64,000 nucleotides of DNA from Zygnema circumcarinatum SAG 698-1b (Eukaryota; Plantae; Zygnematophyceae): NCBI GenBank assembly GCA_037447605.1, contig CM074817.1, forward strand, positions 62,001 through 126,000, in the 5' to 3' direction. The notes beneath the pieces were generated by a model, which was not told the origin of the DNA, made no database searches, and was given only the letters and a program-made list of their open reading frames with translations. Numbering within the stretch: the stretch's first letter is position 1; each line of letters begins with the position of its first letter. The position numbers were made by a program, and so were the translations under genes. Positions 1 through 64,000 of this stretch are shown here, one piece after another.

Positions 1-130
1 TACATGACAAGACACATCCATAAAGACGTCGTAACGTATGCATTGCTGGTCCGTACTGGTCCTTAGCAACACAAAGAAAGAAAGAAAGAAAGAAAGGACC
101 CATGAAGGTATCGCCTTCATTCATGGCTTC

Positions 131-3100
131 TCAGCCTCCGCCTTCTTCCTCCTCCAGGTCATCCTCTAAGGGAATCTCATCCGGATCTGCCAACGGTTCA
201 CTTTTGGCGCGTTCCATCTCGTCCACATCGTCAAGTACCGAGTCGTCCTCTGATTGGCCGGACTCCCTCATTGGCGGCTTCCATCCAGCCTCTGCTAAGC
301 ACACAAATGGAGGAAAAGAAAAAAAACAGATAGTCAGTTTTCTGAGCAAAAAGGGGGAACATTCGTTTTTTGGGGGTGTAGGGGAAGGACAGCAGAAGGT
401 TCAACAAATGAGGTTTACCAGATCCACTCGGTGGACTCGTGTCAAGTGTGAACGGCAGCTCGAGCAGGTTCAAAAAAGCTTCTGTCTGCGGGTTCTTAAC
501 GCCACCTGGCAGAAAATTCAACAACATACGTCGATTTCAAAAGAAAAAAAACAGATAACCTTTGACTAAAAGTCGGCAAACCACTCTTGAATAAAGTACA
601 AGTGTGTAGGATTGGAACGAACTTGGCTTACTGAATGCTGCAGGAAATCCTCCTCTTCCTCCTGTTCTCCGTTGCGGATCGTACAACGGAACTGTAACAC
701 AGAAATTGTTGGGAACAACGGCGCTCCGTTGTGACAGCTGGCACTTTACCCACTCCCTATGACTCTCCACATCAATCGGAACCTTCCTGGAAACACCCCA
801 ATTTCCTTCCACTAAAAATTCAGTATACCCCATAAGATATGGAGAAAGCAAGATAATGTCTTGTACATTGGCTGTCAGAAACAGAGACGGAGCAAAGGAA
901 AAAGGGTCCAATTCAGAAAGATTTTTTTCGGGCAGGAAAAAGAAGTTTTTCATCTTACGGATATTGGGCAGGAGCCCTGGAAAGAGGCATGAATGGATGG
1001 TATGCTCGAGTGATTGCCAGCCATTCCTCGTCATATGAAAATTCTAACGGACCGTCGACATTAGGAAAATCAACGACCTATCCAGAAAGAGCAAAACCCA
1101 AATTTTAAAAAAAGTTCGAAAAAAAAAGTTTGGGTCTAGTTAAGAATGTATACTTGCCTTTTGGTGGCAATGATTAAACAGAGAGATAAAACTGAAGTTG
1201 AAAATTTTCATGGAAAAGTGAAGGAAGAGGAAAAGGGGACGAGGGGCGTACTTGCAAAAAATGTTTTCTGGGCAGGCATTTGTCGAGGGCTAGAAATTTT
1301 GTGGTCTGCCCGCTGCTATGTTGAACAAGGGCTGCAAATTTGACATGGAGATGGGCCGCGAACCAATAGGAGGGCTGCAGACTGGTCAGCAGCTTCATGC
1401 TAGGAGCACTTCCCAGAATGTTTTTTTGCACCTGCCCGACGCCACGGCTCATTTCAGAAAAAAATTTCTTACCTTTCAAAACTGACATAAAATAATGACG
1501 AGAGCAAGTGGAGATGCGATTCCTCGCTCTCTCTCTCCCTCTCTCGCCCTCTTTCTTTCTCTCTCCTTCTCGCCCCCTCTCTCTCTCTCTCTCGCCCTCT
1601 TTCTCTCTCTCTCTCGCCCTCTTTCTCTCTCTCTCGCTCGCCCTCTTTCTCTCTCTCTCTCTCTCCCTCTTTCTCTCTCCCTCTCTCGCCCTCTTTCTCT
1701 CTCTCTCTCCCCCCCCCTCTCTTCGTTCAGGCCTCCAGCTTACTTCGTCTCGAAAAAATGGTTTCCTCTGTAGTAGCTCCCGCTGGTTGCCGTGTGCCGT
1801 TACCCCTCTCGGCCAATCGTGTGACAGCATCACATCCAACGGTTCTCGCACTTCTAGAAGCTTCCGAACCTCGTACTCGCGAATGTGATAAACGGATCTC
1901 ATGTCGGAATTGTTGTACGGAGGCCGTTCAAAATGACCTGTTCCATGTAAAGAGATTCCCGTTAGGCACTTTAGTCAACCAGTGACCAAAGGTTCTCAAA
2001 GGTTGTTGTTGCACCAAAGAGAGTCTTTAGAAGCTGAAATTTGGCAAGTTTGGGCAATGTAATCTCCTTCCTTTAGCAGTTTCAAGAGGGAAACTTCAGA
2101 TGTTTAAGAGATTAGATGGAAACAAAGGATTTTGCCCGAAAAATAACGGGGAAAAAAGGATAAAAAGAAAGGTTTGAATTGTTCGTACCTGCATGATAGT
2201 CATGGGGTTTGTAAATGCCGGAGAGCCCCCCTATTCTCAGACCCCCAAACCGTACAACTCCCGCAAAGCCGAGAAAGAAAATGTTTGGGGCTGCCCAGCC
2301 TCCATAGAACCTGCCCTGGCCATTCAAAACCCAATTAAACAAAAGAGAAAAATGTTAATTACTTTTCAAGAACAACAAAATGGAATTTTAAGCCGATGCT
2401 CTTACTTTTTCGAGCCAAAAAAGTCACCACACTCTCTCCGTCTGTCTAGCCCTCTCTCCCTCTCTCTCTCTCTCTCTCACTCACATGCGACTTGACATCT
2501 GAGCGGAGGACTTTTTGAGAAGCTAAAGCTTACAATTCCCAGAGATAGTTGGATGCTTCGTGGTTTCCTCCTACAAAAAGGGTGGGGTAGGGAGCCTTCT
2601 CTATTCCCGCGTAGTATTTCCAAAAAGTGTTCATCGCTCGAAACTTTACAGGACATGCCAGAGACTCCAAATCGGCTTCATTACGGACAGCCTGGAAAAG
2701 CAATAGAGACCCAATAGCAAAAACGAGAGACAGAGAGTGAGGGAGAGAGTGAGAAAGCATACAGTTTTTTTGGGGGGGTGGGGGGGGGGCGGGAGCGGAT
2801 GGAGGGGGAGAGAGAGGGACGGACAAATAAGGAGAGAGGGAGTGAGCGAGGTAGGCTAAGGAAGGGTGAGAGAACGAAAAAAAGTAAGGAAACGAAAACT
2901 ACAGAGAGCCGGCGAAGTCTACCCTTCCTTCTTGGCGAGGCAAGGATAAATTTGAAAGCTGGCAAGAAAGCACATTTGTGAAGTAGAAAGCGTGCATATG
3001 TGTGTGTGTTTGTGAGAGAGAGAGAGAGCGGCCAAAAGAGAGGTACAAGGAGAAGTGGAGAAGAGGGAGAACGAGAAAGCGAGAGGGAGAGAAAGATATA

Positions 3101-3402
3101 GAGAGTGGTAGAAAGTGAGAGAGAAAGACCTGGAAATCGCCACAGCAAATAAGAAGGTCGGTTTTGATGCCTTCGTGAGCCTCTGCATGCTGCAGCGTTG
3201 CGTAGATGTTCTCCAGCTCGCCATGCGCGCAGCCCTGCACTGCGATCTGCCGCCCGCCACCATTCTAATGTATTGAATGAAGTCTATAATACTGAGAAGA
3301 CTGAAATTTACAGAGTTTCAATAGTACCTAAGTATAGAAAAAGTGTCTTGAAGAAGGGCTCCGATGGGAGGTAAAGGAATCTCTCGCAGAGATCCCCAGG
3401 AA

Positions 3403-3434
<32 letters not shown>

Positions 3435-3720
3435 CTCCTCTCCCCCCCTCCACCCCTCCCTCCTCTCTCCTCCCGTCCGTCCGTCCGTCTCCCCTTCTCC
3501 CTCTCATTCACTCTCCCTCTCTCTCTCTCTCGCTCTCTCACGCTCTTGGCCTGGGAATCCTTAACAGTTTAAGTGGTTTTTAGGGTTTCCAGGGCCTGCA
3601 TAGCGCTTCAGGCTTCTTGAATTATCCAGGAGCCGATGACAGTTGGCACTGCGGAAATGTGCAGAAAAAGAAACCTAAAAGTGGGAGACGGACACTTCTG
3701 CGCTTCACTTTTACCTTCAT
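131..3720 (-). CDS. DBR1: RNA lariat debranching enzyme (multi-exon)
   Basis: The micro first exon ATGAAG|gt (3720-3715) splices to cag|ATCGCAGTG (3246), giving [17 protein letters not shown]. Later exons carry [59 protein letters not shown] and NPQTEAFL, and an acidic tail [11 protein letters not shown] ending at TGA 131-133. Confidence 0.95.
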
Positions 3721-4120
3721 GTGAAGAGACGATTTCTCTCCTTCTTCTTATGCAGGTCCAACTGCATTCACCAACCAACGCAAACTTTGCTGCAGGTTTA
3801 CGAAAGAGTCGATGTTTCAGTTTAGGGTTAACGAGTACGAAAACTTATGCAGGTACTCGTTTAGCCCTCTTTTTCTTCACTCAAAAAAGAGATAATTGCA
3901 ATTGCGGCATTCAGTATTGTAGGATTTATTATTCTGAGAGATGCAGAGGAGCTGCAGGATTAGGGTTAGGGTTCGAATTAGGGTTAGGGCTAGTCCCTAG
4001 TCTGCCCTCTTCCTCTAAATATTCAGCGAACCCTAACTGCCATAGAGACGGTACCGTACGGATGTCATACCGTACGCAAACATGTGGACAAGTTTTGTAA
4101 TTGTTTTCATCAAAAATGTG

Positions 4121-5063
4121 GGTAGTGATATTTCCATCCCTTTTTTGGATCCAAACACCCCTTCCCGGCCGGGCAGATTTCAAAAAGGATTAAAAACGGA
4201 AAAGGCCTTTTTCACACCTTTTTGGAATCGATACCCACCCTCCATCGGCAGATCATATTTTTGCGAAACAAGGAAAATGACAACCCGTCACCCCATTTTG
4301 AATATCCCGCCTATCTAAATTTTTTTTCACGCGTGCGGTCAATCGCAGCCGTCGATTCCCTCGCAGATCGCAACACGGCAGATCAATATTCGATCTGCAG
4401 CCGGGCTCGGTCACAGCGAATGGCACTTTCCCACGTATCCCGCCAAACTCGTCTCAAAAGTTTGTCCGTACAAATTGCGTACGGTCGCAACTCTGAGGAA
4501 CCCAAAATTTCATACATTGAGAGCTTGAACCAATCAAAAATTTTCCACGTCGATATGTAACACGTGGCAAATGTTGAATGGCTAGAAGCTGGCAATGACG
4601 AGATCTCGGGCCGAGGGACGCGCGCACTCGCCCGTGCGATCCGGCTTTGACGGGACTCGTGGGCGCTTTCCATTCGCTGAGATCGAGCCCGGCTGCAGAT
4701 CGAACGGTGATCTGCCGTGGTGCGATCTGCGAGGGAATCGACACCTGCGATTGACACACACGTGTGAAGGACGGACAACCGCGAACGATCTCATGGCGGA
4801 CGGATCTTCCGCCCCGAGCGGATTCGGGCAGGCAGATATTTCTTTCCCTCTAAAAAAAAATTCAGGGAGGCGGGATACAGTATTCAAAATGCAGTGACGG
4901 GGTATCATTTTCCTTAGTTAGCAAAAATAAAATCAGCCGACGGAAGGTGGGTATCGATTCCAAAAAGGTGTGAAAAAAGCATTTTCCGTTTTTAATCCTT
5001 TTTGAAAGCTGCCCGGCGGAAAGGGGTGTTTGGATCCAAAAAAGGGGTGGAAATATCACTACC
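4121..5063. repeat. Long imperfect inverted repeat (foldback/MITE-like), arms ~4121-4449 and ~4643-5063
   Basis: ggtagtgatatttccatcccttttttggatccaaacaccc (4121) matches the reverse complement of 5024-5063. gtcgattccctcgcagatcgca..cggcagatc..ttcgatctgcagccgggctcg matches the reverse complement of ~4680-4742. The right arm has an extra ~80 nt. Confidence 0.85.
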
Positions 5064-5189
5064 CCAAAAATGTCACCGCAATTTTTCTTAGAGTGGATAC
5101 GGTACGGATAGCGGTCACGCGGAATTTGTCGTGACGTGGGGAAGATCGGACGGCATCGCAGCCGTCTGCCTGATTTGGAAAGGATCTGA

Positions 5190-5352
5190 CGTGACGTACT
5201 CCCATTGGTTGGGGCTGAACCCAACACTTGCTGAATTCTAATGATTGTCTACGTGGCATGCTATGATTGGTTGTAATTGGCCGGAAATTCGGATACGTGG
5301 CGTTCTCCCATTGGTGGAGCTGTTCCCAACACTCGCCGAACTCTCATTGATT
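5190..5352. repeat. Diverged direct duplication (~100-nt period) containing ACGT and ATTGG (CCAAT) motifs
   Basis: ctcccattggttggggctgaacccaacacttgctgaattctaatgatt versus ctcccattggtggagctgttcccaacactcgccgaactctcattgatt. Confidence 0.6.
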
Positions 5353-6164
5353 ATTGGGTAGCGAAAATAAGAGGGGCGAAAATATTGGGGGTCTACTGTA
5401 GCAGAGACAAGTGCAGAAATCTCATTTGTGGCTACGTGGTACGCTGCTGTTGGTCTGTTTGTCTCCACACACGTGCAGACAAGTCACTGATTTACCACGT
5501 GTCGAGCTCTAATTGCTATGTTCTGTACCGGCGCGTGCGAGCCTCTCGTCGATCATCACGCTATCGTCTGTTTGGCGGCGCCGCCATTTGCAGATTTTGA
5601 ATTTTTTAAAGTGCACAAAATATTGACAATTTTGTCTCACGAATGTGATCGAATGGACGGGGGGAGACATGGCTTTGCATGCCCCAATGGCTCCATACAA
5701 CTCGTTTGGCGTTTTGTGGGCATTGGCTATGACTTTATCGTGTATGGCATGAGTACAACATGTTCAGCACCATTCATGGCATGAACATTGCTTCCAACAT
5801 GTTTCCATGTGACCAACATCATGTCATGGCATTGACATGATCATCAACATGGCATCCATGTCAACATCAACCATGGCTCCATGTCCTCATCGCATTCCAT
5901 GATGACAGCATTTGGGAACATGGGCATGACATTGCCATTGCAATCTGCCCAAGTGAAGATCAAACCCTTGAATTCTCTTGGACAAGGAGAATAGAAGCAG
6001 CCTTTGGAATAAACCACCATACAGAAAGTGCAACTATGATCCTGCGCACCATCTTATAACGTCTTACCATCTTATCTCTGCCTGTATCTCCTAACCCTAA
6101 TTCCAACCAACCCTAATGTCCTCGTGGTTTCAAGCCCCACTCCAGCTCTCCTTTTTGCTCCTGT

Positions 6165-6203
6165 CTAACCCTAACCCTAACCCTAACCCTAACCCTAACC
6201 CTA
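6165..6203. repeat. Interstitial telomere-like (CTAACC)6 array
   Basis: Perfect TTAGGG-type hexamers on the minus strand, plus scattered ACCCTAA copies at 6090-6116. Confidence 0.85.
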
Positions 6204-7573
6204 GTTCTACTGTATACGGAACCACAGAATCTCGAAGAATGATAATTACATAAGCAGATCCATTTCCCTACTCAGAAAGTCTCCCACATTAACGAACAAC
6301 AGGGATGTGAAACAGCACACAGATTGCCACATTCATGTCTTCAGAGCATCTGAAAAGGTTCAGAAAGAAAATTTATGTTGAAAACCCCACAGTACAAAAA
6401 GGGGCTGATAATAAAGCCACCGAAATGGACATTGAAAAGAAAAAAAAAGAAAAAGAAAGGGGGAACTGAAAAGAGGAAATTGATTCCTCCAACTAAGCCT
6501 GAAATCTCTGAATCTCTACTGACTTTATCAAAAGCTTTTTTGTTTCGGCATCATCTCTCACAATGGAAGTTTTCAACTTCCCACTCCAGCAGTGCTGGTG
6601 GAAGGAGAGGGAAAGGAGGCAGAGAAAATCCTGCACAGCTAAACCCTCTCCTCCTGCTCTAAACTATTGTGATCCAGGCAGCTAGAATTGGAGCTGCTTA
6701 CAGTCTAAAGGCCACCATCCCAATAAAGAAAAATGAAAGTAAACCAATGGTCTTGATAAACTCCGAGCTCGAGTTATAATAAAAAAAAAAGTCGCAGTCC
6801 ACCAGAAAAGTAAACAAAAGGTGAGCCGAATTTCGGTCTTCCCTTGACATGTGCAGTTAGTTGATCGGTGGCTTATTGCGAAAGTTGAACCGGCGAGAGA
6901 CCAGAAGTGGCTTAAATCTGTCATTTCCTCGACAATATGTACAGGTGAGAGAAGAAAAATCTTCTATTCTTCTCCATCTCCTCGTCTTCTTTCTTCGTCT
7001 TCTTCCCTTTGTCGATTGAAGCAACGAATGTGAAATGAATAAAGAAATTGTGGGAGCTGCAGCAAAGCGAGTGCGGTACCCAATGTAGAACCCCTCTCTG
7101 TACATCAAAATAAACTTCTGACTATTTCTTCACTCTCCATGAAACAGGTGTGAGGTGGGGTTTATCTCCCCCTCCACTGCAATTCTTGCCCTGTCTTTTT
7201 GAATAGAGAATCCGCCAATCTAACCCCTTCTATTCTTCTTCATCACCTCCCCCTTTAGCCGGCTCAACTCTGGCTTCCGGTTCCGACCCCATCTTTGGGA
7301 CCGTTATTAGGAGATTACAAAATCCTTTGGATTCTTCTATTAGCATGGAGCCTTTGAATACTGTTGTCGCCTACTACTACTCTCCTTCTCCTCCTCAGTA
7401 GCCACAAACAGAGAATCTATCCCCCTTATCTCTCTCCCCTTTCCACTTCTCCCTTTCTCCCATCCTTTACCGACAGTCATTCATACTCATCTGACCCTTC
7501 AGAAAACTTCAAAACCACTCCCTGCACCCCCCCCCCTCCCTCTCCCCCTAGACTCTCTCTCTCTCCCCCTCAC

Positions 7574-9370
7574 TCACTTCTCCAGTAAAATGGGAGACCC
7601 TGGCGACTGCCGGCTCTCCAAGGGTCCCCTTGGGGACTTAGTGCGTCTTCGCCCCTCCCCCCATCCACACAAATACGTTTCTTTCTCTCCCTCTACTCCA
7701 CTCAGTGACTCCCCTCCACTCCTTTTCCTCACATCCCCTTCCCACTCACTCTCCTCCTCATTCGCTCTCTCTGTTCGACAAGCAGCCTTTCGCTTCCGAT
7801 ACTGCGGAACCCGGAAGGAAGCCTCTCCCTTCCCCCCTTTCCCTCCTTTCTTCTCCACAGACATTGTGGAGCATATGTCGACAAAGTCTCTTTCAGAGGT
7901 TTTCTGTGTGACTTGCACTCTCCTTCCCCAAGCTATCTGCTCCGCCATAGGCACCTCCTCCCTCCTTTCTCTCCCTGCAGCCTGAACTCCTCCCTCTCCT
8001 CCACTCTTCACTCTCTTCACCACTCCCTCCACCTCCCTCTCTCCACTCCTCTCCATCTCTCTCAAAAACGTCACCTCCATACCCTCCACTTCCTTCTTCT
8101 CCTCCTCTGCCTCTTCTCCCACTACCACCACCACCTCTTCTTCCTGCTCCATGACTACTTCCTCTCCCTCCCCCTCTCCCACTCCTAATCCCTCTCCCTC
8201 CCTCTCCCTCCCGCAGAACATAGAAAACCACTCATCTTTCAGCACCTCCTCCGCGGTGGGTCTGACCTCCTCCATCGACAGCATTCTCCGAATGAGCTTT
8301 TTTGCAGCCTCCGAAACCTCCCCCCATGGATGCTCAGAAAAATCTACCACCCCCTTCTTTATAGCCTCAAAAATCAACTTCTCACTGGGGCCCCAGAATG
8401 GGGGCACCCCACACAATAATATATACAAAACTACCCCCAAAGACCAAACATCTGCCTTCTTCCCATAGGACTCTCCACACACCACCTCCGGGGCCATATA
8501 AAATGGCGACCCAGCCATCCCCTTCACCTCCTCCTCCCCCTCCAAAAACAAAGCGAGCCCAAAATCCGCCACCTTCACTGTCGTCGTAATTTTGGTCAAA
8601 TTCGCGGTTCCCACCTCCCATTTCTCCTTAATTAAGAGATTCTCCGGCTTCAAATCGCGATGAATCACATTGTTCCTGTGCATGTGAGCCACTACACCGC
8701 AAATTCCTCCAAACATTTGCGCCGCCTTCGCTTCCGAGTAATGCTTCACGGCCAATATCTGATCATACAGCTCCCCTCCTTCACATATCTCCATCACCAA
8801 ATGTACGGCCTCTCTGTCTTCTAGCGCCTCCTTCATCTGCACCACATTGGGGTGCCCCGAAAGCGCCGACAAAATCTCTATCTCTCTCCGCACATCCTCT
8901 CTCTCCCCCTCCGACTTCATCGCGCTCTTCTCCAACGTTTTACATGCGAACCTCTCGCCAGTTTTCAGTTCCGTGCAGGCCCGCACCACCCCATAGTGGC
9001 CCCTCCCCAGCTCCTCCTTCAGCTCGAAGGAGCTTCGCACGTGTGGGGTCTGCGAGCGCAGGACAGCTGTCGACTGCTCATTGGTCCGCCAGATCGTTCT
9101 TCGCACCTTGCGGTTACTCCAGCAGGGGAGGGGGAGGGAGGTGGGAGAGGGGGAGGGAGAGGGGGAGGGAGAGGGGGAGAAGCTGCTACTCTCTCTCTCG
9201 GCCTCTCTCGCTGGGTAGGAGGGGACCACATCTCTCCTCCTCACTCTCAAACTCCGCCTTTGTTTCTTCATGGGCTGCTCCACTACCACGTTCTCCTCCA
9301 TCCTGCGAGACTCCTCCCTCCTCCTCTTCTGTAACTCCATCATCTCCCTCTCACTGTATCCCCCTCTCAC
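7574..9370 (-). CDS. Intronless CAMK-group Ser/Thr kinase, CDPK/PEPKR-like, without EF-hands
   Basis: 598-aa ORF with GRGHYG, FACK, HRDLKPEN, DFG, APE and DVWSLGVVLYILLCGVPPFWG. The C-terminus is Glu-rich and no EF-hand motifs are visible. Confidence 0.9.
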   Translation of the reverse strand: MRGGYSEREMMELQKRRREESRRMEENVVVEQPMKKQRRSLRVRRRDVVPSYPAREAERESSSFSPSPSPSPSPSPTSLPLPCWSNRKVRRTIWRTNEQSTAVLRSQTPHVRSSFELKEELGRGHYGVVRACTELKTGERFACKTLEKSAMKSEGEREDVRREIEILSALSGHPNVVQMKEALEDREAVHLVMEICEGGELYDQILAVKHYSEAKAAQMFGGICGVVAHMHRNNVIHRDLKPENLLIKEKWEVGTANLTKITTTVKVADFGLALFLEGEEEVKGMAGSPFYMAPEVVCGESYGKKADVWSLGVVLYILLCGVPPFWGPSEKLIFEAIKKGVVDFSEHPWGEVSEAAKKLIRRMLSMEEVRPTAEEVLKDEWFSMFCGREREGEGLGVGEGEGEEVVMEQEEEVVVVVGEEAEEEKKEVEGMEVTFLREMERSGEREVEGVVKRVKSGGEGGVQAAGRERREEVPMAEQIAWGRRVQVTQKTSERDFVDICSTMSVEKKGGKGGKGEASFRVPQYRKRKAACRTERANEEESEWEGDVRKRSGGESLSGVEGEKETYLCGWGEGRRRTKSPRGPLESRQSPGSPILLEK

Positions 9371-10201
9371 TCTTTCTTCCTCTCTCTCTCTCTCTGGGCG
9401 TCAGCTCTACCTCTCTTCGTGGGTGCTCCCTTTCTCTCTCTCTCTCTCTCTGTCCGCTGTGCCTCTCTGTCTCCGTGTCTCTCACTCTCTCTCCCCCTCC
9501 ACCTGTGGTAGCCTCTGCCTGCAAGATCCCTCCGCCCTCTTAAAGGAGGCCAGCGAGAGGCGGTGGTGCCCACTCCGCTTTCGGAAGAGACTGCCACGTG
9601 CGGCGGGCGGCCGCCAAAACGTTTTTGGGCTGCCCGCGGGGCCGAAGGGGCGGGCGCGCGCCGCACGGCGAGGGGGGGACCAGCGCGGCGGGAAAAGTGG
9701 GAGGGAGGGAGGGACGGAGGGAGGGAGGGGCCCAAAGCGGCGGCGGAAGGGGGGGGGCCTATTGCGGGCAGGGGGCGGGCAGGGGGAACGTTTCTGGGGC
9801 AGGGGAAAGGTTTTTACGGGCAGAGCGTGGCGGGTTTTGGGCCATGTGAAAAGTTTGGGATTGGACGGTAGAGATTTGAGACGGGGGAAGAGGGGAAAAA
9901 GGGACGGTAGAGATTGGATTTTGGGGAGGAAAGCGACAGGAGGTGACAAAACGACAAATTATTGGGATCGGACAGGGGCGGATCTTCGAGAGGATTTTGG
10001 GGACGATTTTTGGGAAGAAAAGATTTAAAGAATTTTTTGGGAGGAGGGTTTTGTCGCGACGCGGGAAAGCTCGTTTGGTTTTGGGCGCGCCTTTATTGCG
10101 GGTTGGGCAATAATTCGGTTTATGGGGGAGGAAAAAAAATGATTTATTGGGTTCTGATTTATTGAGTTTGGCGCGCGCGCGGCTGCCGGGGTATGTAGAG
10201 A

Positions 10202-12013
10202 CACGTGGCGAGTGGTGAATGGTAAATGGAGATTTGAGATCTGGAAAGATCGAACTTATAAGAGCTCGGAGCCAATCAGAGAGCGGAAAAAGATTTGGCG
10301 CGCGGCTGGCGCAGGTCGCACGTGCGAATAAGTGGGCTTATAATGCAAGGATTTTCAGAAAGATTTTCTCGAATTTCTTACTTGTCGATTTTCTTGAGTT
10401 TTTGATTTTTCGATTTTTCTCAGCCGCAAGGGACTCCGAAGTGTCTGGACAAAGGCGGAGGAGATGCCGCCCCAAAACCAAAAAAAAGAAGAAAAAACAA
10501 AAATTCCCAGTGGGGGGTTGGTTTGTTGGTCGGGTGGTTGGCGATTTGCGGCGGTTGGCAAATTCCGTTATTTCCTTAATGGCATTTTTCTTTTCTGACC
10601 GCCGGCGGTTTGGGGCGCCACGCGGGCAGGAGTTGGGTACTCGACACGTGGTGGGGCCGCTTGTCCTTTGCAGGGGAAAGCGGTGGATCGGGCAGCGAAA
10701 CTTTTCAAAAAGGTTGCCCAAAAGAGGACCCTGAGAACGTCTCACCTGCCCGAGCCTCCGGGCAGCCCCTGAAAAGGCGACCCTCAGAACTACGACCAGT
10801 CGTTTGACACGCGCGCCAGGGAGTCAAACCTTTTGTCGTCTTGCGCCACATCAGCCTCCGTAATTGGCGCCGCCGGCCTCCGGCCCTGACCGAACGCGTC
10901 CGCGGGACGCGGGTCACGCTAGACGACAAAAAATCGTAGGGGCCGGCGGCAGATCCTCCACCGAATCTGGGCCCTCCTCCACACGTGCGCAAAAACGTGG
11001 CACTTTCCTAGTAGCCGCACGCCAAATCGCCGTAATAATGGGCTGCCGCCGTCTCGCACACGTGGCGCCTCCAGCCGCCGCTTACGCCAAAAGCGTACAG
11101 ACTCGGAACGTTTTAAGCCGTCGATTAGGACTGCCTACGGATCGGACGGCTGGAAAAGTCGTTTGTCCGCATGGCGCCCCCAACACGACAAAAAGCGCGT
11201 TGACCGGCCGGCCGCGGAAACGTGCGACGGACAAAACGCCGTCGGATTCGCTGCGCGATGTTTGGACCGTCCGATCGCAGCAAGCGAACCGGAGGGGCCG
11301 AATTGGCGGCAGGCAGGACCGTACTTTTTCCCTTCTGCTGCCCGCGCCGCCGTTTCCTCCTGCCGAAACGACCGAAATCGTTCCTCCCCCGCCCCATCCT
11401 GCCGCCCGCCGTCTACACGAGGGACCCACAAACCAATCATCGGCTCTCTTAACACCTGTGAGGCCCTTCAGACCAGTCCCCGGCCTCATTCGCACGTGCA
11501 GACCGTTCTCCTCCCCTCCGGGCCCCAAACGTCGCCCGCACGCACGCCTCGATCCGTACCAGAACCTGCCGACCAATCACAAGTGCTCAAAAGTCTCGCC
11601 GACCAATCAGAAGCGCCCAAAAGTCCCGCCGACCAATGGGAGCCCTCCGTCGGGAAGCGGGCCGCCGGCCGCTGACAGTTTGTCCGCCGCGCGCCCAAAA
11701 TGCGGGCGGAACGCGCGAGGTCGTGACAGGTGTCACGGTCAGCGGCGCCGCCCAGGCCTCCGCCGGGCGGCAGCCGGCGGCGGGATCGGTCACGACAAGA
11801 TGGGACACGTGACCGCTTCAGGACCGTCTGACGTGGCGCACATGCAAATGAGGAGATTTGGCAGACCCTCTGTTGGCCACGTCATTTTGTTGCCAGCGAG
11901 GATTGTATTTTGTCGGCATTGGAGCTTAGCGGCGGATGATTGGGCCACGTGGGTCAAACATCGCCACGCGCTGCCACGTCGGCAGGTGAAGCACGAGGGC
12001 TGGCGTACACGTG
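10202..12013. promoter_or_regulatory. G-box (CACGTG) cluster upstream of the kinase gene
   Basis: CACGTG at 10202, 10319, 10645, 10982, 11059, 11493, 11806, 11946 and 12008, plus ACGTGGC/CCACGT half-sites. Confidence 0.5.
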
Positions 12014-12830
12014 TCTTGTACGGACACACGCGGTGTAATGTACGGACACACGTAGAAAGTAACTTTTGTCCATGCAGCAAAGCTTCAACTGCGGATCTGT
12101 GTGAAATTTGGAAAATATTTTTACTGAACGGGAATGTCGGCGGCATGGAACAAGGTCTCACAGTTTCCGAGAACAACATTGAGCATGAGACGCGCATGTT
12201 GGACACGTTTGGCGACTCCACAACTTTTTTCAAGTTTTTTGTTGTGTTCCGCATGGCCCTTGGGAGCTGGCCAACCGCAACTACAATGGTGGCCGTTCTG
12301 AACTCTTTGCCGCGCAACCAATGAAAGCCATGGGCCCAAATTCTACTCTTTTAGGGTTTGCACATTGCTTTTTGTGCCGTTCAATGTTGAAAAGTTTGAG
12401 ATTGAATCTCCTCCATCATGCGCATGTAAACCCACAAAAAAACCATTAAAAAAAAACCCGGTTAAGAGTAGAGCAGAATCCCAAAAAACCCGACACAAAA
12501 TTGTAAGAATTTTTTTTTTTTTGGAACCAAAAATGCTTACCTGCTTATCTACTGAGATCGCACTACCCACCCCCCAAAAAAAAAAAAATCCCCAAATGCC
12601 ATCCCTCCCTATGCAAATTATGAACAAATATCTACGCTCCCTTCTTACAATCCGCCCCCCCCTGTCCCTCTCCCTCCCCTCTACCCTCCCTCCCCTCACT
12701 CTCCCCTACCTCTCTTTCCCCTCCCCCTCCCCGTCCCCTCTCACTCCCCTCTCTCCCCTTTCCCCTCCCCCCCCCCGCCCTTCCCCTTCCGAAAAAAAAA
12801 AATTTGAAAACAAATTACGAAAAGGGGCCG

Positions 12831-14235
12831 TCACATGAAGTCCTCCTCGAGCTCTTGGAGGGACTTCCCCTTGGAGGCAATGTCCTTGTTGGAGGTCATC
12901 TTCTCCGCCACCATGAGCCCTTTGTAGCTCTTCAGCTCCGCCACGCGCTCCCTCTCCGCCCTCTCCTCCGCCGCTCGCCGGTTCTGCACAGCTTTTAGGG
13001 TTCTGGTTTTAGGGTTCTGGTTTAGGGTTCTGGGTTTAGGGTTCTGGTTTAGGGTTCTGGGTTTAGGGTTCTGGTTTAGGGTTCTGGTTTTAGGGTTCTG
13101 GTTTTAGGGTTCTGGCTTAGGGTTCTGGTTTAGGGTTCTGGTTTTAGGGTTCTGGTTTAGGGTTCTGGTTTTAGGGCTCTGGGTTTAGGGCTCTGGGTTT
13201 AGGGCTCTGGGTTTAGGGCTCTGGGTTTAGGGCTCTGGGTTTAGGGCTCTGGGTTTAGGGCTCTGGGTTTAGGGCTCTGGATTTAGGGCTCTGCTTTTAG
13301 GGCTTTTAGGTTTTCTAGGGATTTCAGGGTCTTTAGGGTTTTCTTTCTCACAAATGTGTAAAGGAGCCATGCTTTAAGAGGATGGAAAGGGAGAGAAAGA
13401 GAGGGACGGAACGACCTTTGCTACCAGAGGGAGAGCAGACAAGCAAGATTGACTTTTTATTTCTATTCTTTTTATTTGAGATATAAAGGCCTCACCTTCT
13501 CGCGCATGAAGACCTTCCTTTCCGCTCTCTCAGCAGAGTCTCGGGCCTCCCGTTCGGCTGTCATTGCATGAAAGGAGAGAAGTCAAGTCTCTCTCTCTCT
13601 ATCTCTCTCTCTCTCTCTTTCTCTCCCTCCCTCCCCCTTCGCACTCTCTCTAGCCTTCATTCGCTTTCGCATCCTCTCATCCCTCCCCTCTGCTCCTCCC
13701 CCCTCTCTCACTCGCTTCTCTCCCTCCTTCCCTCCCTCCACCCATGTATTATAGAAGGACTTTTTGAGTCAAAAACTACCTTTAAGATCGGGCTTCAGCT
13801 CCACCTTCGTCTTGTTGAGGCGATTCACCACTTCATTCAGTCTTTTCTCAACTTTCACCGTTCGCACCTGGATGAATCCCAACCCGTAATCATCTCCAAC
13901 AAGGCTTTCTGAATACAAAGCTCCACTTCCAGTGTTTGCAGAGCAACGTGGGAAAGTTTGAATTCAAGCGAAGAAATAGGGCCAATAAAGAGGTAAACCT
14001 CTAATCAAGAGTTGACCCACACACTTGCATGAGGGCGGGTTGTGCAAAGGTTGAGGCGCTCACCAATTTAGGGTTGTGGAAACTGACTTGACCAACGTCC
14101 ATAGCTGCGGTCTTCTTAAGGTTGAACCAGGGAGTGTATACAACATCTAAATTATTAAGCTTGTTTCCTGAAACAACCCATCAAACACACACACACACAC
14201 ATGAGACATAGAGAGAGAGAGAGAGAGAGAAAGAG

Positions 14236-14284
<49 letters not shown>

Positions 14285-15238
14285 AACGCAAAAGACGCAT
14301 GCTTTACCTTGAATAGAGTTCGCCTTCACTAACTGAGCGCAGTCCTCTAGCATTTCTGGGGTAACGTCCTCAATTCCCTGCCCCTTCTTAAGGCGCAGGT
14401 ACACATGAGCTGATGATAATTTGTCCACGTGGAACCTGACAGAGATGACATAGTTATAATCATTATTAAAACAAGCAGAGAAACATAAACAGGCGGAGGA
14501 CAATATCTGCGCGGTTTTCGAGGTATAGAGCGAACAGCACTATGGGATTGCATCCTTTTTAGGATTCTGAATGCTGAAACTCGGCGATTAGGGTTCAGCT
14601 CGATACCGTTCTATTAAGACATAACTTACAGGATTGAAAGGGAATGGCTTGAATCGATGTCTGGAAGTACTCATCTTTAGACATATTTCAAGAGTAAGCA
14701 CATTCCCAACGCTTGGTCTCCCCTCCCCCTCCACTCCCTCCCTCCTTCTCCTCTCCTCCCCCCTCTTTCCCTCTCTCTCTCCTCTTCCTCTCCCTCTCCA
14801 CTCCCTCCCTGTCCCTCTCCTCTCCCTCTCCCTTCCCTCTCCTCTCCTCTCCCTTCCCTCTCCCCTCTCCCCCCTCTCTCTCCCCTACCTCTCTCCCTCC
14901 CCTCTCCCTCCCCACTCCCTCCCCTCTACCTCTCCCTCGCTCTCCCTCCCCTCTCGCCCTCCCCTCTCCCTCCGCTCCCTCCCCTCCCTCCACTCTCCCC
15001 CTCCCTTCTCCCTCCCCTCTCTCCCCTTTCCCCCTCCCCTCTCCCTCCCCTCCATCCCCTCTCCCCCTCCCTCCCTCTCCCTCCCCTCCCCCTCCTCCTC
15101 CCCCTCCCCCTCCTTCCCCACCCACCAGATATCCTCCGGCAGGCCGTATTTAATGAGGTCCTCGTTCTCGAACTTATCCAGGCCCATGTACAGCGTCAGG
15201 TCCCCCGCCTCGGGCCGCACCTTGAAATAGAAAACCAT
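12831..15238 (-). CDS. CCDC25: Coiled-coil domain-containing protein 25 (DUF814/NFACT-R)
   Basis: Five exons: [27 protein letters not shown] | [24 protein letters not shown] | [25 protein letters not shown] | [16 protein letters not shown] (plus the short exon AEREARD..) | ..QELEEDFM*. Confidence 0.93.
12993..13340. repeat. Telomere-derived minisatellite (TTT[T]AGGGTTCTGG / TTTAGGGCTCTGGG) in the last CCDC25 intron
   Basis: More than 20 tandem 13-14-bp units in two homogenised blocks, ending ~8 nt from the splice acceptor at 12984. Confidence 0.9.
14716..15120. repeat. Polypyrimidine/polypurine low-complexity intron tract
   Basis: Nearly pure C/T on the + strand, inside CCDC25 intron 1. Confidence 0.9.
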
Positions 15239-15947
15239 TTTCCTTCCTGCCCCAAAATTAACCCTAAAGAAAACTGACTTTCTGCCTCTTCTGCTTTGAT
15301 TTCAGAGGCTTTGAAATGGACTTTCGTGGCAGTGACCCGCCTATATTAACAAGTGTATAGTACGGAACAAAAAGGGGATAAAAAAATGGCGTGATTTATG
15401 GTATGCGTGAAGCAGAGATTTTTGCTGTGAGGAAGGAGCCACCCTCAGCAGAGGAGGCGAGCCATGGCGGCCGGTCAAATTTTAGGGTTTCCTTTAAGGG
15501 GGCGTTTGCTTTGACCACGCGGCGATACTGCGTTGACAGGCGCGTTGTATTTGATAAAATCGCATCGCGATATATCATAAATAGCGTATCGCGACACATA
15601 CTCAGAAAATTATATTCCGATATAGCGATATAAATCGTATCAATAACTTCATTAAATAATATCGCGATACATATGAAAATATCGTATCGTGGTGTATTTC
15701 GCCCTCCCCTTCTTCCCCTCCCTCCCTCCCCTTCTTCCCCTCCCTCCCTCCCCTTCTACTCTCCCTCTCCCTCTCTACCTTGCTCCTCCCTCCCCCGCTC
15801 CCTCTCCACTCACTTCTGAGAGGCCACTTTTCTGACCCCCCCTATTTTTGTTTCCCTATCTCAAGCCCTTATGCTTAGTCTTCCAACCCTGATATTTCAC
15901 CCTCACTGTGCCAACCCTAACCCTAATTCTCCACATTCTCCACATTC

Positions 15948-17494
15948 ATGGAGGCAGCCACGCAGACGCCATATCTGCGAGGGCGCAAGCTCCGCCCCCT
16001 CTTGGAGGCACTCTTGCAGGACCCTCTCCTGCAGGACCTCCCCAAGCAGCCGTCCCTGAGGGAGGTCGAAGCTTTGCTCGCGATGGAGAAGGGCAGCGCT
16101 CTCCGCTTCGCTGTCAAAAAGATGGATGGAAGCAGCTTCGGTATGCAACCCTAGTTGCTGCTTCTCTTCATCAGTCGGTTGGTGGGTCTCTTCTTTGATA
16201 AGGAAGTTTGGGAGGATTAGGGTTGTTTATTAGGTCGTGAGTGGTGGTGGAATGGGAATGTCTGAGGGTGGTTTTTTGTTTGTTTTTTGGTTTTGTTTGG
16301 AAGATGTGACGGTGCTGCAGTCGGCCACGCTTGGAGATTTGAAGAGGGCGGTGGAAAGGGCGGTCAATGATAAGGAGCAAGAGTCGATGGGCAATCGACG
16401 CATCTCTTGGTATGTACACGAGCAGTTTTGATTGCGGGGACACGAGATAATAATAAGCAAAAGGACGGACTGAGTGTATATATATGTGTATACATTTCAA
16501 CAGGGAGGGAGAAAAGAGGGGAAGAGAAAAGAGAGAAAGAAAAAAGAGAGGGAAAGAGAGAGGGAGAGGTACAAGCAGAGAGAAGAATGAAGAGAGCGAG
16601 AGAGCAGGGGAGGGCATGTAACTGAAGTCGGTACGACACAAGGGAAAAAGTTGTGGAGGGGGGGGGTGGCAGAAACGAAGGGATGGTGCAGAGAGAGGTG
16701 AGAAGTGGGAAGTGGAAAGGAAGAGACGAGGTCTGGCGAGGAGAGATTGGAGTGAGGTAATGCGAAAGGAGTAACTGAGGGGTAGCTTTGAAAGTAAAGG
16801 TAGAAAGGGTAGGTGGGGAGGAGTCGTAGAAAGAAGAATTACGGGATTAGTAGAATAATCACTGCAGGCCGCTGTATATGTATAGGCATTATTATGAGGA
16901 GAAGATGTTTTTGAAAGGTTGTTTCTTTGCTCTAAGCCTTCCCATCAATGGCAGGAAGGACATTCATTTCAAAGTTGTTAACTTGTGATGCGGTACTCTG
17001 AGAGGGCTGGTGTGGTGGAGTGTAGGAAACAAGTTTGGACAAATTTTTGTTTATCGTATGAGGGAGTGCGATTGAGTGGAGACAAGAACCTCCTCAGCAA
17101 TTGGGACATTCGAAGTGGCGATACTGTAAGTATATAACTGTTTCCGTTTTATTATCAAGGTCTCACGATTAACAGGATTAATTAAGCCTGCAAGGATGGG
17201 ACAGTGCCTTGAAGCCATCCGTGGAGTTGTCAACTATAAAAGCCAAAGGACAGCTTCCAAGAAAAAATGCAATTCGGAGAACTTCTCTGTTTCTGCGAAC
17301 ATGTGAATTGTTTCAATCTTGTTCTTTTGTGTTGCTTTTTTATTCCTGGCTCTTCTGTATACTGCCTCAATGGAGTTTTTTTTGTTCTTTGACAGATTGC
17401 TTTCGACTATTTACCTCATACCCCGGAAAATAATCCAAATGGGAAGAGGCATAGACGGGCCAAGCGGCGACGACTGTTTCTTCGAGCGCAGTGA
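15948..17494 (+). CDS. SNRNP25: U11/U12 snRNP 25 kDa protein-like (ubiquitin-like fold)
   Basis: Four phase-compatible exons: ..LLQDPLLQDLPKQPSLREVEALLAMEKGSALRFAVKKMDGSSF | DVTVLQSATLGDLKRAV..RRISW | KQVWTNFCLSYEGVRL..DIRSGDT | IAFDYL..RRRLFLRAQ*. Confidence 0.85.
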
Positions 17495-18660
17495 TTTCAA
17501 CCATGAGAGAATGGTGAAGATGTGTACATTTTAGTTTGGTCCGTACATTGATGAAAGCTGGCCTGCATCATCCCCCTGACAGCATGGTAAGAAGTCGCCC
17601 CCATGACTCATCTGGGAGCAAAAGTGGTTGAATGGGATGATAATGGTTTTGAGGCAGCTTCGGTCTTTTAGAAGTAACTGAAGTCATCTGTTTGGCTTTG
17701 TTGCTGAATTCAGGTATTCAAGAAAAGCAACTCCCGCGGGTTTTGAACTCTGGTGGACTATCCCTTGATCCAAGTGGATCCAGTTTTTGTCTCGCTACCA
17801 GGTGGATCAAGAATCATGGTTCTCAGGAACTTTTGTTTTCCCATTCCTTTTCATCTGTCACTGAAAGAGGGCTCTGGGCTATGAATGAGAAGCGTGGATG
17901 AATGTAAGGATGTGTATAGAAGAAGGAGCCAAGCTTTGTTAGAGGCATAGGAATGGAATGGCCTCACTGAAGGCCCGTTGGCTATGGAAGCGGAGTTTGA
18001 GGAACTTGCGAGACACAAAAAACAATGTTGGTGATTACATGTTTGGTTACATGAACTATGACGCCATCAACGATGATGATGGCGTCATATTCCATGTTAG
18101 TTTTGGAAGTCTGTCTCATGTGGTTGTTTTGTGTCCCAAAAGAGTTTTTTAGGGTTTTTTTTCGACTAGAACATGAAGAACTAAGTTATGTTTAACATGG
18201 CATACAAAAAGTATGAGGCTTCATGACCGGACCGATTTCTATACAACTCATTTTGGCTACATTCAATTCAACACACCAAAATTCGCGTTGCCATGTTTTT
18301 GTTGATGGATTCGTCAGTCCATAGGGCTGTTAAAAACAAAAACCCAAGGACCAGAACCAGTGAGCAGAAGGTAATTTGTGGAAACTTTGGAAATAGTCGT
18401 GAGCGGAGAACATTTCCTTGCTCAAGTTTGTCTCAAGAACCTCCAAAACCACTCGCGAAGCACGAGCTAAAAAAACCGAACCTCCGAACAAACCTCGATC
18501 CAATAGGAGATACGAAAGTCACCCCTTCAACCGACCCCCAGTTCTACGCCAACAAGGGTTCAAGACTGAATAGAGTGTTCACTATCTTGCAAGGGTTCAG
18601 CGTACCATTCTCTCTTTCTCTTTCACACTCTCACTCTCTTCTATCTCTCTCTTTCTCTAG

Positions 18661-18691
<31 letters not shown>

Positions 18692-18704
18692 TTTCTCTCA
18701 CATA

Positions 18705-22854
<4,150 letters not shown>

Positions 22855-23927
22855 CTACCGCTGCTCCCCCAACGAGGGCGGGGGAGAGAGAGAGGGAGAG
22901 GGCGAGGGGGAGGGCGAGGGAGAGAGCGGAGAGAGTGGACGAGAGAGGGAGGGAGGAGATCTCCCCCTCTGAGAGAGAGAGAGAAGACGGGTCATTCCTA
23001 ACCCTAAACACGGGGGGCTTTCGCCATTCAGTCGAAAATGAGCCAATGATGACTCGCCGCGTGTGTGGCTTGCTTACGTGGCATGGCGTGATTGGAGGAA
23101 TGTTCCAGTAATAAAAAAAAAAGGACGAAAGGGAGTGCTATCATATATATCGAGATATATCCCAATATATATCGAATTGCACTAAACAGTGACGAATGGT
23201 ATTCCGATACGATACGAATTTGGTATATCGAGATATCGTCATTGCGCCGAGCGAGGATCGAACTCGGCGCTGAAGGGCGGGCGGGCGGGAGGGCACATGC
23301 TACAGTTGCGGGGTTGGCCCGAACGGGCTGACGCGGCGAGCATGCAACGGCGATAATTGGACGGCCGCTGATGGTCACAAGTGTAAAGGCGACGGCGCAG
23401 ATTGGCTACTTGTCAGACAGAGACCAGCGGACGGCTGCGATGCGTCACACATGTAATCGACGGTGTGCAGTCCCACGACGGCTGCAGGGATGGCGTCGAC
23501 CCCTGGCGGGACGCGGCGACTTCGCGTGACAGGGGCGGCTATGACGACTCGCACGCTCCACCCCCTATATATGTCTCGCGCACTCCCTCTCCGTTGTCCC
23601 TCTCTCGCGCTCTCTCTTCCCACTCTCTCTCTCGCTCTCTCTCTCGCTCTCGCCTTCTTCTCTCCTGCTCAGTCATGGCCGTGCAGGGTATTGCCAAGGC
23701 AGCAGCCGCTTTCTGCCCCTAAAATCCAGCGTCCATGTTGTTGTTGAACAACATGCTTCACATTGTGCGCATATGTATCCAACACATTGTACCAAACTTC
23801 CCACAACCCTAATTCTCCTTCCTAGCCTCTCCTTCTCTACCCCTAAGACCCTCCTACCCCAAAACCCCTAGAACCCCAAAACCCTAACCCCTAAAACCCT
23901 ACACTCTAAAACCCTAAACCCTAAACC

Positions 23928-24861
23928 CTAAACCCTAATGTCGCCCTGCATGGCGGCCATGCAGGCCCTCGCGACCATGTCCAGTCGGGGGTCCACGGGG
24001 AGGCCCGCGGCCCTGAGGAAGGCCGCGAGGGGGGGCGCGAGGAGGGCCCGCGACGGAGGGAGGAACGCATGGAGCCGCCCGCGGGCCGTGGAACGGGCCA
24101 CCGTGCGACAGCGAGCATGGAACGCCGCCATGGAGACAGGGAAGTCGAAGAGAATCAGAAGCGGTACACTGCTCAGCTTGAGGTCGTGCAAGTGGAGCTC
24201 GTCCTCTTTGGCAATTAGAATCGGTACTTTGCCGATTCTGGAGGCAGGAGGAACAGGGGGGGAGAGCTTGAGACAACTTGAGTGAAATTAAAAAAAAAAA
24301 AAAAAACATATTTATGTTTATATATAGGAAAATGATACACCACCCCACCACCCCACCCCCCCCCCCCTGTTTTCTCCTTCTCACACATCAGCGCAACGTC
24401 TGTAAAGCCAGCCACATTCGCAGAGAGAGAGAACAGAGCAGAGGAGAAAGAGGGAGAGAGAGAGGAAGCGGAGTGAGAGGAGAGGAGAGAGAGACTAGAG
24501 AGAGAGAGCAGAGGAGAGAGCAGAGGAGAGGGGGAGTAGAGGAGAGAGAGAGAGAGAGAGCAGAGGAGTGAGAGCAGAGGAGAGAGAGACTAGAGGAGAG
24601 AGAGCAGAGGAGAGAGCAGAGGGAGAGAGAGAGAGAGAGCAAAGGATAGAGAGCAGAGGAGAGGGAGCAGAGGAGAGAGCAGAGGGAGAGCGAGAGAGCA
24701 GAGGATAGAGAGCAGAGGAGAGAGAGCAGAGGAGAGAGAGCAGAGGAGAGAGAGACTATGGGAGAGAGCAGAGGAGAGAAAGCAGCGGAGAGGAAGAGCA
24801 AAGGAGAGAGAGAGCAGAGGAGAGAGAGACTAGAGGAGAGAGAGCAGAGGAGAGAGCAGAG

Positions 24862-24901
<40 letters not shown>

Positions 24902-27900
24902 GAAAGAAAGCAAGCAAGCCAACCTTAACATCATCACAGAGCTTCACACCCACCGAAAGAAAAGAATAAAAAGAGAATAAAAAATTCCTGACCGAGAAGA
25001 GGACGGGAGGGGAGGGGAGGGAAGGGGAGGGGTTATCTCCTCCCCACATATCCAAATTGGGGGGGAGAATAGCCGAAATGGGAGGGGTGGGATTTCAAAA
25101 AAACAGGGGCGGGAAAACATATTAACATTCTGCAAGAGAAGTTGATGCAAAAAGGGTTGTTTAAGAATTATTTTTTCTTACCTGAAATCTTGGGCTGTCC
25201 GAATTTGAGCCTCTTGAAGTTTTGCTGAATGCAGGGCTGCCACTTTTAAGCCCTCCTTTGAAAGCCCCTTCATAAGCATCTCGACATTTTCCTCCGAAGA
25301 TGCGGAAATTAAAATTCGGCGCTTGATCCTCGCTTTCTCTTCGGCTGAATGCTCCTCTTTGATGAATTTCAACACCTGCCCGAACAAGAAATGAAGGTGG
25401 AAAAAACAATACTAGATTAAATGACTGACTGACTGACTAAAACGAAATTATAGGATAAACTGACTTATAATTGACTAACTGGTTAACCTTCTACGGCTAT
25501 ATTTTTTAGCATGGAAACACATGCAAATGGAGAAAGTGCAATTTTAGGGTTTGTAGGGTTTTAGAATTCTAGGGTTTAAGGGTAACCTGCCACCACACCT
25601 TAGCCATTTTTTTGTCGTCACTTGAACACACGCTTATGCTGACGTCAAGAGCTGCACACGTGGCAGCTGCACCGTCGTCCACGGCAGCCCTAAAAATAGG
25701 ATCGCGGAGCCAGGATTGCGCCACCTGTCGCGCCGCCATTGGATGCTCCGTACAGAGCAGTACGGTCTGGCACTTGCCCTGAACCCTCCCCCGGAGGTCC
25801 GCCAATAGGCGCACAGCCCCGCCCTCCGCCCCCTCCGAGGTCGAGGTCGAGGGTTCAGAGACTTCGTCGGCTCCGTCTAAAACCTGCATCGCCGGGAGGA
25901 GGGAGGAGGGAGGAGGGGGAGAATCAGCTCTTGTAGACGGGGCTTGGAAGCGAGCAGGGCTGTTGGCGGAGTGGATGGGAGGGGGAGGGGGGGAGGGGGG
26001 GGAGGGGAGGGGGGAGGGGGGGAGGGGGGAGGGGGGAGGGGGGAGGTGGGAGGGGGAGGGGAGGGGGAGGGGGGAGGGGAGGGGGAGGGGGAGGGGGGAG
26101 GGGGGAGGGGGGAGGGGAGGGGGGAGGGGGAGGGGGGAGGGGGGAGGGGGAGGGGAGGGGGGAGGGAGTGGGGGGAGGGGGAGGGGGAGGGGTGGAGGGG
26201 AGGGGGGGAGGGGGGGAGGGGGAGGGGTGGGAGGGAGTGGGGGGAAGGGGAGAGGGAAAGAGGGAGAGGGGGGGAGGGGAGGGGGGAGGGAGTGGGGGAA
26301 GGGGAGAGGGAAAGAGGGAGAGGGGGGGAGGGGAGGGGGAGGGGAGGGGAGGGGGGAGGGGGAGGGGGGGAGGGGAGGGGGAGGGGGGAGGGGGAGGGGG
26401 AGGGGGAGGGGGGAGGGGGAGGGGAGGGGGAGGGGGGGAGGGGGAGGGGGGGGAGGGGAGGGGAGGGGGAGGGAGTGGGGGGAGGGGGAGGGGTGGAGGG
26501 GAGGGGGAGGGAGGGGGGAGGGGAGGGGGAGGGGGAAGGGGAGAGGGAGGAGGGGGAGGGGAGGAGGAGGGGGAGGGGGGAGGGGGAGGGGGGAGGGGGA
26601 GGGGGAGGGGGGAGGGGGGGAGGGGGAGGGGGGGAGGGGGGGAGGGGGGAGGGGGAGGGGGAGGGGGAGGGGGGGAGGGGGGGAGGGGGGAGGGGAGGGG
26701 AGGGGAGGGGGAGGGGGGGGAGGGGGGGAGGGGAGGGGGAGGGGGGAGGGGGGGAGGGGGGAGGGGAGGGGGAGGGGGGGAGGGGGAGGGGGAGGGGGGG
26801 GAGGGGGAGGGGGGGAGGGGGAGGGGGGAGGGGGAGGGGGAGGGGGGAGGGGGAGGGGGAGGGGAGGGGGGAGGGGAGGGGAGGAGGGGGAGGGGGAGGG
26901 GGGAGGGGGAGGGGGAGGGGAGGGGAGGGGGGAGGGGGAGGGGAGGGGGGAGGGGGAGGGGGAGGGGGAGGGGGAGGGGAGGGGAGGGGAGGGGGAGGGA
27001 GTGGGGGGAAGGGGAGAGGGAAAGAGGGAGAGGGGGGGGGAGGGGGAGGGGGGGAGGGGGAGGGGGGAGGGGGAGGGGAGGGGAGGGGGAGGAGGGAGGG
27101 GAGGGAGGGGAGGGGGGGGAGGAGGGGAGGAGGGAGGGGGAGGGGGGGAAGGAGGGAGAGGGAGGAAGTGCGAAGAGCGACTAAGGCAGCCCACCAGAAA
27201 GGAGACCCGCGAAAGAGAAAGGGCCCCTCCATCCACAAGGGCGGAAAGTCTTCCAATTGTTCCGACGACAAGTTCTATGGCCTGAGACTCGAGTCTGCAG
27301 AAAATAGAACAAGTTGATCCTCAAACTTCAAATTTCTACGAGAAGTAGCAAGTAAAAAACGCAAAATCAGAGCGCATTTTGACTGCATGATTCCTTTTTA
27401 CAAAGGGCTTCTAGGGTTGAAGCAACCCTTAAATCTGTACTGTCTGGAAGTGGCCTACAAATCTACAGAAAATGCAAAACTCTAAATCAACCCTGAAGCC
27501 AACAATTGAGCCCATCCGATATCCACGAATGAACTTTCACTATCAACTTACATCCCAAATCATTGAAATACTGGGAGAAAAAAAGATTTTTCAGCTCACC
27601 CAGCAGCTTGATGCTCCATAGAAGTCCCCTCGTGTATAGCCACCGATCGAATATTTTGGCCTTCCTTTAATAACTTCAGCAGATTTCTAATTTCCAAAAC
27701 AGCCTCTCTATTTGGAGCCACAATGAGAGCAATAGGCCCATCTCCTTTCTGAACGGGCACTTGTGCTGTTACATGAACAGCAGCAGGAAGAGTATAACAT
27801 ATTGCACGAAGAGCTCTCTCCCTCTCCCACTCCCTCTCCCTCTCCCTCTCTCCGCCCTCGGCATTGTGCCCTTTGCTCTCTCCATTTTGCCCATGAGGAA

Positions 27901-28851
27901 GTGGCAAAGAAGCCAGAACATCACATCCCCTTAAACAACCTTCCCAACATTCTCTTGCTAACTTTTGCCAATTCAAAGGTGGGTCGGATAAATTTTTCAC
28001 TCTAGAGAGAAGTTTTTCTGCTTGAGTGAAAGCAGCAGGCAGTCGAACATCATGTGGGCCTGAGAGAGGAGGTTTTCCCACAGACCCATGGGGCCAAAAA
28101 ACTCTTTTAGGAGCAGAGATAACATTCTCTCCGTTCTCTGCATTTTCCTTTTTCTGCTTTCCATTTGCTGATCTCTGAGTCGACCCCTCCAGAAATGTTC
28201 CTTGCTTCGTCTTCCGAAGGCTGAGTTCTTGCTTTTTTGGAGCTACCTTTCTCACCCTTCCCTTGAGTCCGGGCTCATTGAAAGGGTTTTCTGGCGTAGG
28301 AAGCGTGTAACACATGCCCTGCAAAAGCATCTCTGATTAAAAAACTTCTATTTTGTCTTCCTGTCTAGCAGAATATAGTATGTTGTATCCACTTGTTTAT
28401 GAAAATTACCACTGCACAATCAAGCCCTGCATGTGGTGGCGTTCGCTCGAAGAATTCGAGCTCTCTCAGAGTTCCAGAAGATGAACGTAAGAGCAAGATT
28501 CTATAATTTCATCATCCCAAGTTACATTATCATCCTCCTCATCATCATCCTTGTTGCATCCAAGGTTACATACATGTTACAACTACTTTGAATCCCCATT
28601 AAGCTCTTTAACTCCTCACTTAAAACCCATATGGCAGACATTCTGACATTCTGACATTCATTGGCTTTCATCATCAAATGACCTATCAAATCGTATGCCC
28701 TTCTCACCTCAGCAACCCTCCTCACCCCCTTCCTCCTCCGCCTCTTCGCCGCAGCCCCCTCCAGAGGGTTCACATCTCCCATCTCCGCTCTTAGGCGCTT
28801 CCTCTGCATTTTGTTCTTCTTCCTGTTCGAAAATTCCTCTCCTCGCCCCAT
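23928..28851 (-). CDS. DEAD-box-like protein with degenerate helicase motifs (resembles the Arabidopsis At2g28600-type family)
   Basis: Spliced product: MGRGEEFSNRKKNK..AAKRRRRKGVRRVAE|GMCYTLPTPENPFNE..GPIALIVAPNRE..|IELVVGTIGRL..LSRVSFL|VLDGADEV..|..TAQDFR|IGKVPILIAKE..ILFDFPVS..HARCRTVAR..LRAAGLPVDPRL. Confidence 0.85.
25975..27165. repeat. ~1.2-kb G-rich (GGGGA/GGGGGA) intronic tract, potential G-quadruplex array
   Basis: Almost exclusively G and A on +, with well over 100 G-runs. It lies between two exons of the DEAD-box-like gene. Confidence 0.9.
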
Positions 28852-29387
28852 TTCTCCCTCTGCAAACAAAACCCAAATTGATGGGCTGATCCAGCTGCAC
28901 TGCAACTCCTGATTACAAGAAAAGAAGCAAAATTCGTTTCATGGAAGGTTTCTCCTCCTTCTCTTTTCTTACCAGAGCAGCAGCCGTGTATCAACAAAGA
29001 GATGGCGGGGAAGCAAGAGCTGATGATTCTCGCCTTCTTAATGGAACCAGTCTTTCTTCAGGAAGGAATAACAGCAGAAAATTTACGGCGGCGCGTTATT
29101 TTCAAGTGGGTCTTTCAAGACGTTTCAAGCCCATTCAAACTTGAACGCATGAAGTGAAGAATCGGAAGGGTTTACGATGAATAGAGTTGGCGGCTCCCGC
29201 CATGGCTTCCTTTCCTTTACTTTCTTTCTGAGTGAATAAAGGCCCATGAAGGTTCATCCCACTGGTTTTTTTAGGGCACAGCAGCAGAGTCCTTTCTGTT
29301 CACTATTTCGACCGTTTTCGAAACTCCCCTTTAGTTTCGGGGAAAAAAAAAAGCTCAAGCATTACATTGCGAGTGGTGGGCCATGCC

Positions 29388-32157
29388 ATGGGTTCCTTTA
29401 TGAGGCTTTGTGAAGCTCGCATCTCTCATCTGTCCCTTCCTCCTCCCTTGTTTCAGCTCAACAACAAGCGAACACGTGAAGACAGTTCCTTAAACTCGTG
29501 CAGCAATGTGGGCGCTTTTTCAATGCAACAGAATGAAATATTTCAACAAACAGCAGCTTCAACAAGCTGCATTTTGGGGCCATTTAGGGAACAAAAATGG
29601 AACGATTTGAGAGCTGGCAAGAGAAGCATTAGGAGTAGTAGAAAAAGGCAGTTTTTTCCTTCAGAAGTAGCTCCTGCTGTGACCCACAAACATCTATTTT
29701 TTCGATGCAATGTAAGTCACACGCCTGCTGCCTCAACTGACGAAGGAATTTCCGGATTATGGAGCGTTATTATTCCCACATATAATCGGCTTCCCATTCT
29801 GAAAAAGTGTTTGAAAGCTTTGGAAGAGCAAAGCGATGGATTAGTTGAAGCAGGAGTGAAGGAGTATGAAATAGTTGTTGTAGATGATGGGTCGACCGAT
29901 GGAACAGTGGAATTCCTTTCAGAAAACAAAGCAGCTTTTCCTCATTTGAAGCTGTTCAAGCAGCAGCATGGAGGCGCTACAGCAGCGAGAAATTATGGGA
30001 TGTCTGCTTCTAAAGGATCGACGATTGTGTTTATTGATTCAGACATGGTTGTTGCAAAAGGTACATTTTTCATTTGATCTTTTGCCCCTTTTTGCTTCGA
30101 TACCATCTCCTCTGCATTCATGTTTGAAGAATTGATGAATTATATATGATTTCCTTACAACTATTGCGAGAATAGTAATGCCTTCAATGCATTCATGTGT
30201 TTATGCTTCGGTCGGACTGACTGTAGTTAAACTTTGGTGGGTTTTCTCTCTCTCGCTCTCTCTATCTCTCTCTCTCTCCCTCCCTCCCTCTCTCTCTCTT
30301 TCTCTCCCCCTCTATCTTCTCCCCAAGATTATGGATAGTTTTTCCCAAAACAGTCGGCAGATTGCCTGTTCCTTGTATCCCAACAAACGCCCCCTGAAAC
30401 CTGTAAACAGACGGACTTATCATTCTCACTTTTTCTCACATCATCTCCCTTTTCTCAATCCCTTTCGTTCCTTCATAATAGGCCAAGTTCTTCTATCCCC
30501 AATGCTGCATGTATTTGTTGGTCTAACCCTGTTATTATAAGCTATTACTTGCTCCAATTCTTCTTAGGCAAATGGGATCACTCTCAGGGGCGATGCAGAC
30601 TTTCTCAAATCGCACGCTTTGGCTCTAAGAGCAGCTTATGCCATGGACGGAAACGACAAAGCCTTTTCATACGGCCGAGTAGTGAATACTGCAAACTTTG
30701 ATGATCCCCAATCTGAGAAATTCAAAATAACAGTGAGCTTCCCACTTTTTGCCGGTTTTTAGGATTTCTAGGGATTGTTTTTTAGGGTTTTTTAAGGTTC
30801 TTTTTAATGATTTTGTAGGATTACTGTAGTTCGCGCTGCTGAATTCATGCTCCACATCTTTTCTGCACTTTTTCGCATTCGAAAAAGAGGCAGTTTGCTA
30901 TGTATGTAATCCTCAAGTCTTTCTGACCTTTTGTCCCACTTTTCTATACCATTTTTCTTTTCATCTTTCATTCTTCTCAGAGAAAGTAATCCAAACCTAA
31001 TCCAACTCCCCCTCCTTCTGCAATACAGGACTACTCCGCTGCTTTTTTCGCGACTGGCAATGTGGCGATTTCAAGAAAGAGGCTTTTGGCTGCTGCTCTC
31101 CTATTGTCTGGAAACTCTACCTCTCCTTTTGATGCTGATTTCAGCGAATATGGATGGGAGGACTTAGAGCTGGGAGGTCAGCCCCATCTCATTTTCTAGT
31201 TAAAATTTCTTTCCTTTGGGTGATTATAGCTGAGATTTTCTATAGTTGATACTACATGCTTTATTTGTTGCTTTGGGTTATGAGTACTTAAGAGTAATAA
31301 TTTGAAGTAAAAGGGTTTTTTTTGTTTTTTCAGAGAGGTTGAGACAACAAGGGGCTCGGATAGTTCACTGCCCTGATGCTGTTGGATACCACTTCCATCC
31401 TGCCTTCTCTTTGAACCAGCTCCCTCACCTCATTGAGCAGGTAAGCCTTCTAGAAGCTTTTCCACTACTCTCTCTCTCTTCCTCTCGCTCGCTCTCTCTC
31501 CCTCTCCCTCTCCCTCTCTCTCCCTCTCTCTCCCTTTCTCCCTTGTTCCCCCCCTCCCACTTCTATCTCTCTCCCTCTCCCTCCCTCGGCCGCTTGGCTG
31601 CAGCTCAGCTTGTGCAGAGGCTGATGTTGAATGAAGGAAGATGATTGGATCATAGGTCGTAGAGAGCAGGTGTGAGATAGACAAGAGTTAGACAGGTTTG
31701 AAAAGACTTCTGGTTAGAAGTGGCGAACAAACCGAAGGTTAAGAGCAGCTGGATGTTTCTTGTAGTTATGGCGGGAATAGGCATATTTCCTTCCAAGCAG
31801 AAGCTTCGGTATTTACCTGCAAGGAAAGACTATGAGGAGGAAGGTGGAAAAAGAAAGTTTCTGAACTTCTTGAATGGTGTTGTGAATGTTTAGGAGCGAC
31901 AGCGAGGTCGAAATGGAGTTCGATTTTTCCGTAAACATCCGAATCTGAACGTCCGGCTTATGATCCAAATGACTCCTTTCCACGAGCTTCTGTGGGCTCT
32001 CCTCACTTTGAATGGTCTGCTTAATGAGAAGACAATGGAGCCTCTTCTTCGAGCCCTCGTGAACAGAGGGCAGTGGAGACTCGCACTTGGTTTACTCTCG
32101 CCAGTATTGAACTGGCACACTGTGCAGGCATTGAAGGAAGAACTTAGAAAAGTGTGA
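29388..32157 (+). CDS. Family 2 glycosyltransferase of cyanobacterial type with an N-terminal extension (putative plastid transit peptide)
   Basis: Five phase-compatible exons: SVIIPTYNRLPILKKCL, VVDDGSTDGT, ARNYG, FIDSD, SYGRVVNTANFDDP, DYSAAFFATGNVAI, YGWEDLELG, AVGYHFHPAF, RKHP..VRLMIQMTPFH..LNEKT. About 120 aa of Ser/Arg-rich sequence precede the domain. Confidence 0.88.
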
Positions 32158-32478
32158 ACATCTTGGAAATGGACAATGTCTAAACTCTTGGAGTCTTGAC
32201 GAGGTACTAATGAATGTATCAAGCAGAGAGCTTCAAGCTTGCCTCAGCCAGATTCTATGCAGAGTATGGGATGGTGAGATAATTCACCCTTAATAATGGA
32301 ACGTTTCGAAGGCAGTCAATGCACAGACACTTGTTGAACTTGAGAGTAGCTCACTCTGTCAACAAACGCCATTGTATGTTCCCAGTGGCATTAATACTGA
32401 GAATTTCTTTGTTTGGGTCTCTAAATTTCGGAAATTATAGAAACTAGTGAGTTCGTGAACAATAAAGAGCTCTTTCCC

Positions 32479-32488
32479 NNNNNNNNNN
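32479..32488. other. Assembly gap (10 N) next to poly-C
   Basis: Run of n in the sequence. Confidence 1.
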
Positions 32489-32849
32489 CCCCCCCCCCCC
32501 CCCCCCCCCCACTTTGAATTCCAAGACTCCAGAATTCCAGCTCACCATGCTTTAGGAATTCTGAATTTGCGAACCCGAAATTCGCCGAGTATAGAGTTCC
32601 GGGTTTGAGTTTTTCATCATGTTGTTCTTGTGCCATACAAACGCATCGAACGCCACAAAACAACATACGTGCAGATGAAGCTCAAGAGTAAGCCTTCAAC
32701 AACAAGTGCTTGCACACACAGCTCAAGAAGAGACAAGAGCGTTCGAGGTTCCATTTTTTAAGGCCGCCAACCCCAAGCCTCAACCGAACCCCAACTTGAC
32801 TTCTCCAGAGCTCCTCTGCCCTAAAGTCCTAAAACAACCCCTACAAAAC

Positions 32850-39605
<6,756 letters not shown>

Positions 39606-40613
39606 GGCCGGAAGCTGCTTAGCTTGAGGGCTCGCCTTTGTGGTGATACGAGGAGTAGAGAGAGAGAGAGAGAGGGAGAGAAAGGGAGAGAGAGAGGAGA
39701 GGGGGGGCGGAGAGAGGAAGCTTTTAGGGTTAGGGTTAGACGTTGACCCTTGCAAATGCGTTTTCACTGGTTTCGTACCATTCTAAGAGTACGAAAACGT
39801 ACGAATGTCGTACATGTACGATAAGGGCATGCGCTGGAGGCCGGTCGGACCAACCATTGGATGGCAATGGTTAGACTGCCAATGGTTGGAAACCATTGGA
39901 CGGCAATGGTTCTCCAATGGTTGACATTCCCGTTGGACAACCATTGCCGTCCAACGGTTCCGACCATCGCCAGCATCGGCAACCAATGGTTGCCAAGGAT
40001 TGCCTGTCATGTCATGGCCATCCTTGCCTGGCATGTCATGGTCATCCATGCATGTCATGGCCATCCATGCATGTCATGCCATGGCATGACATGGCATGCC
40101 ATGGACCGGCCGGCGCCCTCCTTTGGGCCACCCGTCGGGCTGTCCGTCTGTCCGCTTCACCGGCTTCCGTCCCTCCCCTCCGCCTGCGACTGCCTGCTGT
40201 GGCCAACCCTAATTTGCTGGCGGGAGGGGAAGGGCGGAGGGGGGGCGCTGAGCTTTAGGGTTGCCCCGCACTTTACCTCCAGAGTTACGTGAAGGGAGCA
40301 GCAGCTTACTTTCTCCTTGCAGGACTGAGCAGATTTCATTTTTCTCTGTTTCTGCGATTTGGAATCTGAGGGTCGCTCTCTCACTCTTTTTTTTTTCTCT
40401 CTCTCTCTGTGTCCCTCTCTCTCTTTCTCTCTCTTTCTCGCTCTCTCGCCACTCCCTTCCTTCGCTCTCTCCTCTCCTCTCCGCCCTCAGCTTCCGCCTC
40501 CCCGCTCCCTCCTGTTCTTTCTCTTCATCTCCCGCTCTCCTCCCTCCTGTCTCACTCCCTCCCTCCCTCGTCTCCCCCTTCAAAACCAATCCAGAATAGC
40601 GTAATCTCAGGCC

Positions 40614-41965
40614 ATGGGCAAGAGCAAAACAAGAATCAATCTCTTCTTCTTTCTCCGCCGTTTGAAGTCAAAGAAAAAGAAAGAAAGTCAAAGAAAGAAG
40701 GCGTCCCTTTTTCCTCCCCCAGCTGACTTAGACAGAAACCCTAAAACTCCCCACGAGGTCTCTCCCCCCACGGATCCCGTTTTTTCTGAGAGAGAATGCC
40801 CTGCAGAATTCTCTTTAGAATGCGAGTCTCTCATTCCTGGCCTTCCTCCTGAAATCGCCTTAAGCTGTATTGCTAAGCTTCCGACTTCAACAAGAATGCG
40901 ATTAAGGGGTGTGAGCAGAGCTTGGAGAGATCAGTGTTGCGGTGATGCGATTAATCAAGCACGTGCTAAAGACGGGTTTCTTTTGGATCCCTGCTTCATC
41001 TGCAAGTGCCCTGTAATGGAGGTGCAGCAGTTCATGAAGCGGTAGGGACCCTCTTTTCCAATTCTTTTGTCGGGGTTGGTCACCATCCCTTTTGAAATTG
41101 TGCCGTTCATTTTTGTGAAGTTATGTGAACGGATGTTGGTTGATGTGTATAAACTGGAGTAATGCTGTCCGGTGGTATGGCCGGTTGATGTAGTGAATCC
41201 GTTTTGTTCGACAAGATTGGACTATGTCTCTCTTTGCACACAGTCTCTCTCCCTCTCTCCACTCTCCTATTTTCTTTCCTTTTGGACCATTTATTACGCA
41301 TTCAAGTGAAGTTTTGAAGTGAAATCTTGAAATTGTAGAATCTTGAATGCATTCCTTTCAATGTTGTTGGGTACTGGAAGCCCAAAAACTGTGTCACTCC
41401 GTCTCTCACAGGAAAAAGACTATATAGGGATATATTTTCTCCAAAGCATCCCATTCATGATGTTGTCATCTTGTTGAATGCGTTAGTTCATTGTTCACTT
41501 AGTGCAAGAGAAGGCCTACAGTCACACCACAGATTTCTGAGCTGCATATGTTTGGGCGATTGCAGCTCCACTTTCAACCTCAGTTGCTGCGAGTCATGGC
41601 GGACAAGGACGACTGTCGAATACTTCAGAAAAAGGTTTAACGTCGATAAAAAATCGGCTTTCGATGTCCAATATTTGGAAGCCTATGCGGAGGAGGAGGA
41701 GGATCGAATAGTGAACTGCCTCTCTAAGCTGCGGCAGCAGCTTGTAAGCAATGAGAAATTTGAGCCTCCAAGAAATGACACGGAGATGTATAAGGCGGAG
41801 ACGAAGCACCACAGAGAGGTATACGGGCACCTCCATGACATGCGCGCCCAGATCCGTTTAGCGGGAGAGGACATTCATCAGGGGAGCTTTTGGAAGTCTC
41901 GATTTCGGTTGCCCCAACTTAGTTCATGGGACCATGACGTGATGCTGTTCTTCTTCATCATGTGA
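40614..41965 (+). CDS. F-box protein with an unrecognised C-terminal region (two exons)
   Basis: Exon 1 (40614-~41041) contains LIPGLPPEIALSCIAKLPTSTRMRLRGVSRAWR. The donor CG|gtag joins cag|C at 41566 in phase with the 41471-41965 ORF. Confidence 0.7.
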
Positions 41966-43842
41966 GAGATGCTTGGGGAGTCTTGAAGGGTAAGGGATGT
42001 AGTATAGGATCTGAGATCTGCTGTGAGTACCTTAGACTTCAGATTAGATGGAAGCTACTAGTACTTCGAAAGTTCGAATGTTGATTAAATTGAGTTCTTG
42101 TGGATAATTTGTTCAGAGCAGAGCCCTTGCGGAAGGCGCATTCCGCTCCTTACCCCATAAGAATAGCCCTCTTTCTCTGTCCCCTTTACTTCCTTTTTGT
42201 GGCCTTTTAATGTGGCGCATCCAAAGTCTCAATGTTGCCTGCTTTTTATGATCCTTCTTCATATCTCCAATGCATTCTAATGCATCATGCGTATTTGCAT
42301 GATGAATGACACGGCATGGCACGACTCGGATCCTGTCATTAGATGTAATGTCAAGGCCTCCTTGTCAGGTGTATCCTTTCATGTCAACTCACGTCTCCTT
42401 TGGCACCCACATTCAAACGTTTTTCAGGACTTTTCCTCTTTCTCTCCGTTCACAAACTCAATAGACGTGTTCAAAGGCACCAGAACAGAGCGAATTCCAT
42501 CCGTTGTTTTCAAAAACCTTTGTTGTCAGTAATGCCATTCTCCTTGCTGTGAAACAATAAGATTCAGATTACTGAGCAAAGACGTTGTTTTGTTCAAAAG
42601 CACTTGGCACACCTTTGATCTTTCATTCATCATTTTCATCAGCGAATCGTTCTCCTTGCGACACGTACGACTTTGGTTAAATGATATTGTCATGACACAC
42701 GAGTGGAGTTGCATAGAACGTCTAGCGGAAGATGTCGGATACATATACAACTCATGTAACGAGAGGGAGAAGGAGAGAGGGCGGGAGTGGGAGCGGGAGT
42801 GGAACAAATGTAGAGGGAGAGGGAAAGGAAGAAGAAGAGAGGAAGGGGGAGAGGAAGGTGGAGAGAGAGGGAGAGGAAGAGAGGGAGGAAGAGGGCGAGA
42901 GTGAATGGGCGAGGGGACACGGCGAGGGAGAGGGAGAGAGGGAAAGACGGAAAGAGAGCTCTCACTGCTGACCCGACCTTCATTTATTCAAACGCATTCG
43001 CTCGTTCAAACACTCGCCAGGATGGCCCTGGAAAGAGTATCCCATCCCTCTCCAACGGAACCAGCCCCTCAACAGAACCAACCAGCCTCGCAGGGGCTAT
43101 CCGTACCTTCTTCTCCTCTTCATATCTTTCCCGCTAGTTCCCTTTGTTCCCTTCACCTGCTCACACAGAGAAATCCCTACTTCTCTGTTACCCCTCCTAC
43201 CACCTCTCCCTCTCCTATCGCCACTGTCATCCTACCACCTCTCTGCCTGTGAAAGTCGAGTCTACTACTACCAGGCCTGCACTTCTCTCACAATAATGGA
43301 CTCCACTAACTCTAAAATAGTTCGACTAAAGCTACCCAGACTTCCCTACAGGAGCGCCACAAAAAATGCCCAGAATTTTTCTGCAAGTTTCGGGTACTCA
43401 AGCGATAGCAGAAGTAGAGGAGGGGTAAAAAAAAAAAAGAGAAAAAAAATCTTTCCCCTACAACTGCTTTCTTGAGGTTTGCCGAGTACAAGAATAATAG
43501 TCTTCAAATTTCAGTTCACTTTCTTCTCTGGAAAGAAAAATAGCTCTCTTTATTGCACTGATATTCATTTCATTTCCTCTGTCAACACATAACTTGCTTG
43601 CAACGATGCCCAGAAAATCCGGTCAGGCCTAACCCACCTCATAAAAGCAAAATTGTTCACTCCTGAGAGAGTTGGCACCTGCCTTCCTGTACTCGAATAG
43701 ACTTGCCATGGTTAATCCTTCTTCACCTTCAGCAGACGATTCGAAGTCCAGCTTGCAGAGAACAGTCTTCTCTCCTTCACTCCACTTCTTATCTCCCGAC
43801 TCATATCGATCCCCCCCAACACCCATTGGAGTTGCTACTTCC

Positions 43843-46800
43843 TTACTCTGTCACATTAGGTCCCGTCTTCTTGTTGCGAAAGCTTTCCTTCAATGAGCCA
43901 AACTTCCTGAAACACTGCGCCTTAGTTTTTCCAGGCACAGCTGCTGCTATGCGTTCCCATCTGCATTTCAACAGGGCAGAAAGTTCTTTTCATCAGTATA
44001 AGACCCTGTACAATTGCCTGCTGAATCCCAAAGGAGGTTATAGCAATAATGTCGACCTAAGCTCAGTGAAACAGGATGATTATTTCAAACAAAAATTAGA
44101 GTCCAGATTCTGCTCACCTATTCTCCGTCTCCTTCGGGAATGCTTTCAATGCCTTCACAAGAGCGAGTTCCTGTGCCTCTGACCAACTGGGAGCATCCCC
44201 ATCCCCTCCACTGCTTGGGGAACTCTTCACAGCACTAAGGGGACTCGCACTCTCCTCCTTCATAGTTCCATTCGGTGTCCCTTCACTCTTCTCTTTACCC
44301 TTCTTGTCGTCTGGGGATCTTGGTTCTACATGGTTGGAGTCCACACCATTAGAAGCCTCCTGTGCCTTTCCCTTCACAGCTTTTGCCCCTTTGCTTTCTG
44401 CTCCCTTTACGCCATTGGCTGTCGGAGAGGAGAGAGTCACAGAATCGGCTGCTTCATCCCGTGTGGAGAGTGGGGATGCTATGTCCTTCGGATTCTTACG
44501 CTTCTGCAGAGCATCGCATCAGATGGGCTTTAAGATGTATTCAAGCTAAACAAAATAGGCGCCAGAAAATTATCAACAAGGGCGGGACAACAAGTCGCCA
44601 GAGTCATAAACCTGAGCAATCCAAGCAGTCAAATGAAGAGATGGATAGGCGTGTGAAAAAGGGGAGTGGAGAAGGGAGGGGGGAGGGGATGTGGGGCCGC
44701 TGAGGGCATTCAAAGTAGAGTGAACATGGATACACGGTAAAGGTAAGGAAATTCTCACCAGCAGAAACGAATCAAATGCCTTGGAGTCATCTGGTTTCTG
44801 AAGCAATACAGTCTTCACAGCTTTCAGAATCTCTTCTACAGTTCGTCCTGTGCCAATGTACTCAGAAATAACTTCCCAGCGTTGGCTTGTCCCCTTGGGA
44901 TACTTGGTCAGCCCTTTCCTCAACAAATCTACTTCTTCCTTAGGCCACGGCCTCTCTTTCTTCCCTTCTGCCTGTTTCTTTGCATCTGGCGTTTTACTTT
45001 GCCCCGCCTTCTTTCCGTCAGTTCCTTTCTTTCCGTCCCCTCCCTTCACTTCCGCCCCCTTTGCAACTCCATTCGCTCCACCCTCCTTATGCTCTTTTCC
45101 ACTACTTCCATGCAGAACCCCATTCTGCAATGTGCCACCTGGCTTCGCCTCATTGGGCCTCGGTCCCCCAGAGGCTGCGAACTCCGCATCTGCTGCCTCC
45201 TCTGCCTCCGCATCGCCAGCTGGCACAATTCCATCCCATTGTCCCTCTTCCACAACCACTCCATGCCATCTCCGGAGAGTGATGGCCCTCCTCCCTGCAT
45301 CAGAAAATGTCTCAATGCGTTCGCACAAAGCTTTAATCTGCTCAATATCTAATGAATGGCAAAGCGTTTCAACATGGTCATCAGATACTCCCCAGGGCTG
45401 CGCAATGCAGTCTGTGGAAGCTGTCCTCAGTCGGGACCTCTCTTTTCGCAGCAGCTTCTTCTCCTTCTCCTTCACTTTCCTTAGCTGAGCAGCCTCCTCT
45501 GCTGCTCGCTTATCTTCTTCGTCCTTTCTCACTCTCTCCTCCTCTGCTGCTTTCTTCTCCTCTTCCTCCGCAGCTCGCTTCGCCGCATTCTTCATTTCCT
45601 TCTTCCGCTGCTTCTCCTTTTTCTCATCCTCCTTCCGCTTCGAGATTCGAGGATCTCGTCGATACGCGTTCTCCACCAGAGTCCGAATTCGAGAATTTTC
45701 CTCTTTTTTTGCCTTCTCTCTCAACTTCGAATTTTGCCGCTCCATCCATCTCTTATGCTCCCGGCTCTCTGCCGATTCTATATCAAACTCATCCTCATTC
45801 GGAAACTCTCTCCAGGACTTGAAGCTCCACCAAAAGTCGTAGAATTTATCCACTTCTTCCATTGGGGTGTCGGTATCCCCAGGCATCATGGCAGGCTGGT
45901 GCACAGACCACCTTCCATTTCGCATAAATACAGGTCCGAATACTTTGAAAAATTCTTCGGAGGAACAATCTGAAGGCACGTAGTCATCGAACTCATCCGT
46001 AGAATCGAAGTTTCGGCGTTTCACCGGGTCTGTCAAAACCTCGTATGCTGTCTGAATTGCCTTAAACCGCGTCTCGATTTCTTCCTTCTTCACCGCCTTC
46101 GCCTCCTCCGTCTCCTCCTCAAGAAGCAGTGCAGCCTGCTTATCGGGATGGTGCTTCAAGGCTGCGTCTCTGAACAGTGCAGCAAAATAGAAAACCAACC
46201 CGTTGCAAAATTAATCACAATAGCACAGTATGTAGCTGCTGCTATGGGACCTTTACTAGTGATTTACGAAGAGCAACTAGCAACAGCTCAGCTATGTATG
46301 CATGATAAGTTCATTCGCTTATCGCAAGAGACTGCATAGAAAAAATCAAATTCAAAATAAAGCAAACGTGCTGCTATGTCGACAAAAAGCATGGCTTGAT
46401 CATGGTCGAAAGAAGTCACCATTTAAGTAAAAGCAATCGTGATCTCTGCCTAACATCCTATGGCATGGTTTGGGTTGCATATCAAAATGACGCTTTGCTG
46501 CGACATGGAATCCTGGAAGAAAGGCTACAAAAACAGAAACTATTTTATGAAAGGGACCATTTCCTCTAACCCGCCACCGAGGGGGAACACCTGTCAACTC
46601 CTGCAACTAAACTACAGTAAGAGAAAACATGAAATCACACCTTCAAATACATCAATGACTTCTAAATACTGAAAGGGAACTGACTCCGACCAGAGGAATA
46701 GGGGCGGGGCAGGGGAAAGGAGACACAGAAAAGGGAGAGAGAGAGGGCGAGAGCGAGAGAGAGGGGAGAGAAGCTTACAAACAATACTACTCCACGACAT

Positions 46801-47190
46801 GCGAAGGTAGTTGTGAGAGAATACTCACCGATAAGCCTTCCGAATCTGATCGTCGTTCGCGAGATAGCGGAGGTGAGCAAGCCCGAGCAACGCATAGTGG
46901 TCCTGCTGCAGCCCCTCCTTCCCTTTCTTTTTCGACTTCCCGCTCTCCCACGCGGAGGAGTCAGTTGCAGGAGACGACTCTGACTTCAGCGCCGCCTGCT
47001 CTTCTTCAGCAGAAGGGTCCGCCGACTTGTCAGAAACTCCCCGAAGGCGCAGCGCGGCAGCGTGGAAGAGGTGGCCTGCAGGCTCCTTCCCGTGAGCTTT
47101 CTGAAGCTCAGCCATGGAGGAAAACACGGCCCATCCGCCTTCTGGAACGAGGGCAGGATCATGGCCGATGGTTTTCGGAAAGCGAGGCAT
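43843..47190 (-). CDS. DNAJC2: Zuotin-related J-protein with two SANT/Myb domains (DNAJC2/ZRF1/GlsA family)
   Basis: QQDHYALLGL, LKHHPDK, SDEFDDYVP, FYDFWWSFKSWREF, AESREHKRWMERQN, WPKEEVDLLRKGLTKYPKGTSQRWEVI and WSEAQELALVKALKAFPKE|RWERIAAAVPGKTKAQC. Stop at 43843. Confidence 0.95.
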
Positions 47191-48901
47191 CTTGAGGGAG
47201 CTATGTCGCAAAAGAGTCAGGATTCAGGGGAGTTGGAGAGAGAGGAGAGGCTGTTTTGCAGGAGGAAAGGAGAGAAAGAAAGGAGGCACAGCAGCCAAAC
47301 CCTAATCCTGATCAGGATCAGGAAGATGCTGCAGAAGCTGCAGATTTTTGGAATATTGCTTGATTTTGGTTATGAAATGTTCAATAGATGGTCGAAATCG
47401 ATGCTTAGATTGATCATAATCTCGACTGAAGGAGGCAAAAAGATGAAAATTTTGCGTCTGGAGGAAGGAAATGGAGGCGGAGGAAGGCTGCTGTGAGAGC
47501 TGGCGGAGGCGGCTGAGGGCGCGAAGTGGACCCATGCATCGGAGGGTGGATCGGCGGCTAAAATTGCGGCGATCGAGAAGATCAAGATCAACGACGATAT
47601 CAAAAATGAGGGTTCAAAAATAGTGGGTCCAGGAAGGATGTGGGGGGTCCAACACGAGGTTCATTGCACCTGGACGGAAGGTAAAGATTTCGGGTCGAAG
47701 GTTACTGTAACCTGATTGGCTGGTTGAGATTATACCCCTTTTGTACCCGAACCTAAAACGAAATGTGTGCCAATCCGCATGACGCCATGCTCAAGCATAT
47801 GCTAAAACCTCATATCACCCTCTCGGCTACGACAAGGTGAAACTCGCAGTTCTATGGACGCGCTGTTCAGTAATTCACGATGCGATAAACTACATAAAAC
47901 AACCGTGCGAATTCCACCGTCGTTTAATGGGAATCTAAGATCCAGATTTGCCACATCACACAGATACAAAACACATCTCTTTCTACTAAAAGGAACCGTC
48001 CGATGTGGCATATCAAATCCAAATGATCTAAAGAGATTGTAAAACATGCACTGTAAAAATTCAAGATCTCCTATCGCATCTTTTGAAATCTCCCGCCTCG
48101 AATCTTGTGTCACATAATCAGTCAAACTGTCAACACAATATGAGAAGATACGATGACATAAGACAAAAACGATGACGTCAAGGTACCAAATTCTGCCAAA
48201 ATCCCAGAACCAGATTTAGACGCCGATGGCGGACAGAATCTAAAAACGGCCCAAAATTGCCTAAATTTGCACACGTGGCAAATGTTGTCTTGAGCAACAT
48301 CCAATGAGCACTTGCCACGTAGATATTTCAAATCCTATTGACTACGTGGCGCATTTTCATTGGTCGTAGTAAAGACCAAAAAGTTCGCCCATACTGTATA
48401 TTTGAAGCTCGCCCCATATTCCACGTGGTGGCCCCTGAGTCGCTCCGAGATCCCCGGGACACGCACGCGCGGCGCGACCCACGCTGATTTCGTACAGTAC
48501 GGCGGCGGTCCTCGCCGACGGGGCCGGCGGGCGGGCGCCGACCGCGACTGCGAGTCGTTTCGCGGCTTGGCGCGCTGCGTGTGGGACGAGTAGAAAGCGG
48601 GAGGGAGAGGAGAGGAGAGGGAGGGAGAGCAGGAGAGAGAGGGGGTGAGGGAGGAGGAGAGGGATAAGAGAGAGAGGGAGAGCAAGGAGTTTAAAAAGTG
48701 ATAGGGGGAGAGAGGAGGTGACGGAGAAGGCGTGAGAGTGGGATATCAGGTGAGATTGGGAGATTGGGAATAGAAAGAGAGAGCAGAGAGAGGGGGAGAC
48801 GAACGAGTAGGAGAGTGGGAGAGGAGAGAGGGAAGGCGAGAGGGAGGGAGAGGAAAGGAGCGCAGCAATTAGAGCAGCTGCTGAAGGAAGGAAGGGGGCT
48901 C

Positions 48902-50132
48902 ATGTCTCTTCATATGTACACGCAGTGGCGCCTTCTCCCTCTCGCAGCAGTAATTTATTACTTTGCACATGCTTCTGTTGCCTCCGCACTCTATGGAGGG
49001 CTCTCAGGGACTACCACCGCCACGTGGTATGGGGCTCCTGAAGGCGACGGATCGGACGGTATGTCCGATTAATATTAAACTATATAAATTTCTATTTTTT
49101 TATTCTATAAAAAATTCTTCGATGAAATAGGCTGATCGCAACGAAAAATTTCATGTTGAGAGTTCTCCTTTGACCTTTCCCTTCTATTTGGCGCATTTTC
49201 TAATCCATATACAGAGCTGAATGCCCCCTTTCTTTCCTGCAGGCGGAGCTTGCGGCTATGGGCCCCTCTCCCACACTCCATATCAAGCGTTTATTGTCGC
49301 TGGGAGCGCCCCCCTCTTTTTGAATGGAGCCGGGTGTGGAGCATGCTACCAGGTAACGCTCTCCCTTCCGCTCCCTGTCCCACTCCCACTCCCTCTTCCA
49401 TTCCCACTCCCACTCCCTCTGCCTCTCTCACTCTCTCTCCCACCCACTCCCACTCCCTCTTCCACTCCCACCTCACTCTCACTCTCACTCTCTCACTCCC
49501 ACTCCCACTCCCACTCCCACTCCCTCTCCCACTCCCACTCCCACTCCCTCTCCCACTCCCTCTCCCTCTCCCTCCCAGCAAGCCCTCCCTATCCTCCCCT
49601 CATTCTAACCCCCCCTCCACGCAGTCACCATTTCCGCCAGCTCTCGAACGGGCTCCCTCCCTTGCAGACGGACACAAACGATCCAAAAGGATCCTAAACT
49701 CGCGCGATTGACGAGTCCCTTGGTAAATCCTGACCGTCGATGCTGCGGTTGGGCGGGCGGACGGAATCGGTTGGGGGCAGGTCCAGTGCACGAGCAGCAG
49801 CCTGTGCTCGGCGACGGGCGTCGTGGTCGCGGTGACCGACCTCTGTCCGGGCGGCGACTTCTGCGGCGGCGGCAACACGCACTTCGACCTGAGCGGGGCG
49901 GCCTTCGGGGCGCTGGCGGTGCCGGGGCGGGCCAATGACCTGCGGACACTTGGCGTGCTCACCGTCGCCTACGACCGGTAGGCGCACGCCCCAACGGCCA
50001 ACACTCTCACTACGGACACCGCCCTCGCCCTCTTTCTCTCTCTTCGAGCAAGGGCTGAACTGAACTCATGTGAAGTGAAGCCTGCTTTGGAAAAAGCTCC
50101 ATTTCATTGGTGAGTAGTTTTCGAAGGTTAAA

Positions 50133-50173
<41 letters not shown>

Positions 50174-53100
50174 GTGTATCCGCATTGTGTGGTGGCAGAA
50201 CGCCATGCAACTTCCCGGGTCGGAATCTATTCTTGGAAATCTTGCCGGGATTCAATCCGTATTATGTTGGGGTTGTACCTGGCGGAGGAGCCGGCCCCGG
50301 GTCCGTGGCAGCCATGGCTATCAAACAGGTGAGGAAGGCGCGTGCTTGTTGGCTCCGGGTCATTCTCTGGTAAAGAACCAAACCGGCGCACACAAAATTT
50401 TAGTCATGCATGTGGCCAATATAGTCAGTTTGCTCGTAATTTGTTGCTCAAACATAGTTTAAGCTTATCGTTATTCATGTTTGCAGTCGACCTCGCCAAC
50501 TTTCCAACCTTTGACAAAGGACTGGGGAGCTTCTTTCATCCTTCAGTCTCCGACTCCTATGAGCGGTCCCTTTACCGTCCAAATTACTGCTGGTGCTACA
50601 GGTGCCTATTGCCATTACTTAGCTTAAAAGAAGCTCAAAGCTGAGTACGTTAATCACACAAATCAAACAACGAAAAAAACACTGACTAATTTGAAATTCT
50701 GCTCGTTTCAGGTGAAGTCATTACTTGTCCGAATACCATTCCAAGCTCCTTCGTTGCTGGGTATTTATACGACTGTGGAGCTCAGTTTTCAAGTGGAGCG
50801 GACACTGTAACTCCAGTGCCTGCGTCCCCCCTAATAGCAAGTTCTCCACCTCCTTTACGTTCACCTCCACTTCCTTCACCTTCGCCCCCTCCTCCATCTT
50901 TGCCTTCGCCCCCTCCTCCATCTTTGCCTTCGCCCCCTCCTCCATCTTCACCTTCGCCCCCTCCTCCATCTTCACCTTCGCCCCCTCCTCCATCTTCACC
51001 TTCGCCTTCGCCCCCTCCTCCATCTTCACCTTCGCCCCCTCCTCCATCTTCACCTTCGCCCCCTCCTCCATCTTCACCTTCGCCCCCTCCTCCATCTTCA
51101 CCTTCGCCCCCTCCTCCATCTTCACCTTCGCCCCCTCCTCCATCTTCACTTTCGCCCCCTCCATCTTCGCCTTCGCCCCCTCCTCCATCTTCACCTTCGC
51201 CCCTCCTCCATCTTCACCTTCGCCCCCTCCTCCATCTTTGCCTTCGCCCCCTCCTCCATCTTCACCTTCGCCCCTCCTCCATCTTTGCCTTCGCCCCCTC
51301 CTCCATCTTTGCCTTCGCCCCCTCCTCCATCTTTGCCTTCGCCCCCTCCTCCATCTTCACCTTCGCCCCCTCCTCCATCTTTGCCTTCGCCCCCTCCTCC
51401 ATCTTTGCCTTCGCCCCCTCCTCCATCTTCACCTTCGCCCCTCCTCCATCTTCACCTTCGCCCCCTCCTCCATCTTCACCTTCGCCCCCTCCTCCATCTT
51501 TGCCTTCGCCCCCTCCTCCATCTTCACCTTCGCCCCCTCCTCCATCTTTGCCTTCGCCCCCTCCTCCATCTTCACCTTCGCCCCCTCCTCCATCTTCACC
51601 TTCGCCCCCTCCTCCATCTTTGCCTTCGCCCCCTCCTCCATCTTTGCCTTCGCCCCCTCCTCCATCTTTGCCTTCGCCCCCTCCTCCATCTTTGCCTTCG
51701 CCCCCTCCTCCATCTTTGCCTTCGCCCCCTCCTCCATCTTCACCTTCGCCCCCTCCTCCATCTTCACCTTCGCCCCCTCCTCCATCTTCACCTTCGCCCC
51801 CTCCTCCATCTTTGCCTTCGCCCCCTCCTCCATCTTTGCCTTCGCCCCCTCCTCCATCTTTGCCTTCGCCCCCTCCTCCATCTTCACCTTCGCCCCCTCC
51901 TCCATCTTCACCTTCGCCCCCTCCTCCATCTTCACCTTCGCCCCCTCCTCCATCTTCACCTTCGCCCCCTCCTCCATCTTTGCCTTCGCCCCCTCCTCCA
52001 TCTTCACCTTCGCCCCCTCCTCCATCTTCACCTTCGCCCCCTCCATCTTCACCTTCGCCCCCTCCTCCATCTTTGCCTTCGCCCCCTCCTCCATCTTTGC
52101 CTTCGCCCCCTCCTCCATCTTCACCTTCGCCCCCTCCTCCATCTTTGCCTTCGCCCCCTCCTCCATCTTTGCCTTCGCCCCCTCCTCCATCTTTGCCTTC
52201 GCCCCCTCCTCCATCTTTGCCTTCGCCCCCTCCTCCATCTTCACCTTCGCCCCTCCTCCATCTTCACCTTCGCCCCTCCTCCATCTTCACCTTCGCCCCT
52301 CCTCCATCCATCTTCACCTTCGCCCCCTCCTCCATCTTTGCCTTCGCCCCCTCCTCCATCTTCACCTTCGCCCCCTCCTCCATCTTCACCTTCGCCCCCT
52401 CCTCCATCTTCACCTTCGCCCCCTCCTCCATCTTCACCTTCGCCCCTCCTCCATCTTCACCTTCGCCCCTCCTCCATCTTCACCTTCGCCCCCTCCTCCA
52501 TCTTCACCTTCGCCCCCTCCTCCATCTTTGCCTTCGCCCCCTCCTCCATCTTTGCCTTCGCCCCCTCCTCCATCTTTGCCTTCGCCCCCTCCTCCATCTT
52601 CACCTTCGCCACCTCCTCCATCTTTGCCTTCGCCCCCTCCTCCATCTTCACCTTCGCCCCCTCCTCCATCTTCACCTTCGCCCCCTCCTCCATCTTCACC
52701 TTCGCCCCCTCCTCCATCTTTGCCTTCGCCCCCTCCTCCATCTTCACCTTCGCCCCCTCCTCCATCTTTGCCTTCGCCCCCTCCTCCATCTTCACCTTCG
52801 CCCCCTCCTCCATCTTCACCTTCGCCCCCTCCTCCATCTTCACCTTCGCCCCCTCCTCCATCTTCACCTTCGCCCCCTCCTCCATCTTCACCTTCGCCCC
52901 CTCCTCCATCTTCACCTTCGCCCCCTCCTCCATCTTCACCTTCGCCCCCTCCTCCATCTTCACCTTCGCCCCTCCTCCATCTTCACCTTCGCCCCCTCCT
53001 CCATCTTCACCTTCGCCCCTCCTCCATCTTCTCCTTCGCCCCCTCCTCCATCTTCACCTTCGCCCCCTCCTCCATCTTCACCTTCGCCCCCTCCTCCATC

Positions 53101-53336
53101 TTCACCTTCGCCCCCTCCTCCATCTTCACCTTCGCCCCTCCTCCATCTTCACCTTCGCCCCTCCTCCATCTTCACCTTCGCCCCCTCCTCCATCTTTGCC
53201 TTCGCCCCCTCCTCCATCTTTGCCTTCGCCCCCTCCTCCATCTTCACTTTCGCCCCCTCCATCTTCACCTTCGCCCCCTCCTCCATCTTCACCTTCGCCC
53301 CTCCTCCATCTTCATTTGATGGCCTCACCATCTTGA
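48902..53336 (+). CDS. Beta-expansin-like protein fused to a long Ser-Pro4 extensin-like tail (3' end uncertain)
   Basis: Exons 48902-49058, 49243-49352, 49781-49977, 50199-50328, 50487-50601 and 50712 onward give a signal peptide, [54 protein letters not shown] and [18 protein letters not shown]. The frame continues directly into (S/L)PSPPPPS repeats. Confidence 0.88.
50874..53313 (+). repeat. Coding 24-bp minisatellite, ~100 units (TCA/TTG CCT TCG CCC CCT CCT CCA TCT)
   Basis: Two main variants (Ser/Leu), some in-frame 21-bp units, and about a dozen 23-bp units with a C5-to-C4 change. Confidence 0.95.
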
Positions 53337-54502
53337 GACCAATGCAAATCCCCTTTTCTTTTGTCGCACATTGTTGGAAGTCAATAGTGAAAAGGAGAAA
53401 ACGAGGGGGGTGGAATGTCCAGAAAAAGAGGAGGGGAGGGGAGGAGGGGAGGGGAGGGGAGGGCCGGGGAGGACAGGGCAGGGGAGGGGAGGGAAGGGGA
53501 GGGGAGGGGAGGGGAGGGTCGGGGAGGACAGGGCCGGGGAGGACAGGGCAAGGGAGGGGAGGGGAGGGGAGGGGAGGAGAGGGCAGGGGATGGGCGGGAG
53601 CGGAGGGGACGGGAGGGGCGGGAAAAAGATTTTTTCCCGAAATTTTCAAAACTGGGGGGTACCAAAACGGGCAGGCAAAATTTTCAAAAGGGGGGTGCGA
53701 AAGACAAAACGCGGGGGTGCAGTAGAGTTACCCCAACGGATTCATGCGAAAAATTGAAAGGGCATTTACCGCGACTAGCTTGTCGATTGCCCGAACAAAT
53801 CACCAAACAGGCCTTTGTCCGTACACATTGAACAATTAATTATCGTTCGTGTTCAACTTGAGTTTTCCTTGGGTCCACCGACCAACCATGAGATTTTAGA
53901 GAATCGCAAAGCGCGTGGACCCTCTTGTTTGTACAGAAATTGTTGATCAGCTCCCGGGAAGAGTCGTACGGCAAAAATGGGGCCTGGGTTAACTCAATCC
54001 CTCGAATCGCACAGAACCAACGTGGCGAAAATTGGAATCCACACGTGCGACCGAACACATCGAGTCTTGAACTTTATTTTCCTTTAAAACTTTACGCTTT
54101 CTTAAATCGAAAGAATTTCGACCTCGAGTGTTCAGAGTTGAACCATAAGGGGGAGTCAGCCTGTCGGGCGAATTAAGCATTGGCAAGGTACGCATTTCGG
54201 TACGGCTGTGAACGGCGGAGCCGCGGATCCCGATCCGGAATTCGTACACGAAAGAAGTCTGACTCCCCCTATGAGATTCAATGAGATTGAAAATTGAGAA
54301 ATTAAATAAACTAGTCCGTACACCTGATTCGTCCTTATTTTGATTGTCGTACTGTATTATATAACGGATGGCCCGGATCTGGAACTAAATGAAAGTTTCC
54401 TTTGATCTGGATTTGTCTGTAAGACTCCAGGACAGTTGTGAAAGACAGCATCCGTACGAAAAGTCCAGAATTCGTCGCCGTTCGGCCAATCGTTGACTGT
54501 CA

Positions 54503-54563
54503 CCGATTCCCGTCACCTGTCGGCCGTCGGTTAAACCGACGGCCGACAGGTGACGGGAATCGG
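54503..54563. repeat. Perfect 30-bp inverted repeat with a 1-nt spacer
   Basis: ccgattcccgtcacctgtcggccgtcggtt-a-aaccgacggccgacaggtgacgggaatcgg. Confidence 0.97.
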
Positions 54564-54936
54564 ACGGCGGCCGACAAGGCCGGCTATCGGGCGCTAGCGA
54601 ATCCTCAGTCGCCACGTGGCGGACACTTATAGGCCGAATGGCTCCTCACTTGGCTGAAAACCAACCGACGAGCACCTTCGCACGTGTAATCGTGACAGGT
54701 GTCTCTGTGACTACGACTGCAAGGCCGCCGGCGCGATCTGTCGAGAGACTTAATAAGTGAAAGGGGCTCCTTACTTAAAAACAACTTGAAAATAATATAA
54801 GAATTAAAGCATGTTGATAATTGTATAAGAGATTCAATCGAAAAAGTAGATGATTCATCATCACGAGGGGAGAAGAAAATTGACAGAAGTGAGCACACGA
54901 GGCCAGCACCGAGGGCGCCTTCTTGCCTATCTCACC

Positions 54937-56494
54937 ATGATAATTTCCATCAAGTTAGTAACGGTTTTGCTTCTAGTAAGTGCTGCCAGATTTCCTGCAT
55001 CGGCAAGCACAAGAAATCTGCGGACTGTCGCTACTATCCAAAGGGAGGGAGACGAAACTCCGACGGTGATTCGGAGAAGCCTCACCGAAAATACGAGTAA
55101 GGACAATACTTAACTTATGGTTGCCAACTTTCTTTCCCTCGCTCCAGTAATTTAACCACTTTGCTGCTGGTTTCCTTAATCCCTCTCTCTTTATATTTTC
55201 CGTTCCAATCCTTTCCTTTTCATTCTGGAGGGAGGGACGAGGGGGGCACAACCCCACTCCTCAACCTCCCTTTCAGGCCCCATGCTCACCCCTTTCACTG
55301 CATTTCCCCTTCCCCTGCAAGACGATGCTTTTTTTTTTGACAGTGAACTCAGCAGACAGGCAGCATATTGATTATTCCACTTTGATAATTGATATTTCTT
55401 ATGTCTGCGTTGTGCCTTTCTCCCGTAACATGTGCGCGCATGATTCAGCTACGGCAAGCACGCCAGCAAACACTGAATCTTCTGATCCATCGGTGGACGT
55501 GCTCGCTGCTCTCAATCGCTTCATTGGGACCATTAGAGGTCTGTTTCCCGTTGTTCGCCTCTTCAAGCATTTCTTAAGTAACATCTGCCATTGAATGTGA
55601 TATAAAAAACCACCATACAACATAATGGTAATTCTAACTTCAAGCACTTTCAGTGCAGACGTGGTAGTCCCATCAAACAATGACACGTCATCCCCGATTG
55701 CGGCGATTGTAAATGGTACATTAAGCAATAGCACAAACTCGACAGGGGCTCCCCAAGGGAGCAATGTCACAGATTCAACGAATATGGGGACTTCGACTTC
55801 TAGCTCCATCGGAATGCCCTTCGCATTCAATGTTTTTGTGTTCGGAGCCCCTGTTCAAGCAATAAGCCTTTTGTCAACAGGCAATAAGGGCTTAGAGCAA
55901 ATGCTTATTCAATCGAGCCAATCATCAGCGACCGCAGATGGGCAAAGTACCATTCAGCAATACGCCCCACAGCGAGAAAGCGTGGGCTCGTCTTCAGGCG
56001 GCAGCGACTCCTCAAGTAACTCCAGCTCCGAGGCCAGTGCCAATAGCACCATTTCTTCGTACAATTCAACAAGCACAAATCCTTCGAGTGGAAACACATC
56101 GTTGAACCAGATCGAGTACACCATTGCAAATGTGGTTGATCAACTGAAGTTGAGAACACGATTTCTGGATGACGAGATGAACCTGACTAGGACAGCACTA
56201 GCAAGTGCGCAACAGTTGCAATTGCAACAAAGGAACGTGACAGAGGAGCTGAAGAGCAGGTACAAGAAAGAAGCAGCGGAGTCGGAATCATCTGAGCAGC
56301 AATTGCAGAAAAGACAGGCGAAGGAGCGGGGTCAATTGGAAAAGGATCAGAGAGCGGGAGCAACTAAACTTCTGGAGAAGTTTGATTCTGAGCGAGGAAG
56401 GCTACTTCAGCAAGAAGAGAGGAAAATGCTGCAGTTGCAGCAACAGCAACAGCAACATCAATTGACCTATAACTCGACAAATGATGGGACATGA
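54937..56494 (+). CDS. Secreted Ser/Thr/Asn-rich orphan protein with a C-terminal coiled coil (three exons)
   Basis: The signal-like start MIISIKLVTVLLLVSAA lies in exon 54937-55096. Exon 55344 (or 55449)-55538 and exon 55659-56494 both join in phase 1. There are 12 N-x-S/T sequons and a Q/E/K/R heptad-like C-terminus. Confidence 0.72.
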
Positions 56495-57452
56495 CCATAA
56501 GCAATTTTCAACTGGATTGTGTCGCATAAATCAGACTTGAGAAATGACGCAGACGCAGAAAAGAAGTGTGAGATAGACGGATGAAATCAGTAGCTGGAAC
56601 CACCTTTAGTCCTTGAGTTTCATCTCGTGGCTAAGCGGTCAGGCACTACTGTCGAGACATAATGAGGAAGTGGACGGGCTTGACGATCACTTTCCAATAA
56701 AAGTATTCGCACCTCTCGTGCCAGTGAGCCTTGTAAAAACAAAAAAAAATTAGTCCGAGTCTCTAACGCATGCAACAGCCTCAATCTTGCCTATTTATTT
56801 CAAGAACGACTGTCTTTATGGCACTTTTTGTGTGCACATGATGTCTTCCAATCACGCACGAAATGGTTCTGGACTTCATGCATGTACAATCTGCAGCTCA
56901 TCCAAGATCGATATTTTCAATCTAAAGCGTCCAAAATTAACGTCTATCGCAGTTTTAGAACCGGCTTCTTTATTTCCTCCAATCTTTTTCTATAAGTAGT
57001 TCTTTTTATCCTTTCTTTTTTGAAACAAGAGGACAGGAAAGGTGAAGGAGCAGGAGCATAGTTTTCAAGTTTTCCTCCAAGGAGAGAAAAATCCAGATCG
57101 AACGACGACAAATAAAAGGTTCAAGGAACGAATTCGAGCTGCGGATGAACCTCCTCTAGTTGAGGAACAGCCCTCCACAAATTTAACTTGCGATGCAAGC
57201 ATGCAAGCATGCAGCAATGCAAGCATAGAAGGCAAATATGCTGAAAGGCTACTACACTTATATGTTGGGCTCCTGTAGCTTTTTGGGTAAAGAGCAACTC
57301 GACACCTCGAACTGAAGTGCCGAGATCCGGCCTTCTTTGGATAATAAACGAAAAAACACAATCACTTTCCGTCCGTCTTAGCAGCAAACAACTCGACGAG
57401 CCCACGCCAAATCATACTAACTCCTTATTTTAAATCCCTAGAACTCTCTTAC

Positions 57453-60301
57453 TTACTCCTTTGTGTCAAAATCAGTAAGGTTCTTCTGCGGGCCTTTGAA
57501 GTCGAAGATGCTTCTTGGAAGCAGCCATGGGATGGTGATGAGGATCATGACGCCCCCGAGAACAATCGGCGCATAATTGAGAGTCTTAGCTGTGACGGGA
57601 TAAATGGTAGGAAGAGAGAAAACTACGGTAATGAATGCGACCCACAGAATGGCGATAGAGTTCACGAGCACACTGAAATTCCCCAGGTGGAAGGGGCCCT
57701 TTACAAAGGTCTTTCTGCTGACTGTCATCTTCATGAGAATGGGAATGGCGCAAGCCACGTATACTCCAACTGTTGAGAAGGAAGACAGAGCTGTGAAGGC
57801 GACGGGGCTCCAAATGATAGGCAGCACGAAGAGCAACATTCCTGCGAATGTGAGGGCGACAGCTGGGAGGGGGACTTTGTTCTTGGGGGTGACTTGCATC
57901 CAAATGGACGAGAAGGGTGTGGCTCCATCACGGCTCATAGCCCACATCTGCGAGAGAGGTAGCGAGAATGAGAGAGATGGGTTCATTAGATCAGGGAGTA
58001 ATCAAAGGTTTCACACATCACTTAGGACACATTGCGCAACAGAAGTACATTCTTCTTCATGAGAATCCAAGACCTTGCTAGTATTCCTCCGAATAAAGGC
58101 AAAAAGGAAAATGTTTGAGTGGTGCGCATCGCTCACCAAGCGAGCTACGGCACATCCGCCGGTCGCCATTGCGAAGGGATTCACTAGCAGGAAGCAGGCA
58201 ACTACAACAGTTGCGCCCTTCCCAGTACCAAAACGTGCTTCAAAGACATCGTAAATGAGTTGTAGACCGGGGTAAAGACCGAGCGTTATATTCTCCGGAT
58301 TCTGCAAGTTAAGGGGGTCTTGCATACTGCACGCACACAGGTGACATATGATCATTTTTCCATCTTGTCACACGTACATTCACATGGTTTGCTAGTATTT
58401 TTGATCGTGTCCGTAGCGGCAAGATAGACTCATAGATGTACATGTACATTAGAAAATAAATGTGATGGAAAGACAATGAACCATCATGGGGGGTGGGGTG
58501 GGGGGGAAAGAGAGAGAGGAAAGGAGAGAAAATAGAGAGAAGAGAGTGGAAGGCATAGGGAGAACTGCCTACCTGAAAAGAAAACTTAGGAGAATACCAA
58601 ATCCTACTACCATGCTCGTGGCAGTTGACAGAACGGTGCTCCATGCTGCCGCCGAGTCGCTCTTTATCGTCTCTTCCGACAGATGGCCGTTTAGATCAAA
58701 GCCAACGAAGCAGAACTGAGAAAAGAGAAGGCCAACAAAGAACAGGTAGGCACGCGAATCTATTCCCAGAAACTCCCCGTTGTCGATAAATTCCGTGAAC
58801 ACGTAAGAAACTGATTGGTGGGTGGGGGCGATAGCAGGAAGGCCTATGAGAAGAAATAGAGCCAAAAGCAAGTTCCAAACTGAGGCGAACTCGGCGAGGA
58901 GTCCAATGCACCAGACTGGCATGAGGTTCGAGACGAATCCCAAAACGACAATTCCACAGCAGATTGCGAAAACGACTCTGCTTGAGAATGTGCACGACGA
59001 GCCAGACATTTGTATTACGGTAACTATGAACTGAGCGAAGATGTAAGTTCCCGCTCCGTAGCCGGCAACGTAACCAAGCCAGTTGAACCATCTGCCACGA
59101 TTAACAACAAAAAAGTAGCAAGATTCGCTGAAGATCGTAAGTATCTCAGCAAGCATTAGATATTGGCTGTTCTTTCGACTCAGGGAGAGAAAATAAGTAC
59201 AAAAGGGAAAATAATCTGCTTTACTGGGATTGATACTGAGAGAGGGAGAGCTGGAAACAAGTAGAGGGAGAGAGGTGGGCGAATTAGTAGAGGGAGTGGG
59301 ACACTGAACAAGGAGGAAGGAGAAAAAGAGAGAGAGAGGCAACCGAGTACAAGGACGAGCAGAGAAACGGTGGGAGAAAGCGAGGGACAGGTGAGATTAA
59401 GGAGAGGGAGGAGGGAGCGGGAGAGCAGGCGGGAAGGAGGGAGGCAGTGAGAGGAGCGAAAGGAGAGTAGAGGAGGAACAATCAGTGAAGCAGAGACAGA
59501 CTTCAGGTATAAAGGCAATGTGCGCTGAATCTCCTCACATGGAATGGCCAATACGAAAAGAAAGGCAGCACTTTTAAGAAAATGCAAAATAAATAGATCA
59601 AATTACAAAAACAAGAAATAAATTTTCCCAATTCCGGGGCCAGCATGAAAAGGGGCGGCGCTGACCCAGTGTACCAGCAGGCGACCTTTCCCCATTTCTC
59701 CCCGCCGAGGTGGTACGCGTGGTAGTAGATTCCACCCGACGTCTGGATCCACCACACCAGTTCCACTCAACTATTCAACTCAGCGCCGCAGCGTCACACA
59801 GAGTCGCCAAATCACTCACTTTCGGCTATGTTGACCAATTCAATTAGTCGGTCGGTAAAAACTAACCAATAGACTACAGCAATTACTATGACTAAGTACA
59901 AATATGAAGGCTGAATACGTACGGGCAGCGAGGAGAGAATCTCCGCCAGCGAGAGCACGACCGTCATAGTGAAGGCGCAGACGAGGACCCACCCCCACAC
60001 CATCGTGACCGGCCCTCCGTACGTGAACCCGATCGTGAAGAGGGCGGGGATGGCGACCGGCGTCGACAAGGTCGCAGCGAGGCAGCAGAAGGCCATCACC
60101 GAGCTCTGCATGCATGCATGCATTCACAAGCAAGTCATCAGGCCGTGTCATGCCATGTCATGCCATGCCTTGCCATATTTTGCTCGGCCATGCCATGCAG
60201 TGTCATGTCACGTGGCCCACCAGCTCGCGCTTCAGCGTCTGCTTGTAGCCGAGATCGTTGAGGCGTTTCTCGCCGGAATCCATGACCACCAGTTCCACCA
60301 T
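57453..60301 (-). CDS. APC-family amino acid/GABA permease (BAT1-like)
   Basis: MDSGEKRLNDLGYKQTLKREL, GGPVTMVWGW, LSLAEILSSLP|TSGGIYY, WYTG|WFN, GFDLNGHLSEET, WAMSRDGATPFS, GPFHLG and LPTIYPVTAKTLNYAP. Multiple TM segments. Confidence 0.93.
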
Positions 60302-61338
60302 CGCGTCCACGCAGTTTCAGGGAGGGAGAGAGAGAGAGGGTGAGAGGGAGAGAGGAGGGGAAGGGAGAGGGCGAGTGGAAAGGAAAGGAGAAGGAGGAAG
60401 GTGAGAGAGGAATGTTAAGCAGACTGACCTGCAAGGGAGAGGGAGAGGGAGAGGGAGAGAGAGAGGCGGCGGCGAGAATGAGGATGAGGGCATCCGGTAT
60501 ACGGAAAGTGCACAAAACATCGACTGCCGATAGGGGGGGATCAGCGGCAGATCCCGTTTATGCCACGTGGCGAGACACGAGTGGCTGATGTCGGACCATA
60601 TCGATTCTGTATTGTTGGCTATCAGAGTTTTGTGAGCGGTGGACTGTACGGACGGGAGTTCCGACACGCAGGGTTATGTCGGTGGGCGGCGGCGGCGGCA
60701 TATCCGTATGGCCAGAAGTCCCGCAAAGCGGGGGCAGCCAGGGGTGGACGTGGGGCCTATGGACCACTACGGTCCAAAGAACCGTACGAGTAGCTTTGTG
60801 GGAAATCTGGATGATATGTACGTACGTACGTGATGATGATCTGAATGGATCGATTGGATACGAATGGCACTGATTGGGCGACAGCGTCCTTCTAATGAAA
60901 TGGGACAAGAAAATACTTATATTTCGTACGAACAGCTCGTGGGTTGCTGGCGGCGCCAGCTGACGAGTTTAAGGCCCGTACGGATCGAAACGACGGGTCT
61001 GTACGGACAGTACGAACACTGGTTTTTAGAGGTGGCGGTCCAGACTCTAGCAATCGGTTCGCAACAACTTTTCAAGTTTTCATCTTGGTACAACATGTGC
61101 CTCCTAATGTTTGCGTCCGTCTCCGTACATTCCTTCTCTTAGAGTACAATATGGCATGGCATTGCATGGCCAAATCCTACCAACAACCATGTTGTTCCTC
61201 CCATGGCCATAGCGCGATGTACTATGTATGGCACACAGTCTATGGTACAATGTTTCTAAGGTACAATGTTGGACAATGTCATGCTCCGCATCTCATGCTA
61301 TGCATGACATGCGCCACAACTTGGGTGCCATGCTCATG

Positions 61339-63687
61339 TTACACAACCCTAAAGGTGGCGCCACCCCCCACATTTTGGTACCCAAACCCATCGAAGGACC
61401 CCTTGGGTTTGAGAGGGAAGGCGTAGGAGGGCAGAGTGTAGCGGTTTCCTCCCAAAGGAACAATGTTGTAAGAGGAGAGAGGGCGGTAATTTGTGGCCTC
61501 CACTACCAAAGCAAGAAGGGGCTTTGTGCCGATGTTCTTGAAGCTCACAGAGTACGAAAAGACAGTGCTTTTGCCATCCGGGGAGGGATACTTTGACAGC
61601 AATTTCTGCGAAATAATGACTGTTGGGCCCCCTGCATGGGAAGTTCAATAGAGCAGATGTCGTCAGAGAGCTTCTTAATGCTCGGAATTAGTCTGTAAGG
61701 TGTCTCGATTTTTGCTATTTTTTTTTTTTTTTTTTTTTTTAATGAAAGGAATTGAGAGTTGCCAGAAATCAAAAAGTTTATGCATGGCACTATTTTTTTT
61801 GTTTGTTTTTTATTTGAGGTCAAAATGCCTCTACCTTTTGATGGAGGCGAGCCCTTTGGCGGAGGGCGAGCAGTCCTTGAGGGCGTGGGGGCTCCTCTCG
61901 AGAATTGGGCCCCGCAGTCATACAATTTCCCGGCAACGAATGCGGTCGGAATTTTATTTGGGCATGTGATCACTTCACCTGAAATTGCACAAAATCAAAA
62001 GCATAGTTAAAGCCTGCATGAATACCACCACGGTTAAGTAAAATATGGAAGGAAATAATAGCCCATCAGCTTCACAAGTTACTATGCGCATAGTTCAATA
62101 CATGCTATAATTCGTAAGGGAATAGACAATTAAACAAACAAATTATATAAGTTCGATTTGAAGCAAAGCTAAATTTACATAGCAGCTTATTAAAAATGTC
62201 TCAAACCTGTTGCGCTTGCGGTGAGCCGGACTGTGAAGGGACCCGTCAAGGGCGTCGAGGAGAGCAGGGAAAAGGATGCGCCCCAATCCTTTGCCAACGG
62301 TTGGAAGCTCGCTTTCTTCGCCTAAACCCGCACAAGTGAAGGGATGGGGAGGAGCGGGAAAACGAGACAGGGAGAAATAAGAGAGGGAGAGAGTGAGAGA
62401 GTGAGAGAGCGAGAGAGGGACGCAATAGTACGATTTCAAAACAAAGCACATATTCGTCCTTGTTCTTAGCGAACCGAACGAATTAAGAACTAAGTGGTTA
62501 AAGTTACAATGGTTCCGAGTGTAATTCACACCTATCCACACAAGAACGACCCACGAAGTCAAGCCCGCAAGCCGCCCCATCACCATCAAAAGAAGCTTCG
62601 CCAACAAGCACGCGCCTTCCTCACCTGTTTGATAGCCATGGCTGCCACGGACCCGGGGCCGGCTCCTCCGCCCGGTACAACCCCAACATAGTAGGCATTG
62701 AATCCCGGCAAAATTCGAAGCAACAAATTTTGGGACCCAAAGTTGCATGGCGTTCTGCCCCCACACAATACGGATTCAAACACACGTTTAGCCTTCCCTC
62801 TCCCTCTCCCTCTCCCTTCATGCGACCCTCTTCTCCCGCCTCCCTCTTTCACAAACCTTCCCAATAGAAGAGCAGGCTTCACTTCACATGAGTTCAGTTC
62901 AGCCCTTGCTTGCAGAGAGAGAGAGAGAGAGGGCGAGGGCGGTGCCCGTAGCGACAGTGTTGGCCGTTGGGGTGTGCGCGTACCGCTCGTAGGCGACGGT
63001 GAGCACGCCTAGTGTCCGCAGGTCATTGGCCCGCCCCGGCACCGCGAGCGCGCCGAAGGCCGCCCCTGAGAGGTCGAAGTGCGTGTTGCCGCCGCCGCAG
63101 AAGTCGCCGCCCGGGCAGAGGTCGGTCATCGCGACCGCGACGCCCGTCGCCGAGCACAGGCTGCTGCTCGTGCACTGGACCTGCCCCCAACCGATTCCGT
63201 CCGCCCGCCCAACCGCAGCATCGACGGTCAGGATTCGCCAAGGGACTCTTCAATCGTGCGAGTTCAGGATCCTTTTGGATCGTCTGTGTCTGTCTGGAAG
63301 GGAGGGATGCCGTTCGGGAGCTGGCGGAAATGGTGACTGCGTGCAGGGAGGGTTAGAATAAGGGGAGGATAGGGAGGGCTTGCTGGGAGGGGGAGGGAGA
63401 GGGGGAGGGAGTGGGAGAGGGAGTGGGAGTGGGAGTGGGAGAGGGAGTGGGAGTGGGAGTGGGAGAGGGAGTGGGAGTGGGAGTGGGAGAGGTAGTGGGA
63501 GTGAGAGTGGGAGTGGGAGTGAGAGAGGGAATGGGAGAGGAAGTGAGAGTGGCAGAGAAGGGTAAGTGGAGCTGTACTTTGTAGCACGCTCCACAGCCGG
63601 CTCCGTTTAAGAAGAGAGGAGCGGACCCAGCAGCGATAATTTTCTTGTAGGGAGTGGGCGAGAGAGGGCCATAGCCGCATGCTCCAC
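61339..63687 (-). CDS. Beta-expansin-like protein with a Pro linker and a C-terminal CBM49-like domain (exon 1 outside window)
   Basis: Exons 63687-63578 and 63180-62984, then ~62755-62626, ~62315-62206 and ~61978-61835, are paralogous to expansin 1. The donor AAAG|gtagag (61835) joins cag|GG (61631) in frame to [38 protein letters not shown]. Confidence 0.88.
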
Positions 63688-64000
63688 CTGCAGGAGGAAA
63701 AGGGGGGGGAGCTCACATTCAATAAAATGTAAATCACTCTCTCACTCTCTCTTCCTTACTCTCTCTCTCCCTCTCTCCCTCTCTCCCTCCCCCCCTCTCC
63801 CCCACTCTCCCTTCCCCTCTCCCTCTCCCCCTTTCTCTTTCTCTCTCCCCCACCTCTCTCCCCCTCTCACTTCTCTCACTCCCTTTCTTCTCTCTCCCTC
63901 TCTCCCCCTGTCTCTCTCTGTCTCTCTCTCCAAATCTCACTCTCTCTTCGTTCTGCATTCCGACTGAAAGTAAAACAAGACAGTAGTTAAACATTCCGAA

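What the first reader, a model, noticed from the sequence alone, without database searches (positions are those of the whole stretch)
48902..53336. Expansin-extensin chimera: beta-expansin-like protein with an ~800-residue Ser-Pro4 tail
Seen: the exon finishing expansin domain 2 (..[21 protein letters not shown]) continues without a stop into ~100 (S/L)PSPPPPS units. Established: canonical plant expansins are two-domain proteins of ~25-28 kDa. SP4 is the extensin hydroxylation/arabinosylation motif, and the named chimeric extensin classes are LRX, PERK and formins. The tail has no Tyr cross-linking motifs. Inference: a wall-loosening head on a long glycosylated rod that could tether or space it in the wall or mucilage. 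I do not know of this as a characterised class.
Basis: partly seen in the sequence, partly recalled or inferred. Interest (0 to 1): 0.8.

Follow-up and report, generated by a model that had tools for sequence, protein, structure and literature searches.

The report
Expansin gene running into Ser-Pro4 array
A real, expressed wall-loosening (expansin) gene of a streptophyte alga runs without a stop into a 2.4-kb repeat that can encode an extensin-like Ser-Pro4 rod, but the assembly breaks that reading frame 12 times and the gene's far end is unverified, so the giant rod protein is plausible rather than shown.

Summary
The head is confirmed. It is a six-exon, GT-AG gene (48902-50815) encoding a signal-peptide-like start, DPBB_1 and Expansin_C with an intact HFD motif. 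It is 41-48% identical to land-plant EXPB3-like proteins. Against a neighbouring paralog it shows purifying selection (dN/dS 0.16).

Exon 6 runs without a stop into a 24-bp x 102 array (50874-53314). The array has no stop in any frame and no GT or AG. Contigs of RNA-like runs cross from exon 6 into it.

The "~800-residue SP4 tail" is not what the assembly encodes. Thirteen units carry C4 instead of C5, so the SP4 phase changes 12 times. In the expansin frame only 53 of 102 units read as SP4. The rest read LLHLHLRP or SSIFTFAP, and that ORF ends at 53725, not 53336.

Whether the C4 units are assembly miscalls or real is unresolved. Short-read contigs leave holes over them, yet all 13 lie on one unit subtype (p=0.0035). 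The array ends at a very high-copy dispersed repeat, and no contig bridges that junction.

Earlier notes of this scan report other extensin-rod chimeras in this genome, one of them also frame-broken. Verdict: a plausible new chimeric extensin with an expansin head, still unproven.

The parts
48902..49058 (+). Exon 1: ATG, hydrophobic signal-peptide-like N-terminus, start of expansin domain 1 (TWYG...)
   Evidence: Gene model with a GT donor. The signal peptide is judged by eye, not by a predictor.
49243..49352 (+). Exon 2: GGACGY ... GCGACYQ part of domain 1
   Evidence: AG/GT borders. Inside the DPBB_1 hit. Intron 2 holds a TCCCAC microsatellite at 49378-49572.
49781..49977 (+). Exon 3: core of domain 1 with the HFDLSG motif
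   Evidence: Aligns to maize EXPB1 (2hcz, E 2.2e-05) and Phl p 1 (1n10) with HFDLSG conserved. 95% identical to the paralog's exon.
50199..50328 (+). Exon 4: end of domain 1 and start of domain 2
50487..50601 (+). Exon 5: domain 2 (Expansin_C / CBM63-type)
   Evidence: RNA-like runs hold 0.57 of the sampled words of 50487-50900, against about 0.64 expected if the exons alone are covered.
50712..50815 (+). Exon 6, head part: end of domain 2 (...[21 protein letters not shown])
50816..50873 (+). Degenerate Pro-rich linker (PASPLIASSPPPLRSPPLP) in the expansin frame, made of diverged proto-units
   Evidence: period-21 row at 50844-50895. The paralog has a short Pro-rich linker at the same place.
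50874..53314 (+). 24-bp x 102 tandem array. There are two main unit types: TCA (Ser, 63 units) and TTG (Leu, 34 units). No stop in any frame, and no GT or AG.
   Evidence: Contigs of RNA-like runs X7 and X9 enter it from exon 6 (loose ends at 53170).
51200..53301 (+). The 13 C4 runs that shift the SP4 phase, starting at 51200, 51271, 51438, 52250, 52273, 52296, 52443, 52466, 52969, 53016, 53135, 53158 and 53298
   Evidence: All 13 lie on TCA-type units (Fisher p=0.0035). Run depths are consistent with no short-read contig lying over 53127-53151 in X3 and X7.
53305..53735 (.). High-copy dispersed repeat that abuts the array end, with an internal GGAGG microsatellite at 53430-53622. The literal ORF reads about 140 codons into it, to the stop at 53723-53725.
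   Evidence: Summed word depth is 1e4-1e5 in DNA runs X1 and X3, against roughly 10-260 in the array. Many different flanks appear at 53305/53311 and at 53733-53737. No terminal inverted repeats were found.
61339..63687 (-). Convergent paralog: expansin head, short Pro-rich linker and CBM49 exon (its exon 1 was not located)
   Evidence: tblastn. CBM49 hit at 1.6e-05, above Pfam's cutoff. In-frame GT-AG splice. Head dN/dS 0.16.

Best explanation
This is a functional, expressed beta-expansin-like gene of a streptophyte alga. The short Pro-rich linker that follows expansin domain 2 in this gene family has been amplified recently into a 24-bp minisatellite of about 100 units.

The intended product is a secreted two-domain expansin carrying a long Tyr-free (S/L)PSPPPPS tail. 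Such a tail would be hydroxylated and O-arabinosylated into a stiff polyproline-II rod. At about 0.3 nm per residue, up to ~800 residues would reach roughly 250 nm. A rod of that size would limit diffusion and hold or space the wall-loosening head within the wall or sheath.

On this reading, the 12 frame changes are C5-to-C4 homopolymer miscalls of the long-read assembly.

Shown: the head, the in-frame fusion, transcription into the array, and the absence of stops and splice sites. Inferred: the miscalls, transcription through the whole array, the glycosylation and the tethering role.
For: - Head: DPBB_1 and Expansin_C, both above Pfam's cutoffs. The HFDLSG motif aligns to EXPB1 2hcz. Identity to EXPB3-like proteins is 41-48%.
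- Selection: dN/dS 0.16 at dS 0.67 against the paralog head.
- Expression: runs X7, X9 and X11 hold 0.33-0.40 of the words of the 2-kb genomic stretch, which matches the exon-only fraction of 0.35-0.37. They hold 0.57 of the words of 50487-50900.
- Entry into the array: X7 and X9 contigs carry the exon-6 sequence CTCCACCTCCTTTACGTTCACCTCCACTTC directly before array units.
- Array: 0 stops in three frames, 0 GT and 0 AG.
- C4 units: the depths of X3 and X7 in 53124-53151 equal exactly what contigs ending at 53126 would give. This points to no contig over the C4 runs in those runs.
- Family context: the paralog has a Pro-rich linker plus CBM49 at the same position.
- Unchecked earlier notes report many extensin-rod chimeras in this genome, and another rod that the assembly also frame-breaks.
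Against: - All 13 C4 units are of the TCA subtype and none of the 34 TTG units is (p=0.0035). This fits an inherited real variant better than random miscalls.
- Logan contigs drop minor variants, so holes over the C4 runs are weak evidence.
- No contig bridges the array to its 3' flank. X7 coverage stops at 53297. The flank is a high-copy repeat, and 53740-53850 had zero depth in all four runs. Full-length transcription and the stop codon are therefore unknown.
- The units are nearly identical, so there is no sign of selection acting on the tail itself.
- No relative with a comparable tail was found.
Confidence: 0.5

Rival explanations
1. The C4 units are real. A neutrally evolving CT-rich minisatellite has expanded at the 3' end of an expansin gene. 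The encoded tail is then a mosaic of SP4 blocks (13, 34, 1 and 5 units) interrupted by hydrophobic LLHLHLRP and SSIFTFAP blocks, and it runs on into repeat-derived sequence. The tail is tolerated junk or marks a gene on its way to decay. It is not a designed rod.
For: - The C4 variant sits only on TCA-type units (13 of 63 against 0 of 34, p=0.0035). It partly forms adjacent clusters, as inherited unit variants do.
- The units show almost no other variation, which points to very recent amplification.
- The array ends at a high-copy dispersed repeat, with no natural-looking C-terminus.
- CT/GA-rich low-complexity arrays are common in non-coding DNA of this window.
Against: - No short-read contig lies over the C4 runs at 53127-53151 in X3 or X7, although 13 copies should give good depth.
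- The head is under purifying selection and is expressed.
- Another rod gene of this genome is reported as frame-broken by the assembly, which suggests a systematic artefact (unchecked note).
Confidence: 0.3
2. The mature product is effectively a normal-sized expansin with a short Pro-rich tail. On this view most transcripts end early in the array, or the tail is removed by proteolysis after secretion, and the rest of the array is irrelevant genomic satellite.
For: - In run X9, array depth is seen only over units that match the entry of the array (53152-53263) and is zero over pure TCA-type units.
- No RNA contig reaches the 3' flank.
Against: - There is no stop codon in any frame for 2.4 kb, so early-ending transcripts would be non-stop mRNAs.
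- There are no GT or AG sites for canonical splicing.
- Run X7 does cover TCA-type array words at depth 25-40.
- Contigs built from short reads cannot show continuity through a tandem repeat either way.
Confidence: 0.12
3. Assembly artefact: the array length or its 3' junction is a mis-join of an expansin gene to a satellite or repeat region.
For: - No contig bridges 53297-53311.
- The 3' flank is a repeat with thousands-fold depth.
- The next 110 bases had no coverage in two DNA runs that hold 0.93-0.95 of the head's words.
Against: - The 5' junction (exon 6 into the array) is present in RNA-like contigs.
- The word shares of the DNA runs cover the stretch up to 50870.
- The array has internal higher-order structure (Ser and Leu blocks), as a real locus would.
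Confidence: 0.08

Closest known systems
Beta-expansins (EXPB; maize EXPB1/Zea m 1, PDB 2hcz; Phl p 1, 1n10)
   Same: The same two-domain head, DPBB_1 plus Expansin_C. The HFDLSG and GGACGY motifs and conserved Cys residues are present. Best sequence matches are EXPB3-like proteins. Grass EXPB allergens also carry Hyp and Hyp-arabinosides, on short N-terminal segments (PMC8012813).
   Different: Canonical EXPBs are about 250-280 aa. Known Pro-rich extensions are short and mostly N-terminal. Here a C-terminal array of up to ~800 residues follows. A 2026 study places green-algal expansins outside EXPA and EXPB (PMC13493406). No phylogeny was made here.
Chimeric extensins (LRX, PERK, formin-EXT, 'long' and 'other chimeric EXTs'; Liu et al. 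2016, PMC4769139)
   Same: A signal-peptide-like start, a non-HRGP domain and repeated Ser-Pro3-5. Like the algal chimeric EXTs, it lacks the Tyr motifs of classical extensins.
   Different: The head is an expansin. That combination is not mentioned in the main text or in the 20 held supplementary files of that survey. The frame continuity of the rod is unproven.
The neighbouring paralog, and class C GH9 endoglucanases (catalytic domain, linker, CBM49)
   Same: The paralog at 63687-61339 (- strand) is 84% identical in the head. It continues from the same ...YDCGAQF end through a Pro-rich linker.
   Different: The paralog's linker is about 20 residues and leads over an intron to a CBM49. The gene studied here has about 100 repeat units, no donor site and no CBM49 exon downstream.
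Fungal swollenin (CBM1, O-glycosylated Ser/Thr linker, expansin-like domains); recalled from general knowledge, not tested here
   Same: An expansin-type module joined to a glycosylated low-complexity linker.
   Different: Swollenin's linker is short and joins a binding module at the N-terminus. No terminal module is seen here.
P0203, a 401-aa product of a 1918-nt Logan contig (SRR8128903)
   Same: An expansin with the same ...LYNCGAQW-type end, followed by a Ser/Pro-rich C-terminal extension of about 120 aa with a proper stop.
   Different: Only 35% identical. The extension is short and irregular, with no SP4 array. The organism is unknown.

Membership tests
Expansin superfamily | Domain 1 with the double-psi beta-barrel (DPBB / GH45-like) fold | tested here: met
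   PF03330 DPBB_1, 61.2 bits against a cutoff of 28.8. PF22514 EXPB1_D1, 29.5 bits against 27.
Expansin superfamily | Domain 2 (Expansin_C / CBM63-type) directly following domain 1 | tested here: met
   PF01357, 39.3 bits against a cutoff of 24.6, residues 175-247.
Expansin superfamily | Conserved HFD motif and GGACGY / Cys framework in domain 1 | tested here: met
   NTHFDLSG aligns to HFDLSG of 2hcz and 1n10. GGACGY and eight Cys residues are visible in the model.
Expansin superfamily | N-terminal signal peptide (secreted protein) | tested here: inconclusive
   A hydrophobic stretch, LLPLAAVIYYFAHASVASA, lies after the start. No signal-peptide predictor was available.
EXPB family proper | Falls inside the EXPB clade in a phylogeny, with the EXPB intron pattern A, C, B, F | not tested
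   Best hits are EXPB3-like at 41-48% identity. The gene has five introns. No tree was built. PMC13493406 argues that algal expansins lie outside EXPA and EXPB.
Extensin (chimeric class) | Repeated Ser-Pro3-5 motifs in the translated protein, plus another domain | tested here: met
   48 SPPPP motifs in the literal expansin frame and 86 summed over the three frames. The expansin head is at the N-terminus.
Extensin (chimeric class) | One continuous SP4 reading frame through the repeat | tested here: not met
   Twelve phase changes at C4 runs in the assembly. Whether these are assembly errors is unresolved.
Classical cross-linking extensin | Tyr cross-linking motifs (YXY, VYK) | tested here: not met
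   No Tyr in the SP4 frames of the array.
Extensin (any class) | Pro hydroxylation and Hyp O-arabinosylation / Ser galactosylation | not testable with these tools
   Needs biochemistry.

The most novel reading that the evidence does not exclude
The alga really makes a ~1,100-residue secreted protein in which an active expansin head sits on a continuous, Tyr-free, arabinosylated Ser-Pro4 rod about 250 nm long, roughly the thickness of a wall. Wall loosening would then be positioned or confined by a molecular tether. The rod length would be set by a fast-evolving minisatellite that could vary between strains.
Probability: 0.3. Interest if true: 0.6.

Novelty: new variant of a known kind. Interest (0 to 1): 0.45.

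Why it matters
Expansins are thought of as small, freely diffusing wall-loosening proteins. If one is tethered on a long glycoprotein rod, then where loosening happens could be fixed by the protein's own architecture.

Together with the neighbouring expansin-CBM49 gene and a noted two-expansin gene nearby, it would show that streptophyte algae diversified expansins by adding modules through Pro-rich linkers, as microbes do with cellulases.

It is also a practical warning. Ser-Pro rods in this assembly carry single-base frame breaks, so automated gene models and HRGP censuses of this genome will be wrong until the arrays are checked with accurate reads.

Tried and rejected
1. The 60 residues around the domain-2 end, searched with length limits for long proteins, gave no hit. 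That search found no long-tailed close relative in the protein database.
As the tool advised, I laid a part with fewer copies (53040-53850). That used the only call, so the head-to-array junction was seen only through loose ends.
3. The continuation ACCTTCAGGTCGAACTCGC..., found after array-like units in one DNA contig and one RNA-like contig, is not in the window. It belongs to another locus.
4. I looked for a CBM49 exon or a second expansin module downstream of the array and found none.
5. A full-library phmmer search with exon 3 and a search restricted to long expansin-containing proteins found only tandem-fusion gene models and short Pro-rich extensions.
6. The 3' repeat has no terminal inverted repeats and no other copy in the window apart from its GGAGG core. 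There are no Rfam matches in 48-55 kb.
7. Papers: no expansin-extensin class turned up. The Micrasterias MdEXP2 'C-terminal extension' is described as expansin-like (EXLA-type), not Pro-rich.
8. I did not fold the head or search it as a spliced reference, because a spliced protein has no reference. The head was typed for only two searches.
Full report
**What is there**

On the + strand, six exons with canonical GT-AG borders (48902-49058, 49243-49352, 49781-49977, 50199-50328, 50487-50601, 50712 onward) join into one open frame. The first ~250 residues have three parts:
- a hydrophobic, signal-peptide-like start;
- a DPBB_1 domain (1.1e-16, 61 bits against a cutoff of 28.8);
- an Expansin_C domain (7e-10, 39 bits against 24.6).

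Exon 3 aligns to maize EXPB1 (2hcz) and Phl p 1 (1n10) with the HFDLSG motif intact. The nearest proteins are land-plant EXPB3-like sequences at 41-48% identity and one from Mesotaenium at 46%. No near-identical protein is in either protein library.

**The repeat**

After ...[21 protein letters not shown] comes a short degenerate Pro-rich stretch (50816-50873). Exon 6 then enters a 24-bp tandem array of 102 units at 50874-53314 (94% matches, 2% indels). The unit matches 89 times against 0 expected.

Only two unit types dominate. CCATCTTCACCTTCGCCCCCTCCT gives P-S-S-P-S-P-P-P (63 units). The TTG variant gives Leu in place of the second Ser (34 units). The array contains no stop in any frame and not a single GT or AG. 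Any mRNA colinear with the assembly must therefore be translated through it, and it cannot be spliced canonically from within.

Thirteen units have four C's where the others have five. Twelve of them are 23 nt long. One is 27 nt long and therefore stays in frame. The SP4-coding phase therefore changes 12 times.

In the frame continuous with the expansin, 53 units read as SP4, in blocks of 13, 34, 1 and 5. Another 26 read LLHLHLRP and 22 read SSIFTFAP. The literal product is 1240 aa with 48 SPPPP motifs, and it ends at 53725 after about 140 codons of non-genic-looking sequence. The net shift over the array is zero.

**Are the frame breaks real?**

For miscalls:
- In the one stretch that could be laid (53040-53850), the depths of DNA run X3 and RNA-like run X7 in the bin 53124-53151 equal exactly what contigs ending at 53126 contribute.
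- X7 coverage also stops at 53297, just before the last C4 run. In those two runs no contig appears to cover the C4 runs, and no record shown for any of the four runs does, although 13 copies should give ample depth.
- An earlier, unchecked note of this scan says another Ser/Pro rod gene of the same genome is also frame-broken by the assembly.

For real variants:
- All 13 C4 units are of the TCA subtype and none of the 34 TTG units is (Fisher p=0.0035). Inheritance by unit duplication explains this better than random miscalls.
- Logan contigs drop minor variants, so holes prove little.

I put this at roughly 55:45 in favour of miscalls.

**Expression**

Runs X7, X9 and X11, of unlabelled kind, hold 0.33-0.40 of the sampled words of the 2-kb genomic stretch. 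That matches the exon-only fraction of 0.35-0.37. They hold 0.57 of the words of 50487-50900, against about 0.64 expected if exons 5 and 6 are covered to the array and about 0.41 if coverage stopped at the end of domain 2. I therefore treat them as RNA runs that cover the whole head.

Contigs of X7 and X9 carry the unique exon-6 sequence CTCCACCTCCTTTACGTTCACCTCCACTTC directly before array units (loose ends at 53170). Transcripts therefore enter the array. Four other RNA-labelled runs hold none of it, which suggests conditional expression.

**The 3' end is not verified**

The array abuts a segment (53305-53430 and 53625-53735, around a GGAGG microsatellite) whose summed depth in DNA runs is 1e4-1e5, against roughly 10-260 in the array. 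Many different flanks appear at both of its ends. This is a very high-copy dispersed repeat. It has no terminal inverted repeats.

No contig bridges the array and this repeat. In addition, 53740-53850 had zero depth in all four runs, which I cannot explain. Full-length transcription, the true stop and even the junction itself remain open.

**Family context**

A convergent paralog (63687-61339, - strand) has an 84% identical head. Its exon 3 is 95% identical. dN/dS between the two heads is 0.16 at dS 0.67, so the heads have been under purifying selection since the duplication.

The paralog continues from the same ...YDCGAQF end through a ~20-residue Pro-rich linker. It then continues by an in-frame GT-AG splice into a CBM49 (1.6e-05, above Pfam's cutoff). 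No CBM49 exon or second expansin module lies downstream of the gene studied here.

One DNA contig and one RNA-like contig carry array-like units followed by a different sequence that is not in the window. Similar units therefore exist at another, expressed locus. Earlier notes list a gene with two expansin modules joined by an extensin-like linker about 43 kb beyond the window, and several other extensin-rod chimeras in this streptophyte alga. These notes are leads, not evidence.

**Most likely history and mechanism**

The Pro-rich linker that follows domain 2 in this local expansin family was amplified very recently into a minisatellite. The units are almost identical, whereas the paralogs differ by dS 0.67. 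If the frame is continuous, the product is a secreted expansin on a Tyr-free Ser-Hyp4 rod.

By the Hyp-contiguity rule (established knowledge), SP4 blocks are arabinosylated and adopt an extended polyproline-II form. About 800 residues would reach roughly 250 nm. Without Tyr, Lys or His the rod can neither be cross-linked by peroxidase nor bind pectin ionically. Any retention would come from its size, entanglement or glycan contacts. This functional part is inference.

**Comparison with what is known**

Expansins with short Pro-rich or Hyp-bearing extensions are known or visible in databases:
- grass EXPB allergens (PMC8012813);
- N-terminal extensions in grass EXPB7-like proteins and Striga EXPB2;
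- a ~120-aa C-terminal Ser/Pro extension in a transcript-derived protein, P0203.

Chimeric extensins include a large catch-all class, 'other chimeric EXTs' (PMC4769139). Expansin is mentioned neither in that survey's text nor in its held supplements. No paper found describes an expansin-extensin class. None of the 286 relatives fetched has more than three SP3+ motifs.

**Verdict**

This is a new variant of known kinds: a chimeric extensin with an expansin head, or equally an expansin with a hyper-expanded linker. Its key property, a continuous expressed rod, still needs accurate reads and full-length cDNA.

Noticed in passing
window 61339-63687 (- strand): Paralogous expansin whose exon 6 ends in a ~20-residue Pro-rich linker. 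It splices in frame (GT-AG) to an exon encoding a CBM49 (Pfam 1.6e-05, above cutoff). This expansin-linker-CBM49 architecture resembles class C GH9 endoglucanases. Its exon 1 was not located.
   Followed up: partly
window 53305-53735: Dispersed repeat of very high copy number. Summed contig depth is 1e4-1e5 in two DNA runs, and many different flanks are seen. It has an internal GGAGG microsatellite, no terminal inverted repeats and no second copy in this window. Parts of other copies are transcribed.
   Followed up: partly
window 53740-53850: Zero laid depth in all four runs, including two DNA runs that hold 0.93-0.95 of the words of the expansin head. Unexplained: it could be a filter, a strain difference or an assembly join.
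   Followed up: no
another locus, not in the window (contigs of X3 and X7 laid at 53223-53281): A 1003-nt DNA contig and a 519-nt RNA-like contig carry about 59 nt of the same Ser-Pro4 units, then continue as ACCTTCAGGTCGAACTCGCTCTCCCCCACG. This is an expressed second locus with the same repeat family.
   Followed up: partly
window 12994-13302: Interstitial array of TTTAGGG-containing 14-bp units (TTTAGGGTTCTGGG x 22), that is, a plant-type telomere motif inside the window.
   Followed up: no
window 25977-27165, 19524-20101, 14718-15123, 34061-34581: Long G/A- or C/T-rich low-complexity arrays (GGGAGG, GAGGA, TCTCCC). They give spurious poly-Pro ORFs on one strand. CT-rich repeats in this genome need a frame and context check before they are called extensins.
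   Followed up: no
L001 (Logan contig SRR8128903_25871), gene at 146-1351: Transcript-like contig from an unknown organism encoding a 401-aa expansin with a ~120-aa irregular Ser/Pro-rich C-terminal extension and a proper stop. It is the nearest public example of a C-terminal Pro-rich tail on an expansin.
   Followed up: partly

Follow-up and report, generated by a model that had tools for sequence, protein, structure and literature searches.

Near the end of the window, the 64,000-nucleotide stretch of DNA analysed here, we found a gene in which an expansin core continues through a short linker into a CBM49 module (Table 1). Its six exons inside the window, to which the numbers 1 to 6 refer, are separated by GT-AG introns and read in one frame. 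The translation opens inside expansin domain 1 and runs through the CGACYK motif, a cysteine-rich stretch, the HFD motif, a domain 2-like part, the linker and the module. A convergent expansin paralogue with the same exon structure lies 8 kb away.

The border between the core and the module is sharply defined. Exon 5 ends at 61835 with the donor ...CATCAAAAG/gtagag, exon 6 begins at 61631 after the acceptor atgcag/GGGGCC, and joining the two keeps the frame through 96 codons to the TAA at 61341-61339. A canonical 203-nt GT-AG intron at 61834-61632, joined in frame, had been proposed in an earlier note on this DNA, and its coordinates and peptides all proved correct. Unspliced read-through of this intron meets no stop inside it and gives a frameshifted tail that ends at 61545.

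Table 1. Features of the expansin-CBM49 gene and of its surroundings in the window
Feature	Coordinates	Strand	Description
Expansin-CBM49 gene	61339..63687	-	six exons in the window
Exon 1	63578..63687	-	GACGYG...CGACYK, start of expansin domain 1; Pfam DPBB_1 profile positions 2-20, 17.3 bits
Exon 2	62984..63180	-	domain 1 core with HFDLSG motif; GC3 0.94
Exon 3	62625..62754	-	start of domain 2; 82% identical to the paralogue's exon
Exon 4	62207..62321	-	middle of domain 2 (Expansin_C / CBM63)
Exon 5	61835..61978	-	end of domain 2 (...LYDCGAQF) and 19-residue proline-rich linker
Intron 5	61632..61834	-	203 nt, GT-AG, phase 1, AT-rich, A25 run
Exon 6, terminal	61339..61631	-	96-residue CBM49 module, then TAA stop
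Convergent expansin paralogue	48902..53725	+	same expansin core, signal-like peptide, Ser-Pro4 extensin-like tail; tail end uncertain
Zuotin/DnaJC2 gene	44573..46198		

Transcription and splicing of the expansin-CBM49 gene

Evidence from RNA came from contigs of three public runs of the same organism (X1, X2 and X3), which belong to two studies. Together these contigs skip all five introns, whose plus-strand CT..AC ends correspond to GT..AG on the gene strand. The junction 63178/63576 (also 63576/63178) is present in X2 and X3, 62754/62984 in X3, 62320/62624 in X1, X2 and X3, and 61976/62205 in X2, and the independent runs from the two studies match the exons with 0 to 3 differences. Two spliced contigs carry a further 170-179 nt on the upstream side of 63688, and this sequence is absent from the window; the true first exon, expected to encode the signal peptide, therefore lies past the window end.

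The junction at intron 5 (61630/61834) is crossed by one contig only, from run X1 only. Of its 172 nt, 142 lie on exon 6 and 30 on exon 5, at a word depth of 4.2; this contig provides the spliced RNA across 61835/61631 by which the earlier note had proposed to check the join. In X2, a 303-nt contig with a depth of 21 spans 61332-61633, covering exon 6 and ending at the acceptor site, and the depth over intron 5 is near nil in both X2 and X3. The splice between exon 5 and exon 6 is thus real and thinly documented, by a single short contig. X1 also has unspliced pieces reaching into introns 2, 4 and 5, which could be pre-mRNA or DNA.

The expansin core and its neighbouring paralogue

Domain 1 carries the expansin hallmarks GACGYG, the conserved cysteines and the HFD motif in its translation, and exon 2 matches the Pfam family DPBB_1 with 33.5 bits (cut-off 28.8). 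Exon 2 also aligns with residues 76-135 of maize beta-expansin 1a (2HCZ; E 3e-5) and matches the beta-expansin 7XC8 and Phl p 1. Domain 2 was scored exon by exon: as a 38-residue single-exon fragment covering profile positions 33-66 of 78, exon 4 reaches 22.3 bits against Expansin_C (E 1.5e-4), below the cut-off of 24.6, and aligns with residues 185-217 of 2HCZ (E 0.016). Since exon 2 falls on residues 76-135 and exon 4 on residues 185-217 of the same protein, the pieces are collinear with a solved beta-expansin.

In its GACGYG motif, cysteines, HFDLSG motif and probable Expansin_C part, the core resembles the plant beta-expansins (maize EXPB1 / Zea m 1, 2HCZ; Phl p 1, 1N10), which the paralogue also resembles in its signal peptide. 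It differs from them in the linker and third module that follow domain 2 and in its host, an alga-grade streptophyte and not a land plant; several Trp positions of land-plant expansins appear as Phe in domain 2, as read from the sequence.

Other expansin classes were considered for this protein and rejected. Membership in Expansin-like A (EXLA) does not fit a translation that has the HFD motif and no CDRC, and the C-terminal extension is a folded CBM49 module after an intron and not an EXLA-type tail. Nor does the gene belong with the swollenins or the bacterial expansin-CBM fusions: the module is a CBM49, the core is plant beta-expansin-like, and the last exon has no CBM_2 or CBM_1 match in Pfam at E up to 10.

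The first exon of the paralogue encodes a hydrophobic signal-like peptide, followed by ATWYG and ...ATWYGAPEGDGSDG. Its core is about 85% identical to that of the expansin-CBM49 protein (94% in exon 2), and at the DNA level the two genes share 82.5% identity across 1145 nt that take in introns 1 and 2; the similarity fades from intron 3 on. The two proteins part right after ...CGAQFS. At this point the expansin-CBM49 gene goes on to its 19-residue Pro-rich linker, the intron and CBM49; in the paralogue, the same exon continues and encodes a tail that exceeds 900 residues and contains 48 SPPPP units; the modelled end of this tail looks frame-drifted. The paralogue is also expressed: a loose end of an X1 contig at 62625 is the reverse complement of the start of its exon 4, joined to the shared exon 3 sequence, and so shows its exon 3 to exon 4 junction.

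Because the paralogue combines a core of about 85% identity with another tail, the C-terminal module seems to have been swapped recently, and the comparison favours a duplicated core that recently exchanged or acquired this module. An extensin-like tail may have left the short Pro-rich linker as its remnant. A tblastn search within the window, including the region downstream of the paralogue, detected no second copy or remnant of the CBM49 module, and a search around exon 6 for the terminal or inverted repeats of a transposon capture found only simple repeats. We infer exon shuffling from the module's own phase-1 terminal exon; no donor gene was found.

The zuotin/DnaJC2 gene of the window has its best matches in two transcriptome proteins (71% and 66% identity), followed by Spirogloea muscicola (57%) and by bryophytes and seed plants (53-58%). 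All its best matches are streptophyte, in agreement with the earlier assignment of the expansin-CBM49 gene to the plant lineage. The host is therefore a streptophyte other than the sequenced land plants, most likely an alga.

The CBM49 module

Scanned against Pfam, the last exon scores 26.1 bits for CBM49 (PF09478; E 1.1e-5) over profile positions 14-77 of 80, 2.7 bits above the gathering score of 23.4, and matches no other family at E up to 10, TPD1_C included. The CBM49 identity that had been read from the letters alone is therefore upheld, both by this score and by the predicted fold described below. When the 96-residue module was compared by phmmer with 1.84 billion representative proteins, seven matches were obtained at E < 1e-3, the best at 1.6e-9; none of the seven fell below 1e-10 and none was an expansin. 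The nearest are amoebozoan-type CBM49 proteins with 33-39% identity, and plant GH9C CBM49 modules are absent from the matches at this threshold. Five of the seven were scanned against Pfam. One proved to be a repetitive Ig-domain protein, and CBM49 is present in the other four: attached to a GH5 cellulase in one, at the C-terminus in two, and as a pair of modules in a small secreted protein. The reciprocal phmmer matches that have a Pfam family (P0002, P0003, P0004 and P0007) all have CBM49. A sequence search of solved structures with the module returned no match.

The module and its relatives share the signature TN(W/Y)xP ... LPSY ... FGYQN.GG.A.F, and exon 6 retains every signature residue of CBM49 in an intact 96-codon frame. 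Tyr residues at positions 14, 48 and 54 of the module (Y14, Y48 and Y54) occupy three columns in which the nearest relatives mostly have Trp, which bears out the earlier observation that the usual Trp had been replaced by Tyr. Another CBM49 protein, P0003, has Tyr or Phe in the same three columns. The Cys pair of the nearest relatives is missing from the module.

Structure prediction agrees with the assignment. The AlphaFold model of the module, built on a shallow alignment, is confident and all-beta, with a pLDDT of 83.4 and a pTM of 0.70, and its predicted fold is a CBM2-like beta-sandwich. Among Swiss-Prot models, the best matches are the CBM49 regions of the Dictyostelium stalk-specific proteins A and B (St15/StaA and StaB; TM 0.82), followed by the C-terminal CBM49 modules of Arabidopsis endoglucanases 19, 6 and 5 and rice endoglucanase 13 (TM 0.78-0.81); TPD1 homologues (TM 0.68-0.69) and bacterial CBM2 modules rank lower. 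The matching AFDB cluster representatives are mostly dictyostelid carbohydrate-binding proteins (TM up to 0.87), and an ESM Atlas structure search lists a streptophyte cluster of GH9+CBM49 proteins in its first row. Among solved structures, the fold recovers only CBM2 and chitin-binding relatives (TM 0.62-0.69). The likeness to the CBM49 of both plant GH9C enzymes and Dictyostelium proteins, claimed before any search had been run, is thus found again in the predicted fold.

Searches for other expansin-CBM49 fusions

No other expansin-CBM49 fusion was found by searches with the module and CBM49 in the 1.84 billion representative proteins, in the JGI metagenomes, in the structure libraries or in the literature searched. 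Five CBM49 sequences, used for a profile and word search, retrieved eight proteins, none with DPBB_1, and a scan of the JGI metagenomes for the module found nothing. Atlas searches that started from CBM49 or from the expansin showed no cluster with both DPBB_1 and CBM49; such searches rest on whole-protein comparison and have little power here. Among papers that mention expansin or DPBB together with CBM49, the few that were consulted do not describe the two in one protein, and the titles and abstract openings of the rest give no hint of it.

These searches used single modules or exons as queries. The protein collection does not contain the host organism's own proteins, so the protein of the window was not returned, and for the same reason the lack of relatives is partly a matter of sampling. 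Within these limits the architecture looks undescribed. The corresponding claim of the earlier note stands as far as proteins, metagenomes and literature were searched, as an incomplete negative obtained with single modules or exons.

Discussion

The locus very probably holds an expressed gene for a secreted wall protein of a streptophyte, probably an alga, with three modules: a beta-expansin-like core, a Pro-rich linker and a CBM49 that would tether the protein to cellulose. In the mechanism that we propose, CBM49 would bind crystalline cellulose through a row of surface aromatics, with Tyr where its relatives have Trp. With the expansin tethered to microfibrils in this way, or concentrated there, both the site and the duration of its wall loosening would change. 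By analogy with known fusions, the extra module may raise the affinity for cellulose microfibrils, or the residence time on them, and so localise loosening. Tethering of this kind is the presumed mode of action of bacterial expansin-CBM2 proteins, of fungal swollenins (CBM1) and of nematode CBM2-expansins. In the paralogue, the shared core would be linked to the wall glycoprotein network by way of its extensin tail. Post-translational removal of the CBM49 module is possible.

The splicing data bear on an alternative in which the exon for CBM49 serves as a 3' exon of minor or alternative use, so that the main product would be a two-domain expansin and the fusion a low-level variant, a young and perhaps neutral rearrangement. 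The intron 5 junction does occur in a single contig, from one of three positive runs, and X1 contigs of comparable depth extend from exon 5 into intron 5 and into intron 4. In X2, exon 6 is covered about twice as deeply as exon 5, from which it follows that the two exons are not strictly coupled, and protein and metagenome searches found no orthologous fusion. However, unspliced pieces in X1 also include intron 2, and the unspliced material therefore looks like general carry-over of pre-mRNA or DNA. The X2 contig that stops exactly at the acceptor, the almost empty intron 5 in X2 and X3 and the fully kept frame and signature of exon 6 count against a minor exon as well, and we regard this alternative as unlikely. 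That the fusion is an artefact, produced by a mis-assembled genome joining two loci or by a chimeric contig, is scarcely credible. The gene has no independent annotation and the host's proteins are absent from the protein collection, yet the agreement of runs from two studies with the exons, to within 0 to 3 differences, and an RNA junction that falls exactly on a canonical GT-AG pair and preserves the frame, speak for a genuine gene.

The properties of the module raise a separate question of function. A beta-sandwich like those of CBM2 and CBM49 could have lost its cellulose binding and recognise another ligand, or serve as a TPD1-like or purely structural module, in which case the protein would be no cellulose-tethered expansin. 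All three Trp columns being Tyr, the missing Cys pair, a Pfam score barely over its cut-off, the TPD1 homologues that match the fold with TM 0.68-0.69, and the absence of plant GH9C CBM49 from the sequence matches at E < 1e-3 would all suit such a loss. Against this, type A modules accept Tyr as a residue for stacking, the CBM49 protein P0003 likewise has Tyr or Phe at these columns, and CBM49 modules match the fold better (TM 0.78-0.87) than TPD1 does (0.68), with no TPD1_C found in Pfam. We consider the loss of cellulose binding improbable, even more so than a minor exon, and favour a cellulose-binding CBM49.

To our knowledge, extra CBMs on expansins were previously known only from microbial and nematode attackers of plant walls. 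The literature treats the expansins of plants as strictly two-domain proteins, and no additional carbohydrate-binding module is reported in recent surveys of 2461 expansins of 64 species (PMC11547041) and of bryophytes and two algae (PMC13493406). C-terminal extensions of plant expansins, such as those of PpEXPA20 and MdEXP2, are noted at most as uncharacterised (PMC11547041, PMC13493406, PMC3191482). A survey of expansin fusions lists partners from CBM1, CBM2, CBM32 and GH5 only, in fungi and bacteria (bioRxiv 10.1101/637728).

The present gene shares with swollenin (CBM1), with bacterial EXLX fusions to CBM2, GH5 or CBM32 and with the cyst-nematode CBM2-expansin an expansin core, a flexible linker and a module that binds crystalline cellulose, a property ascribed here by analogy. 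CBM49 is also structurally CBM2-like, and among the clusters from our ESM Atlas structure search was one of nematode DPBB proteins that carry a CBM2-like module. Those fusions carry CBM1 or CBM2, often at the N-terminus, and occur in organisms that attack or colonise walls; in contrast, the gene described here would encode an endogenous wall protein of the plant lineage, with CBM49.

The module itself has two groups of relatives. Like the class C GH9 endoglucanases of the same lineage (SlCel9C1 and Arabidopsis GH9C1-3), the protein has a C-terminal CBM49 after a linker, and the module shares their Pfam family and fold (TM 0.78-0.80) with 20-27% identity; unlike in these enzymes, a non-hydrolytic expansin takes the place of the GH9 catalytic domain as its partner. 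The sequence of the module is no nearer to GH9C than to amoebozoan-type CBM49. It resembles the CBM49 proteins of Dictyostelium and Acanthamoeba (St15/StaA, StaB, Luke lectins and GH5-CBM49 cellulases) in fold (TM 0.82), and these are also its nearest sequences (33-39%). In Dictyostelium, however, expansin-like and CBM49 domains are on separate genes, and in Dictyostelium and Acanthamoeba they are separate gene products in the sources consulted (PMC9117722, PMC12821622). Three aromatics in a row form the cellulose-binding site in CBM2, tomato CBM49 and the Acanthamoeba Luke lectins (PMC11423589), and the CBM49 of tomato SlCel9C1 binds crystalline cellulose (Urbanowicz et al. 2007, cited in PMC12821622).

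Taken as a whole, the gene is a real, expressed and lineage-restricted variant on the known theme of an expansin with an added CBM. The module was most likely gained recently, and a CBM49-coding exon would then have been captured downstream of a proline-rich tail. With slightly less than even confidence, we propose that this is the first plant-lineage expansin with an appended module for binding crystalline cellulose, lying in a cluster in which one recently duplicated core was given different wall anchors.

The reach of the finding is limited, as it concerns a single gene in one species for which our searches found no orthologous fusion; it is a useful curiosity and an experimental handle that leaves the general picture unchanged, and it adds a variation to an established design without amounting to a system of a new kind. 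Within the plant lineage, it shows CBM49 to have moved between wall proteins. Together with its extensin-tailed sister, which has the same core, the expansin-CBM49 gene forms a matched natural pair for comparing cellulose anchoring with glycoprotein anchoring. If our reading is correct, this alga would be a natural experiment in how tethering alters expansin action, and the two genes would provide ready-made constructs for testing whether the mobility of expansins limits wall loosening.

Mosaic similarity of the two expansin genes

The CBM49-bearing expansin gene and its convergent paralogue encode cores that are 85% identical, and their similarity is unevenly distributed along the genes. Positions 63706-62600 match 49224-50353 with 82.5% identity across 1145 nt, introns 1 and 2 included, and divergence of the two paralogues starts at intron 3, with exon 4 sharing 65% identity at the protein level. 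Such a mosaic pattern points to conversion between the genes in their 5' half. GC3 is 0.94 in exon 2, compared with 0.52-0.71 in the remaining exons. The paralogue is expressed in the public RNA run X1. Its tail comprises 48 SPPPP units and more than 900 residues, figures taken from a gene model with an uncertain 3' end; the final ~150 residues of this model look like frame drift, so the real 3' end may lie elsewhere or the tail may contain an intron.

Features in the window and on the contig encoding P0003
Feature	Coordinates	Strand	Remarks
Lariat debranching enzyme C-terminal domain	1174-1902		
Protein kinase	7574-9370		
DEAH-type helicase fragment	20722-21693		Helicase_C and HA2
Zuotin/DnaJC2, the marker that served to assign the organism to the streptophytes	44573-46198		
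Paralogous expansin	48902-53725	+	Signal peptide, expansin core, SPPPP tail (gene model)
ORF, 289 residues	55625-56494	+	No Pfam match; between the two expansin genes
Amino-acid permease fragment ORF	58569-59342	-	AA_permease_2, E 3.6e-11; between the two expansin genes
Unbroken A run, ~25	61708-61745		A on gene strand; intron 5, ahead of CBM49 exon
CT/GA-rich simple repeat	62356-62459		Intron 3
P0003	554-1252 of L001 (Logan contig, run SRR24319165)		232 residues, two CBM49 modules

Intronic repeats and transcript evidence

In the RNA runs, word depth reaches 450-1900 at the CT/GA-rich repeat of intron 3, which connects there to numerous unrelated sequences; repeats of this class are thus transcribed from many loci. 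Intron 1 and the region 63700-64000 are filled with similar repeats, of GA/CT-rich and CCCACT type. The A run in intron 5 could cause premature polyadenylation or internal oligo-dT priming, and it makes isoform ratios harder to read.

A possible source of the CBM49 exon

P0003, a phmmer match to the CBM49 exon, appears to be secreted and shares Tyr/Phe-for-Trp substitutions with the CBM49 module of the window. It may derive from a related alga and may represent the type of gene that donated the CBM49 exon.
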